A DNA stretch of 64,000 bases from an uncultured virus (IMG/VR IMGVR_UViG_3300023180_000043). Its lineage: Duplodnaviria > Heunggongvirae > Uroviricota > Caudoviricetes. The translations under genes and the position numbers were made by a program. Shown one piece after another: positions 1 to 64,000 of this stretch. The stretch lies in IMG/VR virus record IMGVR_UViG_3300023180_000043. One strand, written 5' to 3'. Numbering within the stretch: the stretch's first letter is position 1; each line of letters begins with the position of its first letter. The notes below the pieces were generated by a model. The model was not told where the DNA came from. It did no database searches and saw only the letters and a program-made list of their open reading frames with translations.

Positions 1-34
1 TACATTGGCGGGCAAGCTGCCCTTGATGCGTTTG

Positions 35-244
35 TTAGGAAGGCATTCGCTCTTCCAGTATCTTCTGCAGCTCCTCAATCTCAGGAGAGCAGAAAACATG
101 AAGAGACTGAAGAATAATCTTTAAGTCTTCCCATGTTAGAAAGATACCAAATACTTCGTTGCCTTTAATGATTTCAATCCCTGCCTCTCTTTGAAGAACT
201 ACGAGATTTTCATTAATACGGGTCTCTTTAATCGTCGCTTCCAA
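35..244 (-). CDS. hypothetical phage protein (69 aa)
   Basis: ORF in a tightly packed leftward operon, overlapping the upstream gene end. Confidence 0.65.
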   Translation of the reverse strand: MEATIKETRINENLVVLQREAGIEIIKGNEVFGIFLTWEDLKIILQSLHVFCSPEIEELQKILEERMPS

Positions 245-572
245 GGTTCATTTCCTCCTTAAGTTTTTCTAAGTTCTCAAGAACCTTAGCGAAGTTTTCA
301 ACAGCCTCAATAACTTTACCACCAAGAGCTTCAACTAAGGGCATGTTTTCTTGTGCTGCCATCACTCTGGCTACGGTGTCCACTGTAGCAAACATGACTT
401 CTTGTGGGTGGATACGACCAGGCTGTAGCCATACTCTGTACCCGATATCCTCACCGTCGTCGCCGTCTGATACTTTGTATACAATTAGAAATGTTTCTAG
501 GTTTTGCTCTGGGTTTGCTGGATCTTTGATCACTAACTTATCCACCGCCTCTTCTGTAATTTTTACTGTCAT
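228..572 (-). CDS. hypothetical protein (114 aa)
   Basis: ATGA overlap with 569..871; GAGG SD-like sequence. Confidence 0.75.
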   Translation of the reverse strand: MTVKITEEAVDKLVIKDPANPEQNLETFLIVYKVSDGDDGEDIGYRVWLQPGRIHPQEVMFATVDTVARVMAAQENMPLVEALGGKVIEAVENFAKVLENLEKLKEEMNLGSDD

Positions 573-871
573 CCTCTAAATCCTCTGAATCTGGCATCTT
601 TTGCCTTTTCCGTAATACGCTCTGCGCGTGCTTTATTAATACTCTCTAGGTATTGTTCCTCAAGAGCTTGTACTTTCTCTTTAATCACTTCCTTATGATC
701 GTCAAATGAAACGGTCGGATCCTGTCCAACCATCTCACTTGCAAGGAAGTCTACCAAGATGTCTCGCATTGCATTAACACGAGCCACCATTTTCCACTGT
801 TGTGTTGGTTCCATAGGCGTACCTTTCAGTAGTCCATCGAGTCCAGTCATCTTCTTATCTTCATTAGGCAT
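569..871 (-). CDS. hypothetical protein (100 aa)
   Basis: Operon packing with short overlaps. Confidence 0.75.
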   Translation of the reverse strand: MPNEDKKMTGLDGLLKGTPMEPTQQWKMVARVNAMRDILVDFLASEMVGQDPTVSFDDHKEVIKEKVQALEEQYLESINKARAERITEKAKDARFRGFRG

Positions 872-1121
872 TCATTATCCATCCGTATAGTTTCCATTTG
901 TCAATCATTAAGCGCTGGAGCATCTTTGCATCTCCAACTGCTTTGAAGTTACCTTTTTTATCTTTAAATAGGAAGAAGTCCTCCTTTGGGTACTTTTTCT
1001 GCAAGCGTAGAATCTCATAAACAGCTTTACGAACCTTATTTATATTTTGAAGATCGTAGTTGCTTTTCAGCCCGAACTGTTTGATCAGGTTTTCGTCAGT
1101 TAAGTTCATATTAGGCTCCAT
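864..1121 (-). CDS. hypothetical protein (85 aa)
   Basis: Operon packing. Confidence 0.7.
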   Translation of the reverse strand: MEPNMNLTDENLIKQFGLKSNYDLQNINKVRKAVYEILRLQKKYPKEDFFLFKDKKGNFKAVGDAKMLQRLMIDKWKLYGWIMNA

Positions 1122-1501
1122 ATTGTTTGTTTGAGCTGTTGTCTTTTGTGGCCTATGCCTCCAGGGGCGAAAGTGTACCGCACACCTCCAAGTGTTAAAG
1201 CTTCTCTATATTTCACTCCAGCAAATACATGCATGCCTTGTGGAGCGACTTGAGTTTTGATTAAGTTTGCTAAGTTCTGTATCTCCTCCTTATTAGTTAA
1301 AAAATAGTCATAGTCATTGATAATGCGTGATGCAGGAAAGATTCCGTGTAAAGCACTTATTACATAAATTTGATCTCTGTTAATCAGGCTTTCAACCCCC
1401 TCTACTGTTCGTAAAGACTTCCATAATGGCCCATCATACTTCTGCCATGCAGGCAATGCTCCAGGGCGTTTAACCCCAGAGCATCCAACGAGGATTACCA
1501 T
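1106..1501 (-). CDS. DUF6884/YaaA-like domain protein
   Basis: Motifs ILVGCSxxK..PA..YDGPLW and YVISALHG..I.DYD typical of this family. Confidence 0.6.
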   Translation of the reverse strand: MVILVGCSGVKRPGALPAWQKYDGPLWKSLRTVEGVESLINRDQIYVISALHGIFPASRIINDYDYFLTNKEEIQNLANLIKTQVAPQGMHVFAGVKYREALTLGGVRYTFAPGGIGHKRQQLKQTIWSLI

Positions 1502-2160
1502 CCCCGTCTTTTCCTAAACTCTTTCATGAACTTTTTTCCGCCGTATACAAAAGTGTAAGAAGGTTCAAAGTCATTCTCAGAATCGTACTCGCTACGATGG
1601 ATGCAATATCCACCACTATCTCCTGTCCAGTTTGTTCTAGATAATACAGTTTCAAAGGCCTGACCTAAGGGTGTTTGCCACCAACGATCTACAGATCGGT
1701 TTCCGTTCCCGATCTGTAAACGTATGTGACGACTTTGGATGCCGACTTCAAGCGTTTGCCAAGTGCCTCGACCGAAAGTAACAGTCGAGGGAAAACCTCT
1801 TTTAACTGGGGTTTTCCTGTCATACTTCTTTGGTTTCTTTGGTCTTTGCCGATCATCTTTATGGGTATTCGTGTTAACACTACAAAGACGAAAAACAGTC
1901 TCATAATCAAACCAATCTGGAGTATTTGGCCTATTAAAAGCACCACCAAATACTCTAATTTTGGCACGCTCTAGAATACCCCAAAAGTTTTCTCTATACT
2001 CTTTAATCTTTTCATCTTTTGCCTCGATGTAAAAGATGTTCGCAACATCCCAGTGTTTGTTGTGTATCTCGCAGTCTGCTACGTATAGGGCTTTGACTGA
2101 TTTCATCCATCCAGTAGCTGGAAAGTCCCAACTTCCAATTGCTTCTTCATAACAACTCAT
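1495..2160 (-). CDS. hypothetical protein (221 aa)
   Basis: ATGA overlap with upstream gene; long ORF. Confidence 0.8.
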   Translation of the reverse strand: MSCYEEAIGSWDFPATGWMKSVKALYVADCEIHNKHWDVANIFYIEAKDEKIKEYRENFWGILERAKIRVFGGAFNRPNTPDWFDYETVFRLCSVNTNTHKDDRQRPKKPKKYDRKTPVKRGFPSTVTFGRGTWQTLEVGIQSRHIRLQIGNGNRSVDRWWQTPLGQAFETVLSRTNWTGDSGGYCIHRSEYDSENDFEPSYTFVYGGKKFMKEFRKRRGW

Positions 2161-2522
2161 TCCATCTCCTCTGACTCTTCTAGTTCATGAAGTAATTCCA
2201 TGTATCGGTCCTCATCGAGGACAACGTGATCTCGATAGTTTTGGTCTATTTCTTCCACCTTTTCTTTTATTGCTTGGCATTCTGGATTGAACACCATGAT
2301 TTCAAACCAGCCACATGCCCAGTGGCCGAATCTCATTATTTCCCAGTTTTGTCCTTCCTCTTCTACGCCATTAAGCGCAGCTTCTGTGAACTCAAAGTTA
2401 GAGGATTGTAGGGGTTGGCTATCTCTATTTCTAGAGGCAAAAGGGATGACCTCCCAATCTTCCCTTCCCTCTACTTTAATGTGCCGATCATATTCTGATG
2501 GCTTAAAGTCTTTGTATTTCAT
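2157..2522 (-). CDS. hypothetical phage protein with FGHWACGWFE motif
   Basis: ORF with GGAG SD, coupled to neighbours. Confidence 0.8.
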   Translation of the reverse strand: MKYKDFKPSEYDRHIKVEGREDWEVIPFASRNRDSQPLQSSNFEFTEAALNGVEEEGQNWEIMRFGHWACGWFEIMVFNPECQAIKEKVEEIDQNYRDHVVLDEDRYMELLHELEESEEME

Positions 2523-3253
2523 GCTAGATCGAACTCCTTGACCATCACTTCATCAAAATCAGTATGCTGACGTAAGATATTTTGTGGATCCTTTGACTTT
2601 CCGAATGCCCATGTAGCACTGTTATAGAGTGACCAAACTGTTTTATCCTCAAACTCTGCAAAAGGAGGATTTATCCAGTGGTCCAGGGCTATAGACAGTT
2701 GGTTTGCTTTAATTTTATTTGTGCCTCTCAGAAAGCCTAAAAACTCAAACGCTTTTCGATCTGATATTTCAATCTCTTGCATCTTTTTGCGCTTCTTCAT
2801 TGCGATCTCAAGACGCTCTTCGACTGAAAGTACGGTTGCAAGCTGCGATGCAACAATCTTTTTCCACACACCGTGGTAGTGGTCGTGCACGTAGTTCACA
2901 TCTGATCCAGAGATTTGCAGATTGCTGCAGACTGATACTCCAGCTCCGCATCCATGTGCATACGCCGTCATGTGATCGTAGCCGTTTCGACCGCCCCAAA
3001 CAATGTCCGTCAGGCCTGGAGCTTGATAGTATTGTTTGAAAAACATTCGTTGCTCGCTTCGATTAGTAACAAAACTCTCTTTAACTAGAGTGTACCTTGG
3101 TTTGTGCTCTTTCATCAACTCGTCGATATTACATAGTATTTTCTCATGCGGCACTACGCAGTATGTTCTAGTACTCTGAGGCACTGGGAGTGATGTGATG
3201 TATTGTCTATCGACGATCTTATCGCCTGCTTTCATCATTATGTCTAATGGCAT
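2519..3253 (-). CDS. DUF932-family protein
   Basis: Y.VVPH, RNGYD, VCSNL and TVWSLYNSAT motifs resemble DUF932. Confidence 0.7.
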   Translation of the reverse strand: MPLDIMMKAGDKIVDRQYITSLPVPQSTRTYCVVPHEKILCNIDELMKEHKPRYTLVKESFVTNRSEQRMFFKQYYQAPGLTDIVWGGRNGYDHMTAYAHGCGAGVSVCSNLQISGSDVNYVHDHYHGVWKKIVASQLATVLSVEERLEIAMKKRKKMQEIEISDRKAFEFLGFLRGTNKIKANQLSIALDHWINPPFAEFEDKTVWSLYNSATWAFGKSKDPQNILRQHTDFDEVMVKEFDLA

Positions 3254-3262
3254 GTTATTTTC

Positions 3263-3970
3263 CTATACTAATTCTGGGTGTGTCATTTCCATCACCCAAG
3301 ACTGTTCTATTTCTGGTGAAAGGACATAAGTAAGAGCGCAAGCCTCTTCATCTGCGCCATACGTTGTATATCCCCATGTTAGGTTAAATCTGTTCTTCAC
3401 CTCCTCGGTGGTTCGATTATCGTATATCAAAGGCCGTTCATCCAAAAACGGGCTGCGTATTACCCAAAGTATCTCTTCGCTCCAATCTGCAAAGTAAAGG
3501 ATTTCCATAAACTCTGCTAAGGGCAGAAAGTTCCTTTCGTACTCTGTTAAATCTCCTGGTATATTAGGGATCTCTAGATTGAGTAAGTCGTAGATACTGT
3601 ATCCCTGACGAGTTTTGTAAAAGATCCAAGGGTCGTTCGTACCTGATAGCCCGTAACTGCATGGGCGTTCTAGGGTGTAATCTTTGATTGTTTCGATGGT
3701 TAAGGATCCTCCTGTTTTGTTATTAAAGTTTCTCACTGCTTGCGCAGCTGTTAGGTTATCGACCTTACCTTGTTCGTAAAGTTGAACGATGTTGTATATC
3801 TGACGAATACTCCTCAGATATTTCCATTGACTTAGGAGGATTTGATTAACCCCACTATGATTGATTGGGTGGTGCTGAGAGCCCACCTCTCCAAGGCTAT
3901 TACAGAGATAATCCGCAATAGTTTTCGACATGGGATAAACTGCGATCCCACCAACACGGCATGTGTCCAT
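3263..3970 (-). CDS. hypothetical protein (235 aa)
   Basis: Long ORF with GGAGG SD before the start. Confidence 0.8.
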   Translation of the reverse strand: MDTCRVGGIAVYPMSKTIADYLCNSLGEVGSQHHPINHSGVNQILLSQWKYLRSIRQIYNIVQLYEQGKVDNLTAAQAVRNFNNKTGGSLTIETIKDYTLERPCSYGLSGTNDPWIFYKTRQGYSIYDLLNLEIPNIPGDLTEYERNFLPLAEFMEILYFADWSEEILWVIRSPFLDERPLIYDNRTTEEVKNRFNLTWGYTTYGADEEACALTYVLSPEIEQSWVMEMTHPELV

Positions 3971-4451
3971 AATCCTCCCCTAGAAGCCCTACAGCTCCTA
4001 TATTTGGTAATATACTAAACTTTCCCCAACTCATTATGTCTCCATTTAGACACACAAGTTCTCCTGAGGAAAGGTTAAAGAGTATTTCACTCTCTCCATG
4101 TCCTTCTACATTTTTAAAAAATCTTTTCCAGTGCGGTCTTCCCCCCTCATGAAGCACTTCATACAAAGAGTCTAAGTACGAAGTCGCTGTCATTGACTTT
4201 ATGAAGTCAATCTCATAAAGATGGCGAAAAAACTGAATCTCTTGGTTCTTTACAAGATGATTATTATACATTCTATCCAAACAGTTTTGTTTATTTGGAA
4301 TAGACGTAGTAAGTATAGATAGGATCGTTTCTATACTGTTATACACAGTATCGAAGGCTTTTTCTCGTTCGGTTTCTGTTGTGTTATAATGTTCTTCTAA
4401 TACTTCAAACACAGCAGAGATATCTTCAACAAATATCACTCCTGGTAGCAT
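3900..4451 (-). CDS. hypothetical protein (start adjusted to MLPGV)
   Basis: AGGA SD precedes ATG at 4451; the ORF track start is 4496. Confidence 0.7.
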   Translation of the reverse strand: MLPGVIFVEDISAVFEVLEEHYNTTETEREKAFDTVYNSIETILSILTTSIPNKQNCLDRMYNNHLVKNQEIQFFRHLYEIDFIKSMTATSYLDSLYEVLHEGGRPHWKRFFKNVEGHGESEILFNLSSGELVCLNGDIMSWGKFSILPNIGAVGLLGEDYGHMPCWWDRSLSHVENYCGLSL

Positions 4452-4494
4452 AATGTTTCCTATATTTTCATTACTGCGTAGATTTTGTTCCAAC

Positions 4495-4773
4495 ATGGTT
4501 TACACAAACCAAGACTCGCTTTCTGTAGAACAGTTCAGCTTTATCTTCGATGGAACAGGTTTACAGAAGGGTAAAAAAGTTAAGTTGTTTGAGCTCTCCT
4601 TCTCAGGCAATCCTGAAAGTTGTGCTGTATCGATATCCAAAAGAGAAACAGAGCTATATCATTCCCTGCATTTAAAAGGGAAGATATATACTCTGTTTAT
4701 GGGTCCTATGGAGTACAGCAATGGTGTTATGCGAGTTCGATTAGGTATCGCTGTTGGTATTCACAGGCGCTAA
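4495..4773 (+). CDS. hypothetical protein (92 aa), lone rightward gene
   Basis: Fills an otherwise empty 4497-4740 gap; globular-looking sequence. Confidence 0.55.
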   Translation: MVYTNQDSLSVEQFSFIFDGTGLQKGKKVKLFELSFSGNPESCAVSISKRETELYHSLHLKGKIYTLFMGPMEYSNGVMRVRLGIAVGIHRR

Positions 4774-5064
4774 CTCCTTTTCGGGACAAGGGGCTAATAC
4801 ATCCTTTAGAACATTGTGCACTCTCCAGCTTTCAAACTCCGATGTGGATAGATTTGACTCGTCGGGATTCCAGAAGTTACAATAGCTTGGATCATGTATA
4901 CATCTGACGCAGTTACTACTAAGCCATTTGTGGAACCAGATAGGCTTATCAATAACATAGTTTTCTGCCAAGAGAGAAGCTACTGCAGAGGAACATCCTA
5001 AGTCTGTAGCCACCTTTCTTACAATCTGTTTTATGATAATCTCCGATGTGAGTATTGTTTTCAT
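4741..5064 (-). CDS. hypothetical protein with Cys cluster
   Basis: GGAGGTG SD, ATGA coupling, CVRC..C motif. Confidence 0.7.
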   Translation of the reverse strand: MKTILTSEIIIKQIVRKVATDLGCSSAVASLLAENYVIDKPIWFHKWLSSNCVRCIHDPSYCNFWNPDESNLSTSEFESWRVHNVLKDVLAPCPEKELAPVNTNSDT

Positions 5065-6371
5065 GCCTCACCTCCGAGCATCGCATTCTGCCCAAGACGA
5101 TTCCCCGCATAGTATCCAGCAATCTCGTCCGCGGTTACTCCATACAGAGTTCCCTGTGGTTGTTGCATTAGATACTGACGATAAACCTCAAGCTGCTTTG
5201 ATCCCATTGTAACCATAAGCTTTGGAATGCTTACACCATACTGATCTGTCTCAACCTTTAGGTGAGGACACTCTTGATTAAGGCAGGTTTGGCACTTACT
5301 CATCATATTTTCACCAGATAGATCAAGCACTTGTACATTCTGTGAAAGCTGATCTGCACAGTTACTGCACATAAAAGTACTACCTTGGATATCCATATCG
5401 ACGTGATACTGAGAGGTACACCATAGATTCTGACCACAGTTTGAGCAGGTTCCTACTGGCCGATCTGTACAGATCATCTTCAAAGGATCCAGCAAGTCAG
5501 AACCTTCAATGCATCCTTTAAGAGCAAAGAGTGTTTCCTTACACACTAAAGGTGTATTCTCCAACGCCTCTTCTTGCTTAAACTGCGCAAACGAGTTGTA
5601 CAGCTCCTCTGAGTGGACAGACCATGAAGGACCTACTTCATACTTAAGATAGGCCAAGGCTTCTTTGATTAGCCCTACCTTTTTCATCATCTCCTGATTC
5701 GTATTATCTCGAATGTCAAAATCTGGCTCTTCTTCTAGTGGTGACAAGTCTGGTGGCGGGGTGGCATTGAAGGAGTGCAGGAATGCCATCTTGTAATCTT
5801 TCTCATTACAGCAGGAAATGATGTGTGAATGGTCACACAGGTAGTCCATACCGTATGAATCACACATCCACATAAGAGTTGCCCATACGGCACGTTCTAC
5901 CGCTTCGATTGGTGGTTTTGAAACCCGCAACTGAGGACAATATGTATCACGAATAAATGACACGATCTCAGTTTTCTCCATACTAGAAAGCCCTGGGTGG
6001 TTCCGTCGAACAGGAAACATAGAAGCAGACTGGTCATCGCGAAAGATCTTGTAGAATGATGGATCCATCTCAGTAGATCCAGCTCCTACGTACTTCCAGA
6101 CAGTCTTGTACTCTTCTCCCGAATGAAATGTGCTGGTATAGTAATACGGCCACCAGCCCGTAATCCGTACCCAGTCTACTGTAGCGGTGATACAGACTGG
6201 GATCCATAGTGGATCAAACTGAGTTATGTCAAACCCGAAGGTTTCACTCAGCGTGTCTGTTACATAGTTCATGATGGCTCTGGGTGGCAACCATCCTTTT
6301 CTGCTTTGCATTGCTCCTATCATTTTGTTGATGGCAATTTCGTTTTGTTGTTGTTGGCGAGTTAGTTGCAT
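5061..6371 (-). CDS. hypothetical protein (436 aa) with C-terminal multi-CxxC zinc-binding region
   Basis: AAGGAG SD; CSNC..C, CSNC and CQTC..CPH motifs. Confidence 0.85.
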   Translation of the reverse strand: MQLTRQQQQNEIAINKMIGAMQSRKGWLPPRAIMNYVTDTLSETFGFDITQFDPLWIPVCITATVDWVRITGWWPYYYTSTFHSGEEYKTVWKYVGAGSTEMDPSFYKIFRDDQSASMFPVRRNHPGLSSMEKTEIVSFIRDTYCPQLRVSKPPIEAVERAVWATLMWMCDSYGMDYLCDHSHIISCCNEKDYKMAFLHSFNATPPPDLSPLEEEPDFDIRDNTNQEMMKKVGLIKEALAYLKYEVGPSWSVHSEELYNSFAQFKQEEALENTPLVCKETLFALKGCIEGSDLLDPLKMICTDRPVGTCSNCGQNLWCTSQYHVDMDIQGSTFMCSNCADQLSQNVQVLDLSGENMMSKCQTCLNQECPHLKVETDQYGVSIPKLMVTMGSKQLEVYRQYLMQQPQGTLYGVTADEIAGYYAGNRLGQNAMLGGEA

Positions 6372-6400
6372 GGCAGCTCCTTACTGATGCAGGGTGATAT

Positions 6401-6502
6401 AAAAAGTAAAAAAGAAACGGGAGATGGTGTGTCCCTCAACACACCACCTCAAGGACTAGGTCCCTCAACCTAGTCCCAGCAGTCCTTACTGCTGACCCTC
6501 AT
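6401..6502 (-). ncRNA. putative structured RNA: three tandem hairpins with (A/G)AGG(G)A apices, followed by a U-tract
   Basis: Stems at 6477-6494 (7 bp), 6453-6476 (9 bp) and 6421-6450 (12 bp, with a pair that is G-U only on the minus strand); two identical UGAGGG loops; poly-U at 6401-6417. Confidence 0.6.
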
Positions 6503-6506
6503 TTCT

Positions 6507-6854
6507 TTAAATTAGCCCGTACTTTCTAGATAGAACCAGATAAAACTCTTTCCAAAAGTCGCTAATTTTCTCTGAGGAAATACCTAAATCATCAAAATCT
6601 TCCGCTTCTTCAATTGCGACTTTTGCCTGAGTAGTAACTACCGATTTGACAGTACTATAAGCTTTTATAAAGGAAAATTTATATCGCTTCTCCATCTTTC
6701 TAGCCCACAGCCCACTCTGCTCTTCAGTCAATAGAGGCACATGTAACTTTTGGGTCAAAAGATTTATAGCGGCGATGATCTCTTGTTTGTCATTTAGATC
6801 AACTGTAATCGCTAATCTATGAATTTTGGGTGTTCTTGTTTCAACTGTTTTCAT
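6507..6854 (-). CDS. hypothetical protein (start adjusted to MKTVE)
   Basis: GGAG SD upstream of ATG at 6854. Confidence 0.75.
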   Translation of the reverse strand: MKTVETRTPKIHRLAITVDLNDKQEIIAAINLLTQKLHVPLLTEEQSGLWARKMEKRYKFSFIKAYSTVKSVVTTQAKVAIEEAEDFDDLGISSEKISDFWKEFYLVLSRKYGLI

Positions 6855-6909
6855 ACGCACTCCGTATGTATAGATTATGCCCGTACAACACACTAGGGGC
6901 GTTTGTTAC

Positions 6910-6953
6910 TGTGTGTCTAAAATACTTATTCCACATTTGTTTTTGTATTTGTA
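6910..6953 (-). promoter_or_regulatory. putative phage promoter, copy 1 (TACAA-N17-GAATAAGTATTTTAGACACACA)
   Basis: 22-nt near-identical repeat with 7448-7469, upstream of a leftward gene. Confidence 0.6.
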
Positions 6954-6955
6954 CG

Positions 6956-6994
6956 AAAAAAAGAGGGATGCTTGCGCAGAGCCCTTCTTTTTTT
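6956..6994. terminator. intrinsic terminator-like hairpin flanked by A7 and T7 tracts
   Basis: AAAAAAAGAGGG...CCCTTCTTTTTTT just downstream of 7004..7393. Confidence 0.65.
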
Positions 6995-7003
6995 ACGTCG
7001 TAT

Positions 7004-7393
7004 TTAATACAAGTCCTCCCACTGATCATAATAATCAGCCATGTAGCTATCCACCTCTTCTGCAAGGGCTCTGTACGGCTCAATGCCCCAATCATACGCT
7101 TCAATGTATCGCAGACGTGCAATTTGCTCCGCAAATTTCTCCTGTAGACCAAGGTCTAGGCCGCATCGTGCATCGTGCGGAATTGATTCCTTAAGAGAGT
7201 AATATTCGTCTGCCATCTCCGATGGACACTCTTTTTCACAGAGTTCCCAGCTCATGTCGGGCATTACAGTCAGTACGTAGTACTGGCTGTTCAAGCAGAT
7301 TTTAACTTTGTTCTTGATATCTTCCTGTACAGCTTCTAAGCTGTCCAAGATGTTTATCGCTGCTGCTGCTTCTAACACAACATTTCTTAACAT
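7004..7393 (-). CDS. acidic hypothetical protein (start adjusted to MLRNV)
   Basis: GGAG SD before ATG at 7393. Confidence 0.75.
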   Translation of the reverse strand: MLRNVVLEAAAAINILDSLEAVQEDIKNKVKICLNSQYYVLTVMPDMSWELCEKECPSEMADEYYSLKESIPHDARCGLDLGLQEKFAEQIARLRYIEAYDWGIEPYRALAEEVDSYMADYYDQWEDLY

Positions 7394-7447
7394 GATAAGC
7401 TCCAAAAAATGCTCCCAACCATCACACCGGGAGGCTTTATAATATTA

Positions 7448-7491
7448 TGTGTGACTAAAATACTTATTCTAAAAAATACTTTTTTCTTGCA
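7448..7491 (-). promoter_or_regulatory. putative phage promoter, copy 2 (TGCAA-N17-GAATAAGTATTTTAGTCACACA)
   Basis: Repeat of 6910-6953 with the same 17-nt spacing. Confidence 0.6.
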
Positions 7492-7516
7492 GACATGGCT
7501 AAGAATCTATTATAAC
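7487..7516 (+). promoter_or_regulatory. sigma70-like rightward promoter (TTGCAG-N18-TATAAC)
   Basis: Resembles the consensus; upstream of the rightward block. Confidence 0.4.
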
Positions 7517-7548
7517 TAGGGTAGTACATTACAGAAATAGGAGTACTT

Positions 7549-7911
7549 ATGGCTAAAGTTACAGAAAGCAACATCGATATCCCAGCTGGAACAAATCCGC
7601 TAGACCGTACAATCACTGAAACCGTGATTCGAGATCCAAAAGAGCATACAAGTTATGTTTCTGTAGATGGGCAAACTTATACGTTTAGAACCCACTATGT
7701 TAAAGATCGTAAGTTAGTAGCTGTTCCTCGTCGAAATGAACTGGCTCTCTTTCTTGCATTGCGCGAAGTCGGACTAGGCGGGTCCCCCTTCCCAGTTATG
7801 GATGCCTTCAAGCTCAGAATTGAAGATGTAGATGGTAAAGCCGTTTATCCAGTTCCTGTTCCAGAAGAAGTGGAAGAGGGCCCAAACGAGAACTTTTCAC
7901 TCGGAGACTGA
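7549..7911 (+). CDS. hypothetical protein (120 aa)
   Basis: AGGAG SD; first gene of the rightward block. Confidence 0.85.
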   Translation: MAKVTESNIDIPAGTNPLDRTITETVIRDPKEHTSYVSVDGQTYTFRTHYVKDRKLVAVPRRNELALFLALREVGLGGSPFPVMDAFKLRIEDVDGKAVYPVPVPEEVEEGPNENFSLGD

Positions 7912-8306
7912 TTCAAGAGTTTCAGTCTGATCTATCTTATAGTGAAGTATCTGGTACTTTAAGATGCTCGGCTTGCAGTGATGTAAGCCAAGCGTCACAA
8001 GAAAAACTAGAAGAATATGCTATAACAAATAGGTATGTATGTAGGAGATGTGATGAGTTCCAAAAGACTTCAGGTAATGAACGCTTTAGATCGAGCTATG
8101 GCGGACAACGAAAAGAATCTATTTACAATCGAGCTACTTCTAACGAAGTCTCCAGTGAAGGGGGTAAAGTGCGGCGGTATCGCAGTGTACATGCTATCAA
8201 AGCAATCCGAGATGCTGGACTTCAAAGAAGACGTAAATCCTTTAGAAAAGTTCGAGGCAGAGAAAGCGTTAAACGAGATGACGGACGTAATGATCCGGCC
8301 TCTTGA
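7911..8306 (+). CDS. hidden zinc-finger ORF (CxxC-x21-CxxC) with no canonical start; ATT start or -1 frameshift extension of 7549..7911
   Basis: Frame is stop-free from 7839 to 8303; encodes LRCSAC...YVCRRC; fills the 7912-8052 gap. Confidence 0.55.
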   Translation: MQEFQSDLSYSEVSGTLRCSACSDVSQASQEKLEEYAITNRYVCRRCDEFQKTSGNERFRSSYGGQRKESIYNRATSNEVSSEGGKVRRYRSVHAIKAIRDAGLQRRRKSFRKVRGRESVKRDDGRNDPAS

Positions 8307-8586
8307 AAAGTTTAAGGCAGACACAGGTGCTTGGCTTAACTATGCTCTCCCCAGAGTATTGGAGATCTTTGATGAGTTTCATAAAGATGCTGACATTGTA
8401 ATTAAGAGCCCTAAACTTAAAATTAAGCACCATATCAAACGAGCTGATGTTCTTAAGTTAAGAAAAAACCCCGGCAAACTTTTTAGGATTGCTTTTGAGA
8501 TTGACAAGCTACTTGATGGCAACTTTGAGTACGATCCTTGGTCTACCCAGATTAGACGTGGTGCAATTGGAGCTCACATTAAATGA
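8053..8586 (+). CDS. hypothetical protein (start adjusted to MSSKR)
   Basis: AGGAG SD at 8043-8047. Confidence 0.8.
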   Translation: MSSKRLQVMNALDRAMADNEKNLFTIELLLTKSPVKGVKCGGIAVYMLSKQSEMLDFKEDVNPLEKFEAEKALNEMTDVMIRPLEKFKADTGAWLNYALPRVLEIFDEFHKDADIVIKSPKLKIKHHIKRADVLKLRKNPGKLFRIAFEIDKLLDGNFEYDPWSTQIRRGAIGAHIK

Positions 8587-8912
8587 ATGTTCTAGAAGTA
8601 CTTAAAACGATTGAAGTTCTTGAAGGTAAGATTCAACTCTGCGTATTGGTGAAAGAGTACATCTCAAAGATTAAGAGTGAGGAAGAGTCTATTTATGATA
8701 AAGAGCTCGGTAATAATCTCAATACGATATGCGATGAGGCACTGGTTCAGTTAGACACCTTGCACCAAAGTATGTTAGGTGACTTAAAAACAATACACAA
8801 ATCTGAGGTGAAAGTTGATAGTGGTAAAAGCAAAGGACCCAGAACACGCAAAACTTCCAGTAAAACAACTGCTACAAAAAGTAGTGGAGCCGGAAGTCGA
8901 AAGAGCAAGTAG
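8583..8912 (+). CDS. hypothetical protein with basic low-complexity tail
   Basis: ATGA coupling; GGAG SD. Confidence 0.75.
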   Translation: MNVLEVLKTIEVLEGKIQLCVLVKEYISKIKSEEESIYDKELGNNLNTICDEALVQLDTLHQSMLGDLKTIHKSEVKVDSGKSKGPRTRKTSSKTTATKSSGAGSRKSK

Positions 8913-9012
8913 GGTTTTTGAGAAAGTAACGAAATCAAAAATGACAGGGATGGAGAAGGAGATTCTTAAGTTTTACCTGTTTCATTGTATAAAGGGTACT
9001 ACTGATGAATAA
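8815..9012 (+). CDS. small hypothetical protein overlapping the previous gene
   Basis: GAGGTG SD at 8805-8810; fills the 8913-9004 gap. Confidence 0.5.
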   Translation: MIVVKAKDPEHAKLPVKQLLQKVVEPEVERASRVFEKVTKSKMTGMEKEILKFYLFHCIKGTTDE

Positions 9013-9271
9013 AGAGCAGAAAATAATTGAAGAGATCATACGAAGTCTTGTTGATGAGAAAGAAAAAGTTGAGGTCACCTGTACGCTTACTAGCCACACA
9101 GCTGTATATGATATTAAGGTTGCCAATAAAGATGTTGGGAAAGTTCTTGGGAAAAAGGGAGCATACGCAGACGCATTACGTACCATTTTTGGAGCAATAT
9201 ACGGAAAGTCTGGAAAGAAACTACACTTACAGGTATATGTTGAGCCTAAAGTCCAAAAAGAAGTAAAGTAA
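9005..9271 (+). CDS. khpA: KH-domain RNA-binding protein, KhpA/YlqC-like
   Basis: 88 aa; IIRSLVD..V.V....V...DVGKVLGKKG...ALRTI with GxxG loop, matching KhpA architecture. Confidence 0.85.
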   Translation: MNKEQKIIEEIIRSLVDEKEKVEVTCTLTSHTAVYDIKVANKDVGKVLGKKGAYADALRTIFGAIYGKSGKKLHLQVYVEPKVQKEVK

Positions 9272-9322
9272 AACATCACAAGTCTTTCTGTATTAAGTTA
9301 GAATAATAACAAAGAGAGACAC

Positions 9323-12300
9323 ATGGATCCTACACAAGTACAGCAAAACGTTGCACCTCCCGGCACTTTTAATCCTCAATACGGGATCGGAGGTCAGGGA
9401 CAACCACAAGGGCAAGCCTTACCAGCACCTGGTCTAAGGGATATGATGAACTCGCCTGTGGCGACGAGTCAACAATATACAGCACTTTCCGGGATGTATG
9501 CTGCGTCTGCGGCTGGACAGTCTATGCAGTATGGTGGCATGATGCTGGGTATGGGGTTACCCATGATGCGACCAGCACTGGAGGCTGCAACAAGCAGTAC
9601 AACAACTTTTGGCCGTGCTGTTAGGGGTGCTAAGTATATAGATGCTTTCGAAGCTCCGATGATGCTTGGTAGGAATCTGTATGGTGGGATTGCAGGAAGC
9701 GCAGCAGGAACAGGTACATCCTTCTTTAGTATGCGATTACCGAGAATGGCGAGAGTAGCAGGGGGTGCGGCTGCTGGTATTGCAGGAATCGCAACTGGTG
9801 GATTGCTCATGGCTGCCTCTGAAGGCTTAATGCGTGCAGGGGAGATGACGTATGAAGGTGCAGCGGGTCTGGCTAGAGGTGCAGGCTTTGCATCCAACTT
9901 TGTAGGGAATGATTTTAGCTACTCGCAATCTCAAGCGGAGAATATGGGTAGACACGGGGGCTTCCTAGACTCACTACAAAGCCAGACTGGATTAAACTTT
10001 GATCAGGTCAGTCAAATGACTGGGGTGCTTAAAGCGCAGGGGTCTTTAAGCGGAGCTTCTAACTTAAAGCAGTTCAAAACTAAGTTATTGCAATCCCTTA
10101 GACAACTTAAAGAAATATCAGATGAAGCAAACATAAGCATAGATGAAGCAAATCAGATTGTGCAAAGTTTGGGTAGTGCATACGGAGATAGTTCTGGTGG
10201 GCATAAAATGTTAGCAGGAATTAAAGATGCCAGCACAGCCCTTGTGGCAAGATCTAGATCCTCTGGTATTGGTGTTGGCCAGATGATGCAACTGGGTCAA
10301 GTAGGGGCTCAAACAGCATTCCAAGCAGGGCTAGGTAGAGCTTATGGTGCCACCATGACTCAAGGGATGGCTGGGACACTTGCTGGTCTGTACGAGTCAG
10401 GTGGTGTTAATCGATCTTATGTAGATGCACTCGGCGGTAAAGAGGCTGTTGCTGCCACATTAAGTCAAAAGCTAATGCAATCAAATGCCCAGTTCGGGAT
10501 GATGTTCACAAAGGTCGACGAAAAGGGTGTTGCCAGTATCGACTACGCAAAAATACAAGATATTCAATCTGGCAAAACATCTCTAGAGAAAGAGATGGAA
10601 AAAATTATGAACCCTACATCAATCACACAGGTTCAGGAACAACAGAAAAGGATGCAAGCTTTCTTGGATAATCCGAATCTGGCTGGTAAGGTACAGGAAG
10701 AGTCTTTACGTTTAATTCAAACAGCTGCTCGTAATGACCCGGGGTCACTAGAAAATGTACTAGGCATGCATAGACGTCAGATTGGTATGTTGGGTCAGGT
10801 TCTAGATGGAAGCGAGGCAGAGGCAAGAAGAGTAGAAGCAGAAAGACGTCGAGGTATGAATGTTGCAGCTGAGCAAGGTATCTTTGCAAGAAGCGCTCAG
10901 CATGGCGTAGGCGACCTGTTTTATCAAGCTTACGGGATTGGTAAGTTTGACGATGCGTTCAGAGGCTTCGGTGAAGGGCTGGCAAGAGCTGGCTCTTCTA
11001 TGATGGCACCATTTAGAAATACAACCTCAACACCTATTGGTATCTCAGACTCTGCAATTAGTAGCTATCAAAGCATACTTCAAAACCGGTCTAAAGGGAT
11101 CGGATTTTCTGCTGCAGACGTTCAGCGTTTAACCAGATTTGGCGCATCCGCTGCGCCAGGCGGCGGTAGGGGCTTAGGCGGTTTCTTTTTGGGTGGTAGC
11201 GATATGGATCTTAGAGAAGCGCTAACTACGGATCCAAGGTACCAAAGATTCATGGGTCTAGGCGGTTCTGAAGGTATAGACGGTCTTGACTATTTAGAAG
11301 TTGATCCAGTAGGCTTAAACATGCTGAGAAGTTCCCAGCAAATGAGATTAGTAGGACACGCCTCCTTAGGGCAGGATCTTATGAAACAAAACAGGGCATT
11401 TGGCAATGTACGATCTCAGTTTGGTGGAGAGATGGAGTATGCAGCAATCAATGTGGCCCGAGAGCTAAATATGGCAGGCACATTAGGTAAAGGTGCAGGC
11501 GGGTACGGAGAGGCTACAGATTCACAAATGAACGCTATCGTTAGAAGATTCCAGCAGAAGGGTGTTCAGTTTAGACGATCAGGGTTTAGAGGTAAGAACT
11601 TTGAAAATAAAGAAAAAGCCAAAAACCTTTCGCTACTTTTGGGTAGAAGCGCAACATCTATTGAACAGGAGCTGCGAGGAAAATCTCCTGCTCAAATAGA
11701 CCAGGCATTATCTCAATATGAATCCCAACTTACAGACGATCAACGTAAAAAGTATAAAAATAATATGAGAGCTGCAGCGGATGCTGGCTATGAAGTAACA
11801 GATGAAAGGGAAATGCAACTGATGGCAAAGCAAATGCTTTCGATGACAGGAGAGATAGATGAAGAAGGGTTAAGGGACTACTTCCAAACTGATCAAGCAT
11901 CCCTCGATTTAGGTTTCTCCAATGCGGACGCGGCGAGAAACTCTTTATTAGGCATTAAAACCGGTGGGCAGGTTACATATACTACCTATGCATTACCGAC
12001 CGTAGGTGGGATGCTGTTTTCAGACATAACGAGTATTGGAAAAGCCACCAAATCGTACGATATTGAGCTTGGAGAAAAAGATATTAAAGACCTCTCAGGC
12101 GATCAGATGTATCGGGCTAGCCAAATCTTAGGAGATTCTGGTAAAAGTAAACAGCAGAAAATCAAAGAGATTGGAGATCTTGGGGTAAACGATAGTCTAT
12201 TGCAAAAGTTAACACAAGCAGTTGAAAACGGAGATCCACAAGTTCTTCAGAAACTGCAGTCTAAGATGAACTTAGCTGGCCAAGCTATACTGGACTTCGA

Positions 12301-12868
12301 GGTAGGTGGGAAGATCAATAAGCGAATGCAGGAAGTTGGTCGTGGGGAGGGTAGCTATTTAAGATCTCTTGGTGTTGGTGAAGATGTTATTAGCGACCTT
12401 AAAACTTTTGATACAGATAAGGGAAGCAGTGTAGGTTCAAGATTATTACTAACAGGTCTTCGTTCGGATACTGCAGCAGAGAGAGGAGCCTACTTTCAAG
12501 GATTGGCCCTTTCAGGCTTTGGTGGGATAGGAAACATTGCTGGAGCTGCATCTGCATTGATGGGAGATAATGCAAAGGCAAGAGCTGACGTTATTAAGAA
12601 GCTTGGTCTAGGCATCGATCCATCTCAAAAACTTAATGCAGAAGAAGCAACAAAAGTTCTTAAAGACAATGGACTTCTTGATGTTGCAAGAATGCAGGCT
12701 GCCGGTGTTGGAGGTAGAGGCTCAAGAGTTAAAGCCAACGACTTTGGATCTGCAGTTATGCAGTTCACTAGAGCAGTAAGTCTCTTTGCAGCAGCGGCAG
12801 GGGAAGATCCAGCAAATGAACAGGTAGCAGGGGTAGGATATTCAGAGCCTCCCTCCAGTCCGAATTAG
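9323..12868 (+). CDS. tape-measure-like protein (1181 aa)
   Basis: Long Gly/Ala/Met/Gln-rich helical protein directly upstream of baseplate genes. Confidence 0.6.
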   Translation: MDPTQVQQNVAPPGTFNPQYGIGGQGQPQGQALPAPGLRDMMNSPVATSQQYTALSGMYAASAAGQSMQYGGMMLGMGLPMMRPALEAATSSTTTFGRAVRGAKYIDAFEAPMMLGRNLYGGIAGSAAGTGTSFFSMRLPRMARVAGGAAAGIAGIATGGLLMAASEGLMRAGEMTYEGAAGLARGAGFASNFVGNDFSYSQSQAENMGRHGGFLDSLQSQTGLNFDQVSQMTGVLKAQGSLSGASNLKQFKTKLLQSLRQLKEISDEANISIDEANQIVQSLGSAYGDSSGGHKMLAGIKDASTALVARSRSSGIGVGQMMQLGQVGAQTAFQAGLGRAYGATMTQGMAGTLAGLYESGGVNRSYVDALGGKEAVAATLSQKLMQSNAQFGMMFTKVDEKGVASIDYAKIQDIQSGKTSLEKEMEKIMNPTSITQVQEQQKRMQAFLDNPNLAGKVQEESLRLIQTAARNDPGSLENVLGMHRRQIGMLGQVLDGSEAEARRVEAERRRGMNVAAEQGIFARSAQHGVGDLFYQAYGIGKFDDAFRGFGEGLARAGSSMMAPFRNTTSTPIGISDSAISSYQSILQNRSKGIGFSAADVQRLTRFGASAAPGGGRGLGGFFLGGSDMDLREALTTDPRYQRFMGLGGSEGIDGLDYLEVDPVGLNMLRSSQQMRLVGHASLGQDLMKQNRAFGNVRSQFGGEMEYAAINVARELNMAGTLGKGAGGYGEATDSQMNAIVRRFQQKGVQFRRSGFRGKNFENKEKAKNLSLLLGRSATSIEQELRGKSPAQIDQALSQYESQLTDDQRKKYKNNMRAAADAGYEVTDEREMQLMAKQMLSMTGEIDEEGLRDYFQTDQASLDLGFSNADAARNSLLGIKTGGQVTYTTYALPTVGGMLFSDITSIGKATKSYDIELGEKDIKDLSGDQMYRASQILGDSGKSKQQKIKEIGDLGVNDSLLQKLTQAVENGDPQVLQKLQSKMNLAGQAILDFEVGGKINKRMQEVGRGEGSYLRSLGVGEDVISDLKTFDTDKGSSVGSRLLLTGLRSDTAAERGAYFQGLALSGFGGIGNIAGAASALMGDNAKARADVIKKLGLGIDPSQKLNAEEATKVLKDNGLLDVARMQAAGVGGRGSRVKANDFGSAVMQFTRAVSLFAAAAGEDPANEQVAGVGYSEPPSSPN

Positions 12869-12878
12869 GAGAGATAGG

Positions 12879-13091
12879 ATGGCAACAGAAACAAAGTCTG
12901 TAATTGTAGAAGGAAAGCAGGTAAAGGTAGTTACTTTTGCTGATGATGAGATTAGCCCGGAAGTGGTGACTTCACTCTTATGCAGAGGCTCAACATTGGC
13001 TAGAATGAGTCTTGTAAAAGATACCACAAAGGTTATGCCAAGAGATCTGCGCAGAAAGTTAGTAAAAGATGTATTCAAGGGGCAGCAATGA
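12879..13091 (+). CDS. hypothetical protein (70 aa)
   Basis: SD present; coupled to the next gene. Confidence 0.7.
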   Translation: MATETKSVIVEGKQVKVVTFADDEISPEVVTSLLCRGSTLARMSLVKDTTKVMPRDLRRKLVKDVFKGQQ

Positions 13092-14107
13092 GTTTAGTTA
13101 CAATACTTAGTGATCCATTCATCGATGATATTGCCAGCTCAACTACAGCTGCCTTACAGCAATCCGACTCCACGCAAGCCTTGGTTAGACGGCCAACCTT
13201 TGGCGTTCTACATGGAGAGGAGTACTTTGCCTACATTTCTGTAAAGTCTAGTATTAGTGATACGTCAGATCCATCTCAGCCAAAGTACATTAGTATTATT
13301 GACTCTAGTTCTCCGAATGGTACCAGTCAACATAATCATAACTTTATGCTTACCCAGGTGGACTTCGCTCTCCAGGAGAAAGCTCAGATTGTACAAACCT
13401 TTGGAACAGATTATGCATTCTTCTTTGGACAACAACCAATTATTTTAAGTTGCGCCGGATTTCTTTTAAACTCAAGAGATTTTAACTGGTATTCTGAATG
13501 GATGTACAACTACCAGACATATCTAAGAGGCTCTGCTTGTGTGAAGTCAAAGTCCAGAGTGTATCTTGGCTTTAAAAATCATATCGCAGTCGGGTACTTG
13601 ATGAGCACAAATGTAAGTATCAATGCGTCTCAAGAAAATACGATGGGTTTTAACTTTACAATGCTTCTTACAAACTTTGTGGACTACTCAAGATACAATA
13701 CTAGAAGTATCACAGATACGGATGATACGGGCTACACAGTAAAAAGTACAGTAGGAGGAAGAGATGTTGAGTACGTTCGTGGGAAGCCAGATTCTCCAGC
13801 TCCTCCTATTTCTTACGTTGATTTCTTAAAGTATCAAGTAGCGGATACAACAGATGCTTTTAATGTTATGCCTTCTGTTGATATGCTTAACTCTACTTGG
13901 TGGTTACCTGATGCGCAACCTCTGAGTAAAGAGCACGCCTTCCAAGAGCTTGCAATTCTACAGTATATGGAAGAAAACAATGTTTCTAGAGAACAGGCTC
14001 AGATAGCTGGTCTTCAAGGAAAACTACTTTCATCCGATCCAAAGAACTTAAGAAACTTAGAGAGCGTATTTGCAAGAAATCCTAGTAGCGGAGTTATCGT
14101 AAAATGA
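13088..14107 (+). CDS. putative tail-tube initiator/baseplate protein
   Basis: Position between TMP and hub; beta-rich EKAQIVQTFG..FFG..P..L.CAGFL region. Confidence 0.5.
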   Translation: MSLVTILSDPFIDDIASSTTAALQQSDSTQALVRRPTFGVLHGEEYFAYISVKSSISDTSDPSQPKYISIIDSSSPNGTSQHNHNFMLTQVDFALQEKAQIVQTFGTDYAFFFGQQPIILSCAGFLLNSRDFNWYSEWMYNYQTYLRGSACVKSKSRVYLGFKNHIAVGYLMSTNVSINASQENTMGFNFTMLLTNFVDYSRYNTRSITDTDDTGYTVKSTVGGRDVEYVRGKPDSPAPPISYVDFLKYQVADTTDAFNVMPSVDMLNSTWWLPDAQPLSKEHAFQELAILQYMEENNVSREQAQIAGLQGKLLSSDPKNLRNLESVFARNPSSGVIVK

Positions 14108-17100
14108 GTTTCTCCGCTTCAGAGTTAGGACTAAAAGTATATATCGAAGGCATACAGGTTCCAGTTATCGGTGTTAGCACTACCTTTACTGAGGGGCAAC
14201 CTGCCTCTGCGCAGATTAGAATGCTTCCTGCTAAGGGCTTTACCTGTATAAAGCCAAGATCACTGGTACAGATCTTTTACCTTACGGCAAATACGGAAGA
14301 TGATCCAAGCCCGCACTTCACAGACCAGTATGGTGAAAATCTTGAAGAAAGTGCATTGGAGGGCGCCGAGAGGATCGGAGCGATAGACTTCGATAAGAAA
14401 TTAGGTCGTAGATACAAGCTCCTATTCACTGGAGAGTATATTGGATTCTCTTATGCAAAGACCGTGCAAGGTAGGGCGTTAGTACTAGACTGCCTAGACC
14501 CTACAAACTATCTATCTGTTATCAAGCAAGGAGCGTCTAATTATAGATCAGGTGGGTTTGAGCAGATCGAGCAGACATTCCTAGGAACTCGAAGAGATAA
14601 AGATGATAGAACCTTCTTCGGCAAAGACTTAACAGATAACTTTACAAAGTGGTTAGGTTCTACAAAGCACTACGAGATCGGCTCAGACACTCCCACCTCT
14701 TTTGATCCAAATCCATCTACTGAGACAGCAGCCAATAAAGGAAATGATGAAAGTGGGTGGAGAAAGACGCAGGCCACAAACGTAATTACAGGCTTGCACC
14801 GAAGTATTCTTACTTCCTTTTGTGTACACAATACCTTTTACGCTAAGCAACTGAACCGAAATCGAATACCAGATACTCTTGTAGGGCTTAGAGGAGATAC
14901 TTCAGCAGACAAGCTCTTTGATAATAAAGTATTTAAGAAGTGGCTTAAGACTAGGATTGCAGGGGGAAGGGGTCAATACAAGAACTTAGCAGAAGTTATA
15001 CAGCAGATTATGGGCGTCTTAATGTACAACTCAGTGACTATACCAAGTCCTAAGATGGTCAAGTCTTATAAACGTGGCGAACGCATGAAGCCTTACAACG
15101 ATTGGGTTTCATGGAAGAATGAGGGTAAAGAAGGTGGCCTAGGCTTATACAATAATGGTCCATTCAGAGAGCATCACTTAGGCACTTCCCTAAACTACCA
15201 TCTGATAAAGCCCGACTTTTGGTATTTTCCTCCACCGTCTTGCAATATTATCTTTCCTGATCAGTATACAAACTTCTCTTATGGCAGAAACTTTCTACAA
15301 GAACCAACTCGAATGATTATGCGCACCCAGGCGATGCTTAAGAGTACTGGTAAGCGGAAAGTTAAAAATACGTACTCGGAGAGAAATTTAACATCAGGTG
15401 TCATCTTTTCAACATCCAGCTACACTTCTTCTAGTCTAAAGTCTTTGGCTGAGCGTACCTATGCGCCGGACTTTGAACGATTCTCAGAACTTACAGAAAA
15501 AGGCGTAGGATACAAGGCAAAACTTTACTCAGTAATTATGCCTCATGAGCAGTATGTTGGTCCAAATACTATCTTCACTTGGGAAGGTGATATGGGTGGA
15601 TTTGGTTCTAAGAAAGCAAGAGCAGAGTACTTAAGAATCTTTACTGACTACCTATTCTGGAAAATCTACTTTTCTGCTCGAGCAGGTAGCTTAGAGATGA
15701 CATTCAGTCCGCAGGTTGTTCCAGGCTTCTCCACGTTAATTATGGATGATATGACAGAGCTGCCTGAGGGGCAGTCCCCATATTCAGAAAACGGATACAA
15801 CCCAGAGGGTAGTTTTGCCGATCACCATTATGGGTACGTTACCTCTGTAACGCATGATATTGGACAGGGTGGTGCTACGACAAGATTGGGTCTTACTGCA
15901 TTGAGGCATTTTGAAGAAGACATAGACTTTGATGGTATAGAGTATGGAACTCAGGGGGATCCGCTATTTCGTCAAACAGCTTTTGAGGATATCGTTGTAC
16001 GACCTATGCGAGATTACTTCGATTCTCGTTATCATCCTGAGAACATCGGTAAGCAGTTTTATTTCCCTATACTCGGGTGCACTTCAATCCTGGAAAAAGT
16101 AGCTGATCAAGCAGGCGGTACAATCTTACCGGCCGAGGTTGAAACAAAGGGAGGCACGTTAAGTCTCCGTGATTGCGCAAAGCGTCTTGAATTCATGTAC
16201 AGGTTTAGGTTTGTAGACGGTCCACTTAAAGATAGATCTGTTCAATCTCAACTGTCTGGGATGGGGCATAAGCCAGATGCAGCAAGCTCTATTGTGAAGG
16301 TAGCAGATAAGAATTCTTTTGTAAAAGACATGACCCAGAGGCTAGGTATTCCTGGAGAATATGACATCATAGGGCCTGATACCTATGCATACAATCTATA
16401 CTTTGCAAAAAGCCAAAGGGGTTCAGATAAATATATAGCTCCAGGTCCAGACGGTTTGCGGGGCTTTACAATGGACGCAGAAGAGCAGGCCATAGTCGCT
16501 TTTGAAAAGAAAGATCAGTTTGTTTCTTTACGGTATACAGACGTTCTCGAAGGAACACTCCGACTTGGTTCAAGTACTTACCCAGAAGAAGCAGGCTTCT
16601 ATGAAGCTAGCTTCAATCCTGTTTTAAGAAAAAGACTATACAATAAAGAATCTGGAATACCTGACACAGCTTCCTTAAGAGGAATACGAGATAAGATACT
16701 CCCAGCAAGAGATGCCAACTATTCTAGAGATATTTACTCTTGCTACTTTGAGCAGGAAAGATATAAGTCTGGTGTTAGTACTACTAAGGTTCCGGATACG
16801 CGTTATGTTCCATTTGTTGCTGTAGAGGGCTTAAACTCTTATGAACTGAGAGCAAGAAATGCTATGCTTGGGCAAAAAACTGAGGCAGAGATCATAGCAG
16901 AAGCTGACGCAGGATATGTATTTAACTTTACAGACCCGTCTACTCCAGACGCGCCAACATCCTTTAGTGTAAAGCACTTAGCGCAGATTCAAAGTTCTGA
17001 AAATCCCGACAAGAAGACAAATCAATACAAAGTTCGCACCAAAGCTTTTATGTTTGGGTTAAGTTATGAGATGAAAGAACGTAGAGATTGCGTTATTAAG

Positions 17101-17136
17101 TACGTAAACTCTCTTCTGCTTAAGGGGCTAAAATGA
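14104..17136 (+). CDS. putative baseplate hub (gp27/gpD-like), 1010 aa
   Basis: N-terminal KVYIEGIQVPV..ASAQI and later FSPQVVPG..GYVTSVTHDI..TTRLGL are hub-like; position after TMP. Confidence 0.6.
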   Translation: MSFSASELGLKVYIEGIQVPVIGVSTTFTEGQPASAQIRMLPAKGFTCIKPRSLVQIFYLTANTEDDPSPHFTDQYGENLEESALEGAERIGAIDFDKKLGRRYKLLFTGEYIGFSYAKTVQGRALVLDCLDPTNYLSVIKQGASNYRSGGFEQIEQTFLGTRRDKDDRTFFGKDLTDNFTKWLGSTKHYEIGSDTPTSFDPNPSTETAANKGNDESGWRKTQATNVITGLHRSILTSFCVHNTFYAKQLNRNRIPDTLVGLRGDTSADKLFDNKVFKKWLKTRIAGGRGQYKNLAEVIQQIMGVLMYNSVTIPSPKMVKSYKRGERMKPYNDWVSWKNEGKEGGLGLYNNGPFREHHLGTSLNYHLIKPDFWYFPPPSCNIIFPDQYTNFSYGRNFLQEPTRMIMRTQAMLKSTGKRKVKNTYSERNLTSGVIFSTSSYTSSSLKSLAERTYAPDFERFSELTEKGVGYKAKLYSVIMPHEQYVGPNTIFTWEGDMGGFGSKKARAEYLRIFTDYLFWKIYFSARAGSLEMTFSPQVVPGFSTLIMDDMTELPEGQSPYSENGYNPEGSFADHHYGYVTSVTHDIGQGGATTRLGLTALRHFEEDIDFDGIEYGTQGDPLFRQTAFEDIVVRPMRDYFDSRYHPENIGKQFYFPILGCTSILEKVADQAGGTILPAEVETKGGTLSLRDCAKRLEFMYRFRFVDGPLKDRSVQSQLSGMGHKPDAASSIVKVADKNSFVKDMTQRLGIPGEYDIIGPDTYAYNLYFAKSQRGSDKYIAPGPDGLRGFTMDAEEQAIVAFEKKDQFVSLRYTDVLEGTLRLGSSTYPEEAGFYEASFNPVLRKRLYNKESGIPDTASLRGIRDKILPARDANYSRDIYSCYFEQERYKSGVSTTKVPDTRYVPFVAVEGLNSYELRARNAMLGQKTEAEIIAEADAGYVFNFTDPSTPDAPTSFSVKHLAQIQSSENPDKKTNQYKVRTKAFMFGLSYEMKERRDCVIKYVNSLLLKGLK

Positions 17137-18872
17137 CTTGGGAACACTCGCTATCTGCTAACGCTAGTATCTTGGGACTTACAAAAGCTGCTAGTGAAGG
17201 ACATTGGCGTAGGCTAGACTCGGGTTCTATCGGTAAAGACCAAGCAGGAATGCCTGTAGCGGGTAAAACTTGGGTAAGGAAGAGTCGCTTAAAGAGCTGG
17301 TTTAAACCTTATGAACATCAGCAGCAATTTATCGACCAAGTATTAAAGCTGCCTCCTAAAGAGGGTAGTATTGCTGCTCACGGCACTGGTACCGGGAAGA
17401 CAATCTCTAGTATTGCTGCTTTTGAAAATCTTAAAGAGCAAAAAAAAGCTAAGAGGGCATTGGTTGTTGCCCCAGCTGGGTTGAGAACAAACTTCTTAGA
17501 GAGCGGTGTTCAAAAGTTTACAGACAGTAAAGGTGTGATTGCTACCTCTCCAGATATGAAGGTGGGAGATGATGTAGAGTACATTATTGTTTCCTACGCT
17601 GCATTCCGAAGAAATCCGGAAGCCTACGTTGAAAACTTTAAGCCTGATGTAATGATTGTAGATGAGGCTCAGAAGTTGCACAACACACAAGGCAGTTCAT
17701 ACAAGGCAATCAAAGAAGCTCGAGGTAAGATTCCTTACTTCATGGCATTGTCTGCTTCTCCTATACAGAATGATCCATCTGATCTTGCTCCACTGTTAAG
17801 TTTAGCTAGACCTGGAGAAGTAGATGAGGCCACTGGGAAAGTTAAAGGGCGACACCAATTGGCTAGCCGTACTGACATAAATCGATATATTAAAAAGGTT
17901 CCATCAAAGCGGAGAGGGCCATTTGGTGGAAAGCGAACTGAAAAGCAGCTCGTTAATCCAAAGCGATTAGAAAGAGAGCTGGGTCCGAATATACATTATC
18001 TTGAAGACCTTGATGCAGATAAGAAGCCAAGGAAGTCTGCAGAAGAAGTGACAGTTCCAATGTCAAAGGAGCAGAAACGCTACTACAAACAGGCGATGGA
18101 AGGTATTGATCCCAAACTTCGAGCTAAGATTGAGGCTGGCGAAGTAGATAAGATGACCAAAAAGGAGTTGGCACTCTTCATGGTTAGACTTCAGTATGCA
18201 CGTAGAGTATCCAATAGTTTGCACAAACATGTGCCAGGGATGAGTTTAGAGGAAGCCGCAGAAGCTACACCTAAAATCAAGAAAGTATTAGATGATGCGC
18301 AAGAGCATTTGAAGAATACACCAGACGGAAAAATCATTATGTACACAAACTTTGTAGAAGGTGGTGTAGATGTTTTAGAGGCTGGTCTTAAAGCAAGGGG
18401 AATTGAATACGGGGTTTTTGCAGGAAAGTCTCGTAAAGGAATGTCTGAAAAGGTTAGGCAGCAAAATGTAAAAGACTATAAGGCAGGAAAGAAGCGGGTT
18501 ATTTTGATTACGTCAGCTGGAGCTGAAGGACTGTCTCTTGGTAATACGACCATGGTTCAGATGGTAGACCCACACTACAACCCAGAGAAGATGGCACAAG
18601 CTGAGGCAAGGGGTATACGCGCAAAGGGATTGTCCCATAGAGAGAAAAAAGATCGTGTAGTAAAAGTTAAGAGATATGTTACTACCATACCAAAAGGCTT
18701 CTTTGATACTATCTTATTAAGAACACCGCCTAAGTCCATTGACCAGTTTGTGTACCTAACCGCACAGTCTAAAGATCGAATTAACAAAGATATGCGAAAA
18801 GTGATACAATCAAGTTCAGACAAGCGGCAAAGATCTCAAGAATCAATTATTGGAAGGATGTTTGGAGCATAA
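17133..18872 (+). CDS. SNF2/SWI2-family SF2 helicase with N-terminal extension
   Basis: HGTGTGKT (Walker A), VDEAQ, ALSASPIQN, AGAEGLSL and YNP..QAEARGIR motifs. Confidence 0.9.
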   Translation: MTWEHSLSANASILGLTKAASEGHWRRLDSGSIGKDQAGMPVAGKTWVRKSRLKSWFKPYEHQQQFIDQVLKLPPKEGSIAAHGTGTGKTISSIAAFENLKEQKKAKRALVVAPAGLRTNFLESGVQKFTDSKGVIATSPDMKVGDDVEYIIVSYAAFRRNPEAYVENFKPDVMIVDEAQKLHNTQGSSYKAIKEARGKIPYFMALSASPIQNDPSDLAPLLSLARPGEVDEATGKVKGRHQLASRTDINRYIKKVPSKRRGPFGGKRTEKQLVNPKRLERELGPNIHYLEDLDADKKPRKSAEEVTVPMSKEQKRYYKQAMEGIDPKLRAKIEAGEVDKMTKKELALFMVRLQYARRVSNSLHKHVPGMSLEEAAEATPKIKKVLDDAQEHLKNTPDGKIIMYTNFVEGGVDVLEAGLKARGIEYGVFAGKSRKGMSEKVRQQNVKDYKAGKKRVILITSAGAEGLSLGNTTMVQMVDPHYNPEKMAQAEARGIRAKGLSHREKKDRVVKVKRYVTTIPKGFFDTILLRTPPKSIDQFVYLTAQSKDRINKDMRKVIQSSSDKRQRSQESIIGRMFGA

Positions 18873-18873
18873 T

Positions 18874-19089
18874 ATGAGAGATCAAAATGTAAAAGAATAC
18901 CTGATAGAGAAGAGAGCTTTTGATTTTAACGATAGCTTTTTTCTAGTCGATAATGTAGGTGAGTTCATAAAAAAGAAACTAAAACGGTATCCAAGAGCGG
19001 CTAAAGCAGCGCCAATAATTACTGCTTTAGCTGCCGGTGCTGCTTTCAAGCCTACTTATGATTATTTTAAAGAAAAGAGGAAGAAATGA
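18874..19089 (+). CDS. small protein with EYLIEKRA leader
   Basis: GGAG SD; start adjusted to MRDQN. Confidence 0.75.
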   Translation: MRDQNVKEYLIEKRAFDFNDSFFLVDNVGEFIKKKLKRYPRAAKAAPIITALAAGAAFKPTYDYFKEKRKK

Positions 19090-19436
19090 AACTCGTAGAT
19101 TACTTCTATGCTGAGATTGATAAGATCGCTGAATCACTTGATTACGAACGATATGAGAGTGAGGGTGGCGCTAGGCGTGAAGGTAACCCTTGGACACCAA
19201 TGGATAACTCCGAAGAGGAGAAGCATCCTGCACAAGTTTCAAAATTAAAGAAAGTAATGAAAGATCGTATGAAGAAGAAAAAAAAGGTTCAAGCAAAGAA
19301 GGAACCTGTTAAAGTGTTAACAAACAATGGAACAGAGTACGAAGAGGATGATCCAGAAAAGGATTCATACTCTGAAAAGATTGCGTATGCGTCTAAAATG
19401 GGTAATAGTAAAATCATATTAAAAGATATAATTTAA
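19086..19436 (+). CDS. protein with FYAEIDKIA leader
   Basis: ATGA coupling; GAGG SD. Confidence 0.8.
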   Translation: MKLVDYFYAEIDKIAESLDYERYESEGGARREGNPWTPMDNSEEEKHPAQVSKLKKVMKDRMKKKKKVQAKKEPVKVLTNNGTEYEEDDPEKDSYSEKIAYASKMGNSKIILKDII

Positions 19437-19445
19437 GAGGAAGTT

Positions 19446-19979
19446 ATGAATATACATGAATACTTAATTAAATCGGCCGCAGCCAAGACAAAAGCACTTG
19501 ATAATCACCCAGCTCTTAAGGGGAAGCAGACGTCAGAGCTTCCTGATAAAGTTCAGGCCATGATTATTAAGAAGAAGATGGAAAAGACTGCTAAGGCAAA
19601 GAGGTTTCTAAGAATACGAAAAGCACGTATGAAAGCTGAAGCCAGAGGTAATGATGCACTAGCAGATCGACTAAGTGATGCAGAAATGACAGCAGGTTCA
19701 GCATATAGTCGAAGAATCGCCAAACACTCTGGTAGATTGCGTGACTTCCCTGGGAGCAGATTTTTTAGTGATAAAGCGGATACATTACCATCTGGATCAC
19801 CTAGACGGACGGCAAGAGCAGCATTTACAACGGCTGTAGACGGACCCCGTATTGCTAAGAATATGTACAGATATCGAAGAGCTATTGGTGAGGGTAGAAG
19901 ACAGGCATTTAAAGGAATTGGCGGCGGTGGCTTTGATGACATGGCAAACATGGCTCAAAAAGCTACAAAGAGACGCTGA
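19446..19979 (+). CDS. basic protein with EYLIKSA leader and internal MEKTA
   Basis: GAGG SD; Arg/Lys/Ala-rich. Confidence 0.8.
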   Translation: MNIHEYLIKSAAAKTKALDNHPALKGKQTSELPDKVQAMIIKKKMEKTAKAKRFLRIRKARMKAEARGNDALADRLSDAEMTAGSAYSRRIAKHSGRLRDFPGSRFFSDKADTLPSGSPRRTARAAFTTAVDGPRIAKNMYRYRRAIGEGRRQAFKGIGGGGFDDMANMAQKATKRR

Positions 19980-19989
19980 GAAAGATACC

Positions 19990-20265
19990 ATGAATATCCG
20001 TGATTACTTAATAGAGAAACGAGCCAGTCAAACAATACGAAGTATTATGAGTGTTCGTAAGATTTCTCCAGAAATGGCTAAGGTAAAAGCTCGAAGGCTA
20101 ATAACCGGACAGGCTAAACCAGCGAAAACTTTAATTGCTCCAAAGATTCCAGAAAAGCATCAAACCAAAAGGCAGATTCAAGATTTTTCTGAAGAGGCTA
20201 AGAGGGCTTTAGAAAGAGCTAGACGGAAATATGGGCCTCTTCCAATGGATAGAAAAGCAACTTAA
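19990..20265 (+). CDS. basic protein with DYLIEKRA leader
   Basis: Start adjusted to MNIRD; N-terminus paralogous to 19446. Confidence 0.75.
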   Translation: MNIRDYLIEKRASQTIRSIMSVRKISPEMAKVKARRLITGQAKPAKTLIAPKIPEKHQTKRQIQDFSEEAKRALERARRKYGPLPMDRKAT

Positions 20266-20322
20266 AAACTTAACATAGTGCAGGCTTAGCCTGTCGATTA
20301 TAAAATCGCTATGGAGGATAAC

Positions 20323-20931
20323 ATGGCAACACAATACGGTAAAAACGCTCTTCAAGCATTGAAGGCATTTCGTTCAACCAAATGGTTCACTAAGGACTTT
20401 ATCTCTTTGGCTTCTGATATTGCTGCTAAATACGCTTCTCGTAATGAGATGATGTTTGGTGGTGCTTTGTCTGCAGGCACTTGTAGTGGAACTGCTATTC
20501 CTGTATCTTTGGCAGCCGGTGAGGCAATGCTTGCTGGTAAGATGCACCCATTTGCAGCAATCTCAGCTAGAGATCTGCATGCCTTAACACTACTGATCTT
20601 TAGTGACGGCTCAGACGCATCTAGTGTTACTTTAACAGGGGCTTCAGGAAACCACGTTTCTGTCATTGCTTGCAACTCTGATGCTGCTGGCGGTGTAATT
20701 GATGAGGGTACCGCACCATTAATTGTTGGAATCGTAAATGGTACTGACGCAGCTACCGCAGCTGCTAGTGCAGCGCCTTTATCTTCTGCGGCTATCCAAA
20801 CAGCCTTAGAAGGATCTAGTAGTGTACATGACGGTGTAACTGGTTGGGTACACGTTGGGTACATCCACGGTGATATTGTTAACGATGGTGAAACTGTTGT
20901 TTCTAACTTGAATAACCATCTTGGTCTATAA
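20323..20931 (+). CDS. putative virion structural (decoration-like) protein A
   Basis: GGAGG SD; Ala/Gly/Ser-rich; paralog of the next gene. Confidence 0.75.
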   Translation: MATQYGKNALQALKAFRSTKWFTKDFISLASDIAAKYASRNEMMFGGALSAGTCSGTAIPVSLAAGEAMLAGKMHPFAAISARDLHALTLLIFSDGSDASSVTLTGASGNHVSVIACNSDAAGGVIDEGTAPLIVGIVNGTDAATAAASAAPLSSAAIQTALEGSSSVHDGVTGWVHVGYIHGDIVNDGETVVSNLNNHLGL

Positions 20932-20942
20932 GGCGGTGATTC

Positions 20943-21950
20943 ATGGCTATTACAAAAGGTAAAAGAGCATTAGAGCGCCTCACTGGCTATCGTGCTCGCA
21001 ATTGGTATACCAAAGAGTTTCCTAAGTTTATTGATCGTCTCTGCGATGATTACTTGCGTCGCTCAGAGGTTGTGAAGGGTGGTAAAGTATCTTCAGGAAC
21101 AGTAAGTGCTACTGCTACTGGTATTAGTGTAAGCAATACTTATGCTCGTCTTGATGGTAAGATGTACGGTGTTTCTACCAGTTCTGCTTCCCTCACTGAC
21201 GTTAGTGATAAAGATCTTGCTAACTCAGCTGGTGATACTCCATCAGTAGCTCTTTCATTTGGTAGTGCTCCTACTTTGACTGGTGCTGCTGCAAACTTAA
21301 CAGTAACTTATGACGGTGTAAGTTTCGTTGCTCGCTTCTTTGATAGTGCTAGCGGCGAAGAGTACGATACCACAAGTTCTGCTGACTTGCAGATTGATGT
21401 TGACTTGTACGGTCTCTCAGCTGAAACTGCTAGAGATTCGATCAGTAGTGGACTTTCTGCTAAGTTTCCAAACCATACTGTCGCAGACAGTGGTGCTGGT
21501 CCTTACGTAGTAACGATCACAGCTCCTGCTGGGCATGATAACTTTACGTATGAAGATACTGGCATTAGTGGTATCACTGACACTGTTACTGATGCTACTG
21601 TAGAGTTTGGTGGGATTATCTACACTGACGGCTCTGTTGCTTCTGGTGTTGACGCTTCCTCGAATCCAGCGTATATGGCTGTCATTGTTACTAACTCTGA
21701 TAATGATGGCGGTGCATTGGATGAGGGCAGTTATGCTCAGTTCTTGGCAGTGGTATCAGGCTCAAGTTCTGCTCTTGGCACCGACTACCCAACCAGTGAA
21801 GAGATTCAAGCGGCTTTGGATGCCTCTAGCAAAAACAGAAATGGCTACAACCACTCTGGCTACACTGGATGGGCGCATGTTGCTCAGATTAAGAACGATA
21901 ACGGCACTGATACTATTGTATCAAACATCAATAATCACAAAGATGTATGA
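20943..21950 (+). CDS. putative virion structural protein B, paralog of A with an internal insertion
   Basis: Shared W(F/Y)TK.F, NSD..GG..DEG and TGW.HV..SN.NNH motifs. Confidence 0.75.
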   Translation: MAITKGKRALERLTGYRARNWYTKEFPKFIDRLCDDYLRRSEVVKGGKVSSGTVSATATGISVSNTYARLDGKMYGVSTSSASLTDVSDKDLANSAGDTPSVALSFGSAPTLTGAAANLTVTYDGVSFVARFFDSASGEEYDTTSSADLQIDVDLYGLSAETARDSISSGLSAKFPNHTVADSGAGPYVVTITAPAGHDNFTYEDTGISGITDTVTDATVEFGGIIYTDGSVASGVDASSNPAYMAVIVTNSDNDGGALDEGSYAQFLAVVSGSSSALGTDYPTSEEIQAALDASSKNRNGYNHSGYTGWAHVAQIKNDNGTDTIVSNINNHKDV

Positions 21951-23614
21951 AAACAGATGCTTCTATATTTTCAAGCACTCTGGTTAAGATAGCGAAGGAA
22001 GATTCTAAAAACTACCTTAACCAGATGGCCTACTTTGCGCCTGCAGCTGCAGTTCAAGGATTAGCAGATGCTCCCAAAGGCACAATAGACAAAGGTCTTG
22101 AGAATAAAATCTTGGGAAAGCCTTTTAAATCACAGTCCGGTCCTAGCCCTATTCGTGTAGGGTTGGGTCGGGGTGCTGGTCGTATTACGGCTGCTATGGT
22201 TACGACTCCTATGTTTATTACAGGGATTCGTGACCTTAGCCAGGCTAAAACAAAGAAAGAACGCAACAATGCCTTTGGGAAAGTTGTTGCTGCTGGCGGT
22301 ATTTATGCAGGGCTTAAAGGTTCTGTAGAAGCAGGAGTCACTTACGGGAGTCCATTTGCAAAAGACCAGTCAGGAAAACGAACACAGCAAGCGGTTAAAA
22401 GTTTAAATAAAATTAAGGGTATTGCTAGTGTTCGAGGTGTTATTGGCGTAGGCTCTGCCGCTTTAACTGCAAAAGCGGTCGCTGATAATATTAAGAAAAC
22501 AAAAGGGCAAAAGGGCTTTTACAATGATGTAGTAAAGCCTTCTATGGCAGGCTTTACGATTGGTGCTGCTAAAGGCCTTGTAGAGAAGGGTATTGTTGAT
22601 AAAACCATTGCTCCAAGAAAGTTGCTGGCCGCAGGTGTCGGACGTGGAACTGCAGGAGCAATTGGCGCAGTAGTCTTGGACAAGATTACAAAATCCTTTA
22701 CTAAGAAAGCCTCCTCGAACCAGTCTGTTACACAAGTTAGTCCCGCAGTTATCTATCAGCAAATCAAGGGATGGTCTGCGAAGCAAGACTCTGGAACTAT
22801 TAAGACTCAGTATCTAAAGATGATGAGGGACGACCCAGAGCGTTCTCCAACAAGTCGTGCAATGTACTATGCTATGTACCACTCTCTTGCTGAGAGAAAT
22901 GTCCAGGTGCCAAAGCCGAGATTGATTGAAAATGTCCATCCGCCGGAGTCTGCAAGTTCTCTAAGGGGCTTAGGTATATTAGCAGCTTCTTATGCACCTA
23001 AGATTGTAGAGGAGGCTACACATGCACTGCCCAAGTCACAGACAGATAAACTATTATCGGACTCTCTAGATAACATGCTTGTAGCTAAGGGAGTAAATAG
23101 GCTTCGATACGAGTCACCTCGAGATGAAGGAATCTACATTCCTGACTCCCATACGGTATCAACATCCAGAAATGCAAGCTCTTCTACTATAGCTCACGAG
23201 GCAGGTCATGCTAGCGCTTCGAAACTAAGAAAGAAGTTATTGCAGTCATCCTCTGCTGTCTCTTCCTATGCACACGGGAGCCTATTAGCCTATCTTGTAC
23301 CACTCGGCGCTATGGCTTTGGCTTCTGATAGATCCTTCGCTACAAAAGAAGAGTTAAAGGCAAAAGAGAACTTAGTAAAGTCTCTTGGGGCAGTGACTAC
23401 TGGGATGATGGCTCCAGTTCTTTTGGAAGAGGGTATTGCAAATGTTAAAGGTCTCGGATATACAATAGGCGCAGCAAAACACAATAAAGTTCCTGTAAAG
23501 CCACAGGTTTTGAGATATATTCTAAAGCAGGGACCAAAGATGGCAGGGTACTTGGCACCTATGTTAGCACCAATGCTTACTGCAAAATATTTTAAGGAAA
23601 AGAGTGGGAGATAA
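21947..23614 (+). CDS. glycine-zipper protein with C-terminal HExxH zinc metallopeptidase-like domain; LVKIA leader
   Basis: IAHEAGH...LLEEGIAN; several Gly/Ala hydrophobic helices. Confidence 0.7.
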   Translation: MKTDASIFSSTLVKIAKEDSKNYLNQMAYFAPAAAVQGLADAPKGTIDKGLENKILGKPFKSQSGPSPIRVGLGRGAGRITAAMVTTPMFITGIRDLSQAKTKKERNNAFGKVVAAGGIYAGLKGSVEAGVTYGSPFAKDQSGKRTQQAVKSLNKIKGIASVRGVIGVGSAALTAKAVADNIKKTKGQKGFYNDVVKPSMAGFTIGAAKGLVEKGIVDKTIAPRKLLAAGVGRGTAGAIGAVVLDKITKSFTKKASSNQSVTQVSPAVIYQQIKGWSAKQDSGTIKTQYLKMMRDDPERSPTSRAMYYAMYHSLAERNVQVPKPRLIENVHPPESASSLRGLGILAASYAPKIVEEATHALPKSQTDKLLSDSLDNMLVAKGVNRLRYESPRDEGIYIPDSHTVSTSRNASSSTIAHEAGHASASKLRKKLLQSSSAVSSYAHGSLLAYLVPLGAMALASDRSFATKEELKAKENLVKSLGAVTTGMMAPVLLEEGIANVKGLGYTIGAAKHNKVPVKPQVLRYILKQGPKMAGYLAPMLAPMLTAKYFKEKSGR

Positions 23615-23616
23615 TT

Positions 23617-26487
23617 ATGACACCAGACTTAAGAGGGCGTCTATTAGCGCAATACATGTACGATGAGTTAGAGAAGATTGCTTCGAAGTTCCCTAAGGTT
23701 ATCTCATCGTTGCCTAAGGTTATGGCTAAGTTTAGAAAAAAATACCCAGGAGGGTTGCCCGAAGCTCCGTCCCCCCGCGCACCTTTCCTACCAACCTACA
23801 AGGGACCGCTCCCAAAGACGCCGCCTAAACTACAGACCCAACAAGCAGGTCAACAGGCAGTCAGTCCGGTACAATCAATCCCATCGGGCGCAAAAGGCTC
23901 TACACAACAAATGCCAGATCTAGATAGTAGGATAAACGAGCTGTCTCAGAAAATTAGAGGCTCAGAAAATCTTTCTATGCAAGAAGTAAAGAAGATGAAT
24001 GACGAACTTAGGGCATTAAGACAGCAAAGATCCGAAATGCGAAATGCCTCCCCCACCCAAGCTACTTCAAAAGATGGTTTTGATCCAATACCCGATCGCA
24101 CAGACGCTATGGAATACCCTAAAAGGATAGACGGTAAACTTACGCAGCCCGATTGGCCTCTTGAGCAAACTGTAAAGCTAAAACGTAATCCGCCATCGAA
24201 TAAACCTCCTGCAACTAAAGCCACTGCAGCTGAGACTCCACCTCCTCCAACTAAAGCCCCTACGCCAACTTCAACTAAATCTACTTCGAAGCCGGGGACT
24301 TTTGAACCAGATGGATCCGTTCCGATGATACGACGCGACCCAGGCCCTGGGCCGGATAAAAATCCTATTTATGAAACTACTGAACATCTTCGTAGAATAG
24401 ATGATGAGATAAAAACACTTTCGGATGATATCAGTAATGCGGATACCTTGTTTGCGGATTTAAAAGGGGATGATCGCATGTTTAGGGACATGAAAGCTTT
24501 TGCTGCTAAAAGAAATAAACGAAAGATTGAAGCCTTAGAAGCAGAAAAAAACGCACTACAAAATCCCTCACCTGAGGCAAAAGCCAAAGCAGTGTCAGCT
24601 ATAGATGGTGAAATACAAGAACTTGAGAAGCAGATTGCCGGCAATGAAAGGATTCTGCAGCGAGGCGACTATCCAGACGGCAGTGATGTTAATCTTATGA
24701 CTCAGGAGATTAATGCAGAGCTTAAGCAAAGAGTAGCGGAGTTTAAGATACGAAAAGGAATAATAGAAGGCTCCTCAACTAAACCATCTCCTCCAACTTC
24801 AACTAAACCTGCTTCAGAGTCGCTTGAGCAAACTGTAGAGCTAAGACGTAATCCGCAGTCGAATAAACCTCCTGCAAAATCAGAGCCAGTCGAAGAGACA
24901 GCAGAGATATCTAGACCATCAAATACAAAAAATACTTCCAAGCCGTCTAGCGAGACGACTCCAGCAGGGCGGGCACAAGAGGATGATGTCTTTGCTGACT
25001 TATGGAACGATTTTACCACGGGTACTACAGGGCCTGTTAAACAAACTGGGAAACCAATAAATGAGGCAACGGCAAAAATCGAACGACCGATGACTAATCA
25101 AAGAGCCAAACAACCCGAACGCTCAAATGACTCTTTTTTCGATGCGGATGATGTTACCCAGACAGGAGCTATTCCAGGGGTTACTGGCACTGCATCAAGG
25201 ACCCCCTCTCAAATTATTGGTGATTTAGATCAAGCAGCACTGCCCAGGGGTGTTCAAAGACAGGAGCTATTCCGTGCCGCGGATAGTGGATTTATCACAG
25301 GGTCTATGGCTCAAGAAGTTATGAGTAATCCCCAACTTGCCCGGCAGCTTGAAGATGCGGGTGTTGTTATTAATCAAAACTTTGGTGACGACTTCGCAGC
25401 CAGCTTAAATAAATATAAACAAAGTGGCGCTCTTGATGATATGCCAGCCGGAGAGTATACACCACAGATGTTTGACAATGTGAGGCTTAAAGCAAGGTAT
25501 TCAGGAGACGTTATAGAAGAGGGTGACGGCCTAATTCGAGACAACTTGGGAGAAGTAATTGGAGAAGTTTCAGAAAACGGCGGCTATAGAATCTTCGATC
25601 AAAAAGAGAAGTCTGTTAGTCGACTGGTAGAGGATATTTCTAATGGGAACAACAAGTTAACCACTCTTGCTCCAGGAGCCGAGATCTCTGACGATGCATT
25701 ACAGCAGGTACTTGTTAAAGCGAATAAGACCGAACCTGTCAACTTTACAACTGTAAACTACGGCGGGCAGAAGTATGTTGTAGATCCAAACAGCGGGAGA
25801 ATTATTGGCAAAAAAACAGAAACGGGTATTCAAGGTGTTGATCCAAGAGAAACTAAACCATTAAAAGAGCGCTTAGATGCAGCCAGCCGAAACTCCTTGC
25901 CGGTGCCGGAGGGTAATAACGGTCTATACACAAGAGACCAGCTTTCTCAAATGAGTCAAGCAGAGCTGAGTGTGATTCCAAGGTCAGAGGGCGGTAGAGG
26001 TGTTCAAACTTTAGACGACTTTAAAGCACTGGAGCGGGAAGCTCAAGAAGCAGATAGACTTTGGAGACAGGCAAGTGAGTTACGCAAAGGCGGCCCTAGA
26101 TACCAGGCCGAGCTTGAAGCTTTAAATCAAGAACGTAAGGCTCTAAGACGAGAATACGCTGAAGCCCGTGAAGAGTTAAGTGCAACACTGCTTGAAAGAA
26201 GAACGGATCAACTTAGAAATAATGCTGGAGAGTTTGGTCAAGAGATAGAAGAGTCTTTGAAGTATCTTGAACAACGTAAAGTTCCTTTCTTTGAAAATGC
26301 TCCCCTTGTAGGGGCTGGAAAGGGATATGTTACACCACCAACCCCTGGCGGTATCTTAGGTGACTCTTCTGGTACCTCTAAGGCATTGGGTATTGGTGCA
26401 GCTGGTCTTGGTGCGTATGCATTACTTAGCGGAGGGGAAGACTCTTCTGGAAGTAATAATTACGGTGGGCAATATGGTGGCTACTAA
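23617..26487 (+). CDS. 956 aa Pro-rich/coiled-coil protein with YDELEKIA leader and C-terminal hydrophobic helix
   Basis: Long ORF, internal repeat, terminal ALGIGAAGLGAYALL. Confidence 0.85.
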   Translation: MTPDLRGRLLAQYMYDELEKIASKFPKVISSLPKVMAKFRKKYPGGLPEAPSPRAPFLPTYKGPLPKTPPKLQTQQAGQQAVSPVQSIPSGAKGSTQQMPDLDSRINELSQKIRGSENLSMQEVKKMNDELRALRQQRSEMRNASPTQATSKDGFDPIPDRTDAMEYPKRIDGKLTQPDWPLEQTVKLKRNPPSNKPPATKATAAETPPPPTKAPTPTSTKSTSKPGTFEPDGSVPMIRRDPGPGPDKNPIYETTEHLRRIDDEIKTLSDDISNADTLFADLKGDDRMFRDMKAFAAKRNKRKIEALEAEKNALQNPSPEAKAKAVSAIDGEIQELEKQIAGNERILQRGDYPDGSDVNLMTQEINAELKQRVAEFKIRKGIIEGSSTKPSPPTSTKPASESLEQTVELRRNPQSNKPPAKSEPVEETAEISRPSNTKNTSKPSSETTPAGRAQEDDVFADLWNDFTTGTTGPVKQTGKPINEATAKIERPMTNQRAKQPERSNDSFFDADDVTQTGAIPGVTGTASRTPSQIIGDLDQAALPRGVQRQELFRAADSGFITGSMAQEVMSNPQLARQLEDAGVVINQNFGDDFAASLNKYKQSGALDDMPAGEYTPQMFDNVRLKARYSGDVIEEGDGLIRDNLGEVIGEVSENGGYRIFDQKEKSVSRLVEDISNGNNKLTTLAPGAEISDDALQQVLVKANKTEPVNFTTVNYGGQKYVVDPNSGRIIGKKTETGIQGVDPRETKPLKERLDAASRNSLPVPEGNNGLYTRDQLSQMSQAELSVIPRSEGGRGVQTLDDFKALEREAQEADRLWRQASELRKGGPRYQAELEALNQERKALRREYAEAREELSATLLERRTDQLRNNAGEFGQEIEESLKYLEQRKVPFFENAPLVGAGKGYVTPPTPGGILGDSSGTSKALGIGAAGLGAYALLSGGEDSSGSNNYGGQYGGY
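24160..24877 (+). repeat. 55-bp intragenic direct repeat (24160-24214 and 24823-24877)
   Basis: 51/55 identical; encodes LEQTV.L.RNP.SNKPPA. Confidence 0.9.
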
Positions 26488-27380
26488 TGAACGGACACTG
26501 GAGAAAACTAGGACCCAACCAAGAAGGTAAGGATCAGTACGGTTCTACTGTTCGCGGTAAGACTTGGGTACGCAGAGGGGGTGCTAAAAAAGCAGATCTC
26601 GTACTTTCTGTACCAACAGAGCTTAAGGATAAACCCAAGAAAAAAGAAGTTCCACAGGTTTCTAGTAAGCCAACTCCAGCCCAGCAAGATCTCATTCTAT
26701 GGAATATTTGGAAATCTACAGGAGACGAAGACGATCTTGTAAAACTGATGGATCGTTTTAACGGATCTGTTGCACGTATTAAGTATACTTTTAAGGATGC
26801 ACCTGTCCCTCCTTCTGTTATTGATGCCGCTTGCAATGTTGCGGTACTTGAAGCCATAAAGTCCTACAACCCCTCTGGTGGAACCACATTAAATACATGG
26901 ATCAACCGCCGTTTGAAAGGTGTCGGTAAAGTTGTTGGTAAGTATCAGAATGTGGGCAAGATCCCTGAGCATAGAAGGATCGCAATTGCAAAGTATAAAG
27001 AGTCGATGGAAGATCTAACAGAAAAGTTAGGTCATCCACCTTCAGCGCAAGCCCTTGCAGAAGACTTAGGCTGGAGTATCACAGAAGTTACTAGAATGGA
27101 GACTGAGTTAAGTCGAAGAGACCTTATCGCTTCTCAAAACTTTGAGGCAGACGAGGTAGAGCATCTTGCAGATGAAGCCTTTGAAAAGAGAGTATTTAGA
27201 CGTGTATACTACTCATTAGAAGATGAGCATGAACGGCTGGTCTTTGAGTATACTGCAGGGTATAATGGGAAACCAGAGTTAAGTGCTGGTGAAATTGCTA
27301 AGAAACTTAGTATACATCCATCTAAAGTTTCTAGAATTAGAAATAAGATTGGAAAGATGTTTGAGGAGCGTGGGTTATGA
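26487..27380 (+). CDS. sigma70-family sigma factor (SigB/F/FliA-like regions 2-4) with N-terminal extension
   Basis: EAIKSYNPSGGTTLNTWI (r2), LGHPPS..LAEDLGW (r3), EIAKKLSIHPSKVSRIR (r4 HTH). Confidence 0.85.
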   Translation: MNGHWRKLGPNQEGKDQYGSTVRGKTWVRRGGAKKADLVLSVPTELKDKPKKKEVPQVSSKPTPAQQDLILWNIWKSTGDEDDLVKLMDRFNGSVARIKYTFKDAPVPPSVIDAACNVAVLEAIKSYNPSGGTTLNTWINRRLKGVGKVVGKYQNVGKIPEHRRIAIAKYKESMEDLTEKLGHPPSAQALAEDLGWSITEVTRMETELSRRDLIASQNFEADEVEHLADEAFEKRVFRRVYYSLEDEHERLVFEYTAGYNGKPELSAGEIAKKLSIHPSKVSRIRNKIGKMFEERGL

Positions 27381-28255
27381 GTTTAAAAAAAGATATAGAA
27401 GAAGCTAAGAAAGGAAATATTCGATATGCTGATCAACTAGGTATGACAGCGGGATTCGGCTTAGGTCATTTGGCAGAGCGAGCTGCTGGGAGGTCTTTTG
27501 ATAAAGCTGTAGAAGAAGAACAAGCTGGTATGACTTCTGAAGGACGCAGAAAATTCATGCGTAGAAAGGCAGCTGAGCTACGTAAAAGAGATCCTAGTCT
27601 GAAGGTAGCTATCGGTAAGATGGACAGGTCAGAGACTATTGACAATGAACTTTATGATGCCTATAGAAAACGGCAACGCGCCATTGAAAGGAAAGTAAAA
27701 CCAGGGAAGCTTAGAAATTTTTTATCTGGTGGTAACATAATGTTCTCGAATTATCAGCTTAATAAGAACTCACCTAATCTAGCACAGTACAGACCGAATA
27801 CCCATTCTATTCTTGTTCCCAAAGGTCAAGCAACAGAGGCTATTTTTGAACATGAAGCAGGGCATGCAAAAAAAGGATTAGGAAAAAAGGTTCTTCAAAG
27901 CAAAGCAGTAAAGTTTGGACTACCCACTTTAGGTCTTGGCGCTGCTGTTAAATCTTTTTTGTCCGCTGAAAAAGGGTACAAGGCAAAAGACAATAAAGAG
28001 AAAGAGAAGCAATACAGAAAAGCAAGAAACGAGATAGGCGCCGGCATGGGATTAATCTCTGGGCCTCAGTTATTAGAAGAAGGGCGTGCCACCAAAAATG
28101 CTCTGATTCAAATGAAAGGAAAACGCTTGCAGGCTTTAAAGCAGCTTGCCCCAGCCTATATGACTTATGCCTCTAAACCACTTGCGACTGGGCTAAGCGG
28201 GATGGCAGCACTTGAATACTATAGAAGAAAAGCAAAGAAGGCACAGCGTAGATGA
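27377..28255 (+). CDS. basic HExxH zinc metallopeptidase-like membrane protein (YugP/Zn_peptidase_2-like)
   Basis: FEHEAGH, LLEEGRATKNA and APAYMTYA motifs; hydrophobic segments. Confidence 0.65.
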   Translation: MSLKKDIEEAKKGNIRYADQLGMTAGFGLGHLAERAAGRSFDKAVEEEQAGMTSEGRRKFMRRKAAELRKRDPSLKVAIGKMDRSETIDNELYDAYRKRQRAIERKVKPGKLRNFLSGGNIMFSNYQLNKNSPNLAQYRPNTHSILVPKGQATEAIFEHEAGHAKKGLGKKVLQSKAVKFGLPTLGLGAAVKSFLSAEKGYKAKDNKEKEKQYRKARNEIGAGMGLISGPQLLEEGRATKNALIQMKGKRLQALKQLAPAYMTYASKPLATGLSGMAALEYYRRKAKKAQRR

Positions 28256-28482
28256 GTACAACAACAATACAAGAAAGCTCTGAAGCGCAAGAAGCCCTTT
28301 CTCAGATCCAGTCTGATGTAGCAAAGTGGCATGAGACTGAAAAGAAGAAAATCTTAAGAGAGGTGCTTCTTCTTAGATCATTGCAAACTCCCTTAGAAAA
28401 AAATACTTCTTTTATCACAAAGATTGCAGACAATGCGTTATCCTTGTTAAAGAGTATACAAGAGGATGGCAATGCCAGTTAA
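28252..28482 (+). CDS. hypothetical protein (76 aa)
   Basis: ATGA coupling. Confidence 0.7.
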   Translation: MSTTTIQESSEAQEALSQIQSDVAKWHETEKKKILREVLLLRSLQTPLEKNTSFITKIADNALSLLKSIQEDGNAS

Positions 28483-28858
28483 GACAAACTTTCCCGTTGC
28501 GACTTATATTAAGTTTTCAACATCAGACTCCAGTCTGGTTGTAGGTGATGTAGTTGCATTAGAGGCAGGGGTTTCAAACAGTGTCATTAGAGCTGACGCT
28601 TCAGATGAAACAAAAATGCCTGCTATAGGAATAGCGAAGTCAGTTGGCTCATCATCTGCTATAATACAATTAAACTATAGTTATAGGTTACCGTACAGTA
28701 TTAGCATATCAGCAGGGGACGAGATTTACGTTGACCCTGCAAATCCAGGTAAAGTTATTAGCACCGTGCCGACCACCGGCATTTTACAGAAAATAGGAAA
28801 CGCAAAGAATTCAAACACAATCTTATTATCTATCGATAACTTTTCAATAAATTTATAA
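28472..28858 (+). CDS. capsid-cement/DUF2190-like small beta protein
   Basis: GDVV..RADAS..PAIGIA..GDEIYV..PG.V..P..QKIG pattern; start adjusted for SD spacing. Confidence 0.6.
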   Translation: MPVKTNFPVATYIKFSTSDSSLVVGDVVALEAGVSNSVIRADASDETKMPAIGIAKSVGSSSAIIQLNYSYRLPYSISISAGDEIYVDPANPGKVISTVPTTGILQKIGNAKNSNTILLSIDNFSINL

Positions 28859-28870
28859 TGGAGGCCAATC

Positions 28871-30418
28871 ATGGCTGATTTTAAAGTAATTGTCCGTAAT
28901 AGCGGCAAACTTTCTGAAAGTGCTTTAGGCGCAGGTGACCATCTTCTAGTTTCTGGAGCTGATGGTATTAAAGTAAAAGACGGAGGAACAATTGGATCCG
29001 CTACTGACCCTGATGCTATTACAATCGCATCAAGCGGTAACGTAACACTATCTCAAAATCTTGTCGTTACCGGGGACTTGAGTGTTTCAGGGGCTAATAA
29101 TGTAATTTCTTCTACAGTAGTTCAGTACGAGGATACTCTTCTCGAACTAGGTATGGAAGACAATGGAGCCGGCGGAGTACAAGTTCCTACAGTACAGTCC
29201 ACTAAAGACGTTGGTCTTATCTTCCACGTTCATGACGGATCAAGTGCTGGTAAAGGTGCTCTTTTCTTTGATGCTACTGACGGAGAGTATTATCTTCACT
29301 CAGGAGTAACAGAGACTCTTGGTGTATTGTCCGGCGGCTCCGCGGCTACTTTAAACGCTGCATTCGTAGGAGACCTTACTGGGGATGTGACAGGTAATGC
29401 TGATACCGCAACTGCCTTAGCCACTACAAGATCTATTGGATTGGGTGGGGATCTTTCAGGTTCTGCTAACTTCGACGGATCTGCTAATATTACTATCACA
29501 GCAACAATTGCAAATACGTCTGTAGAATCTGGAATGTTAAATACAAACGTTATTACTGGTCAGACTGCGCTAAGTGCAGCTCCAGCTAGTGATGATAGCT
29601 TGTTGATTTATGATACTAGTGCTACAGCACTTAAAGAAGTTACTGTTTCAGAACTTCTTACAAATGCAGGTACTTTTAGTAGTTTTGACGTAGCCGCTGA
29701 CAGTGGTTCTGCTGAGCAAGTAGACGATGGAGAAACTCTGACAATCTCCGGTACTACAAATCAAGTATCTACAGCCGTAAGCGCTACTAACACTGTCACT
29801 ATTAGTATTGATAGTACTGTTGATTTTAAGCTCGGGAGTGACCAGTCTTTTGGCTATGCCACTCCTACTGGTACTGACGTTAGTGGTCATAATGTTAACA
29901 TCAAAGGCCAACGCTCAACTGGAGCTGGCGGCGGCGGTGAAGTTCGATTGTTTTCTACTAATGTAGGAGGCTCTGGATCTTCTTTAAATGATGAGGTTAA
30001 GGTATTTGCAGCTACTTCACAGGGCGCAGAGTTCTACTCAGAACAACTACAGGTACTTAAGCTGAACGCCTCATCTGGTACGATTGCTAGATTTCAGTTA
30101 GTTGGTGTAGACTTAGCTAAAGCAACATCAGCAGATGCTGCAGTTATCGGCATGCACGGAAGTTTCGTAGACGCAGACACCACAACTAACCCGATTGTAT
30201 TGCTTGCAAACAATCAAGTAATTCAGACTAATGGCGCTGCGGATCTAAGCTCGTTTAGTGCCGGTGATCAGATTTTCTTAGATAATAGTGGAGGTCTTAC
30301 AAACTCCACTGGCAGTATTACAAATAACATTTACCAAGTTGGATATGTTGTCGATCCAGGCACTGGCGCCGATGACGGCGTTTTTTACTTAGACGTTAAG
30401 CATCTGATGTCTCTATAA
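28871..30418 (+). CDS. fibre-like virion protein (515 aa) with C-terminal cement-like domain
   Basis: GDLTGDVTGNADTATAL.T.R.I.LGGDLSGSANFDGS fibre repeat; GGAGG SD. Confidence 0.75.
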   Translation: MADFKVIVRNSGKLSESALGAGDHLLVSGADGIKVKDGGTIGSATDPDAITIASSGNVTLSQNLVVTGDLSVSGANNVISSTVVQYEDTLLELGMEDNGAGGVQVPTVQSTKDVGLIFHVHDGSSAGKGALFFDATDGEYYLHSGVTETLGVLSGGSAATLNAAFVGDLTGDVTGNADTATALATTRSIGLGGDLSGSANFDGSANITITATIANTSVESGMLNTNVITGQTALSAAPASDDSLLIYDTSATALKEVTVSELLTNAGTFSSFDVAADSGSAEQVDDGETLTISGTTNQVSTAVSATNTVTISIDSTVDFKLGSDQSFGYATPTGTDVSGHNVNIKGQRSTGAGGGGEVRLFSTNVGGSGSSLNDEVKVFAATSQGAEFYSEQLQVLKLNASSGTIARFQLVGVDLAKATSADAAVIGMHGSFVDADTTTNPIVLLANNQVIQTNGAADLSSFSAGDQIFLDNSGGLTNSTGSITNNIYQVGYVVDPGTGADDGVFYLDVKHLMSL

Positions 30419-30438
30419 TCTATCTAGTATGTTATAAC

Positions 30439-30476
30439 AGAAGGTGGGATGGGTTTTGGCTCGCCCACCTTTTTCT
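30439..30476 (+). terminator. intrinsic terminator
   Basis: AAGGTGGG/CCCACCTT stem followed by a T-tract, after the fibre gene. Confidence 0.65.
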
Positions 30477-30491
30477 ATGTGGAGATACAGT

Positions 30492-30785
30492 ATGAAACAA
30501 ATGCAAGTAGGGTTGGGTGAAGCAATTAAACGTGTTAACTTACTTCATTCTAAACAGTCTAGAGGAATCTTAAAGGGCGCAGAAAAAGAAGAGCACGATC
30601 TTTTGATGACAGCACTAGACAATATTAAAATAGACTTGGGGTTTGATTGCGATGGTGATGGTATACCGGATAGTATTGAAATCTTTACAAAAACGGCCAA
30701 GACTAGCTGTTGCAGGCTTATTGGCCTTGATGAAAGCTCTAAACCAAAGAGAAGAAAAACTTCAAGTAGAAGCAAGCGAAAATAA
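30492..30785 (+). CDS. hypothetical protein with DCDGDG motif
   Basis: GGAG SD; start adjusted to MKQMQ. Confidence 0.75.
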   Translation: MKQMQVGLGEAIKRVNLLHSKQSRGILKGAEKEEHDLLMTALDNIKIDLGFDCDGDGIPDSIEIFTKTAKTSCCRLIGLDESSKPKRRKTSSRSKRK

Positions 30786-30840
30786 ATGCGAGTGTTGCGA
30801 GTGCGACCCTTGCGATTGTCATGGAGTGTGTGATGGGTGA
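30730..30840 (+). CDS. Cys-rich micro-protein (36 aa, metallothionein-like)
   Basis: CECCECDPCDCHGVC (7 Cys in 15 aa) fills the 30786-30832 gap. Confidence 0.55.
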   Translation: MKALNQREEKLQVEASENKCECCECDPCDCHGVCDG

Positions 30841-31390
30841 TAAGGCAGTTACTTTTGTAAATGGAAGAATGAAACAAACTACTGACACAGGTACAGTAGA
30901 CTTTGACGGAAATGTAAATCTGGGGAACGCAGATTCTGACAATATTGTATTCAATGGAGAAGTAGACTCGGACATTCTTCCTGATGACAATAATACGTAT
31001 GATCTCGGTTCCAGTACGAAGCGTTGGGCAGAAGTACATGCCCAGCAAGCTTACTTTGAAGACTATATAATGGCGGAGCTTTCTATAGCTGGATTGGATA
31101 TTCAAGCTGATACAAATGCCTTTACCTTTAACTGTCCCTACAACATGACCTTTGAACGAATGGATGCATACCTTGATACTGTAGGTGGCGGGGACCTTGA
31201 TGTTGAAATGCGTAATGTAACGGACAACAATCAGATATTCTTAATTCAAGATATGAATAGTATGTCTGCAAGTGACACTACTGCGTCTAATCAGGATGTA
31301 GATACTGGAGATATAATTAGGTTTCAGATATCGAATGTAACTGGATCCCCTCAAGGCCTTAGAGTGAATGTTAGATTTCGGAGACGTTAA
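30833..31390 (+). CDS. short fibre/spike-like virion protein
   Basis: GNVNLGN.DSD....ILPD.NNTYDLGSSTKRW fibre motif; beta-sandwich C-terminus; GGAG SD. Confidence 0.7.
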   Translation: MGDKAVTFVNGRMKQTTDTGTVDFDGNVNLGNADSDNIVFNGEVDSDILPDDNNTYDLGSSTKRWAEVHAQQAYFEDYIMAELSIAGLDIQADTNAFTFNCPYNMTFERMDAYLDTVGGGDLDVEMRNVTDNNQIFLIQDMNSMSASDTTASNQDVDTGDIIRFQISNVTGSPQGLRVNVRFRRR

Positions 31391-31977
31391 TGCCGATTAT
31401 TCATAGAAAACAGCTGGCATCTGGTCTATACATCAGAAAGTTTGACGCGTATATTAATACTGATACTGGCGGGTCTCACCCCAGCACTAACGATGACCCG
31501 GGCCTGCTAGAGGGTAATCTAGATAGCAACTGGTCGGGTGAAGGTGCTATCACTACAGTTAACCGAGGCACGGGCAACATTGCAGATATAGACACACACG
31601 TAGTGTGTGGCGTAATAAGGCCAGATGTAAGTGGAACATGGCAGTTTAGAATTAGAGCAGACGACGCTGGGTATCTTTGGGTAGGCTCTAATGCAGAGCC
31701 CCTAGAGTGGGACCTTAATAAAAATAATGCAGTAGGGGATGCGGGCGGAGCCCACGGAGAAGTTAACGGAGACGGATCTGTTACCCTTACAGCTGGCCAA
31801 CTTTATGCAATTAAGGCTATGGTTGGCGACCGTGGAGGCGGCGACGCATTTCGTATAGACTTTTCTGGTCCAACAGGCTCTCAGTGGTCAGCTGCACTGA
31901 GTAATACAGGCCGAGATGGTACAGGCTTTTATTTTCACAACCCTTCTGCACCGAATGGTTACAATCTGAATTCTTAG
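31390..31977 (+). CDS. PA14/GLEYA-like carbohydrate-binding protein
   Basis: G.IRPDVSGTWQFRIRADDAGYLWVG..HG..VTLTAGQLYAI..GGG motif. Confidence 0.8.
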   Translation: MPIIHRKQLASGLYIRKFDAYINTDTGGSHPSTNDDPGLLEGNLDSNWSGEGAITTVNRGTGNIADIDTHVVCGVIRPDVSGTWQFRIRADDAGYLWVGSNAEPLEWDLNKNNAVGDAGGAHGEVNGDGSVTLTAGQLYAIKAMVGDRGGGDAFRIDFSGPTGSQWSAALSNTGRDGTGFYFHNPSAPNGYNLNS

Positions 31978-31985
31978 GAGTAAAC

Positions 31986-32309
31986 ATGGAAATCCTAATT
32001 TTAATGGCAATGTATGGCTTAACTTTTGCGCTGCAGCATAAGATTCCTGCAATCTTTATGAAAGAAACTTATAGGGAACTTTCTGCCTCTAGTCTTAAAT
32101 CCAAATTATTAAGTTGCACGTTTTGTATGGGCTTTCATTCAGGTTGGTTAGTATACCTCCTGTCAATATTAGATGATTTGAATAGCTTCACCGCAGGCAA
32201 TTTTGTTATTTTTGCATTTGCAGGGTCAGCATTCAGTTATACTATTGACACTTACGTACAAAAACTTGAACAGTCGGGGTTAGGAAATGAGGACGTCTAC
32301 GAGGAATAG
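31986..32309 (+). CDS. small membrane protein, DUF1360-like (possibly lysis-related)
   Basis: Three hydrophobic segments; LLSCTFCMGFHSGW. Confidence 0.55.
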   Translation: MEILILMAMYGLTFALQHKIPAIFMKETYRELSASSLKSKLLSCTFCMGFHSGWLVYLLSILDDLNSFTAGNFVIFAFAGSAFSYTIDTYVQKLEQSGLGNEDVYEE

Positions 32310-33252
32310 TCAATTCTATGAGATGTTCACAGCCTATGACTATGATGGAGTATCAAAGCTAAGCGGATTATCGGAAGACAACGGTGAGCTTTCATTCTCT
32401 TTTTATAAGAATGGTACAGAAATAGCAGACCAGACATATACAGTAACAGAGGTCGGATCGACTGGAACATACACATTAAATACTACATTTGCAACGACAG
32501 GATACTGGAGTATCTTTATCAGTATTATTGATGCTGATACAACAGACATCATATCAGAGCTTAGAACGGATGTAGAAGTAACTTCTTACAATATAGATGA
32601 TGTATATACAGAGGTAGGAGATTCCAGTGGGTCTGGCATTGGAAATGAGACCTGTGCAATCACTGTTGAAGATACGAATAACGATGATGCGCTCGTAGCT
32701 CAAGTGGCCATAAATGTTTTTAATGAGGATAAGACTGTATTTGTAACCTATGGATATACGGATACCGACGGAGAGATTACTTTCTATCTAGACGCTGGGA
32801 CCTACAAGCTGGTTCCATATAAGATCGGTTACTCCGTCTCTGATACAACGATTACTGTTGCAGATAACGGAGGAATCGGAACTCAAACTTACACAGTAAA
32901 CGTAGAAAGTGTAAATGTAGTCGCTCCGACGCAGGCTGGTGTATGTAGATTGTACGCAGACTTCAAAGATCAAGGCGGCTCTCCGATTGCAAACTTTAAA
33001 GTTTCTGTTACAACAATCTACGATGCATCTTCGCTAAGTTTAAGCGTCACCGAGTCTAGAAAGATCTACACGGCAAACGCATCTGGTCACGTTCAGTTTG
33101 ATATTGTGCAAGGACTTAAGATCGAGGTGAGTTTGGTTGGGACAGAGGTTACTTCTGTAATTACAGTTCCATCCTCGAGTGTCGCTAACTTGATGGATCT
33201 TCTTGACACCGCTGATAGCCCAACAGGTGGTCTGGCAATTATTACGATCTAG
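32287..33252 (+). CDS. Ig/carboxypeptidase-regulatory-like beta-sandwich virion protein
   Basis: Acidic and Thr-rich; TDTDGEITFYLDAGTYKL..KIGY motif. Confidence 0.65.
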   Translation: MRTSTRNSQFYEMFTAYDYDGVSKLSGLSEDNGELSFSFYKNGTEIADQTYTVTEVGSTGTYTLNTTFATTGYWSIFISIIDADTTDIISELRTDVEVTSYNIDDVYTEVGDSSGSGIGNETCAITVEDTNNDDALVAQVAINVFNEDKTVFVTYGYTDTDGEITFYLDAGTYKLVPYKIGYSVSDTTITVADNGGIGTQTYTVNVESVNVVAPTQAGVCRLYADFKDQGGSPIANFKVSVTTIYDASSLSLSVTESRKIYTANASGHVQFDIVQGLKIEVSLVGTEVTSVITVPSSSVANLMDLLDTADSPTGGLAIITI

Positions 33253-33260
33253 GAGATAGT

Positions 33261-34070
33261 ATGAATACAATGAATGCATTACTAGGGGTACCTGAAACTG
33301 TTCATTTAGATAGTACAGAACTTATAACAGGTTTAACGCTTACAGATTTTACTGTTTCCGCCTTTTCTGATACGTCTAATGTTTCCAGCTCTTTAACAAT
33401 AACTGTGTCTGAGATATCTGCAACGCACTACGTAGCTTCTGTAAGTTTTCCTGAAGCAGGAAACTACTTTATCTCATTTACGTATGGATCTTACACAGAG
33501 AAGTACCAGGTGGGTGTAGAGCGAGAAGATACAGCACTACTAGCCTTAAGGTCTGGAAGCTCTGAGTCTGACTATGAAATCACTGTAGAGGATGACGAGT
33601 CTGCTATAATCTCTGGAGCTACTGTTCGTGTATTCAACTCTACAGAAACAAAACTGCTTACTAAAGGTACTACAAACACCTCTGGCAAGGTAACTTTTGC
33701 GCTACCTGTAGGCACTTACAAGGTAAGAGCTTCTAAATCTGGGTATTCTTTTACAAGCATCAACCCTACTACAATAGTTGTAACGGCCACTGATACAGTG
33801 AATCCAGTCATAGAGGAGTTTGTTCCAGAGTCTGTGTCTGCAAGTGATATTCTCTGTATAAAAGGGCTACACTTTTCCAGTAATACAGTGGCATTCTTAG
33901 ATGGCACTGAAGTAGCCTTATCTTCTATATCAAAAGACGGAAAGGTGGTATTAGTGAATATACCTGCAGACGCAGCTGATAGCATTTCTGTACAGTTGGG
34001 CAATCCAGATTCGGCAAACCCCGGCTCCCACCTTAAGTCTAAACTTTACAATCTATTGGTTACAGCATGA
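33261..34070 (+). CDS. Ig/CarboxypepD_reg + IPT/TIG-like virion protein
   Basis: ISGATVRV..TNTSGKVTF.LPVGTYKVRASKSGY; P.I...PES...IKGLHF. Confidence 0.65.
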   Translation: MNTMNALLGVPETVHLDSTELITGLTLTDFTVSAFSDTSNVSSSLTITVSEISATHYVASVSFPEAGNYFISFTYGSYTEKYQVGVEREDTALLALRSGSSESDYEITVEDDESAIISGATVRVFNSTETKLLTKGTTNTSGKVTFALPVGTYKVRASKSGYSFTSINPTTIVVTATDTVNPVIEEFVPESVSASDILCIKGLHFSSNTVAFLDGTEVALSSISKDGKVVLVNIPADAADSISVQLGNPDSANPGSHLKSKLYNLLVTA

Positions 34071-34702
34071 GTTTAAAGAGAAAAGTATTGGGCGCAGGCA
34101 CATTAGGATTGGCTAGCATCCCTTTGATGGGTGACCTGGCTGACAAGACTACTCCTAAGTATCAACGTAATCAGCCTACCCAGTTCATCAGAAGAGGTAG
34201 GGTTGTAGAGAACCCTTTTGAAAAACGGAGAAAGTCTAGAAGAAAGGCAATGCAAACTGCTGGGGCAATTGCTGCTGGTACTTTTGGTGCTGCTAAAGTT
34301 CCTAAACTTATTGGTACTGTATCAAAAAGTTTAGGAAACAGAGAGTTTAAAAACACTACAAACTCTATCGATACAGCAATTGCTATTGCAAAGAGATACC
34401 AGGCAGAGGTTGGCGATAAGGCACTGATGGAGCCCTTGCTATTTAAAAGACACGAAAAGCAGTTCTTAAAGGCGTCTGACGATATTAAAAAACTAACCGC
34501 TCTGAAGAAAAGTTTTACAAAACAAAAAGTCAAAGACATTCGTGGAAAGCAGTTATTAGGTTTAAGAGGAACTGGAACACAAAAGAAAGTAGATCAGATC
34601 ATTGGCTCTCCTACAGTCTTTGGATCTTCAACTAAGGTACAGAAACTTGATCCAGATCATCTGTATCATATATACTCTTCAAAATTAAATAAGATGAGGT
34701 AG
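34067..34702 (+). CDS. basic Gly/Ala-helix protein
   Basis: ATGA coupling; Lys/Arg-rich among acidic neighbours. Confidence 0.75.
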   Translation: MSLKRKVLGAGTLGLASIPLMGDLADKTTPKYQRNQPTQFIRRGRVVENPFEKRRKSRRKAMQTAGAIAAGTFGAAKVPKLIGTVSKSLGNREFKNTTNSIDTAIAIAKRYQAEVGDKALMEPLLFKRHEKQFLKASDDIKKLTALKKSFTKQKVKDIRGKQLLGLRGTGTQKKVDQIIGSPTVFGSSTKVQKLDPDHLYHIYSSKLNKMR

Positions 34703-34704
34703 GT

Positions 34705-35373
34705 ATGAGCAACTCAATTACACTAAGCGGTAGTAGTGTATCCCAAACTGACGCAGAGACTCCTGATTACTGTGTTGTATCTGGTTATCTTCAGGATATT
34801 CAAGGCTCTATGATGAAGGGGCGATACCTTATTGTTCGATACTTCAGTAACCCAGCAGCAATATCGACTGGGAATCTTATCTTAGGGGAGAAGGTTATAG
34901 TCCGTGCAGATACGAATGGTAGGGTATCTGTCAAGCTCCTGCAAGGTTCTAAAGTAAAGATTGAGATTCCGAATCGTAGGCTTGATATGATCCGAATGTG
35001 TAACATCCCAGAGGAGACAACTGCTGATTTAATCGATATCATCTTCCCTAGAGTTGTTTCAGCAGCATTTGACGTTGCTTCTAAAAATATTTCTATTGGA
35101 GCCGAGTATAACCCAGTAGTGAATGCGACGATGAGCGATGGTGAAACCTTAGACGTAACTACTTACGCAACCATTGCCAGCTCTAATACAGGCATTGCCT
35201 CCCTTACTGGAAAGACAGTTAAGGGTGTATCTACTGGAACTAGCACTTTATCTATAACTGCACTCGATACGGACAAACTAAACTCAAGACAAGAGCCTGA
35301 TGGTGACGTTATTAAAGTGCAAGGTGAGTCTGATCCTGATATAAGTAGTACAATGGATATTGTTGTATCGTGA
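34705..35373 (+). CDS. virion protein with C-terminal Big_2-like Ig domain
   Basis: ATMSDG.T.DVT......SSNTGIASL....VKGVSTGTSTLSI; GAGGT SD. Confidence 0.7.
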   Translation: MSNSITLSGSSVSQTDAETPDYCVVSGYLQDIQGSMMKGRYLIVRYFSNPAAISTGNLILGEKVIVRADTNGRVSVKLLQGSKVKIEIPNRRLDMIRMCNIPEETTADLIDIIFPRVVSAAFDVASKNISIGAEYNPVVNATMSDGETLDVTTYATIASSNTGIASLTGKTVKGVSTGTSTLSITALDTDKLNSRQEPDGDVIKVQGESDPDISSTMDIVVS

Positions 35374-35380
35374 GGTTTAG

Positions 35381-38300
35381 ATGGCAGTACATGGAAGAGA
35401 TAGTCTAGTACGACTTTTAAAAAGATTCTTAGCATCGACTATTAATCCAGCGCAAACGCCAAGCGGTAGCTCAAAAGATAAAGAAGCCTTTGATAATGTA
35501 AAACAGATTATTGCCCTAGCTTTGATAGCGGATACGGGATCAATCTATAATGTTCTTAAGATCGCTGCAGACGAGTACCGTGTATCTCTGGAATCTTACA
35601 TTGCTGACATCGATAACTTATTAAGTGTTGAAGGACTTTTAGGCGTAGGGTCTAATACTGCAGAAAGTATTGATGTAGCAAAACTTAGAAAAGCTGGGGA
35701 TCAGCTTTCTAACCTTAGTAAAGGTAGTCAAAAGAGTTTAGGGCAGGCTACCTCCAGTACACTATCAACATTTCTTCGGGATGAGATGGTTCAGCTATCT
35801 TTGTTGGGTAGCACGAAGAGATCCTTAATCAACATTCGTGAGTTCGAGAAGAAGATCTCCAACGCGTGGTCAGACATTGTCAGTAAGAAAAAAGACCTTT
35901 ACAAAGTAGTATCTAACTTTTCAAAGGATGATCTAATAACGGGTGCATTGGAGAACGCTGTTTCCGTAATGCAGCAGGATATTAATATCGCCGCTGAATT
36001 ACTAGCATTTGGGACCTCTGAAGACTTTGCAGACATCTCTAGAGCTGTAGAGTTGTTAACGGCAGGAACAAAGGAATTTCTAGACTTCATTTTTAACGGT
36101 GAAGACCCCTTAGGTACAACCATTGTTGATCCCTCTACAGGTTTTACGCCTTTTAAGCCTGAAGTCATTCAGGGGACTGGTGATCTTCTGCCACCCTCTT
36201 ATATTGCCAAAGGCGATAGCCATAGACCTTTCCTAGATCATCTTATAGGCTCTACTGGTGGGTATGCTGAAAACTTACCCACCATTGATAAGAAGGGCGT
36301 CGTACAAACTAGGGATGAGACTTTTGACTTATCTTCTGTCGTCGACTCCACTACAAACAGTGGAACGATATATTTTATTGTAGATGGTAATACAACAGAA
36401 AGTGTGAGCATAACTACAGCAGAACTTCTCGATGTTAGCAACTGGGCTGATCCTTATGCCGTTACGAAAAATGAATTGTATTCATTCCTAATCAACAAGT
36501 ACTCCTTTGTATGGACAGCCCTATCTTTAATGATATCTGGAAATGGTCTTGCTTTCATCACACAATCCTCTAACAAAAATGAATCAACTTTAGAGGTTGG
36601 CCCAGACTCTTACCTACCCTTTTTAGAAGCCCTTGGTATATCAGAAGGTGCGTTTTCAAGAGGGGCATCCATATCTAAGAAGTTCAAAGACACAAATATT
36701 ACAACGACAAGTTCAAGCTGGAATGATAGCCCAGTTTCTTTAAGAACTGATGGGAATGAGGAGTACCATTTAATTACGCAAAGCGATGCTGCGATCCAGA
36801 GTGTTACTTCCGTTACAGAAGATGATCTCTTTATTGAAATTAGTCCCGGTGTCGATGAGGCAACCACGAATGCGCCATACGCTATTACGGTAAAAAGACC
36901 AGGAACTTATGTTCAACCTGCAAAGAGAACACTAGGAACACTCAGTCAAGTACCCGTTAGAAAGCCTCCCTCCGCTACGAGCTACTTAGGAGAGGAGTTA
37001 AGTGGTGGCTTCATTGTTCATGAAGGTAAGACAGGAAAAATACAATCTACTGTTTTGACAATCCCGAACTACGATGAGTCTTTGTCTTCCTTGAAAGGGT
37101 CTACGTGGAATGGGTACGGTACTCACGGATACTGGAAACCAGTTATTAAGTCTAGAGGTAAGTTTAAGCATGCTAGAGTAACTGGAACAGGCACTCCTGC
37201 CCCGCTGAAGGCCGCGGGGGGCAGTAATAATTATGTGAGGCCCGGACTTAATAGATTTGGTAACAGTAGCCATGGAGGAAACTTCTATGGAAATGGCGTT
37301 CTTGGGGATAAGAGCGATATAACAATATATAACGCCCTAATAGATTTCCTCGTCCCTTCTCCTCCAGTAGACGCCGGCGATAATGAGGCTTACAATATTT
37401 ACTTTAGAGATTCCTCTCATAGTAGTTCTGCCCCTGTAACAGGAGTAGGCTTTGGCCCACAGGTGTATGATTTTAAGTTAGGGGATTACTTTAGAATTGC
37501 TTCTTATGACGCAGGAGCTGATGGTACGGGCAGTCTTGGGGCAGGATCAAACTATACATCTGGATCTGTAGGTTCAAATATACTGAATAATGGTCATCGT
37601 ATCCAACAGATCCGAAACTGGTACCCAACTCATACATTTTCAAGTCTTAAGTTCTTACCTGCGGCTGACCTACCGTTGGGTATAAACGCTAATGCCGTTA
37701 ACTTAATGGACACTGCGTATGATTTAGACCCAAGTTTAGGGTTAGAGATCGATGGTATAAATATTGAGATAATACATGCGCACAAGTTTATTGATACATC
37801 AGCTGATTTTACAAGTGATGGGATCGCTCCAGGTGATATCATCATCCTGCATGAAACAGACTTAGGCCCCTCATATATTAGCTCTAGTCGATATATACCA
37901 AATGACTCCTCCGTGTCTTCGGCTACAGGTTTAGCAACAGAAGAGTCAAAGCAGAAGTTTGACACCTCTTGGATTAAGGCATTTGAGGTTGCTTATGTAC
38001 ATAACAAAACAACGTTATTTTTAAATACAGGATGGGTCGAAGGCGGAACACTCTTAACCTACAACAAAAACCTTTTCATATCTCCGTTTACGACCAACTC
38101 AGGATACCTTGATCTCCCGCAACCTGCTTTTACCCTTGATTCTCAGTATCCATATAATAATGTCACTGATGGGTATAACTGCTGGTACCAGGTGTTACGG
38201 AGAGGGTCTGTAGATTATAGTGACGATACAGTATTTGAAGATGATGCAATTCCAAACTTAGTTGCATTTATGGATAGCGACTATTATACCTTGTATCAAT

Positions 38301-41300
38301 CAAGTCCAGATACATTCAAACAAGATTACAAAGTCTACTACAAAGAGAATCCAGGGGTTAACCCTACCTTCTCACAGGGCGGGGTACAAAAAGGTGATAT
38401 CGTTAGAATTACCAATGTCGGTCAGGATGACTATGGGGAAGGCAGTTCAAGCTATAGAAGCAAGAGAAGCACCGAAGTTGACGCATACTATAAAGTATTC
38501 TCTTCGCAAGAGGATAGTATGCAGCTGTATCGAGTTGAGAAATCACCTACGGATGAAACTTACACTATAGAATATGCGTACATCCCTACGGGGTACTCAA
38601 CTCGATACAGAAAGCCGCAGGGGTTTGACTTCTACTCTGAGGATTTTGAGTATGTGGTTTACTCTAATGACTACTATAAAAGATTTTACTCGCTGGACGC
38701 AGGGTTCATAGATAAAGGTGTAACAGCTGGTATGACATTACAAGTTGTTCAAGGCAGCTACGTTGGCAATTATACTATTGAAAGTGTCGAAAGTAACAAT
38801 GCCATACTAACAACAGAGACTGGAGCTGTAGGCTCTGCTGGATTTACTACTCCAGGCAGTGATTACGATGTAAACTTTAAAATACTTGTTCCTGCAGATA
38901 CAGTGTATGATCCAAACGCTACTTTTCAGTCTGATGGAGTAGAGGCTAATGATATCTTTGTATTCAGGCAGTCTGATGGGACAATCAGTGAGATACTGGT
39001 AGACTCTGTAACAGATCAAAATACACTTGTACTTAGCAGCGATCTTCCAGAAACAGACTTTATAACAGACCAGTACTATTTAATTAAGAAGAAGGCTGAT
39101 AGTGATGGGTTTGAAAGAACCAGCCAGTTTGCTGTTACAGTTGGCGCAAGTGGATTTACTACTGCTGGCACGCACGGCGGATTTGATGATCTTCCGGCCT
39201 TTTCTGATATTACGCTAAGACCTTATAATCTCTCAACACCTGCTGACGCGGCTGATTACGAAGAGCCCGTCCCAGTTTTGTATTTGAGAGTTGAGGATTC
39301 TACTGGTGCTTCCGAGTTTGAAGATTACGAGCTTGGCGGAAAAGGCGGCTTGGGTTGGTATCAAGACGACGCGAATGAGAGTACTACTAACGATCATGTC
39401 ACTGTTATTGCCTTTGACGGTGAGCATAAGATATCGACTCTAGACTATGCGTTTGACTCGGATGGCCTGTACGTTACCCCGGGTTCAGACGTATCTGCGG
39501 AACTAGACTGGATTATCTTGATGGGTAAGGAGTCCCCTTTCTTTGAAGATACGACAAAAACATTCACATCGGATATGGAAGGAGATCGCCTTACCTTAAA
39601 CCCTGGTGTGAGAGAGTACAGTAGCCATTCACCTTACGATGTTGATACCGGGAAAGAATTTCTGGCAGACATTCGTGATGTCATCTCCTCTACGGTAGTT
39701 CGTCTTAATAAAAATTACCCAGTAGAGACGGCAGATGGGCAGGCAATGTCAGGATACTGGACAGATGCTTCGGGTGGAAGTCTTAATAGTGATGAGATTG
39801 ATTCTGCCGATATTGCCATGTGGCTTGATCCAGAAAATATTTCTACTACGACATCAAGCAACTCCGTTACCTATACTGATGAAAATGTACTCAGATTCCA
39901 TGGAGCGGGTGGTTATGGTACTGACGGATTTCACCACACGCAAAACAGTTATCTAAAGCCTCCATCTGGGGTTAGCATCCCGACTAGAGATCAAGATTGG
40001 TCTTTTAGTGTTTGGATGAAAGTACCTCTTATTTCCTCTTTTAACAATACTGCAAATATATTAAATGTCTTTGACGATGGCAGTGTTACTGGATCTGCTA
40101 GGTCTGTTTTTTCCATAAAACTGGCCGGGGCCAGCAGTTCCGGTGGGCAACTTGAAATTAGCGCATCTCACCAACATACATCAAATTCTTACAGTAACAA
40201 CGATCTTTTTTATCATAATTTTAGAACGTCATACGAAGGCCAGTGGGTTTTATTTACAGTAGTGTGGGACGGTAACTCAGAAAATATATTTTCTTCATTA
40301 AAGGTATACGTAAACAGTACGCAATTAACTCTATCATCTAGCGTGGATAGAAGGCACCTTAAGATAGGAGGTTTTGCAGAGTTCTCAAATTATACAAATC
40401 AGCTAATACTCTTTTCGCCAAATGATAACCTCTCTGGAAATCAAACCGCTGACTGCCATAAATGGGAGTTTAATGAGATTGCTGCTTGGGATCATTACCT
40501 AACATCTTCTCAAGTTACAGAGCTGTATAACTCAGGAAATTACTATCCAGCGTCTTCTCACAGTCACTCTTCTTCTTTATCAGGGTACTGGGCATGTAAC
40601 TCATCTGACTCAAATACAAGTATCACTACAAATAATCTTCAGATTGGTGATGAGATTGGCTCAAATCATTTAACGAACACTCGGTCAGGTATTGAGAACC
40701 ACTCTTCTTTTGGCTCTTCTTCAAGTTTTGGAAGCAGCACTTATACAGACACGGTGTCTGTTACTGTTGTGACAGACTGGACAGACATCTCAGGGAACTC
40801 CAATAGTGCAGCACAGGCAACGGATGGAAATAGGCCAGGCATACAGACTTCTGCGATCAATGGATACAGTGCAGTAGTATTTGATGGCACCGATAACTTT
40901 CTCACGGTACCGGATTCCAATACTTTAGATATGGGGGTAGGAGATGGAACTACTTTAGCAATGGTTGTTAAGTTTACTGGGTATCAGACTAATGGTACAT
41001 TGGCCAATGTGCTATCAAAGGGCGACAGCTCACCTGAGTATCAGTTTGGCTTAATGAATAACTCTAGCCCAGCCTCTGGAACAGTTTCAGGCATGTCTTT
41101 TGTTTCCTCTAATGGGTCTTCCGACTCTGACGACAACTCTATTATTTTAAACTCTTGGATGATTGTAATCGGTAGTGCTACTAGCACAGCGAGGTATGGA
41201 TACTGGGCTATTAACGGTACTTTGAGTGCTGTCGATGTTACAGTTAACTTAGGCTCTCCTGGTTCGAATGATATCTCAATTGGTGCGCTTTCTACAGGAG

Positions 41301-42874
41301 CTAACGCAACCTCTGCCCAGATTGCAGAAATGATGCTATTCGACGCTACGTTAAGCGAGGCTGATCGGCAGTTGATAGAGGGATACCTTGCTCACAAGTA
41401 TGGTCTTGAAACTTCACTTCCCGGGGATCATCCATACAGTGCTTCAGAGCCTGTGTTCACGGGTGAGCTATTTGGTGGAAAAGATAAGATTATGTACTTA
41501 CGTCTTCCACAGGATTATCCGCAGCCTGGAATGGAGTTGGTAACAAGCAGTAGTCGTCACACAATTAAAGATGTTGTGTTTGCATCAAATGCAAACTTTA
41601 CACCACCATCTATCGATTCTGAGACAGCTCCTACCATAGACATGGCAAACTATACCCCAGCTCTTGAGCTAGAGAATCCTATCTCTATTAAGTCTGTGCC
41701 ACAGTCTGTGTTCTTTGTGGTTCAAAAAGGGGACAATCCCTTCACCACCACATTTTATGCAAACTCTGTGCTCGATCGGTTCAATACGGAACTAGCTAAA
41801 GGGTTTAAAACTTATGACGAAGAGCGGCTTGTAGGTAAGGCTCTTGTGTTTGAAACTGGGCAGTCTGCTATTATTAGAAAGGTTGCTAAAAGGGCTGAGC
41901 TAGTTTTAGACGCAGTGTACTCGTATGTTCCGAGTAACGTTCCATTTAAAGTTGTGCTGGAGATTGCGTCGAACACAACTAAGTTCTTTACGAACCAAAC
42001 CCCGTCTGGGGTTGGGCAGGCTGATGACTTTCTCTCTGTGTGGGGTATCCCAAATCCGGCCACCCTGGTTTCGTACACGTCTGCGGCAGCTTCTCAGTAT
42101 AACGATGCGTACTTTACCTTGACACCTCCTGGTGTTTTAAGCGGGCTAAACGATGTGTATTACACCGTGTCAAGAGATGGTGACCAGAACTACGGTCACT
42201 ACGTCCTTTTGAGATACTTACTAGATAGAGTAGTGTTAAGTGACACGTTCTTAAATGAAACACTCTACTTATCTGAAGTAATTGATCAAGGCGGCACAGA
42301 CTATACAAAGACCCATGAATCTTCTGTGGGGAGTCCAAGCTACGTGGCTTCAGTCGCTACAACTGTAGAAAGTGGGGAGTCTTCGAGTCCTTTTATAAAA
42401 CTTGGGGCAAGCACAGTATCTCTGGATACCGTTGAGCTTGGGCAAAGAATTAAAATTACTTTTTATAATACTCAAGCCCAGAAAAATTACGTCTCATTTA
42501 GTTTTATTAAAAGTATTAAGCAGCAAGGCTCTAGTTATGAAGTTGAGCTGTACCTCCCAGTTAAAAACACTTCTTCAACCTATCTAATTGTAGATTGGGA
42601 GATCGAGTCAGGATCCGTTCCAACTGCTATTAAGAAGCTGCAAGAGTTAAAGGATAAGTTCGAGTCTATTATTGAACTTATCAATCAATACCAACCTCAA
42701 ACCACTGGAGCTGTAGGTAGCGCCTTAGAGATGTTAGAGCAACAAGGGCTTGATCGAGCTGCAAGCCTTTTGAGAGAGGGTAATATTAAGGAAGTGCTGG
42801 AACTGTCTTTTGAGGAAGCCACTTTTTCAGGCAAACTATCTAAAGCTATTAATACCTTTGGAGGAAACCTATGA
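35381..42874 (+). CDS. giant virion/tail protein (2497 aa) with LamG/ConA-like domains
   Basis: WSFSVWMK..WVLFTVVWDG..VYVN..EIAAWD and WTDISGN..FDG..IEGYLAHKYG motifs; helical termini. Confidence 0.8.
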   Translation: MAVHGRDSLVRLLKRFLASTINPAQTPSGSSKDKEAFDNVKQIIALALIADTGSIYNVLKIAADEYRVSLESYIADIDNLLSVEGLLGVGSNTAESIDVAKLRKAGDQLSNLSKGSQKSLGQATSSTLSTFLRDEMVQLSLLGSTKRSLINIREFEKKISNAWSDIVSKKKDLYKVVSNFSKDDLITGALENAVSVMQQDINIAAELLAFGTSEDFADISRAVELLTAGTKEFLDFIFNGEDPLGTTIVDPSTGFTPFKPEVIQGTGDLLPPSYIAKGDSHRPFLDHLIGSTGGYAENLPTIDKKGVVQTRDETFDLSSVVDSTTNSGTIYFIVDGNTTESVSITTAELLDVSNWADPYAVTKNELYSFLINKYSFVWTALSLMISGNGLAFITQSSNKNESTLEVGPDSYLPFLEALGISEGAFSRGASISKKFKDTNITTTSSSWNDSPVSLRTDGNEEYHLITQSDAAIQSVTSVTEDDLFIEISPGVDEATTNAPYAITVKRPGTYVQPAKRTLGTLSQVPVRKPPSATSYLGEELSGGFIVHEGKTGKIQSTVLTIPNYDESLSSLKGSTWNGYGTHGYWKPVIKSRGKFKHARVTGTGTPAPLKAAGGSNNYVRPGLNRFGNSSHGGNFYGNGVLGDKSDITIYNALIDFLVPSPPVDAGDNEAYNIYFRDSSHSSSAPVTGVGFGPQVYDFKLGDYFRIASYDAGADGTGSLGAGSNYTSGSVGSNILNNGHRIQQIRNWYPTHTFSSLKFLPAADLPLGINANAVNLMDTAYDLDPSLGLEIDGINIEIIHAHKFIDTSADFTSDGIAPGDIIILHETDLGPSYISSSRYIPNDSSVSSATGLATEESKQKFDTSWIKAFEVAYVHNKTTLFLNTGWVEGGTLLTYNKNLFISPFTTNSGYLDLPQPAFTLDSQYPYNNVTDGYNCWYQVLRRGSVDYSDDTVFEDDAIPNLVAFMDSDYYTLYQSSPDTFKQDYKVYYKENPGVNPTFSQGGVQKGDIVRITNVGQDDYGEGSSSYRSKRSTEVDAYYKVFSSQEDSMQLYRVEKSPTDETYTIEYAYIPTGYSTRYRKPQGFDFYSEDFEYVVYSNDYYKRFYSLDAGFIDKGVTAGMTLQVVQGSYVGNYTIESVESNNAILTTETGAVGSAGFTTPGSDYDVNFKILVPADTVYDPNATFQSDGVEANDIFVFRQSDGTISEILVDSVTDQNTLVLSSDLPETDFITDQYYLIKKKADSDGFERTSQFAVTVGASGFTTAGTHGGFDDLPAFSDITLRPYNLSTPADAADYEEPVPVLYLRVEDSTGASEFEDYELGGKGGLGWYQDDANESTTNDHVTVIAFDGEHKISTLDYAFDSDGLYVTPGSDVSAELDWIILMGKESPFFEDTTKTFTSDMEGDRLTLNPGVREYSSHSPYDVDTGKEFLADIRDVISSTVVRLNKNYPVETADGQAMSGYWTDASGGSLNSDEIDSADIAMWLDPENISTTTSSNSVTYTDENVLRFHGAGGYGTDGFHHTQNSYLKPPSGVSIPTRDQDWSFSVWMKVPLISSFNNTANILNVFDDGSVTGSARSVFSIKLAGASSSGGQLEISASHQHTSNSYSNNDLFYHNFRTSYEGQWVLFTVVWDGNSENIFSSLKVYVNSTQLTLSSSVDRRHLKIGGFAEFSNYTNQLILFSPNDNLSGNQTADCHKWEFNEIAAWDHYLTSSQVTELYNSGNYYPASSHSHSSSLSGYWACNSSDSNTSITTNNLQIGDEIGSNHLTNTRSGIENHSSFGSSSSFGSSTYTDTVSVTVVTDWTDISGNSNSAAQATDGNRPGIQTSAINGYSAVVFDGTDNFLTVPDSNTLDMGVGDGTTLAMVVKFTGYQTNGTLANVLSKGDSSPEYQFGLMNNSSPASGTVSGMSFVSSNGSSDSDDNSIILNSWMIVIGSATSTARYGYWAINGTLSAVDVTVNLGSPGSNDISIGALSTGANATSAQIAEMMLFDATLSEADRQLIEGYLAHKYGLETSLPGDHPYSASEPVFTGELFGGKDKIMYLRLPQDYPQPGMELVTSSSRHTIKDVVFASNANFTPPSIDSETAPTIDMANYTPALELENPISIKSVPQSVFFVVQKGDNPFTTTFYANSVLDRFNTELAKGFKTYDEERLVGKALVFETGQSAIIRKVAKRAELVLDAVYSYVPSNVPFKVVLEIASNTTKFFTNQTPSGVGQADDFLSVWGIPNPATLVSYTSAAASQYNDAYFTLTPPGVLSGLNDVYYTVSRDGDQNYGHYVLLRYLLDRVVLSDTFLNETLYLSEVIDQGGTDYTKTHESSVGSPSYVASVATTVESGESSSPFIKLGASTVSLDTVELGQRIKITFYNTQAQKNYVSFSFIKSIKQQGSSYEVELYLPVKNTSSTYLIVDWEIESGSVPTAIKKLQELKDKFESIIELINQYQPQTTGAVGSALEMLEQQGLDRAASLLREGNIKEVLELSFEEATFSGKLSKAINTFGGNL

Positions 42875-43248
42875 GCAACTATAATCCGTTAGAATCTACT
42901 GTAGTCTCGACCGGTCAGTTTCAGATCGAGGGAGAAGAATTTGCAATACGTGTTCTTTCAGAAGCGACGCAAACCTTAAGAGCAAGATCAAATGCAGTAG
43001 GGGTATCTCAGAACTCTTTTGATGAGCAGCGTAATAAAGCCATCTTTCAGCTGAACGGAGAGATCGCCTCAAACCACGCCACCGATCAAGCAGACATCCC
43101 CTTCCCTTGGATGAATAATATACTGGTAACCGAGATAGAAAAGATAAACGGATTAAAGAATATGATAGAATCTGTTGTAGAGTTTTATCTTGAGAATCAA
43201 GACTTAACGATCTCTGATACATCACTGATTGGAACCTTGGAGGATTGA
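42871..43248 (+). CDS. hypothetical baseplate-region protein
   Basis: GGAGG SD; ATGA coupling. Confidence 0.75.
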   Translation: MSNYNPLESTVVSTGQFQIEGEEFAIRVLSEATQTLRARSNAVGVSQNSFDEQRNKAIFQLNGEIASNHATDQADIPFPWMNNILVTEIEKINGLKNMIESVVEFYLENQDLTISDTSLIGTLED

Positions 43249-44018
43249 TGTCAAAGGATATAAAGTTTGTAGCCTTCACGGATTCGATTGCTGTAAGGGG
43301 AGCTGCTTATAAAAGTATAAAAATGAATGACGGTTCAGTTTTTATTTACACCGGACCAGAGACCCTGCACACAATTAAAGATTATGGGTATACAACTCCG
43401 GACTACGAAAGTTATACAATCCAGCTGTACGTAACACCATTAGCAAAGTACACCAATAGAGTTTTGTACGGAGAGGAGAGTGTAGACTATACAATCTCAG
43501 GTAAAAATACAGTAGACGTTGTATTATCTCTCCGAGATGTTGTAGAGGGGTATAGTATCACGGAACCTTCTTCATACTCTGTTAGCTCTTCTGCAATGGT
43601 GTCTAATGAGAAAGTAGACATGGACTTCTATATTAATAAGAACCAAGTAGGGAGTGTTGAGGGATTACTAAAGCTATCTCAACAGGTTGTAAAGGTTATG
43701 TTATCAAAAGCTCGAAGCAATCGCTTCTCTCTCGGAGAGGGTACATCTCTAATGGGCTTATTGGGAGAAACCAACACAGTCATTAAAGTTTCTGAAACAA
43801 TGACAGAAGTTTTAGAGGCTACTGAGAGTTACATCTTAAAAAAGCAGAGCAATGCAATTACAGGCTTCTTCTCCCTAACGCCTTCGCTTGATGATAAACT
43901 ATCGTCATTAAGTTTGATAAGTGTTAATATAAACGAGGACAGCCCTGATCGAGTAGAGATGATTGTACAGATGAGAACTCTGTCAGGTGATGCAGTTACG
44001 ATACCTATGATTGTGTAA
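43248..44018 (+). CDS. baseplate wedge protein with C-terminal gp25-like domain
   Basis: G..KL.QQV.K.ML....SN.F..GEGT.L pattern immediately before the baseplate-J-like gene. Confidence 0.65.
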   Translation: MSKDIKFVAFTDSIAVRGAAYKSIKMNDGSVFIYTGPETLHTIKDYGYTTPDYESYTIQLYVTPLAKYTNRVLYGEESVDYTISGKNTVDVVLSLRDVVEGYSITEPSSYSVSSSAMVSNEKVDMDFYINKNQVGSVEGLLKLSQQVVKVMLSKARSNRFSLGEGTSLMGLLGETNTVIKVSETMTEVLEATESYILKKQSNAITGFFSLTPSLDDKLSSLSLISVNINEDSPDRVEMIVQMRTLSGDAVTIPMIV

Positions 44019-44027
44019 GGGGAACCA

Positions 44028-46988
44028 ATGGCTATAGACACTAACCTACTGGCGTTATTTAGAACGCTCATGTCTTCCTATGACTCAGAGATTGATACTG
44101 GTAGTGAATCTGAGTTTTATCAAAAGGTAATGTCGCCCTTGCTTACGAGGATTGGAGGAGACATTCTAGCCTCGGAGACGGAAAGTTTTCTTGCAGGGTT
44201 TGTCTCGGAAAATCACACAGACCTAGACACCTCTGAGTTCTCTGGAATACGTGATCTTGTAATACGTCCAATGTCTACGATGCTCGAGCCGATTAAAAGA
44301 GAGATTGACTCGATTCGTCAAACTCAGTCTTTTAGCAACCCAGAGTCATTAACAAACGATGAACTTAATGCATTACTTTCTAACTTTTTCTTGGAGAAGG
44401 TCACTGGTGGGTTTGCTACAGGAACGGTTCGTGTTTACTTCAATACCCCTGTAGATGTGAATACTTCGGGTGCTGTATTTACTACATCCTCTGGTCTTGA
44501 GTATGTGCCTTCATCTACTGCAATCTACACTGCTTCTCAGGTTTCTTTTAATGTATCTGGTAGCCGCTTTTACGTAGATATTCTTGCTACGGCAACAGCT
44601 GTCGGTACTGAATACAATATACCCACAGCGCGAATCAACGCTGTTGAAGGCATCCCGTCAGCTTCTGCAGTAGAAAATATTACTAGCTTCACAGGTGGGA
44701 AGGACAGTGAGTCGAATACGGAAGCCATTAAGAGAGCTAAGGATTCTATCACGGTACAAAATCTTGTAACAAAGAGTGGGATTAATCTTGTCCTAACGAC
44801 AAACTTCTCTGGCGTATCCGATGTACACACTGTTGGGTTTGGCGAAGCAGATATGCTTAGGGACTTAGTGGATGGACCAGCCACCGTGAGTAACGTTCCT
44901 GGAGGTGTGTATACTCAAGACAGTAAGGATATACCTTCTGGTGGAATACACGTTGGCGGTAAGACGGATGTTTATGTATACGATGGAAACTCAACTGGTC
45001 AGGTGAGTAAGTCTTTGTCTGTATCAAACTTAACAGACCAAGGTGTTTTGCTAATCTCAGGGCAATCTGGGTACGTTATCTCATCCTCAGCCCCTCAGAC
45101 CTTCTACGATACAACTGGCTACTTTGACACTCGGGGTATTCAAGCTGGGGACGTTCTATATGTTGATACAGCCTCGTACACAATTACATCTGTCTCCTCA
45201 GGCTCTGTTGTATTAAGTACGGCTCTTCCGTCTATCCAGTCATCTATTAAGTATGAGATTAGAAGAACATCCGCCGATGGCTCTATTAGAATTCCTCTTC
45301 ACAGACTGTCTGCACTGGATGCAAACGGACTCACTGCTGTAAGCTACTCTTCACCTACTACTCCGGCTGCGCCGATACCTGGAGATCTGTCTTTGGCTCC
45401 AGTAACAAACGCCTCTGGGAATGTCGCTAAAACTGAGAATGTGGTTCAAATCGTTGATGCCTCCTCAGCAGGGAATATTGTTCTTCCTGTTTTTGATATT
45501 GCTACGGTCCAGCTTGGAGCAGGAAGTGGTGCGTATTCAGACCTTGGAAAGATTGCCTTAGCAGAAGTTTTAGAGGTAACTGCTCCATCAGGCTTCACTG
45601 GTGGAGATGGGGGATCTGGTATTGCAACTGGGAAGCTTCGCGTTTATGCTCGTGATAAGGTAAACATCCTAGCCATCCCAACTGCGCAAAGCACAACAGA
45701 TGGCGCAGCTGCAAGCTACAATGCACTTTCCATTGAAAGAAACGGAAACCATAAGGATACCAAGACTGGCCAAAGATATACTGGTCCAATCTATAAGAAC
45801 GGAATCTACAAGTATGGTATTCAACCTGTTCATAAAGATTCAACCCAGACAGACCCCTGGACATGGTCAAACACCTATTCTGGTATTCTGAATACATCTC
45901 CTTCGTCTGATACTGGTACAACCGGGGTAGCAAATGGGAACTACTTCTACATCGATAGAAGTATTAGCTATGCTGTAAATCCTAAAGCAGGGATGTGGGT
46001 ATGGAATGCTGGCTCTTCGGGTAATCGACGCTTTCAGCTAATGCAGATCATATCTGTAGAAGAAGTCACAGGAACAAAATCTAATAATTACTCTGCCGGT
46101 GGCCCTTACTATGAGTGTAGAGTACGAGCTGAGGATGACACTATTCCAGAGTTTACAGGAACTGGGGCTGAAAGTTTCTCTTTATATCAAGGTGTTCTTG
46201 GTGAGAACTTAACTTATAGCTCAGAGTATAATCTCTACTATGCAGAGTTTGACGCTTACTGTCTTAACTCTAATGCTACAGAGAGTAATATATCTTCCTC
46301 ATCTGAGCTTACATTAGAGCGGCATGTAAATGAGTACAATGGAACAGGTACAGATGCTTACATTCCGTACCGCGACGGACTTGATGGGGATAATCACGAC
46401 TTCTACCTGGAAGGATACAAACTCCGAAGTAGAACACGAGGCTATGCCTACTCTACGAAAGAGGAGCCTTTCTTAATTCTGTCTAACTTTGTTACTTTGA
46501 TTAGTACCTCAAATACCGCCACGTCCAGTACTCGAGATCTGTCAGACACAACTGTAAGTTATGCCATGAAGGTCACTTACACCAGTGGAGTTACGGTTGC
46601 TTCCATCCAAGAGTTTGTAGATAAGGATGAGAATAGAATTGTAGGAGAAGACATGTTGGTTAAGCCCTTCTTGCCAGCAGTCGCCTTTGGTTCTATAACA
46701 GGAAAAGGTCTCAGCTCTCTGTCTGGCACGGCACTCTTAAAAACATATCTTCAATCTCTTGAGGCTACTAAGACCTTGGAGCTGTCCGACCTAATAAACT
46801 ATCTATATGCAAGTGGAAGTACCTATATCTCACTCCCGCTATCCTTATATGTGATAAGATACTCACAAGAAAGACGTGTAAGTGGTGAAAGGGTAACAAC
46901 AAAGTCTACCCTATCTGAGCTTGAGCGTTTCTTTACAATAACAACAAATGCTGGACAACAGTCTATTAACTTTACTATGGAGACGTAA
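44028..46988 (+). CDS. baseplate J/gp6-like wedge protein (986 aa)
   Basis: ATGTVRVYF, ATAVGTEYNI, VEN...FTGGKDSESN...RA motifs. Confidence 0.85.
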   Translation: MAIDTNLLALFRTLMSSYDSEIDTGSESEFYQKVMSPLLTRIGGDILASETESFLAGFVSENHTDLDTSEFSGIRDLVIRPMSTMLEPIKREIDSIRQTQSFSNPESLTNDELNALLSNFFLEKVTGGFATGTVRVYFNTPVDVNTSGAVFTTSSGLEYVPSSTAIYTASQVSFNVSGSRFYVDILATATAVGTEYNIPTARINAVEGIPSASAVENITSFTGGKDSESNTEAIKRAKDSITVQNLVTKSGINLVLTTNFSGVSDVHTVGFGEADMLRDLVDGPATVSNVPGGVYTQDSKDIPSGGIHVGGKTDVYVYDGNSTGQVSKSLSVSNLTDQGVLLISGQSGYVISSSAPQTFYDTTGYFDTRGIQAGDVLYVDTASYTITSVSSGSVVLSTALPSIQSSIKYEIRRTSADGSIRIPLHRLSALDANGLTAVSYSSPTTPAAPIPGDLSLAPVTNASGNVAKTENVVQIVDASSAGNIVLPVFDIATVQLGAGSGAYSDLGKIALAEVLEVTAPSGFTGGDGGSGIATGKLRVYARDKVNILAIPTAQSTTDGAAASYNALSIERNGNHKDTKTGQRYTGPIYKNGIYKYGIQPVHKDSTQTDPWTWSNTYSGILNTSPSSDTGTTGVANGNYFYIDRSISYAVNPKAGMWVWNAGSSGNRRFQLMQIISVEEVTGTKSNNYSAGGPYYECRVRAEDDTIPEFTGTGAESFSLYQGVLGENLTYSSEYNLYYAEFDAYCLNSNATESNISSSSELTLERHVNEYNGTGTDAYIPYRDGLDGDNHDFYLEGYKLRSRTRGYAYSTKEEPFLILSNFVTLISTSNTATSSTRDLSDTTVSYAMKVTYTSGVTVASIQEFVDKDENRIVGEDMLVKPFLPAVAFGSITGKGLSSLSGTALLKTYLQSLEATKTLELSDLINYLYASGSTYISLPLSLYVIRYSQERRVSGERVTTKSTLSELERFFTITTNAGQQSINFTMET

Positions 46989-47494
46989 TGAATATGCATA
47001 GAGAAACCATCAGATATCATCTTGAAAAAAGGGCTAATGTTAAAAGTAGAGTGGGCGAAGGGTTTAATAATCTTAGAGACGCTTTAACTTATGGCGCCAA
47101 TGAGGCAGTCCGTAATATCGTGTACCCGGTGCGCAGATTTAAGCTGCGTAAAAGGGAACTTCCTAAGGATCTTAATACGTTACGTAAAGATATTACTGAA
47201 AGAAGAAATATTAAAAAAGTGCTAAAAGGCAAGGACACGGATCCAATTCAGTTTGAGTACATAGGGTTTCCGAAGGGTAATACCATAAATTCTCTTGCTA
47301 AAAGTGTCGATGAAACACCTGAGACGATTAGGAAGTTTCTAAAAGCTGACCTGGAGCAAGATAATCTGAGAATACGCAGAAATCTAGCGGGGATGGCTGG
47401 GGATGTCGCAGCCGTGGGCGCTTACGGGTACGGTGGCTATAAAGGAACTGAGAAGGTTAGAGACTATTTAAAAAATAAAAAGGGTAAGAAGTGA
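46988..47494 (+). CDS. basic protein with YHLEKRA leader, inserted in the baseplate operon
   Basis: GGAG SD; TAATG coupling; C-terminal Gly/Ala/Tyr helix. Confidence 0.8.
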   Translation: MNMHRETIRYHLEKRANVKSRVGEGFNNLRDALTYGANEAVRNIVYPVRRFKLRKRELPKDLNTLRKDITERRNIKKVLKGKDTDPIQFEYIGFPKGNTINSLAKSVDETPETIRKFLKADLEQDNLRIRRNLAGMAGDVAAVGAYGYGGYKGTEKVRDYLKNKKGKK

Positions 47495-49170
47495 CAACAC
47501 TAGATATCAATAATAGTTCTGTAGATTCTTCTGGTGAGAGTTACTACTCTGGTAACGCGATTGGAGGGCACTTCTTCGACGCCACCTCTACTAGCTTTTA
47601 TACTCCAGACTCTACCTATACAGGCTTTGCTGTAAATGGTTACTACTATACAAACGGAGTTCTGAACAACTCTCTTAGAGCAAGCTGGGCAGAGGAAGGC
47701 GATGACGATGTTAATCCTTCAAGAGACTCAGCGACACGAAGCGACCAAGATAGTTTTCCTGATAGTGTGTTTGTTCTATACAGTGAGACTGAAGTAACCA
47801 TTATTGATAGTGTTACAATGGATCTTTGGATGAAGTTCAACATCAGCACTTTACCTTCTATGTCTGCTACAAAGATTATCAAAGCAAAAATGGCAGCTGG
47901 CGTACTTTGTGTTTTGGCACAGCAAAATACGCAAACTGATGCATCTTCTTTTTTACTTACCTATAACTTTCGTAGGGACTGCATAACTATTGGAACAAAC
48001 GGTACTTACTATTTAAGAGAAGGAATAGATAATAGAAACAGAACAAATGCATACGGGACGTTGTCCGAAGATCACGACTTAGCTTCATATATCACAGATA
48101 TTTATCCATCAGGGCAGGTGTACGATCTAGACGTAAACTATGTAGGCAATAATGTAAGGGCTCTTATTGGGGGTCTAGGCTTCTTTATTGGCATCAATAC
48201 GGAAGCACATACAGAGACCGTTTCTAGTTTTGATTACCTGGCTCCTCTATATAAAGTACATTCTGCTTCTCAGACTTTGACTATCAATTCTGCAAACGTA
48301 GCACTGTCGGATATCGTACAATTATCAAGTGGTATTACATCTGTCTGGTCTCTTTACGACGCTACAAATAACTATGACTCTCTAGGAATTGTTTATGGGG
48401 ACGTCATAAAGATTACTGGTGCCACCAACACTTCTTACTTTACCTTGGATGAGATCGTCAGCTCAGGCCAAACTAGCTATAGATTAAAAACAATCACAGA
48501 CCATGAACGGTATGAGGCATTGTCAAAGGACGTGCCTGGTTGGAAGAACGCATCTGTAACTAATGATTACTTAGACGTTAAAAACGATCTTGAAACACAG
48601 AATAGTTATGAAGTTCTTAGACCTGTTCCTTTTGTTAGAATACAGACTGACGGCTCTTACTTAGTATCTTCTTCCTTTTATAAAATTCATAAGTCTACAG
48701 CTGCAAGTATCATAGACCACTCATCAGGTGTAGAGTACGACTTATTTACTGAGTCTGGGAGTGTTGTCACTGGCTACTCTACCAAGTCTATTGTAGAGTA
48801 CAAAGGGTTTGCAGAAGACTTAGACCAAGCTTTTGTTTTATTTAGCGATGAGATTCTTTCTATTAAAATATCCTCAGTCGGTTCCAATGCTCTACAGTCT
48901 ATCACTACTGCAAGTGAGATCGCCGCATCAATTACAGATAGCGAAGGTATCAATGCTTTAGGGAAAGGGCTTGCTATTGACCCGCTATCTGGTAATTTAT
49001 TTACTGGCGGCCTTAAATCTACAGACAATTCATCCTACGTCGTTGAGATTTCTAAGGAAGGGGTTACTCTATCTTGCGCTGTCTTTAAAGAGCAATCCTC
49101 TTCAGCATTCGCAGCTGAGGAGCCAATCATTATGGATGGGTACTCCAACCCTTCCGGTACTGAGGTATAA
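47491..49170 (+). CDS. putative virion structural protein (559 aa, beta-rich)
   Basis: GTGA coupling; Ser/Thr/Tyr-rich. Confidence 0.75.
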   Translation: MTTLDINNSSVDSSGESYYSGNAIGGHFFDATSTSFYTPDSTYTGFAVNGYYYTNGVLNNSLRASWAEEGDDDVNPSRDSATRSDQDSFPDSVFVLYSETEVTIIDSVTMDLWMKFNISTLPSMSATKIIKAKMAAGVLCVLAQQNTQTDASSFLLTYNFRRDCITIGTNGTYYLREGIDNRNRTNAYGTLSEDHDLASYITDIYPSGQVYDLDVNYVGNNVRALIGGLGFFIGINTEAHTETVSSFDYLAPLYKVHSASQTLTINSANVALSDIVQLSSGITSVWSLYDATNNYDSLGIVYGDVIKITGATNTSYFTLDEIVSSGQTSYRLKTITDHERYEALSKDVPGWKNASVTNDYLDVKNDLETQNSYEVLRPVPFVRIQTDGSYLVSSSFYKIHKSTAASIIDHSSGVEYDLFTESGSVVTGYSTKSIVEYKGFAEDLDQAFVLFSDEILSIKISSVGSNALQSITTASEIAASITDSEGINALGKGLAIDPLSGNLFTGGLKSTDNSSYVVEISKEGVTLSCAVFKEQSSSAFAAEEPIIMDGYSNPSGTEV

Positions 49171-52100
49171 ATGCCAGTCTTATTAGGAACATCTGCTAGT
49201 GGTTTTACTTTCAAAAGATCTACAGTATCAGTTGGCTCTGTAGACTATGTTCCTGTTGAGTTTAATAATGCGGACACTGAGCTGTTAGAGCCGGCAGACC
49301 GGCTTTGGGAAACGATACCATCTTTCTATAAAGACTTCCTGCAAAATAAAGAGATCCTTGAGTCCGTATGGACGGGCATGCGTCTCCTACTATCAGCAGA
49401 AATACTAAACCTTTATCAGATATCCTTCAACTCCTCCTCACAAGAAATAAACAGGTACTTTCAGAGAAAGTGGCAGATACTAGACTTTAACAAGCCTCTG
49501 GATCTGGAGAAGACTTACACGGTGCAGGCAGAGGCTTCTGCAAAGGTTGTAAGCAGTCTTTCCGAGGGTGTATATAGTAAAGAGGATGGGCATGATTACC
49601 TTGAAGTATCTCTCAGTAACACAACCACCGGTCAGCGCAGTGACTTCGTATTCTATGGGGAGGTGTATGAAGACTCTGTAAAAGAAGATACATCCTTATC
49701 CTGGGACATAGAGTTTCAACAACCCTCAGCCCTTTCAAAGAACTCAGCATTTTTGAGTGGCTACATATCAACGCTTGAAACGCAGCCAACAAACGCTATC
49801 CTTGCAGGCATTAGATCAAGCAGTACACCAAATCGTAATGTATATCTTTGCTTTATCGATAAAGATGGCAATCGCAGTGAGCTTGTAGACGCATCCTACA
49901 ACCTTGATAAAGATAAAAGATATAAGCTCAAGACAATATACAATAAGCAACAACGAATTCTAACGACAACACTAGAAGAATATGGGGCTACCCTATTCCC
50001 GCACTTCAACAACCTAGCGGGAGGAACTTTTGACGCTCAAGGAATATTTAGTTCATCAGTTACGGGTATTACCTTCCAGGGGTTGTCGATTCCTGTTTTT
50101 GTAGTTAATGGCAGCGAATACGCTGGAACATTAACTAGTACAGGAGTACTCACGGTAGAGGGCTTATCTGGCATTACCGTGTCGAATCTCATCATAAGAA
50201 AAGCCGGAGAAGAGGCTTTACCAACAGGAGGGTCAGATCTTTTTACAAAGACCTTTAAATTCCCCTCTGGAGCACTATCGTCTTCATTCGAAGTAGGCGA
50301 TGAGGTTCAAGTATACTCTAATACTTATGTAGATACAGATGGAGATGGAGTTGCTGATACAATTCTATCTAGAAAGTCAAAGATTGTTTCTATAAATAGT
50401 ACGACAGGTGAGATTGAGCTTGAAGCTGCGATTATTTCAGTAAATGCAGTTGAAGCCACATCGCAGTACCCAAATGGGTATATACCTGATATTGTTAGTG
50501 TTATTGGTTACAGCGACCTTCTTTTAGACATCGACGGAGATGGAATCCTAGATTCAAAGGTTACCCTTACATTAGATATTGCAGGTATAGCAGCAGACTA
50601 TAGATTTACTGCAAATGCCTTTGGGCTTGTCGGATTTAATGGTAGTGCAAACTACCCAATCCCACTGGCCAGTATGCGAGTGTATGATTGGGATTACTCA
50701 TGGCCTGTTCTTTCTGATACCATTGCATACCTACCAAGTATTCGTCCGAATATTACCAACCAGACTGGAAAGTTAGTATTCGGTACAGACTACACATTAT
50801 CTGGCAGCCGGATCCTATTCACAGAAGCCAATAGAAATACTTACTACGCAGAATACATTGCTTTCGATGAAAATACTTTATACGATAACTTTGGAAATCT
50901 ACTAGGTCTAGAGAAAGAGGCTTCGACAGCTGATTATAGAGCAAAAATTAGAGCACTTCTTTTTGCTTTGTACAAAGGTCCGACAGTTCAGGCGCTTAGC
51001 TCAGGGTTTGGTCTCTACTTGGGATTGCCTATCACAGAGTACGCAGGGACTGTAAAGACAATCAATGCTTCTTATTCAACAGAACAAGGGCAGATTGTAG
51101 TTACAAGTGGATCCACAGACTATACATACTACTATCCGAAGAGAGCAGGTACCTCATTAAGTGTAGGGGATAGTGTAGAGCAGTTTCAGCTGCTAGCTGA
51201 TGGTACTGGCTTTCACGACTATATCTCATCTCCACAAGATATTCAATCCATTGGAATAACAGAGATTGAGAAGTACCACACAATCTTGTTGGACTTTGAC
51301 TTAATTAAGATTGACCCAGTTAAACTTCCTGAAGCCTCTAAGTTTGTAGAGAGAATCAAGCCCACATTTAAGAAAAAGATTGTTCGTGGTATTCTCTCTG
51401 TAGTAGATGAAGAAATTGTTGAAGAGGATTTTATCATCGATATCACACAAAGTCTCGTTGACCCCTTCTGCTCGTTTCCACAACCTAGATATGATCACAG
51501 ATTCTATGTAGATCGACACGACTTCGACTATGCTTACGATCAGTTTACTGATGATTTTCTCCCGTCTGGGGGCCTATCAAGTATCAACTCTTCACAGGAC
51601 GGTGTCCCCTCTGCAGTTCTTGTTGTTTCAAGAGACTTTAACCACTCCGAGCTTTCCTCTGTGCACGGTGACAATACTCTGAGAGAGTTCCTAACTGGAG
51701 TAGTCGAGCTGACCAGTGGCAGCGCTAATGCATCTGGTACTGCAGATGTGTATGGAGAGACAACAGATTTTGCAGCAGAGATTTCCCCAACCCTGTCAAG
51801 TCTTACAGGAACGCAAGAGCTGTTTGTTATATTACAGCCTTATTATGAAGGGACAGGAGCCTCCGCAACTCAATACTCAAATCTACTTGTAGGATCTGCT
51901 GGAGACTTTGATGATATAGCCGAGGGTGATGTTATTGTTTTAAAAGGGCTGCAGATTGACTCTGATAGTGATGGAACTCCAGATACGGACAGTCCGAGTG
52001 ACAATGGCTCTTTTATGGTAGCGCAAACATTTGGTGCAGGTTCAGATAGAATTGAACTTACGCATGCGTTTGTAAATAGGCCAACGGCCACTAACGACAC

Positions 52101-53424
52101 ATATACAAGTATCTCATGGATAGCATACAAGAATACTGCTACTGCTGTAAAGGTGTCCAGTGTTACGAATGCTTCTACTTTTGTTTTAAATACCGCTGTT
52201 CCTGCAGCTTATGACCCGGATGGTCCAACAAAGTATCTTGCAACAATGGTGCACCCAGACTTTTTAGCAATCTACTACGATTACTTCGAAGAGTATTGCC
52301 CTAACGAAAATACTACACTATACTTCGGCTCTGACTTCAGCCATAGTTCAAACTCTGCCAGTGTAACTGCAGTTTACCAACCAGTAGGAATAAGTTACCC
52401 ACCAACGCAGGATGGCACAATCACATTCCCTTCTGTTGGTTCGCAGATTGACTATACAGCTTATAATCGATTCTATAACTACGAAACTTTTTCAATCACT
52501 ACAGACTCAGCAAACAGGGACGAGATAACAATACATACATCTCTGTACTGGACACTGAAAGTGGGAGATTGGATTGCATTTCCTCTGCTTCCCAACAGCT
52601 CTGCCAGAAATGGGTTAACCGCAGAAGATGCTACGGGCACTACCCAAAGTGAAGATGAAGTAGTCTTTACCACAGAAACCCTAGCCAACTCTAGTATTAG
52701 TCCAGATCCTCACTATATGGGGTTCTCCTGGCATAGAGTAACTTCGATTACAGGATCTTACTCCGCTACGAATCCACAGATTACCCCCTCACTGTCCACA
52801 GATATTGGAACTCAAACTACTGTAAATAGTGGTCTTATACACATTACGCATCCAGATACTGCAGCTGGGATTGCCATTGGTACTTTAAGCACGGGATCAT
52901 CCCCTTTTACTTTAACTTTTAAGTACGCAGGGAACGTAGGGTCTTACACCGGGGATTACGACCCGGACGACTCAGCAAGATCCGATGAAAGAATTGTTAC
53001 TGGGATGTTCCTGCTCGCTATCCAAGAAACTCCAGACTGGGATAGCACTGCGGATGAAGTTGACGTAATATTGGAAGTAACGGATGGAGAACATACAGCA
53101 ACAGCTAATCCAAACGAGTATGAGATTGAGGTACGTATCTGGAAAGGTTCTTCTCACAGTTCGATTGTTAGCTCTTTCAGTAATACAAACAGCTATCAAC
53201 TATGTCCTGTAGACTTTGCGCATCCGCTTCAGCAGGACAACAGCCTAACCCAGACGACTCAGCACACAACAAATAACATAGCCAGTAAGAAAGGTATGTC
53301 AGAAATCTTTGATGTACACAGCACTGCTGGAGCACAGTATAACTCTACAGAAGTGGTGGTTGCTACGTCTGGTAGTAAGGAAGATGGTACAATCAGTTAT
53401 ACTATTGTTGAAGCGGCACCGTAG
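49171..53424 (+). CDS. baseplate wedge gp7/tail-I-like protein (1417 aa)
   Basis: LYDNFG.LLGL....YRAKIRAL..LYKGPT and ERIKPT motifs; DxDGDG loops. Confidence 0.65.
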   Translation: MPVLLGTSASGFTFKRSTVSVGSVDYVPVEFNNADTELLEPADRLWETIPSFYKDFLQNKEILESVWTGMRLLLSAEILNLYQISFNSSSQEINRYFQRKWQILDFNKPLDLEKTYTVQAEASAKVVSSLSEGVYSKEDGHDYLEVSLSNTTTGQRSDFVFYGEVYEDSVKEDTSLSWDIEFQQPSALSKNSAFLSGYISTLETQPTNAILAGIRSSSTPNRNVYLCFIDKDGNRSELVDASYNLDKDKRYKLKTIYNKQQRILTTTLEEYGATLFPHFNNLAGGTFDAQGIFSSSVTGITFQGLSIPVFVVNGSEYAGTLTSTGVLTVEGLSGITVSNLIIRKAGEEALPTGGSDLFTKTFKFPSGALSSSFEVGDEVQVYSNTYVDTDGDGVADTILSRKSKIVSINSTTGEIELEAAIISVNAVEATSQYPNGYIPDIVSVIGYSDLLLDIDGDGILDSKVTLTLDIAGIAADYRFTANAFGLVGFNGSANYPIPLASMRVYDWDYSWPVLSDTIAYLPSIRPNITNQTGKLVFGTDYTLSGSRILFTEANRNTYYAEYIAFDENTLYDNFGNLLGLEKEASTADYRAKIRALLFALYKGPTVQALSSGFGLYLGLPITEYAGTVKTINASYSTEQGQIVVTSGSTDYTYYYPKRAGTSLSVGDSVEQFQLLADGTGFHDYISSPQDIQSIGITEIEKYHTILLDFDLIKIDPVKLPEASKFVERIKPTFKKKIVRGILSVVDEEIVEEDFIIDITQSLVDPFCSFPQPRYDHRFYVDRHDFDYAYDQFTDDFLPSGGLSSINSSQDGVPSAVLVVSRDFNHSELSSVHGDNTLREFLTGVVELTSGSANASGTADVYGETTDFAAEISPTLSSLTGTQELFVILQPYYEGTGASATQYSNLLVGSAGDFDDIAEGDVIVLKGLQIDSDSDGTPDTDSPSDNGSFMVAQTFGAGSDRIELTHAFVNRPTATNDTYTSISWIAYKNTATAVKVSSVTNASTFVLNTAVPAAYDPDGPTKYLATMVHPDFLAIYYDYFEEYCPNENTTLYFGSDFSHSSNSASVTAVYQPVGISYPPTQDGTITFPSVGSQIDYTAYNRFYNYETFSITTDSANRDEITIHTSLYWTLKVGDWIAFPLLPNSSARNGLTAEDATGTTQSEDEVVFTTETLANSSISPDPHYMGFSWHRVTSITGSYSATNPQITPSLSTDIGTQTTVNSGLIHITHPDTAAGIAIGTLSTGSSPFTLTFKYAGNVGSYTGDYDPDDSARSDERIVTGMFLLAIQETPDWDSTADEVDVILEVTDGEHTATANPNEYEIEVRIWKGSSHSSIVSSFSNTNSYQLCPVDFAHPLQQDNSLTQTTQHTTNNIASKKGMSEIFDVHSTAGAQYNSTEVVVATSGSKEDGTISYTIVEAAP

Positions 53425-53432
53425 GGATAAAT

Positions 53433-53540
53433 ATGTTAGACTTTTTGAAGCCAAAAACTGGTATTCTGATTATAAAAAAACCAGTTAAGACTCAGCCAAA
53501 AGAGGAAAAATCAAATGAGAAGAATACTAAATCAAATTAA
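53433..53540 (+). CDS. 35-aa peptide MLDFLKPKTGILII..., below the ORF-track cutoff
   Basis: AGGGA SD; fills the gap; resembles the VDLFKPK segment of the next gene. Confidence 0.45.
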   Translation: MLDFLKPKTGILIIKKPVKTQPKEEKSNEKNTKSN

Positions 53541-54207
53541 ACAATACATTATCTCTCTTCGAAAGTTTGGGAACGATGTAGTAGACTTGTTTAAGCCAAA
53601 GAATGATGTTGAGATTCTACTTCGATGCGCTGAGACTGGGGTAGTGCGAAAAAAAATTAAGAGTCGTAATATTGTGACATCGTTCCTTTTAGCTGGATCA
53701 GGTTATCCTGCCTACCGATCTGGGACAGATGTAATGAGACGCTTATTGATTGATCCAAATGATTCTGACTATGGCTCTGAGTCTTTACAGAATGTGAACG
53801 GGGGGTCTACTGGTGTTTATATCAAGTTTATGGAGTTTGGCATCGGGAATACTCCTGAGGGAGCAAGCGATAAAGGGTTAGCTACTCCTATTGGGTACGA
53901 TAATGAAGATGGCAGCAGCAATTATGTTGGTATCGAGAACTATTCAGGATCAACAGAGCCCAATGCTAGAAAGACTGTTTCTATGAATACGGGAGCCGGA
54001 AGTGTTCTTGCTACTACAGCTACCGATGTAACCTTCATTGGGGAATGGACTTCAGCCGAGCTTAATGGCCAACAGTTATCTGAAATCTGCTTGATCACTT
54101 CAGCAGACGGCAACTCGGATAAGCACTTCTTTGCAAGAAAGACATTTACACCGTTTACTAAAACATCAGAATTCACTCTAGAAATCCGCTGGACAATAAG
54201 GTTCTAA
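53515..54207 (+). CDS. tail-collar/fibre attachment protein
   Basis: NIVT...GIG.....ELNG..LSEI.L...FARKTF.PFTKT.EF.LEIRW.I.F pattern. Confidence 0.7.
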   Translation: MRRILNQIKQYIISLRKFGNDVVDLFKPKNDVEILLRCAETGVVRKKIKSRNIVTSFLLAGSGYPAYRSGTDVMRRLLIDPNDSDYGSESLQNVNGGSTGVYIKFMEFGIGNTPEGASDKGLATPIGYDNEDGSSNYVGIENYSGSTEPNARKTVSMNTGAGSVLATTATDVTFIGEWTSAELNGQQLSEICLITSADGNSDKHFFARKTFTPFTKTSEFTLEIRWTIRF

Positions 54208-54208
54208 T

Positions 54209-56977
54209 ATGCCAACTACAAATACAAGAACAGATTACGTAACTCTTTATCGTACATTTGCAGAGATGTATGAAAACCTAGACTTTATCCAGACGTTAGA
54301 GAGGTTGCAGACTGGTGAGCCTACCAATATGCATGGGTCAAACTCTGGTAGTAAGATCGAAGGTACCAACAGACCGCTGGCAAGACTTGCACATGGCATG
54401 GATTCTTTGCTTGACCAAATGATGCTCCTCAAAACCGCAGTAGTAGATGCCGCAAACACCACTACGGTCACTTGGAATGGCACAAACCTAGTGACCAGTG
54501 CCTCTATTGAGGTAAGAGTAAACTTAGTTGCAGCAGGGCAAATTGCCGCTGCCCCTTCAGGAAAGATTAGCTACAGTATTCTGGCTTTTACACAAGCCAC
54601 TGCGTCCGTAGACTGGGGATATGTAATCCTTCCTATGGATCCTACAGGCACTACTACAGTTTCTATTGCTACAGCAACAAATGCCGACTTTGAAACCGCA
54701 CTTCAAGGTAGTGATCGCATGAAGATCCTTCCTGTATTCTACAAGAACTCTGCAGGGAATATTGTTTGGATGCTAGGAAGTCAAGAGATCATCCATCAAG
54801 ATAGAACTTTTTATCCAGGGAAGAAGCATAATCGTTTCTATAGTTTAAATAGTAGTACCCAAGCTCTGAACAACATTAGTATCTCAGGATCTGGAAATGT
54901 AAGCTGGATTAAAGATGGAGCGGTATCAGGTGACTATGAGTTAACACTACCATCTCTAACGATCACAGGACCGAGTATTAGTCAAACCTTAGCAGGGGAT
55001 GTGTATTCAGCAGGGGATGCAGATGAGCTTCAAGATGGATACGCCCTGTTTATTAACAGTTCTGATGGATCTGTTGAAGTTCAAAGTTTGAATAGCACTG
55101 ACTTTGCAGACTCTGATGTATTAAGAGTTATGATCTGCGCCAGATCAGGTAATAATGTCTATTTCTGGAACGGACTTAAACTAGTTGGAACAAGCACAGC
55201 CAGCACGGGGACAACTGTAGATCTATTTAACTTTCAGCAGCAGTTAGTGCGTTTGGTTGATGACAGTACCTCTTTTTATCTTGATATTGTGTCGAATAGT
55301 GATTCTAACTTTTCGGCAAACAGAACACTCACACTAGATACTGGAAATGCTGATAGAACATTGCAACTTAAAGGGGCAGCATCTACGTATACTTTCAATG
55401 CAACCTCTTTCTCTCTCCAAGGTACGTACTCCCAAGATGCTGGGACAACATTGCAGTTACAGGAGAACGGTAGTCTTTATTTATTGGGAACGTCCGGTAG
55501 CCCGTCTTCTATTAGCTTAAATCAAGCATCAATTGACCTCGAAGCCAATTGCTCTATTGATCTTGACTCTACATCAACAATTACAGCAGACAATAGCACT
55601 CTGGCTCTTGGTACAGGTAATGCGGTATCTTTTGGTGCAAACTTTAGCAGCACCGGTGTAGTCTCAATTACAAGCAACTGTACCATTGATCAAGATCTGA
55701 GTACTACTTCTGACGTTACGCATTCTGGCTTAGAGTTGGAAGATGCTTCTGCATTTTTTACTATTAGTAACTTTAACAATAGTACAACGTTTCCTCAGAT
55801 TACCTCTCAGCACGCCCACGGTACTATCGGCGCACCCACAAGCGCCGATGCAAGTGACTATCTTTTACAGTTGTCCGCAAAAGGATATAATGCAAGCTCG
55901 GCCTCTTATGAAACAGGCGGGTACATCTATGTTTCTACAGATACAGGTACGGTAGCCGCTGTTTCGGATGATATGCCTTCCCACATGCGTTTCGGGACTT
56001 CTCCAGGAGGGGGAACCGCAGTTCAAGAGCGTATGAGAATCTTAAGTAATGGATTTGTGGGATTGGGTGTTTCAGATCCAGATGCCGCTCTTGAAGTGTT
56101 TAACACAAGCACTCAGCTTAAATTAAGCTATAACTCAGTAAACTTTACGACTTTTACGGTATCTTCATCAGGGGATTTTGACATTGATACAAACTCTGGG
56201 GTTGAGCACGAGGTGACAATCAACTCTGAGAGACCCCGATCTGAGTCGCTTACGCTTGTATGTAAAGCGAGAAGTGCGGCAACAAGTAATGGATCCGGTA
56301 TCCCCACGTTGGATGGTCCACTTCGTGGATCTGATGAGGGTAAAACTACCGCTACATTCGGAACAGCGGTGTACACCAATCTATCAACGTGGGGTTTGAC
56401 AGGAGCCGACGACAGATTAGGAGCAATCTGGGTAGCTCCTAGGAACTGTATTATTAAGAAGATGTTCTTTTCTAGTGACACTAACTTTGGAAACTATACT
56501 GATGACGATGCTTTGGTATACTCTACAAACAACTATCCAGGTATTGGAAATATAGCAGGATCTGGATGGGAGTGCCCTTTAGCTGCTTCAGTACAGTTAA
56601 ATATTTATAAAGTATCATACAACCAGACAGATGATGCTAGAGGAGGATTCTTAGGTGCTGGAGCAGACGTATCTGTAAGTCTTGAAGCTTCTTCTAAGAC
56701 ACTATACGGGTCCATATTCGATCTTGGAGGCGATGGAACAGATGGAACAACAACGTGGAGTGAATCATATGCAGGTCGAGTTGTTGAAATGGAATTTACT
56801 GAAGTAGAGATTCTTGAGGGTGAAGGATTTTTAATCCATTTTATTGATCCGGAACTGGTATCCTCGTCATCTAGTGAGAGTGCAACGTCTAGACTAAGTT
56901 CTAATTTGACAGCAACACCATCAAGCATTTCAGAGCCAATCCTTAGAGTTACTGTTGTAGTTGAGTACCCAATCTAA
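54209..56977 (+). CDS. tail fibre protein (922 aa)
   Basis: NRPL..LA N-terminus; ERMRI.SNG.VG.G...P.A.LEV fibre repeat. Confidence 0.75.
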   Translation: MPTTNTRTDYVTLYRTFAEMYENLDFIQTLERLQTGEPTNMHGSNSGSKIEGTNRPLARLAHGMDSLLDQMMLLKTAVVDAANTTTVTWNGTNLVTSASIEVRVNLVAAGQIAAAPSGKISYSILAFTQATASVDWGYVILPMDPTGTTTVSIATATNADFETALQGSDRMKILPVFYKNSAGNIVWMLGSQEIIHQDRTFYPGKKHNRFYSLNSSTQALNNISISGSGNVSWIKDGAVSGDYELTLPSLTITGPSISQTLAGDVYSAGDADELQDGYALFINSSDGSVEVQSLNSTDFADSDVLRVMICARSGNNVYFWNGLKLVGTSTASTGTTVDLFNFQQQLVRLVDDSTSFYLDIVSNSDSNFSANRTLTLDTGNADRTLQLKGAASTYTFNATSFSLQGTYSQDAGTTLQLQENGSLYLLGTSGSPSSISLNQASIDLEANCSIDLDSTSTITADNSTLALGTGNAVSFGANFSSTGVVSITSNCTIDQDLSTTSDVTHSGLELEDASAFFTISNFNNSTTFPQITSQHAHGTIGAPTSADASDYLLQLSAKGYNASSASYETGGYIYVSTDTGTVAAVSDDMPSHMRFGTSPGGGTAVQERMRILSNGFVGLGVSDPDAALEVFNTSTQLKLSYNSVNFTTFTVSSSGDFDIDTNSGVEHEVTINSERPRSESLTLVCKARSAATSNGSGIPTLDGPLRGSDEGKTTATFGTAVYTNLSTWGLTGADDRLGAIWVAPRNCIIKKMFFSSDTNFGNYTDDDALVYSTNNYPGIGNIAGSGWECPLAASVQLNIYKVSYNQTDDARGGFLGAGADVSVSLEASSKTLYGSIFDLGGDGTDGTTTWSESYAGRVVEMEFTEVEILEGEGFLIHFIDPELVSSSSSESATSRLSSNLTATPSSISEPILRVTVVVEYPI

Positions 56978-56980
56978 GCG

Positions 56981-57016
56981 AAAAAAATAAAGGGGGCAAG
57001 GACGACCCCCTTTATT
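56981..57016. terminator. bidirectional terminator between convergent blocks
   Basis: 11-bp inverted repeat AATAAAGGGGG/CCCCCTTTATT. Confidence 0.8.
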
Positions 57017-57032
57017 AATGAGCAGCGACTTT

Positions 57033-57383
57033 TTATTGTAACTGCTCCATCAGTTCTTGTCCAAAGAAGTTAGCGGATCTTCTTATAAACTCTGCCGCTT
57101 TCTCTTTATCAATGATTTCGCTGTTTTCTTTAACAAAGACAACCCTCCGGACGCCTTTGATTTCAGGGTGCCTTTCAATAAGTGCACTGATGTCCCCATC
57201 AATATTATTACAGTCATAACTCACTCTACCTTCTGTATGGAATGCAAACATGTTCTCTGGAAGATTCTCTAGTAAATACTGTAGAAGCTTGTCTAAAATC
57301 TCACAATCTTCATCTTCTAATAATGATATATCAATACCATTGGTTGTAATAAATATGAGATCTTCTAGGTAACTCATGATCAT
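57033..57383 (-). CDS. hypothetical protein (start 57383 or 57377)
   Basis: ATGA overlap with the thyX stop. Confidence 0.7.
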   Translation of the reverse strand: MIMSYLEDLIFITTNGIDISLLEDEDCEILDKLLQYLLENLPENMFAFHTEGRVSYDCNNIDGDISALIERHPEIKGVRRVVFVKENSEIIDKEKAAEFIRRSANFFGQELMEQLQ

Positions 57384-58045
57384 TCCTTTATTTCCTTCCA
57401 AGCCTTTACCGTTTCTGGAAACAGGCCTGCTGCTATGTTTAAACACGCTTGCGCAACTACTTGAATCTCATACTGAGCATGAGAATCCAGCCTAAGGTCA
57501 ATAAACTTTAGTAAGTTGCTTAAGTTTACTGTACCATAATATTCTGTGTACAGATTTTGCGGTAAGATCATCCTGGCCTGTTCTCTACTTACTCCGTTTC
57601 TAATAAGCTCTCTGTATGCAGCATACCCAGAGCGGTAAGCAGCCTCAAAGACATAGATGTTCAGCTCTTGCTTTTCTACTGAGGCTTCTGCTGAAGCTTG
57701 TCTATTAACTTTGTGTTGTTTGTAAAAAGTCTCTGGAGTATAGAATTGAATGTTCTCCGAAGTGTACCTTCTAGACACCTCATTGTATGACCAAGTACGA
57801 TGACGATGATGCTGTGAGCGGACAAACAACGGAACCTTAAACCTGAATGTAACCGTGCAATGCTCCAAAGTAGATGTGTGTCTATTTTTGATTAGATACT
57901 TAATAAGTTTTTTATCTTTCTCATCAAGTTCATCTTTATGTTTTCCGAAGCTTACCCTTGCAGAGTTAACCACAGAAAGGTCATCTCCCATGTGGTTCAC
58001 ATATTCAACAAACCCAATGTTATCATTATATATATGCTCTTTCAC
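57380..58045 (-). CDS. thyX: FAD-dependent thymidylate synthase
   Basis: RHRxxSYNEVSRRY signature; HTSTLEH, EQARMILP and LRLDSHAQYEI motifs. Confidence 0.97.
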   Translation of the reverse strand: MKEHIYNDNIGFVEYVNHMGDDLSVVNSARVSFGKHKDELDEKDKKLIKYLIKNRHTSTLEHCTVTFRFKVPLFVRSQHHRHRTWSYNEVSRRYTSENIQFYTPETFYKQHKVNRQASAEASVEKQELNIYVFEAAYRSGYAAYRELIRNGVSREQARMILPQNLYTEYYGTVNLSNLLKFIDLRLDSHAQYEIQVVAQACLNIAAGLFPETVKAWKEIKE

Positions 58046-58518
58046 GCTTTCCCCAAGGATGTGATGATTGAGTTGACAATGTTTTGTAAATCTGCAGTGT
58101 ATCCAAACACTTTATCTACGTATTCAGATGGATACTTGTTAGCAAAGAAACAAATTAAAGGGTTATCCGGTGAGTGATTGCATGATAGTGATTCGTGGGG
58201 ATCAGATACAACAAACGGAAAGTCTCCATTAACTTTAACCGTGACATACTTAAGGTCGTTTACATGGTCTATGACTGTTAGATGATCTCCTGCCATCCTT
58301 TCAATAACCTCCTGCCCGTACGATATGTCAGATCCGGGGAACACGATAACGTAATCTTTACAGCCTTTTCTGCGTATTCCAATAGTTGCGTCTTCTACAT
58401 GTACAAGGCTGTAGCCAAACTCGTGACACACATCATCAAGATATATCGTCCATTCATTGTAGTTTAAGTATGGAGGCGGCTCTTTAATCTTTTCATGAAT
58501 CTTTTTTATGATTTCCAT
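58042..58518 (-). CDS. hypothetical protein (158 aa)
   Basis: Operon packing. Confidence 0.7.
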   Translation of the reverse strand: MEIIKKIHEKIKEPPPYLNYNEWTIYLDDVCHEFGYSLVHVEDATIGIRRKGCKDYVIVFPGSDISYGQEVIERMAGDHLTVIDHVNDLKYVTVKVNGDFPFVVSDPHESLSCNHSPDNPLICFFANKYPSEYVDKVFGYTADLQNIVNSIITSLGKA

Positions 58519-59102
58519 TCTATTTCTCTTTCTAAACTTTTTGTGATTGCATCCAATGCCTTTCGTACTATCTGCTGTATTCTTTGCTTACTGTACCCCA
58601 GAAGGTCTCCTATGGCTTGGTATGTTTTCGGGTCTTCTTCTATTCCAAAATACATTTTCAGAATTTTTTGCTCTCTTTCTCCCAGTTTTGTAAGTACCAT
58701 CCTAACCGTTATTGCGAGCTCCTTATCCACAAGGATTTCAAAGGCAGACATCATCATAGACTCTTGAAACATTAAGGGTTCATCACCAGAGGATTTTGGT
58801 ATGTCACCATTTAAGAAAGCTTCTCTCGTAATCCTTACCAGTGATTTTTTCCATAGGAATTCTTGTATTCTATTCCTTACCCAGTATCTGCAATAGTGGT
58901 TAAAAGATACTCCCTTTTCTATGTCGAACTTTTCAAATGCAATAAGGAGACCAATCGCACCTTCTTGACAAAGGTCTTCATAGTCTCCATAGCGCGCAAA
59001 CTTACCTGCGTATTTTCTAGTTATTGGCAGAAACTTTTGTATAAACTGTTCATACTTTTCTCTATCTTGTTTTGCTTCTATAAACTCCTGTTCATCTGTC
59101 AT
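58506..59102 (-). CDS. sigma70-family RNA polymerase sigma factor
   Basis: EDLCQEGAIGL..AFEKFD..KG.SF..Y..YWVR; L.EREQ.IL..FG..TYQ.IG..LG.SKQRIQQI; start adjusted downstream of the tRNA (GGAG SD). Confidence 0.93.
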   Translation of the reverse strand: MTDEQEFIEAKQDREKYEQFIQKFLPITRKYAGKFARYGDYEDLCQEGAIGLLIAFEKFDIEKGVSFNHYCRYWVRNRIQEFLWKKSLVRITREAFLNGDIPKSSGDEPLMFQESMMMSAFEILVDKELAITVRMVLTKLGEREQKILKMYFGIEEDPKTYQAIGDLLGYSKQRIQQIVRKALDAITKSLEREIEWKS

Positions 59103-59121
59103 CCTATTCTCCATTAAAATG

Positions 59122-59195
59122 TACACCCGGTAGGATTCGAACCTACGACCGTCCGCTTAGAAGGCGGATGCTCTATCCAACTGAGCTACGGGTGC
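59122..59195 (-). tRNA. tRNA-Arg (anticodon TCT), CCA not encoded
   Basis: GCACCCG acceptor stem, TAGCTCAGTTGGATAGAGC D-arm, CCGC-CTTCTAA-GCGG anticodon arm, GGTTCGAATCC T-arm. Confidence 0.95.
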
Positions 59196-59203
59196 ATTTT
59201 TAT

Positions 59204-59524
59204 TTAAGTTACATTCATTGTTAGTATAGACCACCGTGGCTTTGTCCAAATAAGCCCTGGGGAATTTTCTACAACCACCTTGAGTTGTTTAATACTCATT
59301 TGCTTTGTACCTCTTCTAGCTAGTGCATTCCAGTTTGTATCACCGCTATTTGGGTCTCCGCCATTAGGCAATTGATCTAACTCATGCTCATCAATATATT
59401 GAATTAAGCACTCTTTGATATGTTGTTGTGCCTTATCTTTATCAATAAAAACTCCACATATCTGTTGATACTGTTCTCCGTCTTCGGGTATTCTATTTTC
59501 AATAACAATGTGTACTTCTTCCAT
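59204..59524 (-). CDS. hypothetical protein (start adjusted to MEEVH)
   Basis: GGAGG SD. Confidence 0.75.
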   Translation of the reverse strand: MEEVHIVIENRIPEDGEQYQQICGVFIDKDKAQQHIKECLIQYIDEHELDQLPNGGDPNSGDTNWNALARRGTKQMSIKQLKVVVENSPGLIWTKPRWSILTMNVT

Positions 59525-59532
59525 ACTACCTC

Positions 59533-60336
59533 CTAACAAACCTGTACGGCTTTTTCCAGTGAAACACCTGTTTGTTCTGACATTAATAATGCCTTCTCTG
59601 CACGGGCTGTTGAAATCAAGAACTTATCGGACACCTCGACAATACGGTGCAGACGGGCATGCTCTTTTAGTACTGATTCTCTAAGCACAGTGTGGTACTG
59701 AGCGTTGGGCAAGCCTAGCTGTTCTGCAAACTTTCTTAGGTCTTCGATACTTAATAACTTAATGTCTGCAGTAGAGAGTTTGGCCGCAACAGGGATCTTA
59801 AGATCTACTTGATCTACCCCAACACTCTGCGCAGCAAAGATAGGGCTGGAAAGCATTTCTATCACGATACCCAATTTTGATTGTAACTGATCTAGTTTTG
59901 CGAGTATCATACCTGTTACGGTATTCTCACTGTTCAAGACAAACTCAGACATAGGATCGAAAGGAATCACCAATTCTGAATTATCGCCATCATTATTCCC
60001 TTCACTATACACTTCAGTGCCCACACTAGGGCGCTCTTCAACCACATTTTGAACTCCAATCTTTGCCATTATTTCTTCTATGGCGAACTCTTTATTACCA
60101 CCCTGGGGAATAGAGCTTCCACTAATACTGCGATTAAGTCTTTGTAACTCTCGCATTCCTAACGATCTTAAAAACTGCTCGTTAAAGACCGTATCCTCCG
60201 AGTAACGACCAGCAGGGTCGTACTCTTTCTGGTAGTTCTCGCCAAGGCGCTCTTCCCATTCAATTATTATGCCCTTGTTCATGAATGTATAGAAGAATTG
60301 TTCTACTAAACTCTTTTGTACTCTTTTCTGTGTCAT
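59533..60336 (-). CDS. hypothetical protein with Rho-N/HeH-like segments
   Basis: LSIEDLRKFAEQLGL motif; AGGAG SD. Confidence 0.7.
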   Translation of the reverse strand: MTQKRVQKSLVEQFFYTFMNKGIIIEWEERLGENYQKEYDPAGRYSEDTVFNEQFLRSLGMRELQRLNRSISGSSIPQGGNKEFAIEEIMAKIGVQNVVEERPSVGTEVYSEGNNDGDNSELVIPFDPMSEFVLNSENTVTGMILAKLDQLQSKLGIVIEMLSSPIFAAQSVGVDQVDLKIPVAAKLSTADIKLLSIEDLRKFAEQLGLPNAQYHTVLRESVLKEHARLHRIVEVSDKFLISTARAEKALLMSEQTGVSLEKAVQVC

Positions 60337-60344
60337 GATCTCTC

Positions 60345-60800
60345 CTATTGATCAAAGTACTGTTCTACTGTTTTGTTGTTGTAATAGTGACAAAGCATAA
60401 CTCTAGCTTCAGGGCATTCCTGACACTTCAAGTCACACTTCATCGTACTGATTGCTACATTGTTTTCACCGATGAACATCTCAGTACGATCTCGAATCTC
60501 TTTTACAGGATCTTCCTCTGTGTGTTCTCCTCCTAGGATAATATCAATAAGTTCCGCTTTGCTCAGAATGCTAGATACCTTGATACCCATAGACTTTGCA
60601 AGTAGTACCAACTCCGTCTTAGAAACATCATTCTGGGAAATATACCCTTGTATCTTTTCTGGTTTTATTGTTTTCTTCTTTTTACTTTTCTTTTCTACAA
60701 ACCTCTCTTCAGGTAAGCTGGCTGCAGGCTCAGCAAATACAGCTGCTTCCAATAGCCCTAGTCTTCGTTTGATATCTTGGATAATTTCATTTTCATCCAT
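60345..60800 (-). CDS. protein with Rho-N-like helix-extension-helix and a Cys cluster
   Basis: SKTELVLLAKSMGIK...LSKAELIDII; CDLKCQECP..C; GGAGG SD. Confidence 0.7.
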   Translation of the reverse strand: MDENEIIQDIKRRLGLLEAAVFAEPAASLPEERFVEKKSKKKKTIKPEKIQGYISQNDVSKTELVLLAKSMGIKVSSILSKAELIDIILGGEHTEEDPVKEIRDRTEMFIGENNVAISTMKCDLKCQECPEARVMLCHYYNNKTVEQYFDQ

Positions 60801-61186
60801 GCATTTTCCTCCTCACATACTTTCTTTTCGGCAATTACTTTGAAGTTTGCTCGGTCATCTAGTCCTAACAACTCTGATAAAGCATCCTCCGCAAGTTTTA
60901 TTAAGTTTGAAACGTCCATTCTCTTAAAAGGAGACTTACATCTTTTATCCTTCCCCCAGCCCTTTGAATAGATCTGGTACTTGGGGAAAAAGAATGTAAG
61001 CTCTAAACAAAAGCGATCTTCAGGCTCAAACGCAATCTCGGCTTCCATGATAGATAAACCGCCTCGCTGTTGAACGAAACGGTTTTTCCATGCCCTACCT
61101 TCAGCAGACAGGATTCTGCGACCCTGCCTATTGAAGTATAGTTTATTAACCGATGGTGGGATAGAATCCCAGGTTATTTCTACCAT
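60758..61186 (-). CDS. rusA: RusA-like Holliday junction resolvase
   Basis: PPSVNKLY...DVSNLIKLAEDAL....DD motifs. Confidence 0.85.
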   Translation of the reverse strand: MVEITWDSIPPSVNKLYFNRQGRRILSAEGRAWKNRFVQQRGGLSIMEAEIAFEPEDRFCLELTFFFPKYQIYSKGWGKDKRCKSPFKRMDVSNLIKLAEDALSELLGLDDRANFKVIAEKKVCEEENAWMKMKLSKISNED

Positions 61187-61782
61187 CGACTGCTACCTCC
61201 ACTGGGCTTATAGCTCTTTGACATGTTTTCAGTGCGTGTACCATTCTTGAACTCAGAAGCCCTACGTGATTGCTCACGAGAGATAGCGTTAAGAACGGTT
61301 CGCAAATCTTTATGTCTTTGCTCAACAGCACCGTGAAGCAGATCTACCTCCAACCATGAGGCGTGTGCTTTGACAAATACCGGCAGCTCGTCCTCGTCCA
61401 GTTGGTAGGATTCAACTTCCATTGTAAGGTCTGCTGACTTAACACCCTTCTCTGTCTTCAGAAACTTCTTTAAGGCAGTCACCAGGCGATTCAGCTTCTC
61501 CTTTCGAATGTCCTTGCGTCTAGAGAGACGTTCTTCTTCTGTATGGACGTATAGTGTCCAGTTTGTAAAGAAGCTCATTAGCATACCGATTTGTTGATCG
61601 GACGCTGTAGTTAAATCTCCTACAAATGGATCCTTACCTTTGAAGGTAATCAGGCTTTCTAATCCCTCTGGAACAATTACTTCAGGTGTGTGCGCTGAAA
61701 TCCCAATCTTTTCCAGCTCGGAGAGTATATTGGCCTCAACCTTGTCGTAATGCTCTAGAATCTTTTGAATGCTATTACTCAT
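61180..61782 (-). CDS. coiled-coil protein, possibly UvsY-like
   Basis: Helical; lies among recombination genes; family assignment weak. Confidence 0.5.
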   Translation of the reverse strand: MSNSIQKILEHYDKVEANILSELEKIGISAHTPEVIVPEGLESLITFKGKDPFVGDLTTASDQQIGMLMSFFTNWTLYVHTEEERLSRRKDIRKEKLNRLVTALKKFLKTEKGVKSADLTMEVESYQLDEDELPVFVKAHASWLEVDLLHGAVEQRHKDLRTVLNAISREQSRRASEFKNGTRTENMSKSYKPSGGSSRW

Positions 61783-61949
61783 TTTACTATCTCCACTTCT
61801 ACTTCGTACTCAGGCTCTCCGCTTCTGCTTGTAGCGTGAATACTTGGGTTTTCGTCATTAAGATTAACATCTACGTATTTTCGACCACGTTCATCGACAT
61901 ATATTCGTCTTTGAAAGTGATCGTGTTCATCAGTTTTATATACTTTCAT
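61779..61949 (-). CDS. small hypothetical protein (56 aa, MKVYKTDEHDHFQRRIY...), not in the ORF track
   Basis: Fills the gap exactly; ATGA overlap with the next gene. Confidence 0.65.
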   Translation of the reverse strand: MKVYKTDEHDHFQRRIYVDERGRKYVDVNLNDENPSIHATSRSGEPEYEVEVEIVK

Positions 61950-61951
61950 AG

Positions 61952-63256
61952 TTACACTCTACAGATATGTTCATAGGGACAGTCTTTACAGGTTCTGCCA
62001 TACTTTTCTAGTTGCGCTGGTGGTGTATTGGCTTTTACATGTGCTAATACTGTTTTCGCTCTCCCTTGTAAGAAAGCGTACTCTGCTGGATTGTGGGGCG
62101 TTATTATCTCCATGATTTGCCCATCGTTCTTGTTAAAGTATTGGAATCTTACCTCCTTTTTCTCTAAGAGGGTTGAGTATACAGATGTCTGTTGCAGGTG
62201 TGATTCAGAGGGTCCCTTTTTCTCATAGTTCTTGAAGGAGCTGTGAGCTGCTGATTTGATTTCCACAATGTAGTCCTCACCAGCACCGTCTGTACGCCCA
62301 TGAATCTTTGCATCTACATCTTCAGCTAGTATCTCAATCGGTACACCAGCATCAGTCATTGCATCTTGCAAAACATCGTGCACAGCATGTCCTACATTAA
62401 AGATCGTTCTAAGATAAGGTACAATCTTCCCAACCTTGTCAGCTTTGGTTACCGCATAGTACAGCCGTCGATCACAAGGCGTAATGGCCATCTCACTTGG
62501 ATGAAACCACCCATCATCATGAGACTTACTACGAACGTAGTTTAAGCCGTCAAGATAAGCGTGAACAGCCTCAGCCACTTCCATAGTTTCTTTAATCTCT
62601 ATACCATCAAACCGGTTCGGAGCACTCATCAGTCCGTAATCTACAGGAACTACCCCTGTTTTCTTACAGTTGTGTGTGAACGGGCAGAAGCCGCAGGCAT
62701 TTGCACCAACAGTACAGTTAGGTTCAGTTGCATTGGCCAGTCGGCGCTGTGCCTCTCCTAAGAAAGGAGACAAGTCACCCTGTACTTCAAAAGTTCGATA
62801 GTACTGATTGTTTTGATTATACAGCATAAAGCAGACTGTATTTGTGTTTAAGCCTCTGATGAATGCGTTGATCACAGCGTTTGCAATAATCAGCACGAGC
62901 CTATCTACTTTCTTTAAAACAAGCTTGTTCGTATGATCCTTTGTAATCAACTGACCCCACTCTTGATAAGATACCGGGGTAAACTGATGCCAGATGCCTC
63001 TGATGTCAAACCCTCCTTCTAACTGAACACCATTTACCTCGATAGGTTCGTGTATTGTTGTATCTACCAAGCTACTGTTTTCAATATACTTAAGAAAGTA
63101 TCTATTGAGATAGTAATGATTTGTAAGCTGCACCATCTTCTGCTCAGGAGTCTTTCTGGCATAGGTTGGTAATATCCAGCATTTAGATCCGATGATGTCA
63201 TAACTTGTGAGTGGAACTTCTTTTTCTTTGTAGTAATTAATTATCTGGTTCTTCAT
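61952..63256 (-). CDS. Cas4-like PD-(D/E)xK exonuclease with tandem domains
   Basis: FHPSE..PC.R, G.AVH, GRTDG..VEIKS, Q..VY, CxxCPY...C; start adjusted to MKNQI. Confidence 0.8.
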   Translation of the reverse strand: MKNQIINYYKEKEVPLTSYDIIGSKCWILPTYARKTPEQKMVQLTNHYYLNRYFLKYIENSSLVDTTIHEPIEVNGVQLEGGFDIRGIWHQFTPVSYQEWGQLITKDHTNKLVLKKVDRLVLIIANAVINAFIRGLNTNTVCFMLYNQNNQYYRTFEVQGDLSPFLGEAQRRLANATEPNCTVGANACGFCPFTHNCKKTGVVPVDYGLMSAPNRFDGIEIKETMEVAEAVHAYLDGLNYVRSKSHDDGWFHPSEMAITPCDRRLYYAVTKADKVGKIVPYLRTIFNVGHAVHDVLQDAMTDAGVPIEILAEDVDAKIHGRTDGAGEDYIVEIKSAAHSSFKNYEKKGPSESHLQQTSVYSTLLEKKEVRFQYFNKNDGQIMEIITPHNPAEYAFLQGRAKTVLAHVKANTPPAQLEKYGRTCKDCPYEHICRV

Positions 63257-63842
63257 ATTGTCCTTCAGGGTTAAAGTTTCTTGATAACATAACAACTGGT
63301 TCTCCAATCCAGTTGGTCAGAACGTGTCCGTTTTGATTATTTAGTTCGATTGCTAAGTTAATATCGACTACGAAACTCTTTCCAGATACGTGTACATCTT
63401 CGGTACTTTCTACTATCTGTAGGGCTTTTCGTACTAGCACAAACTGTGCATTCGCTGTCTCGATGTAAAAAATAGGCTCTTCACAATTCGAAAGAGCCCC
63501 TTCGTGTAGCTTATTCCACAATCGTTCATAGAGCCTATAGGATTCTTTTTCTGTTGTTTTGGTTTCTACTCTCCATTGATTAAGTTTTCTTCCATCACCA
63601 TCCTGGTTGAGGGCGCCAGAGACGACTGTCTCCTTTGCCCCTACAAGACTGTTTCCTCTTTCTTCTCCTCTCTGCCACTTTCTCCTATTCTTGAAATGCT
63701 TGGGTTGCTCTGGTCTAAGATCACAGCCGCGTTTATGCTTTACTAAGTCTTTTACAACCTCCCACTCTCCGTCTTGTAGACGGACTACTAAGAAACCTTT
63801 TTTCTTACAGTGCTTACACTCTATTTTTATTGTCCGCTCCAT
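63237..63842 (-). CDS. PD-(D/E)xK Holliday-junction-resolvase-like nuclease with N-terminal zinc-binding segment
   Basis: SGA...DGD.....RVETKTT; CKHC..H..C. Confidence 0.65.
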   Translation of the reverse strand: MERTIKIECKHCKKKGFLVVRLQDGEWEVVKDLVKHKRGCDLRPEQPKHFKNRRKWQRGEERGNSLVGAKETVVSGALNQDGDGRKLNQWRVETKTTEKESYRLYERLWNKLHEGALSNCEEPIFYIETANAQFVLVRKALQIVESTEDVHVSGKSFVVDINLAIELNNQNGHVLTNWIGEPVVMLSRNFNPEGQYEEPDN

Positions 63843-64000
63843 ATCCCCTTCATTATTTGTGACCTTGCTATCCTCTGGTAGTGTGGAACAAACTCATCAG
63901 TTAGCATCTCAAGAAAACCTTTATGGTACTGAGCTTCAAGTATTGCTCCAAGAGGGCTCTCATACTGACGACCAAATTGTGACTGATCTAGCATAAGAGC
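63827..64000 (-). CDS. 3' end of a gene truncated by the window edge
   Basis: Open frame from 64000 to the TAA at 63827. Confidence 0.6.
   Translation of the reverse strand, partial: ALMLDQSQFGRQYESPLGAILEAQYHKGFLEMLTDEFVPHYQRIARSQIMKGIWSGQ

Follow-up and report, generated by a model that had tools for sequence, protein, structure and literature searches.

An RNA element whose two long hairpins carry an identical ten-base tip occupies the 135-nt gap between a 115-aa and a 436-aa gene of an uncultured marine tailed phage. The 64,000 nucleotides analysed here, hereafter the window, are part of this phage and also encode baseplate J, a sigma factor, ThyX, RusA and an SNF2 helicase. Two syntenic relatives, L002 and L003, were recovered together with the window's own contig in one metagenome-contig scan, and the element is real, conserved, uncatalogued and limited to three known phages. 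We see about an even chance that it is a cis-acting 3'-end or terminator module in which a dimeric protein, distinct from CsrA, binds both tips and so sets read-through or mRNA stability. The first-pass annotation had interpreted the region as a candidate sponge or leader switch displaying ANGGA motifs to CsrA/RsmA; the conserved, structured gene-strand RNA, the protein-binding-like character of its invariant tips and its 3'UTR/leader position held up, but the display of ANGGA as a CsrA/RsmA sponge did not. The parts of the element and the genes on either side of it are as follows.

6507..6854 (-): 115-aa gene, upstream; all-helical structure model (pLDDT 82.6)
6496..6508 (-): closing stem, 5' arm; begins within the stop codon (6509-6507) of the 115-aa gene and ends in AGGG, kept in 3/3 phages
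6477..6494 (-): hairpin 1; 7 bp, AAGG loop; of all tips the one most like a CsrA site, AAGGA being freed at a cost of 1.45 kcal/mol
6453..6476 (-): hairpin 2; 10 pairs with the invariant tip at 6469-6460; L002 and L003 have entirely different stems
6421..6450 (-): hairpin 3; 13 pairs, invariant tip 6440-6431; terminator-like stem, with 4 G-U pairs in L002
6401..6421 (-): conserved CCCG and U-tract; includes the closing-stem 3' arm (6419-6411); putative termination tract
6367..6391 (-): hairpin at the RBS of the 436-aa gene; AAGGA lies open in its loop and the start codon is base-paired
5061..6371 (-): 436-aa gene, downstream; unnamed family; peptidoglycan-binding-like domain around 210-290, C-terminal part with invariant Cys pairs

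The three hairpins originally proposed for the minus strand were recovered at 6494-6477, 6476-6453 and 6450-6421, followed by the U-rich tract that had been placed 3' of them (6417-6401, minus strand). The 151 nt of the minus strand from 6370 to 6520 fold at -60.5 kcal/mol (z -4.79, equalled by 0/200 shuffles); the plus-strand fold is likewise better than its shuffles (z -4.63), though less stable by some 11 kcal/mol. Among 2,556 segments of 102 nt covering both strands of the 64 kb, the element has the lowest energy (-49.2; next -42.5). The stems of hairpins 2 and 3 share no sequence and bear identical loops, as had been claimed, and the hairpin 3 stem has one G-U pair, in agreement with the G-U-only pair described earlier, plus the U-G that closes the GAGG tetraloop. 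Absent from the first reading was a closing stem, pairing 6508-6500 with 6419-6411 or in an alternative AGGG/CCC register, which yields a four-way junction. Closing stem and U-tract form a three- or four-way junction that starts at the stop codon of the 115-aa gene.

All three phages have in common the position of the element, the AGGG before and the CCCG after it, the closing stem and the U-tract. The tips are spaced 25-32 nt apart, and a C/G-rich spacer of 2-6 bases leads from hairpin 3 to the U-tract, the first 9 nt of which hold 7 U's in the window, 7 in L002 and 5 in L003. Hairpin 1 is identical in L002 and absent from L003. Set against the pattern of an intrinsic terminator, a G+C-rich hairpin with the U-tract within 0-2 nt, hairpin 3 was called terminator-like in the window and L002, not in L003 (2/3), and the L003 fold reached only z -1.35 over the tested span.

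The initial reading had been made to depend on loops conserved in relatives. This conservation was found: the sequence GUUGAGGGAC forms the tip of 6/6 long hairpins in the three phages, two per phage, and always consists of G-C, U-A and U-G pairs beneath a GAGG loop. Its ten columns are the sole invariant ones in the six-hairpin alignment, a set of three members only whose counts are not independent. By comparison, the 436-aa protein is 86% (L002) and 60% (L003) identical to that of the window, and the four-fold sites of its gene are 31-40% identical among the three phages, near saturation.

The covariation analysis that had been proposed as a check gave a divided answer. In the six-hairpin alignment, double changes were observed at 8 of 15 pairs, 84.6% of 78 cells were paired, compared to 44-55% in six slid controls, and the covariation score was reached by 0/500 shuffles; the structure counted was derived from the same sequences and L002 closely resembles the window (81% in the element), so that these figures overstate independence. 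RNAalifold on the unedited alignment, conversely, retained hairpins 1 and 3 but not hairpin 2, and its covariation term was unfavourable (+1.23). Furthermore, G-U pairs stabilise the gene strand over the opposite strand in 8/8 hairpins, most clearly in hairpin 3 of L002 (-17.4 for the gene strand versus -6.3 for the opposite strand), and this asymmetry argues for RNA. Taken together, the compensating stem changes and the added G-U pairs point to an RNA on the gene strand.

When a model constructed from the six hairpins was run over both strands, it recovered these and, above 13 bits, otherwise just the mirror of hairpin 3. Each phage carries exactly two tips, and no further convincing one turned up in the 64 kb, a number in keeping with a ligand that acts locally at two sites. 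Searching viral contigs for the exact hairpin-2 pattern gave 0 matches. A tandem-tip pattern gave 17 matches there, with a best model score of 18 bits; all of them are unrelated, falling in coding sequence or coding tandem repeats and lacking twin hairpins. Protein-led locus searches brought up two new relatives, both from metagenome contigs; viral contigs and genomes yielded none (one locus was spurious), and the three loci from a KhpA-led search were without synteny or motif. At gathering score, Rfam matched only a tRNA over the window, and up to E 10 nothing relevant appeared in it, in L002 or in L003. No cultured-phage match was found for the 436-aa, 120-aa and 1010-aa proteins or for the intergenic DNA, and no host was found; nine salt-marsh sequencing runs contain at least half of the window's words, and three of these are possible sources.

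We then considered whether the element could serve as a CsrA/RsmA target or sponge, which we judge unlikely. According to this proposal, the 3' end of an abundant early mRNA, or a fragment processed from it, would titrate host CsrA through AGGGA/AAGGA tips once two weak pairs have opened; alternatively, CsrA would repress the 436-aa gene by way of hairpin 1 and the RBS loop. ANGGA is indeed present in every tip, as was claimed, and in the RBS loop. The GGA spacing of 22-32 nt approximates the 21 nt of the Campylobacter jejuni flaA leader, itself an mRNA sponge in the available part of PMC4894983, and open AGGGA and AAGGA pentaloops bind RsmE well in the sections available of PMC4005645. In those same sections, high-affinity binding of the CsrA type needs ANGGA open atop a stem, a buried GGA binds in the mM range and extra loop-stem bases lower affinity. 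In the element the motif is buried: freeing AGGGA costs about 3.4 kcal/mol (2.9-3.5 in 6/6 conserved tips), the 63rd percentile of the window's 499 ANGGA sites and no better than one of them taken at random. The key point is the caveat given at the outset: the final A of GGA, described there as paired in the best fold, is so at every apex (probability unpaired 0.04-0.10; 0.04-0.05 in 6/6 conserved tips), and opening gives an 8-nt loop. The two U's that bury AGGGA are invariant in 6/6 tips though the stems have turned over. Changing them would free AGGGA without stem cost, yet both are retained, and selection therefore seems, from the alignment, to keep the tip closed.

The number and distribution of sites also weigh against CsrA. 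Apical ANGGA motifs number three in the window, three in L002 and two in L003, the conserved sites being only two, and RsmZ binds up to five dimers per RNA (PMC13287468, accessible portion). A look-alike of hairpin 1 does exist at the RBS of the downstream gene (6386-6374, minus strand), and both sites are accessible in the window and L002 (1.45 kcal/mol for hairpin 1, 0.02 for the RBS site), but the mimicry is missing from L003, as is hairpin 1 itself; the RBS hairpin is similar in L002, and L003 has a different SD-sequestering fold. The suggested Rfam search for CsrB/Rsm relatives found no Csr/Rsm family in the window, L002 or L003, whether at gathering score or with E values up to 10, and no CsrA or ANTAR domain was present among the 62 window proteins scanned. 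As for a separately transcribed decoy sRNA, the element begins in the upstream stop codon, a scan for sigma-70-like sites found none between that stop codon and the element, and RNA contigs, which cannot show ends, are not locally enriched there. Should CsrA nevertheless bind, the element would represent phage use of half-buried, tunable sites. Elsewhere in the window, at 703-741 (minus strand) within a 100-aa gene (569-871), a 17-bp hairpin presents CAGGA in its loop, as a CsrA-like site of the textbook kind would.

Four RNA runs contributed 20 short pieces (18 of them shown) over 18 kb, patchy, at a depth of 2-6, and possibly DNA; the lack of cover elsewhere carries no weight. One 272-nt RNA-library contig corresponds to 6371-6642 and spans the upstream gene, the whole element and the next start codon; it is compatible with read-through but might derive from DNA, and neither strand nor ends can be read from contigs. 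A supposed enrichment in small RNA was discarded, as this small share consists of pieces scattered over 18 kb and is not a discrete sRNA signal. No promoter for the 436-aa gene was seen in the 44-56 nt past the element. Two further candidates were rejected: a leader peptide, because only in L002 does a GTG within hairpin 3 share the reading frame of the next gene, an arrangement that is not conserved, and pairing of the loop to a conserved cis target, because a perfect CCCUCA occurs downstream in L003 only and the near matches elsewhere are not homologous.

Upstream of the 115-aa gene, the region contains a pair of related leader modules with a terminator between the two units.

6879..6931 (-): leader module 2; promoter-like box with conserved ATAAGTAT, followed by 6916-6911, which pairs in pseudoknot-like fashion with hairpin loop 6893-6888
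6956..6994 (-): terminator; A-tract, hairpin and U-tract between the two leader units, in 3/3 phages
7412..7469 (-): leader module 1; paralogue of module 2, before a variable 129-aa gene

The corresponding pairs lie at 812-871 and 1317-1370 in L002 and at 2433-2488 and 2890-2946 in L003. After the ATAAGTAT box, a seven-base stretch can pair with the loop of the next hairpin in 6/6 leaders. This pairing is kept in 100% of 42 cells, with one A-U/U-A swap between paralogues and spacings of 17-21 nt, and in L003 two stem pairs of leader 1 have both partners changed. Shuffling provides a weaker control in this case, with 3/500 reaching the score and 254/500 the pair count. Judged by their sequences, the leaders look like a 5'-terminal H-type pseudoknot, and a DNA operator is less likely because the spacing varies. 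These covarying pseudoknot-like leaders are a second uncatalogued motif, with no Rfam match, only two copies in 64 kb and 0 matches in a pattern search, and leader 2 is likely the source of the element-carrying transcript. The 5' arm of hairpin 3 (window 6450-6431, minus strand; L002 1794-1813) is unchanged between these two phages, the 3' arm having four changes, and shares GUGUGUUG with the loop of leader 2 in both, not in L003. Through GUGUGUUG, this arm could also pair with the 5' end of the transcript. The gene between leader 1 and the first terminator (window 7004-7393, minus strand; L002 883-1260; L003 2475-2726) differs among the phages, a variable cassette slot with conserved flanks.

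The proteins encoded nearby were examined next. The C-terminal half of the 115-aa protein, whose family has 6 members, resembles the C-terminal domain of ribosomal bL12 without reaching significance: the best Foldseek row (E 2.7) and five of nine HMM rows (E 0.26-1.2) are bL12 C-terminal domains, none of them significant. Domains of bL12 are known in phages (PMC6375957, available part). The 436-aa family comprises 18 representatives at E below 1e-30; its peptidoglycan-binding-like domain aligned over 73 residues (Z 9.7, rmsd 2.0), with a Pfam match in 1/5 members. In this family (310-460 aa), the domain is inserted in the five closest members and absent from most of the distant ones. Structure models of the two flanking proteins gave no RNA-binding fold, a missing match that excludes nothing. 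On the other strand, at 9005-9271 (plus strand), lies a KhpA-like KH protein with an intact GXXG loop, whose 19 close homologues form a distinct group. A 106-aa gene at 4453-4773 (plus strand) stands amid minus-strand genes and is conserved in all three phages; as it faces the unit, the element directly heads only one or two genes. Further away, a 267-aa protein (59536-60336, minus strand) near the sigma factor and tRNA-Arg has a weak Rho N-terminal-like segment (E 0.005), making it a possible nucleic-acid-binding factor, and a second sigma-like protein (Sigma70 region 3) is encoded among plus-strand genes at 26487-27380 (plus strand).

The favoured reading, a cis-acting 3'-end module, can be formulated as follows. 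A short transcript would start at the promoter-like box (6931-6917) and carry the pseudoknot-like leader, the 115-aa gene and, at its 3' end, the element. Once the ribosome leaves the stop codon, the RNA would fold into the three- or four-way junction, in which the last hairpin, the closing stem and the U-tract may act as a leaky intrinsic terminator and 3' protector. The two long helices would hold out the tips, identical by conservation, to be read by a two-site, probably dimeric RNA-binding protein other than CsrA. Candidate readers are the phage KhpA-like KH protein, the 115-aa or Cys-rich 436-aa neighbour and a host factor. Binding would set either transcription into the 436-aa gene or the lifetime of the mRNA. 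A bolder version, tentative and to our minds improbable, makes the element a phage-specific attenuator of a new class: the GAGG-tipped junction would be a sensor read by the KhpA-like KH protein or, riboswitch-style, by a small ligand, and would work with the 5' pseudoknot-like leader, such that an early mRNA capped by structure at both ends gates the next gene. The accessible part of 10.64898/2026.10.12.757534 gives no defined hairpin or RNA motif for KhpA.

Several other functions were weighed. The tips might be recognised by an endoribonuclease specific for both sequence and structure, which would cut the 115-aa message apart from the downstream one and leave the ends protected. Such a processing role, which we hold to be rather unlikely, would account for the intercistronic position, the long stable helices, the invariant tips and the lack of a visible promoter in the 44-56 nt past the element. 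Processing signals usually recur between operon genes, as T7 RNase III sites do, but here there is one site only in 64 kb, and one RNA contig bridges it, though contigs cannot show ends. It is still less likely that the structure acts as DNA, being a hairpin or cruciform signal such as a phage-polymerase hairpin promoter, an origin or a recombination site, and we consider this very improbable. The combination of invariant tips and variable stems is characteristic of hairpin promoters of the N4 type, the downstream gene has no obvious promoter, and on the opposite strand, too, the fold is better than that of shuffles (z -2.0 to -4.75). Against this, the accumulated G-U pairs keep pairing on one strand only, the element starts at a stop codon and ends at a U-tract, and no RNA polymerase subunit was found among the 62 proteins scanned, the 64 kb seen being part of a 105-kb contig (of a relative or the same phage).

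An ordinary terminator or 3' stabiliser whose hairpin was duplicated locally, the identical tips reflecting duplication and a stable tetraloop, is likewise highly unlikely in our view. The anatomy is terminator-like, and 10-mers repeated within 45 nt are not rare (22 at 10 loci in the window). However, the stems of the two copies have no sequence in common, the tips are the same in all three phages although silent sites are nearly saturated, and the loops of the neighbouring terminator at 6956..6994 differ among these three phages. We also envisaged an RNA switch controlling termination without protein, in which the identical tips dock on each other, a small molecule or an ion. Two stem-loops with identical conserved tetraloops match the description of guanidine-II in the available text of PMC5558903, the junction brings the helices together, and a U-tract follows directly. 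Nevertheless, GAGG loops are not self-complementary, the downstream gene has no metabolic annotation, and neither suboptimal nor truncated folds yielded a mutually exclusive expression platform; four G3 runs occur in 3/3 phages, but no quadruplex is predicted, and a G-quadruplex was rejected. This switch appears quite improbable.

Phage RNA regulatory elements beyond model phages are poorly catalogued, and the element offers a small defined motif, two 10-base tips, with three candidate phage proteins within 2.8 kb. If the KhpA-like protein binds it, the family would gain a defined RNA site, the first structured one, its target recognition being poorly understood in the part of 10.64898/2026.10.12.757534 available to us; without an identified ligand, the element is a lineage-restricted motif. 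We found no description of this motif or of a phage CsrA sponge in the literature searched, which left out most subscription journals.

The element can be placed relative to four groups of known systems. Like CsrB, CsrC, RsmY, RsmZ and the C. jejuni flaA sponge, it has ANGGA at hairpin tips spaced 22-32 nt apart and an RBS with an ANGGA loop nearby. It departs from the CsrB/RsmZ type in its paired last A, in ten invariant bases instead of a GGA core, in its long stems and two conserved sites, and in being situated in a 3'UTR with no promoter detected and no Rfam match. With intrinsic (Rho-independent) terminators it shares a G+C-rich hairpin followed by a U-rich tract right after a stop codon; the multi-branch junction, the CCCG spacer before the U-tract and the sequence-invariant loops, for which plain terminators have no need, set it apart.

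The closest architectural parallels are found in guanidine-II (mini-ykkC) and in the targets of ANTAR proteins. Guanidine-II, as described in the accessible portion of PMC5558903, also pairs two stem-loops of variable sequence with identical conserved tetraloops, the loop being ACGR; in the element the loop is GAGG, closed by U-G in 6/6 and without an Rfam hit. Moreover, the element is enclosed by a closing stem with a U-tract after it, and its downstream gene is not guanidine-related (the 436-aa protein has a peptidoglycan-binding-like domain only). The dual hairpins bound by the ANTAR proteins EutV, NasR and AmiR are read by a dimer and share with the element tandem hairpins, conserved six-base loops with closing pairs, a G at loop position 4 and an adjoining terminator (PMC3369931, sections available); the six-base loop is present in 3/3 phages as UGAGGG if U-G is counted as open. 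By the rules in those sections, ANTAR targets have A1 and G4, and the element has U1 and G4 in 6/6; they are mini-stems with a 5-12 nt linker, whereas the element has stems of 6-13 pairs and a 1-2 nt linker. Their second hairpin overlaps the 5' arm of the terminator, while that of the element is itself the terminator-like stem, with no separate overlapping terminator in the folds, and the 62 window proteins scanned include no ANTAR protein. Not represented in Rfam, the element is a twin-hairpin cis-element that fails the definitions of both ANTAR targets and guanidine-II and is built like them.

Follow-up and report, generated by a model that had tools for sequence, protein, structure and literature searches.

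A conserved phage reading frame without a start codon, and its probable entry by -1 frameshifting from the gene upstream

How might a reading frame with no start codon of its own be translated? The question is raised by a locus in an uncultured tailed phage, where a frame missing from the open reading frame list runs from the end of one small gene (gene A) into the next (gene C) and encodes a four-cysteine motif. The initial annotation offered two answers, a -1 frameshift within gene A and initiation at an ATT codon at the gene A stop. We favour the first, with a probability of about 0.7: a programmed -1 frameshift in gene A that would yield a minor 252-aa product carrying a Cys4 finger and a basic tail.

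The locus, its relatives and the gene A family

The window, that is the whole stretch of 64,000 nt that was analysed, makes up the leading 64 kb of one contig of 74 kb, and the sequencing runs that match it best are salt-marsh metagenomes. Among its products are virion-like proteins, some of them resembling tail fibres, an SNF2 helicase and a sigma-70-type factor; look-alikes of DNA polymerase A, primase, DnaB-like helicase and RecA were also recognised by eye on the contig. The operon of interest reads, on the plus strand, gene A, the hidden frame (Z), genes C, D and E, a KH-domain gene and a gene for an 1181-aa protein. Gene A is the first gene of this operon, its upstream neighbour lying on the opposite strand. 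The KH-domain protein (9005-9271, plus strand) is of the KhpA/B type (PF13083, E 1.7e-18) and holds the same position in relative L003. The start codon of gene E is a TTG that has the Shine-Dalgarno sequence GAGGTG 4 nt upstream and is aligned in the window (8815-9012, plus strand) and L003 (~5258-5455); this start lies about 98 nt inside gene D (8583-8912), making a second long overlap in the operon, there with an ordinary start. The features of the locus are collected in Table 1.

A metagenome scan returned four loci, L001 to L004. L001 is identical to the window at the locus and is not independent of it, and L004 was rejected as a relative, its similarity being a spurious 22-residue match. 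Three distinct loci (the window, L002 and L003) and five strain runs made up the comparison set. The gene A proteins of L002 and L003 are 86% and 81% identical to that of the window, and the L003 operon has the gene order of the window. Scans of viral contigs gave no true relative, the sole locus returned (L005) being an antisense frame of an unrelated gene; scans of genome contigs gave no relative, no GenBank phage matched gene A or gene C, and this genome has no paralogue of the locus.

Gene A protein had no family match in Pfam, PHROG or NCBIfam. Its profile found 85 hits at 50% clustering, some of the weak ones probably unrelated, and one unnamed PHROG was matched by 1 of 62 family members. 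The pattern [FY]x[LIVM][GA] occurred within the last 10 residues of 47 of the 85 hits; CxxC occurred in none of the 85, and no natural in-frame fusion was found among them. Many of the family members P0026-P0108 start with PPxGVS and end in an acidic stretch followed by FSLG[DE], an ending that resembles the SSB acidic tail in design. The gene A model (pLDDT 82) was confident over residues 30-100. Foldseek gave no match with E<=0.001, and the best VIA Z score was 2.7; Atlas ranked Phage_TAC_5 30th for gene A with a score of 0.85, which is a lead only. A description of the family was not found in the literature searched, most subscription papers being outside the reach of that search. Contigs of RNA run X11 match the window at 7540-7931 and 8276-8469; they do not show strand or level and were not counted as expression.

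Table 1. Positions of the features discussed, numbered from the first letter of the window
Feature	Position	Strand	Remarks
Shine-Dalgarno AGGAG of gene A	7539..7543	+	identical in window, L002 and L003
Gene A, no assigned family	7549..7911	+	120 aa; folded core, residues ~30-102; FSLGD closes the acidic tail
Stretch with no listed substitution in any of four diverged strains	7879..7948	+	full length covered by X21 only
Slippery heptamer C_CCA_AAC, putative -1 shift site	7881..7887	+	sole canonical heptamer in the eligible stretch
Predicted transframe segment	7887..8306	+	139 codons; stop-to-stop frame 7839-8306
GGAG-ACTG-ATT, rival non-AUG start	7903..7913	+	overlaps gene A stop; ATT in four strains, CTA in L002 and L003
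7-bp hairpin	7905..7928	+	role as conserved stimulator not supported
Cys4 motif CxxC-x21-CxxC, predicted zinc finger	7965..8051	+	4/4 Cys in 3/3 loci
Gene C Shine-Dalgarno AGGAG, falling in the codons for the second CxxC	8043..8047	+	3/3 loci
Basic tail of the -1 frame, dual-coded with gene C	8052..8306	+	84 aa, pI 11.1; stop avoidance
Gene C, 177 aa	8053..8586	+	first 254 nt overlap the -1 frame

Coding evidence for the hidden frame

Checked against the sequence, the -1 frame is open for 155 codons, with CSAC (7965-7976) and CRRC (8040-8051) spaced by 21 residues, as first annotated. In 39 long genes of this genome, 3 of the 1831 -1 runs that are free of stops reach at least 73 codons; frame length is thus not unique here, and it is conservation across relatives that carries the weight. 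Both L002 and L003 keep the Cys motif and the open frame, in register with the window, and the alignment has no gap between the last part of gene A and the end of the finger. Among the three loci the Cys codons swap synonymously between TGC and TGT, and the residues between the cysteines vary. Over the 46 single-coded codons, differences at first, second and third codon positions numbered 13/11/18, 22/14/30 and 20/17/30, an excess at third positions. In strain X21 the single-coded part of Z carries three synonymous and two conservative changes.

Downstream of the finger, dual coding with gene C had been proposed, and the pattern of codon choice supports it, the overlap being 254 nt if gene C begins at ATG 8053. 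This ATG has AGGAG 5 nt upstream; ATG 8035 was rejected as the start, being changed in strains X17, X21 and X22, and the gene C form from 8077 had no match in Pfam, PHROG or NCBIfam. At the stop-risk junctions of the overlap, T was used at 0 of 20 in the window, where 8.5 were expected (P ~5e-6, for a region that was picked because it is open), and at 0 of 19 in L002 and 0 of 21 in L003, loci that share ancestry and for which 8-9 were expected from this genome. Past the overlap, T stands at 20 of 30 risk junctions in the window and 15 of 25 in L003. The three loci differ at about 30-55% of synonymous sites, and the avoidance in L002 and L003 spans most or all of the 254 nt. Stop avoidance in the overlap is therefore firm. 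Selection on the amino acids of the Z tail is suggested, mainly by the blocks KVRRYRxVH and KSFRKVR, which are kept in all three loci; synonymous change at non-risk sites was mildly lower inside the overlap (9/29, vs 10/18, window against L003), and strain tests of synonymous change there gave p values of 0.034 and 0.149.

Several searches with the frame were negative. The model of the finger (pLDDT 49.5 overall, about 59 over the finger itself) is a beta-hairpin followed by helices and gave no significant fold match. Among called proteins none matched the finger frame (lengths of 72-272 only; best Atlas score 0.78), which is explained by gene callers missing a frame that has no start. Rfam gave no match at the gathering level over 7300-9400.

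The lack of a finger-frame homologue among called proteins would also fit a relic, decaying or untranslated, that lost its start codon or that arose incidentally through constraint on gene C and the Shine-Dalgarno sequence of gene C. Gene C does force part of the amino-acid conservation in the overlap, and the R of CRRC is that Shine-Dalgarno sequence. A relic of this kind is largely refuted by the four cysteines, kept through synonymous changes while the residues between them vary, by the third-position excess in the single-coded part, and by the absence of stop-creating choices from all three loci; its probability is very small. Z is almost certainly a real, conserved coding frame without a start codon, as judged from these patterns of substitution.

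At its downstream end (window, 8278-8306; L002, 4726-4732), Z stops in each of the three loci no more than about 30 nt from an internal ATG of gene C that is conserved, and in L002 it stops 1 nt before this ATG. No Shine-Dalgarno sequence was seen at the internal ATG; reinitiation to give a shortened gene C product is possible.

Routes into the frame

The claim that no ATG, GTG or TTG precedes the first Cys was borne out in the window and is equally true of L002 and L003; near-cognate or canonical starts before the first Cys of the window are CTG 7908 and ATT 7911 only. In the -1 frame, stops lie upstream at 7863 in strain X19, at 4315-4317 in L002 and at 4339-4341 in L003, which leaves for entry the final 14, 15 and 7 codon pairs of gene A in the window, L002 and L003, respectively. 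Initiation upstream of 7866 was rejected because of the X19 stop. Every eligible stretch contains a single canonical heptamer: the window and L002 have C_CCA_AAC, and L003 has A_AAT_TTT.

C_CCA_AAC is in phase with gene A, as had been claimed, and is invariant in L002 and in strains X17, X19, X21 and X24. The codons GGC CCA AAC GAG AAC are identical in L002, where about half of the other synonymous sites of gene A differ. In the four strains, 18/47, 11/20, 11/22 and 7/15 gene A codons are changed up to 7878, and 0/11 from 7879 on, counted among the substitutions listed, with contig ends trimmed and with many changes shared by the strains. This halt of synonymous change at 7879, seen in 4/4 strains, has a Fisher p of 0.002-0.010, the strains not being independent; the last free position, 7878, directly precedes the codon that supplies the first base of the heptamer. 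Conservation of a zero-frame X_XXY_YYZ at synonymous positions, one of the marks by which bacterial -1 signals are judged, is what was found here, with a different heptamer in L003. We also asked how often such a heptamer would fall in the eligible stretch by chance. At the genome rate of 51 per 19294 codon pairs, the chance is 0.036-0.059 for the window, 0.039 for L002, and 0.018 for the different heptamer of L003; given the protein sequence, with only synonymous choices free, it is 0.26-0.31. The heptamer statistic is strong only if the signal has shaped the residues PN and ENF; it is weak if the demands of the protein hold them fixed.

In-phase X_XXY_YYZ heptamers are under-used in the 39 long genes, with 51 observed and 77.8 +/- 8.4 expected. 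Relatives known from protein only have P, K, L or S before the conserved Asn113. P, K and L fit X_XXA_AAC, whereas S and the D-P cases do not, and none of this was counted as evidence. Transcriptional slippage was rejected, the longest run at the junction being T4 in the window.

The overlapping G_GGC_CCA (7878-7884), also put forward as a site, did not hold up: it is lost through G>A at 7878 in all four strains and in L002, and it is one of three heptamers in E. coli that stayed below threshold despite a strong stimulator (PMC4066793). In the part of that survey drawn on here, C_CC.A_AA.C belongs neither to the top class nor to the three failures in E. coli, which need not be the host of this phage, and H_HH.U_UU.Y, which covers the A_AAT_TTT of L003, is among the most efficient classes. 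In the same part, shifting above background in the absence of a stimulator is reported for about 61% of heptamers, with a level of about 0.3% for the best three (PMC4066793). Because stimulator-free shifting is common in E. coli, a low-level shift would be expected here.

The 7-bp stem that had been proposed as a stimulator is not supported. Its arms (7905-7911 and 7922-7928) are present, but it starts 17 nt downstream of the heptamer, folds at the level of shuffled sequence and shows no covariation. Segments of 40-90 nt beginning 5 or 7 nt after the heptamer gave folding z values of -1.3 to +1.8. In a consensus fold of the three sequences, 0 of 11 pairs had a compensatory change, and the main stem is broken at 4 of 7 pairs in L003. 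One 103-nt segment reached z values of -2.3 in the window, -2.2 in L002 and -0.65 in L003, and a longer outer stem at 7895-7947 in the window, starting 7 nt after the heptamer, is possible and not clearly shared. In all, the three sequences gave no significant or covarying stem-loop near the site. In bacterial -1 signals a stem-loop or pseudoknot shortly 3' of the site and an internal Shine-Dalgarno sequence upstream of it are frequent without being obligatory; at this locus the purine-rich stretch upstream of the heptamer varies among strains by eye (7869, 7870, 7872 and 7878).

The main weakness of the frameshift reading lies in L003. There C_CCA_AAC is lost, the orthologous codons being CCA AAT, followed directly by TGA in the -1 frame, and A_AAT_TTT stands three codons later. 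Since the site of the window would be unworkable in L003, turnover of the site must be assumed; the sequences suggest that the shift site of L003 was displaced by three codons in the downstream direction, to A_AAT_TTT. With the heptamer otherwise invariant and constraint beginning at it, a -1 shift at C_CCA_AAC giving the 252-aa fusion is the best-supported of the readings proposed for the window.

The second answer of the initial annotation makes the finger frame a separate 131-aa gene, reached in the window's clade by termination-coupled reinitiation at ATT 7911 or CTG 7908. The TGATT at the gene A stop resembles the ATGA and TGATG couplings elsewhere in the operon, GGAG lies 4 nt upstream, and the ATT is kept in 4/4 diverged strains. 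AUU initiates at 1-2% of the AUG level in E. coli and starts infC and pcnB, according to the portion of bioRxiv 10.1101/063800 used here. The window is like these genes in having AUU behind GGAG and unlike them in that the AUU is kept in neither L002 nor L003. Both have CTA at the place, and L003 has GGCG where the window has GGAG; a non-AUG start conserved in orthologues behind a Shine-Dalgarno sequence is not what the three loci contain. The near-cognate codons of L002 and L003 lie downstream of a conserved EFxS and have no well-spaced Shine-Dalgarno sequence, and none of the near-cognate codons with such a sequence is common to the three loci at an aligned place. Further, L002 keeps GGC CCA AAC GAG AAC in spite of having no ATT, which initiation leaves unexplained. 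ATT initiation does not stand as a general mechanism and can be at most a clade-specific side route; as the sole route it is unlikely, and it may run beside the frameshift in the window's clade.

Site turnover would be spared by recoding at or near the gene A stop, with one mechanism for all three loci: from the last codon, one tRNA would slip or a short hop would take place, with the aid of a hairpin containing the stop codon and possibly of a conserved FSLG[DE] nascent peptide. The GAC T before the stop is invariant in 3/3 loci, the stop lies within the hairpin loop in L002 and L003, and FSLG[DE]-like terminal motifs are widespread in the family (47/85), a fact that a protein-binding hook explains equally well. 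The last codon differs, however (GAC against TCC), and has no matched -1 codon with which to re-pair; the landing codon of L002 and L003 is TCA rather than TCC or TCT. The hairpin is broken in L003 as described above, and constraint in the strains begins at the heptamer, 30 nt upstream. Recoding at the stop is rather improbable.

An artefact of sequencing or assembly, or recent mutation of an ATG to ATT, is suggested by nothing more than the similarity of TGAT-T to TGAT-G and is refuted by the contigs of seven runs over 7911-7913, those of X4, X7 and X11 matching the window and those of strains X17, X19, X21 and X24, some 6-9% diverged over those contigs, having no T>G or indel (the absence of T>G in strains X17-X24 being taken from counts by kind of change, all accounted for elsewhere), and by the lack of an ATG there in L002 or L003.

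Predicted products and comparison with known systems

Under the proposed -1 frameshift, ribosomes translating gene A would slip back one base at C_CCA_AAC at low frequency and read the Cys4-finger frame, which takes in the last part of gene A and the opening 254 nt of gene C. The short product would be the 120-aa protein A, whose acidic tail bears the family motif FSLGD. The long product would be 252 aa (113 + 139 residues), with the last 7 residues of A swapped for 139 residues of pI 10.0, so that FSLGD would be lost and the finger and basic tail gained. The same count predicts fusions of 242 aa in L002 and 253 aa in L003. From the composition of the two forms and the presence of a KH RNA-binding protein in the operon, we tentatively suggest that the short form binds a protein partner by its acidic tail. 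The long form, made at a fixed low ratio, may link this core to nucleic acid by means of its finger and basic tail, perhaps serving as adaptor or regulator from the first position of the late-gene cluster; this functional reading is a possible one that may well be wrong. Ribosomes reading Z would cross the start of gene C and could tune its translation.

The 21 nt at 8235-8255 are identical in the window, L002 and L003, encoding NPLEKF in gene C and KSFRKVR in the -1 frame, and they contain TCC TTT AGA, which resembles the influenza PA-X site UCC_UUU_CGU. A second shift here, +1 back to the gene C frame at TCC_TTT_AGA, would give an A-finger-C fusion, and one mRNA would then yield A, A-finger-tail, C and A-finger-C. 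Beyond this block a further 3-5 risk sites go by without a stop in Z, and dual protein constraint also explains the identity of the block; we hold the second shift to be highly improbable.

The likeness of this locus to the λ gpG/gpGT frameshift is partial. As in λ (PMC5009743, in the part used here), a small upstream ORF carries a slippery heptamer close to its 3' end, a short and a long product, here predicted, have the N-terminal domain in common, the shift here probably being a low-level one, and the genes belong to a late or virion region of a tailed phage. The analogy to chaperones linked to the tape measure, drawn in the initial annotation, does not carry over. Unlike its λ counterpart, gene A opens its operon after a divergent gene, no tail-tube gene lies upstream or was identified on the contig, and in neither the window nor L003 does gene A sit between genes for a major tail protein and a tape measure. 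Four genes (C, D, E and the KH gene) precede the 1181-aa gene, itself only a candidate tape measure; gene A had no match to a chaperone family or chaperone HMM; and the predicted extension, made up of a Cys4 finger and a basic tail, overlaps the next gene by 254 nt.

Frameshifted C-terminal extensions are described for gene 10 of T7 and T3, for Lactobacillus phage A2 and for Listeria phages A118, A500 and PSA (PMC5009743, same part). There, as here, a shift near the end of a gene adds a domain to a minority of chains. In those capsid and major-tail cases the upstream product is a major virion protein, whereas here it is a 120-aa protein that is not one, the extension is not Ig-like, and the shift removes a conserved terminal motif. 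The tau and gamma products of dnaX (PMC5009743, likewise in part) offer a likeness in that two isoforms of one gene differ by a C-terminal functional domain; no conserved Shine-Dalgarno or stem-loop stimulator was found here, and the proteins are unrelated. In the reviewed cases covered by that part of PMC5009743, phage frameshifts fall to tail chaperones and major virion proteins, and the setting of gene A is outside both.

In sum, a conserved coding frame of about 140 codons escapes gene callers at this locus, and the candidate signal for entering it occupies less than 100 nt. If the proposed reading is true, a conserved -1 shift occurs in an uncharacterised, widespread phage protein family without a recognised fold, with apparent turnover of the slippery site between lineages. 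Through the shift, an acidic tail presumed to bind protein would give way to a zinc finger followed by a basic tail, in a product that spans two adjacent genes.
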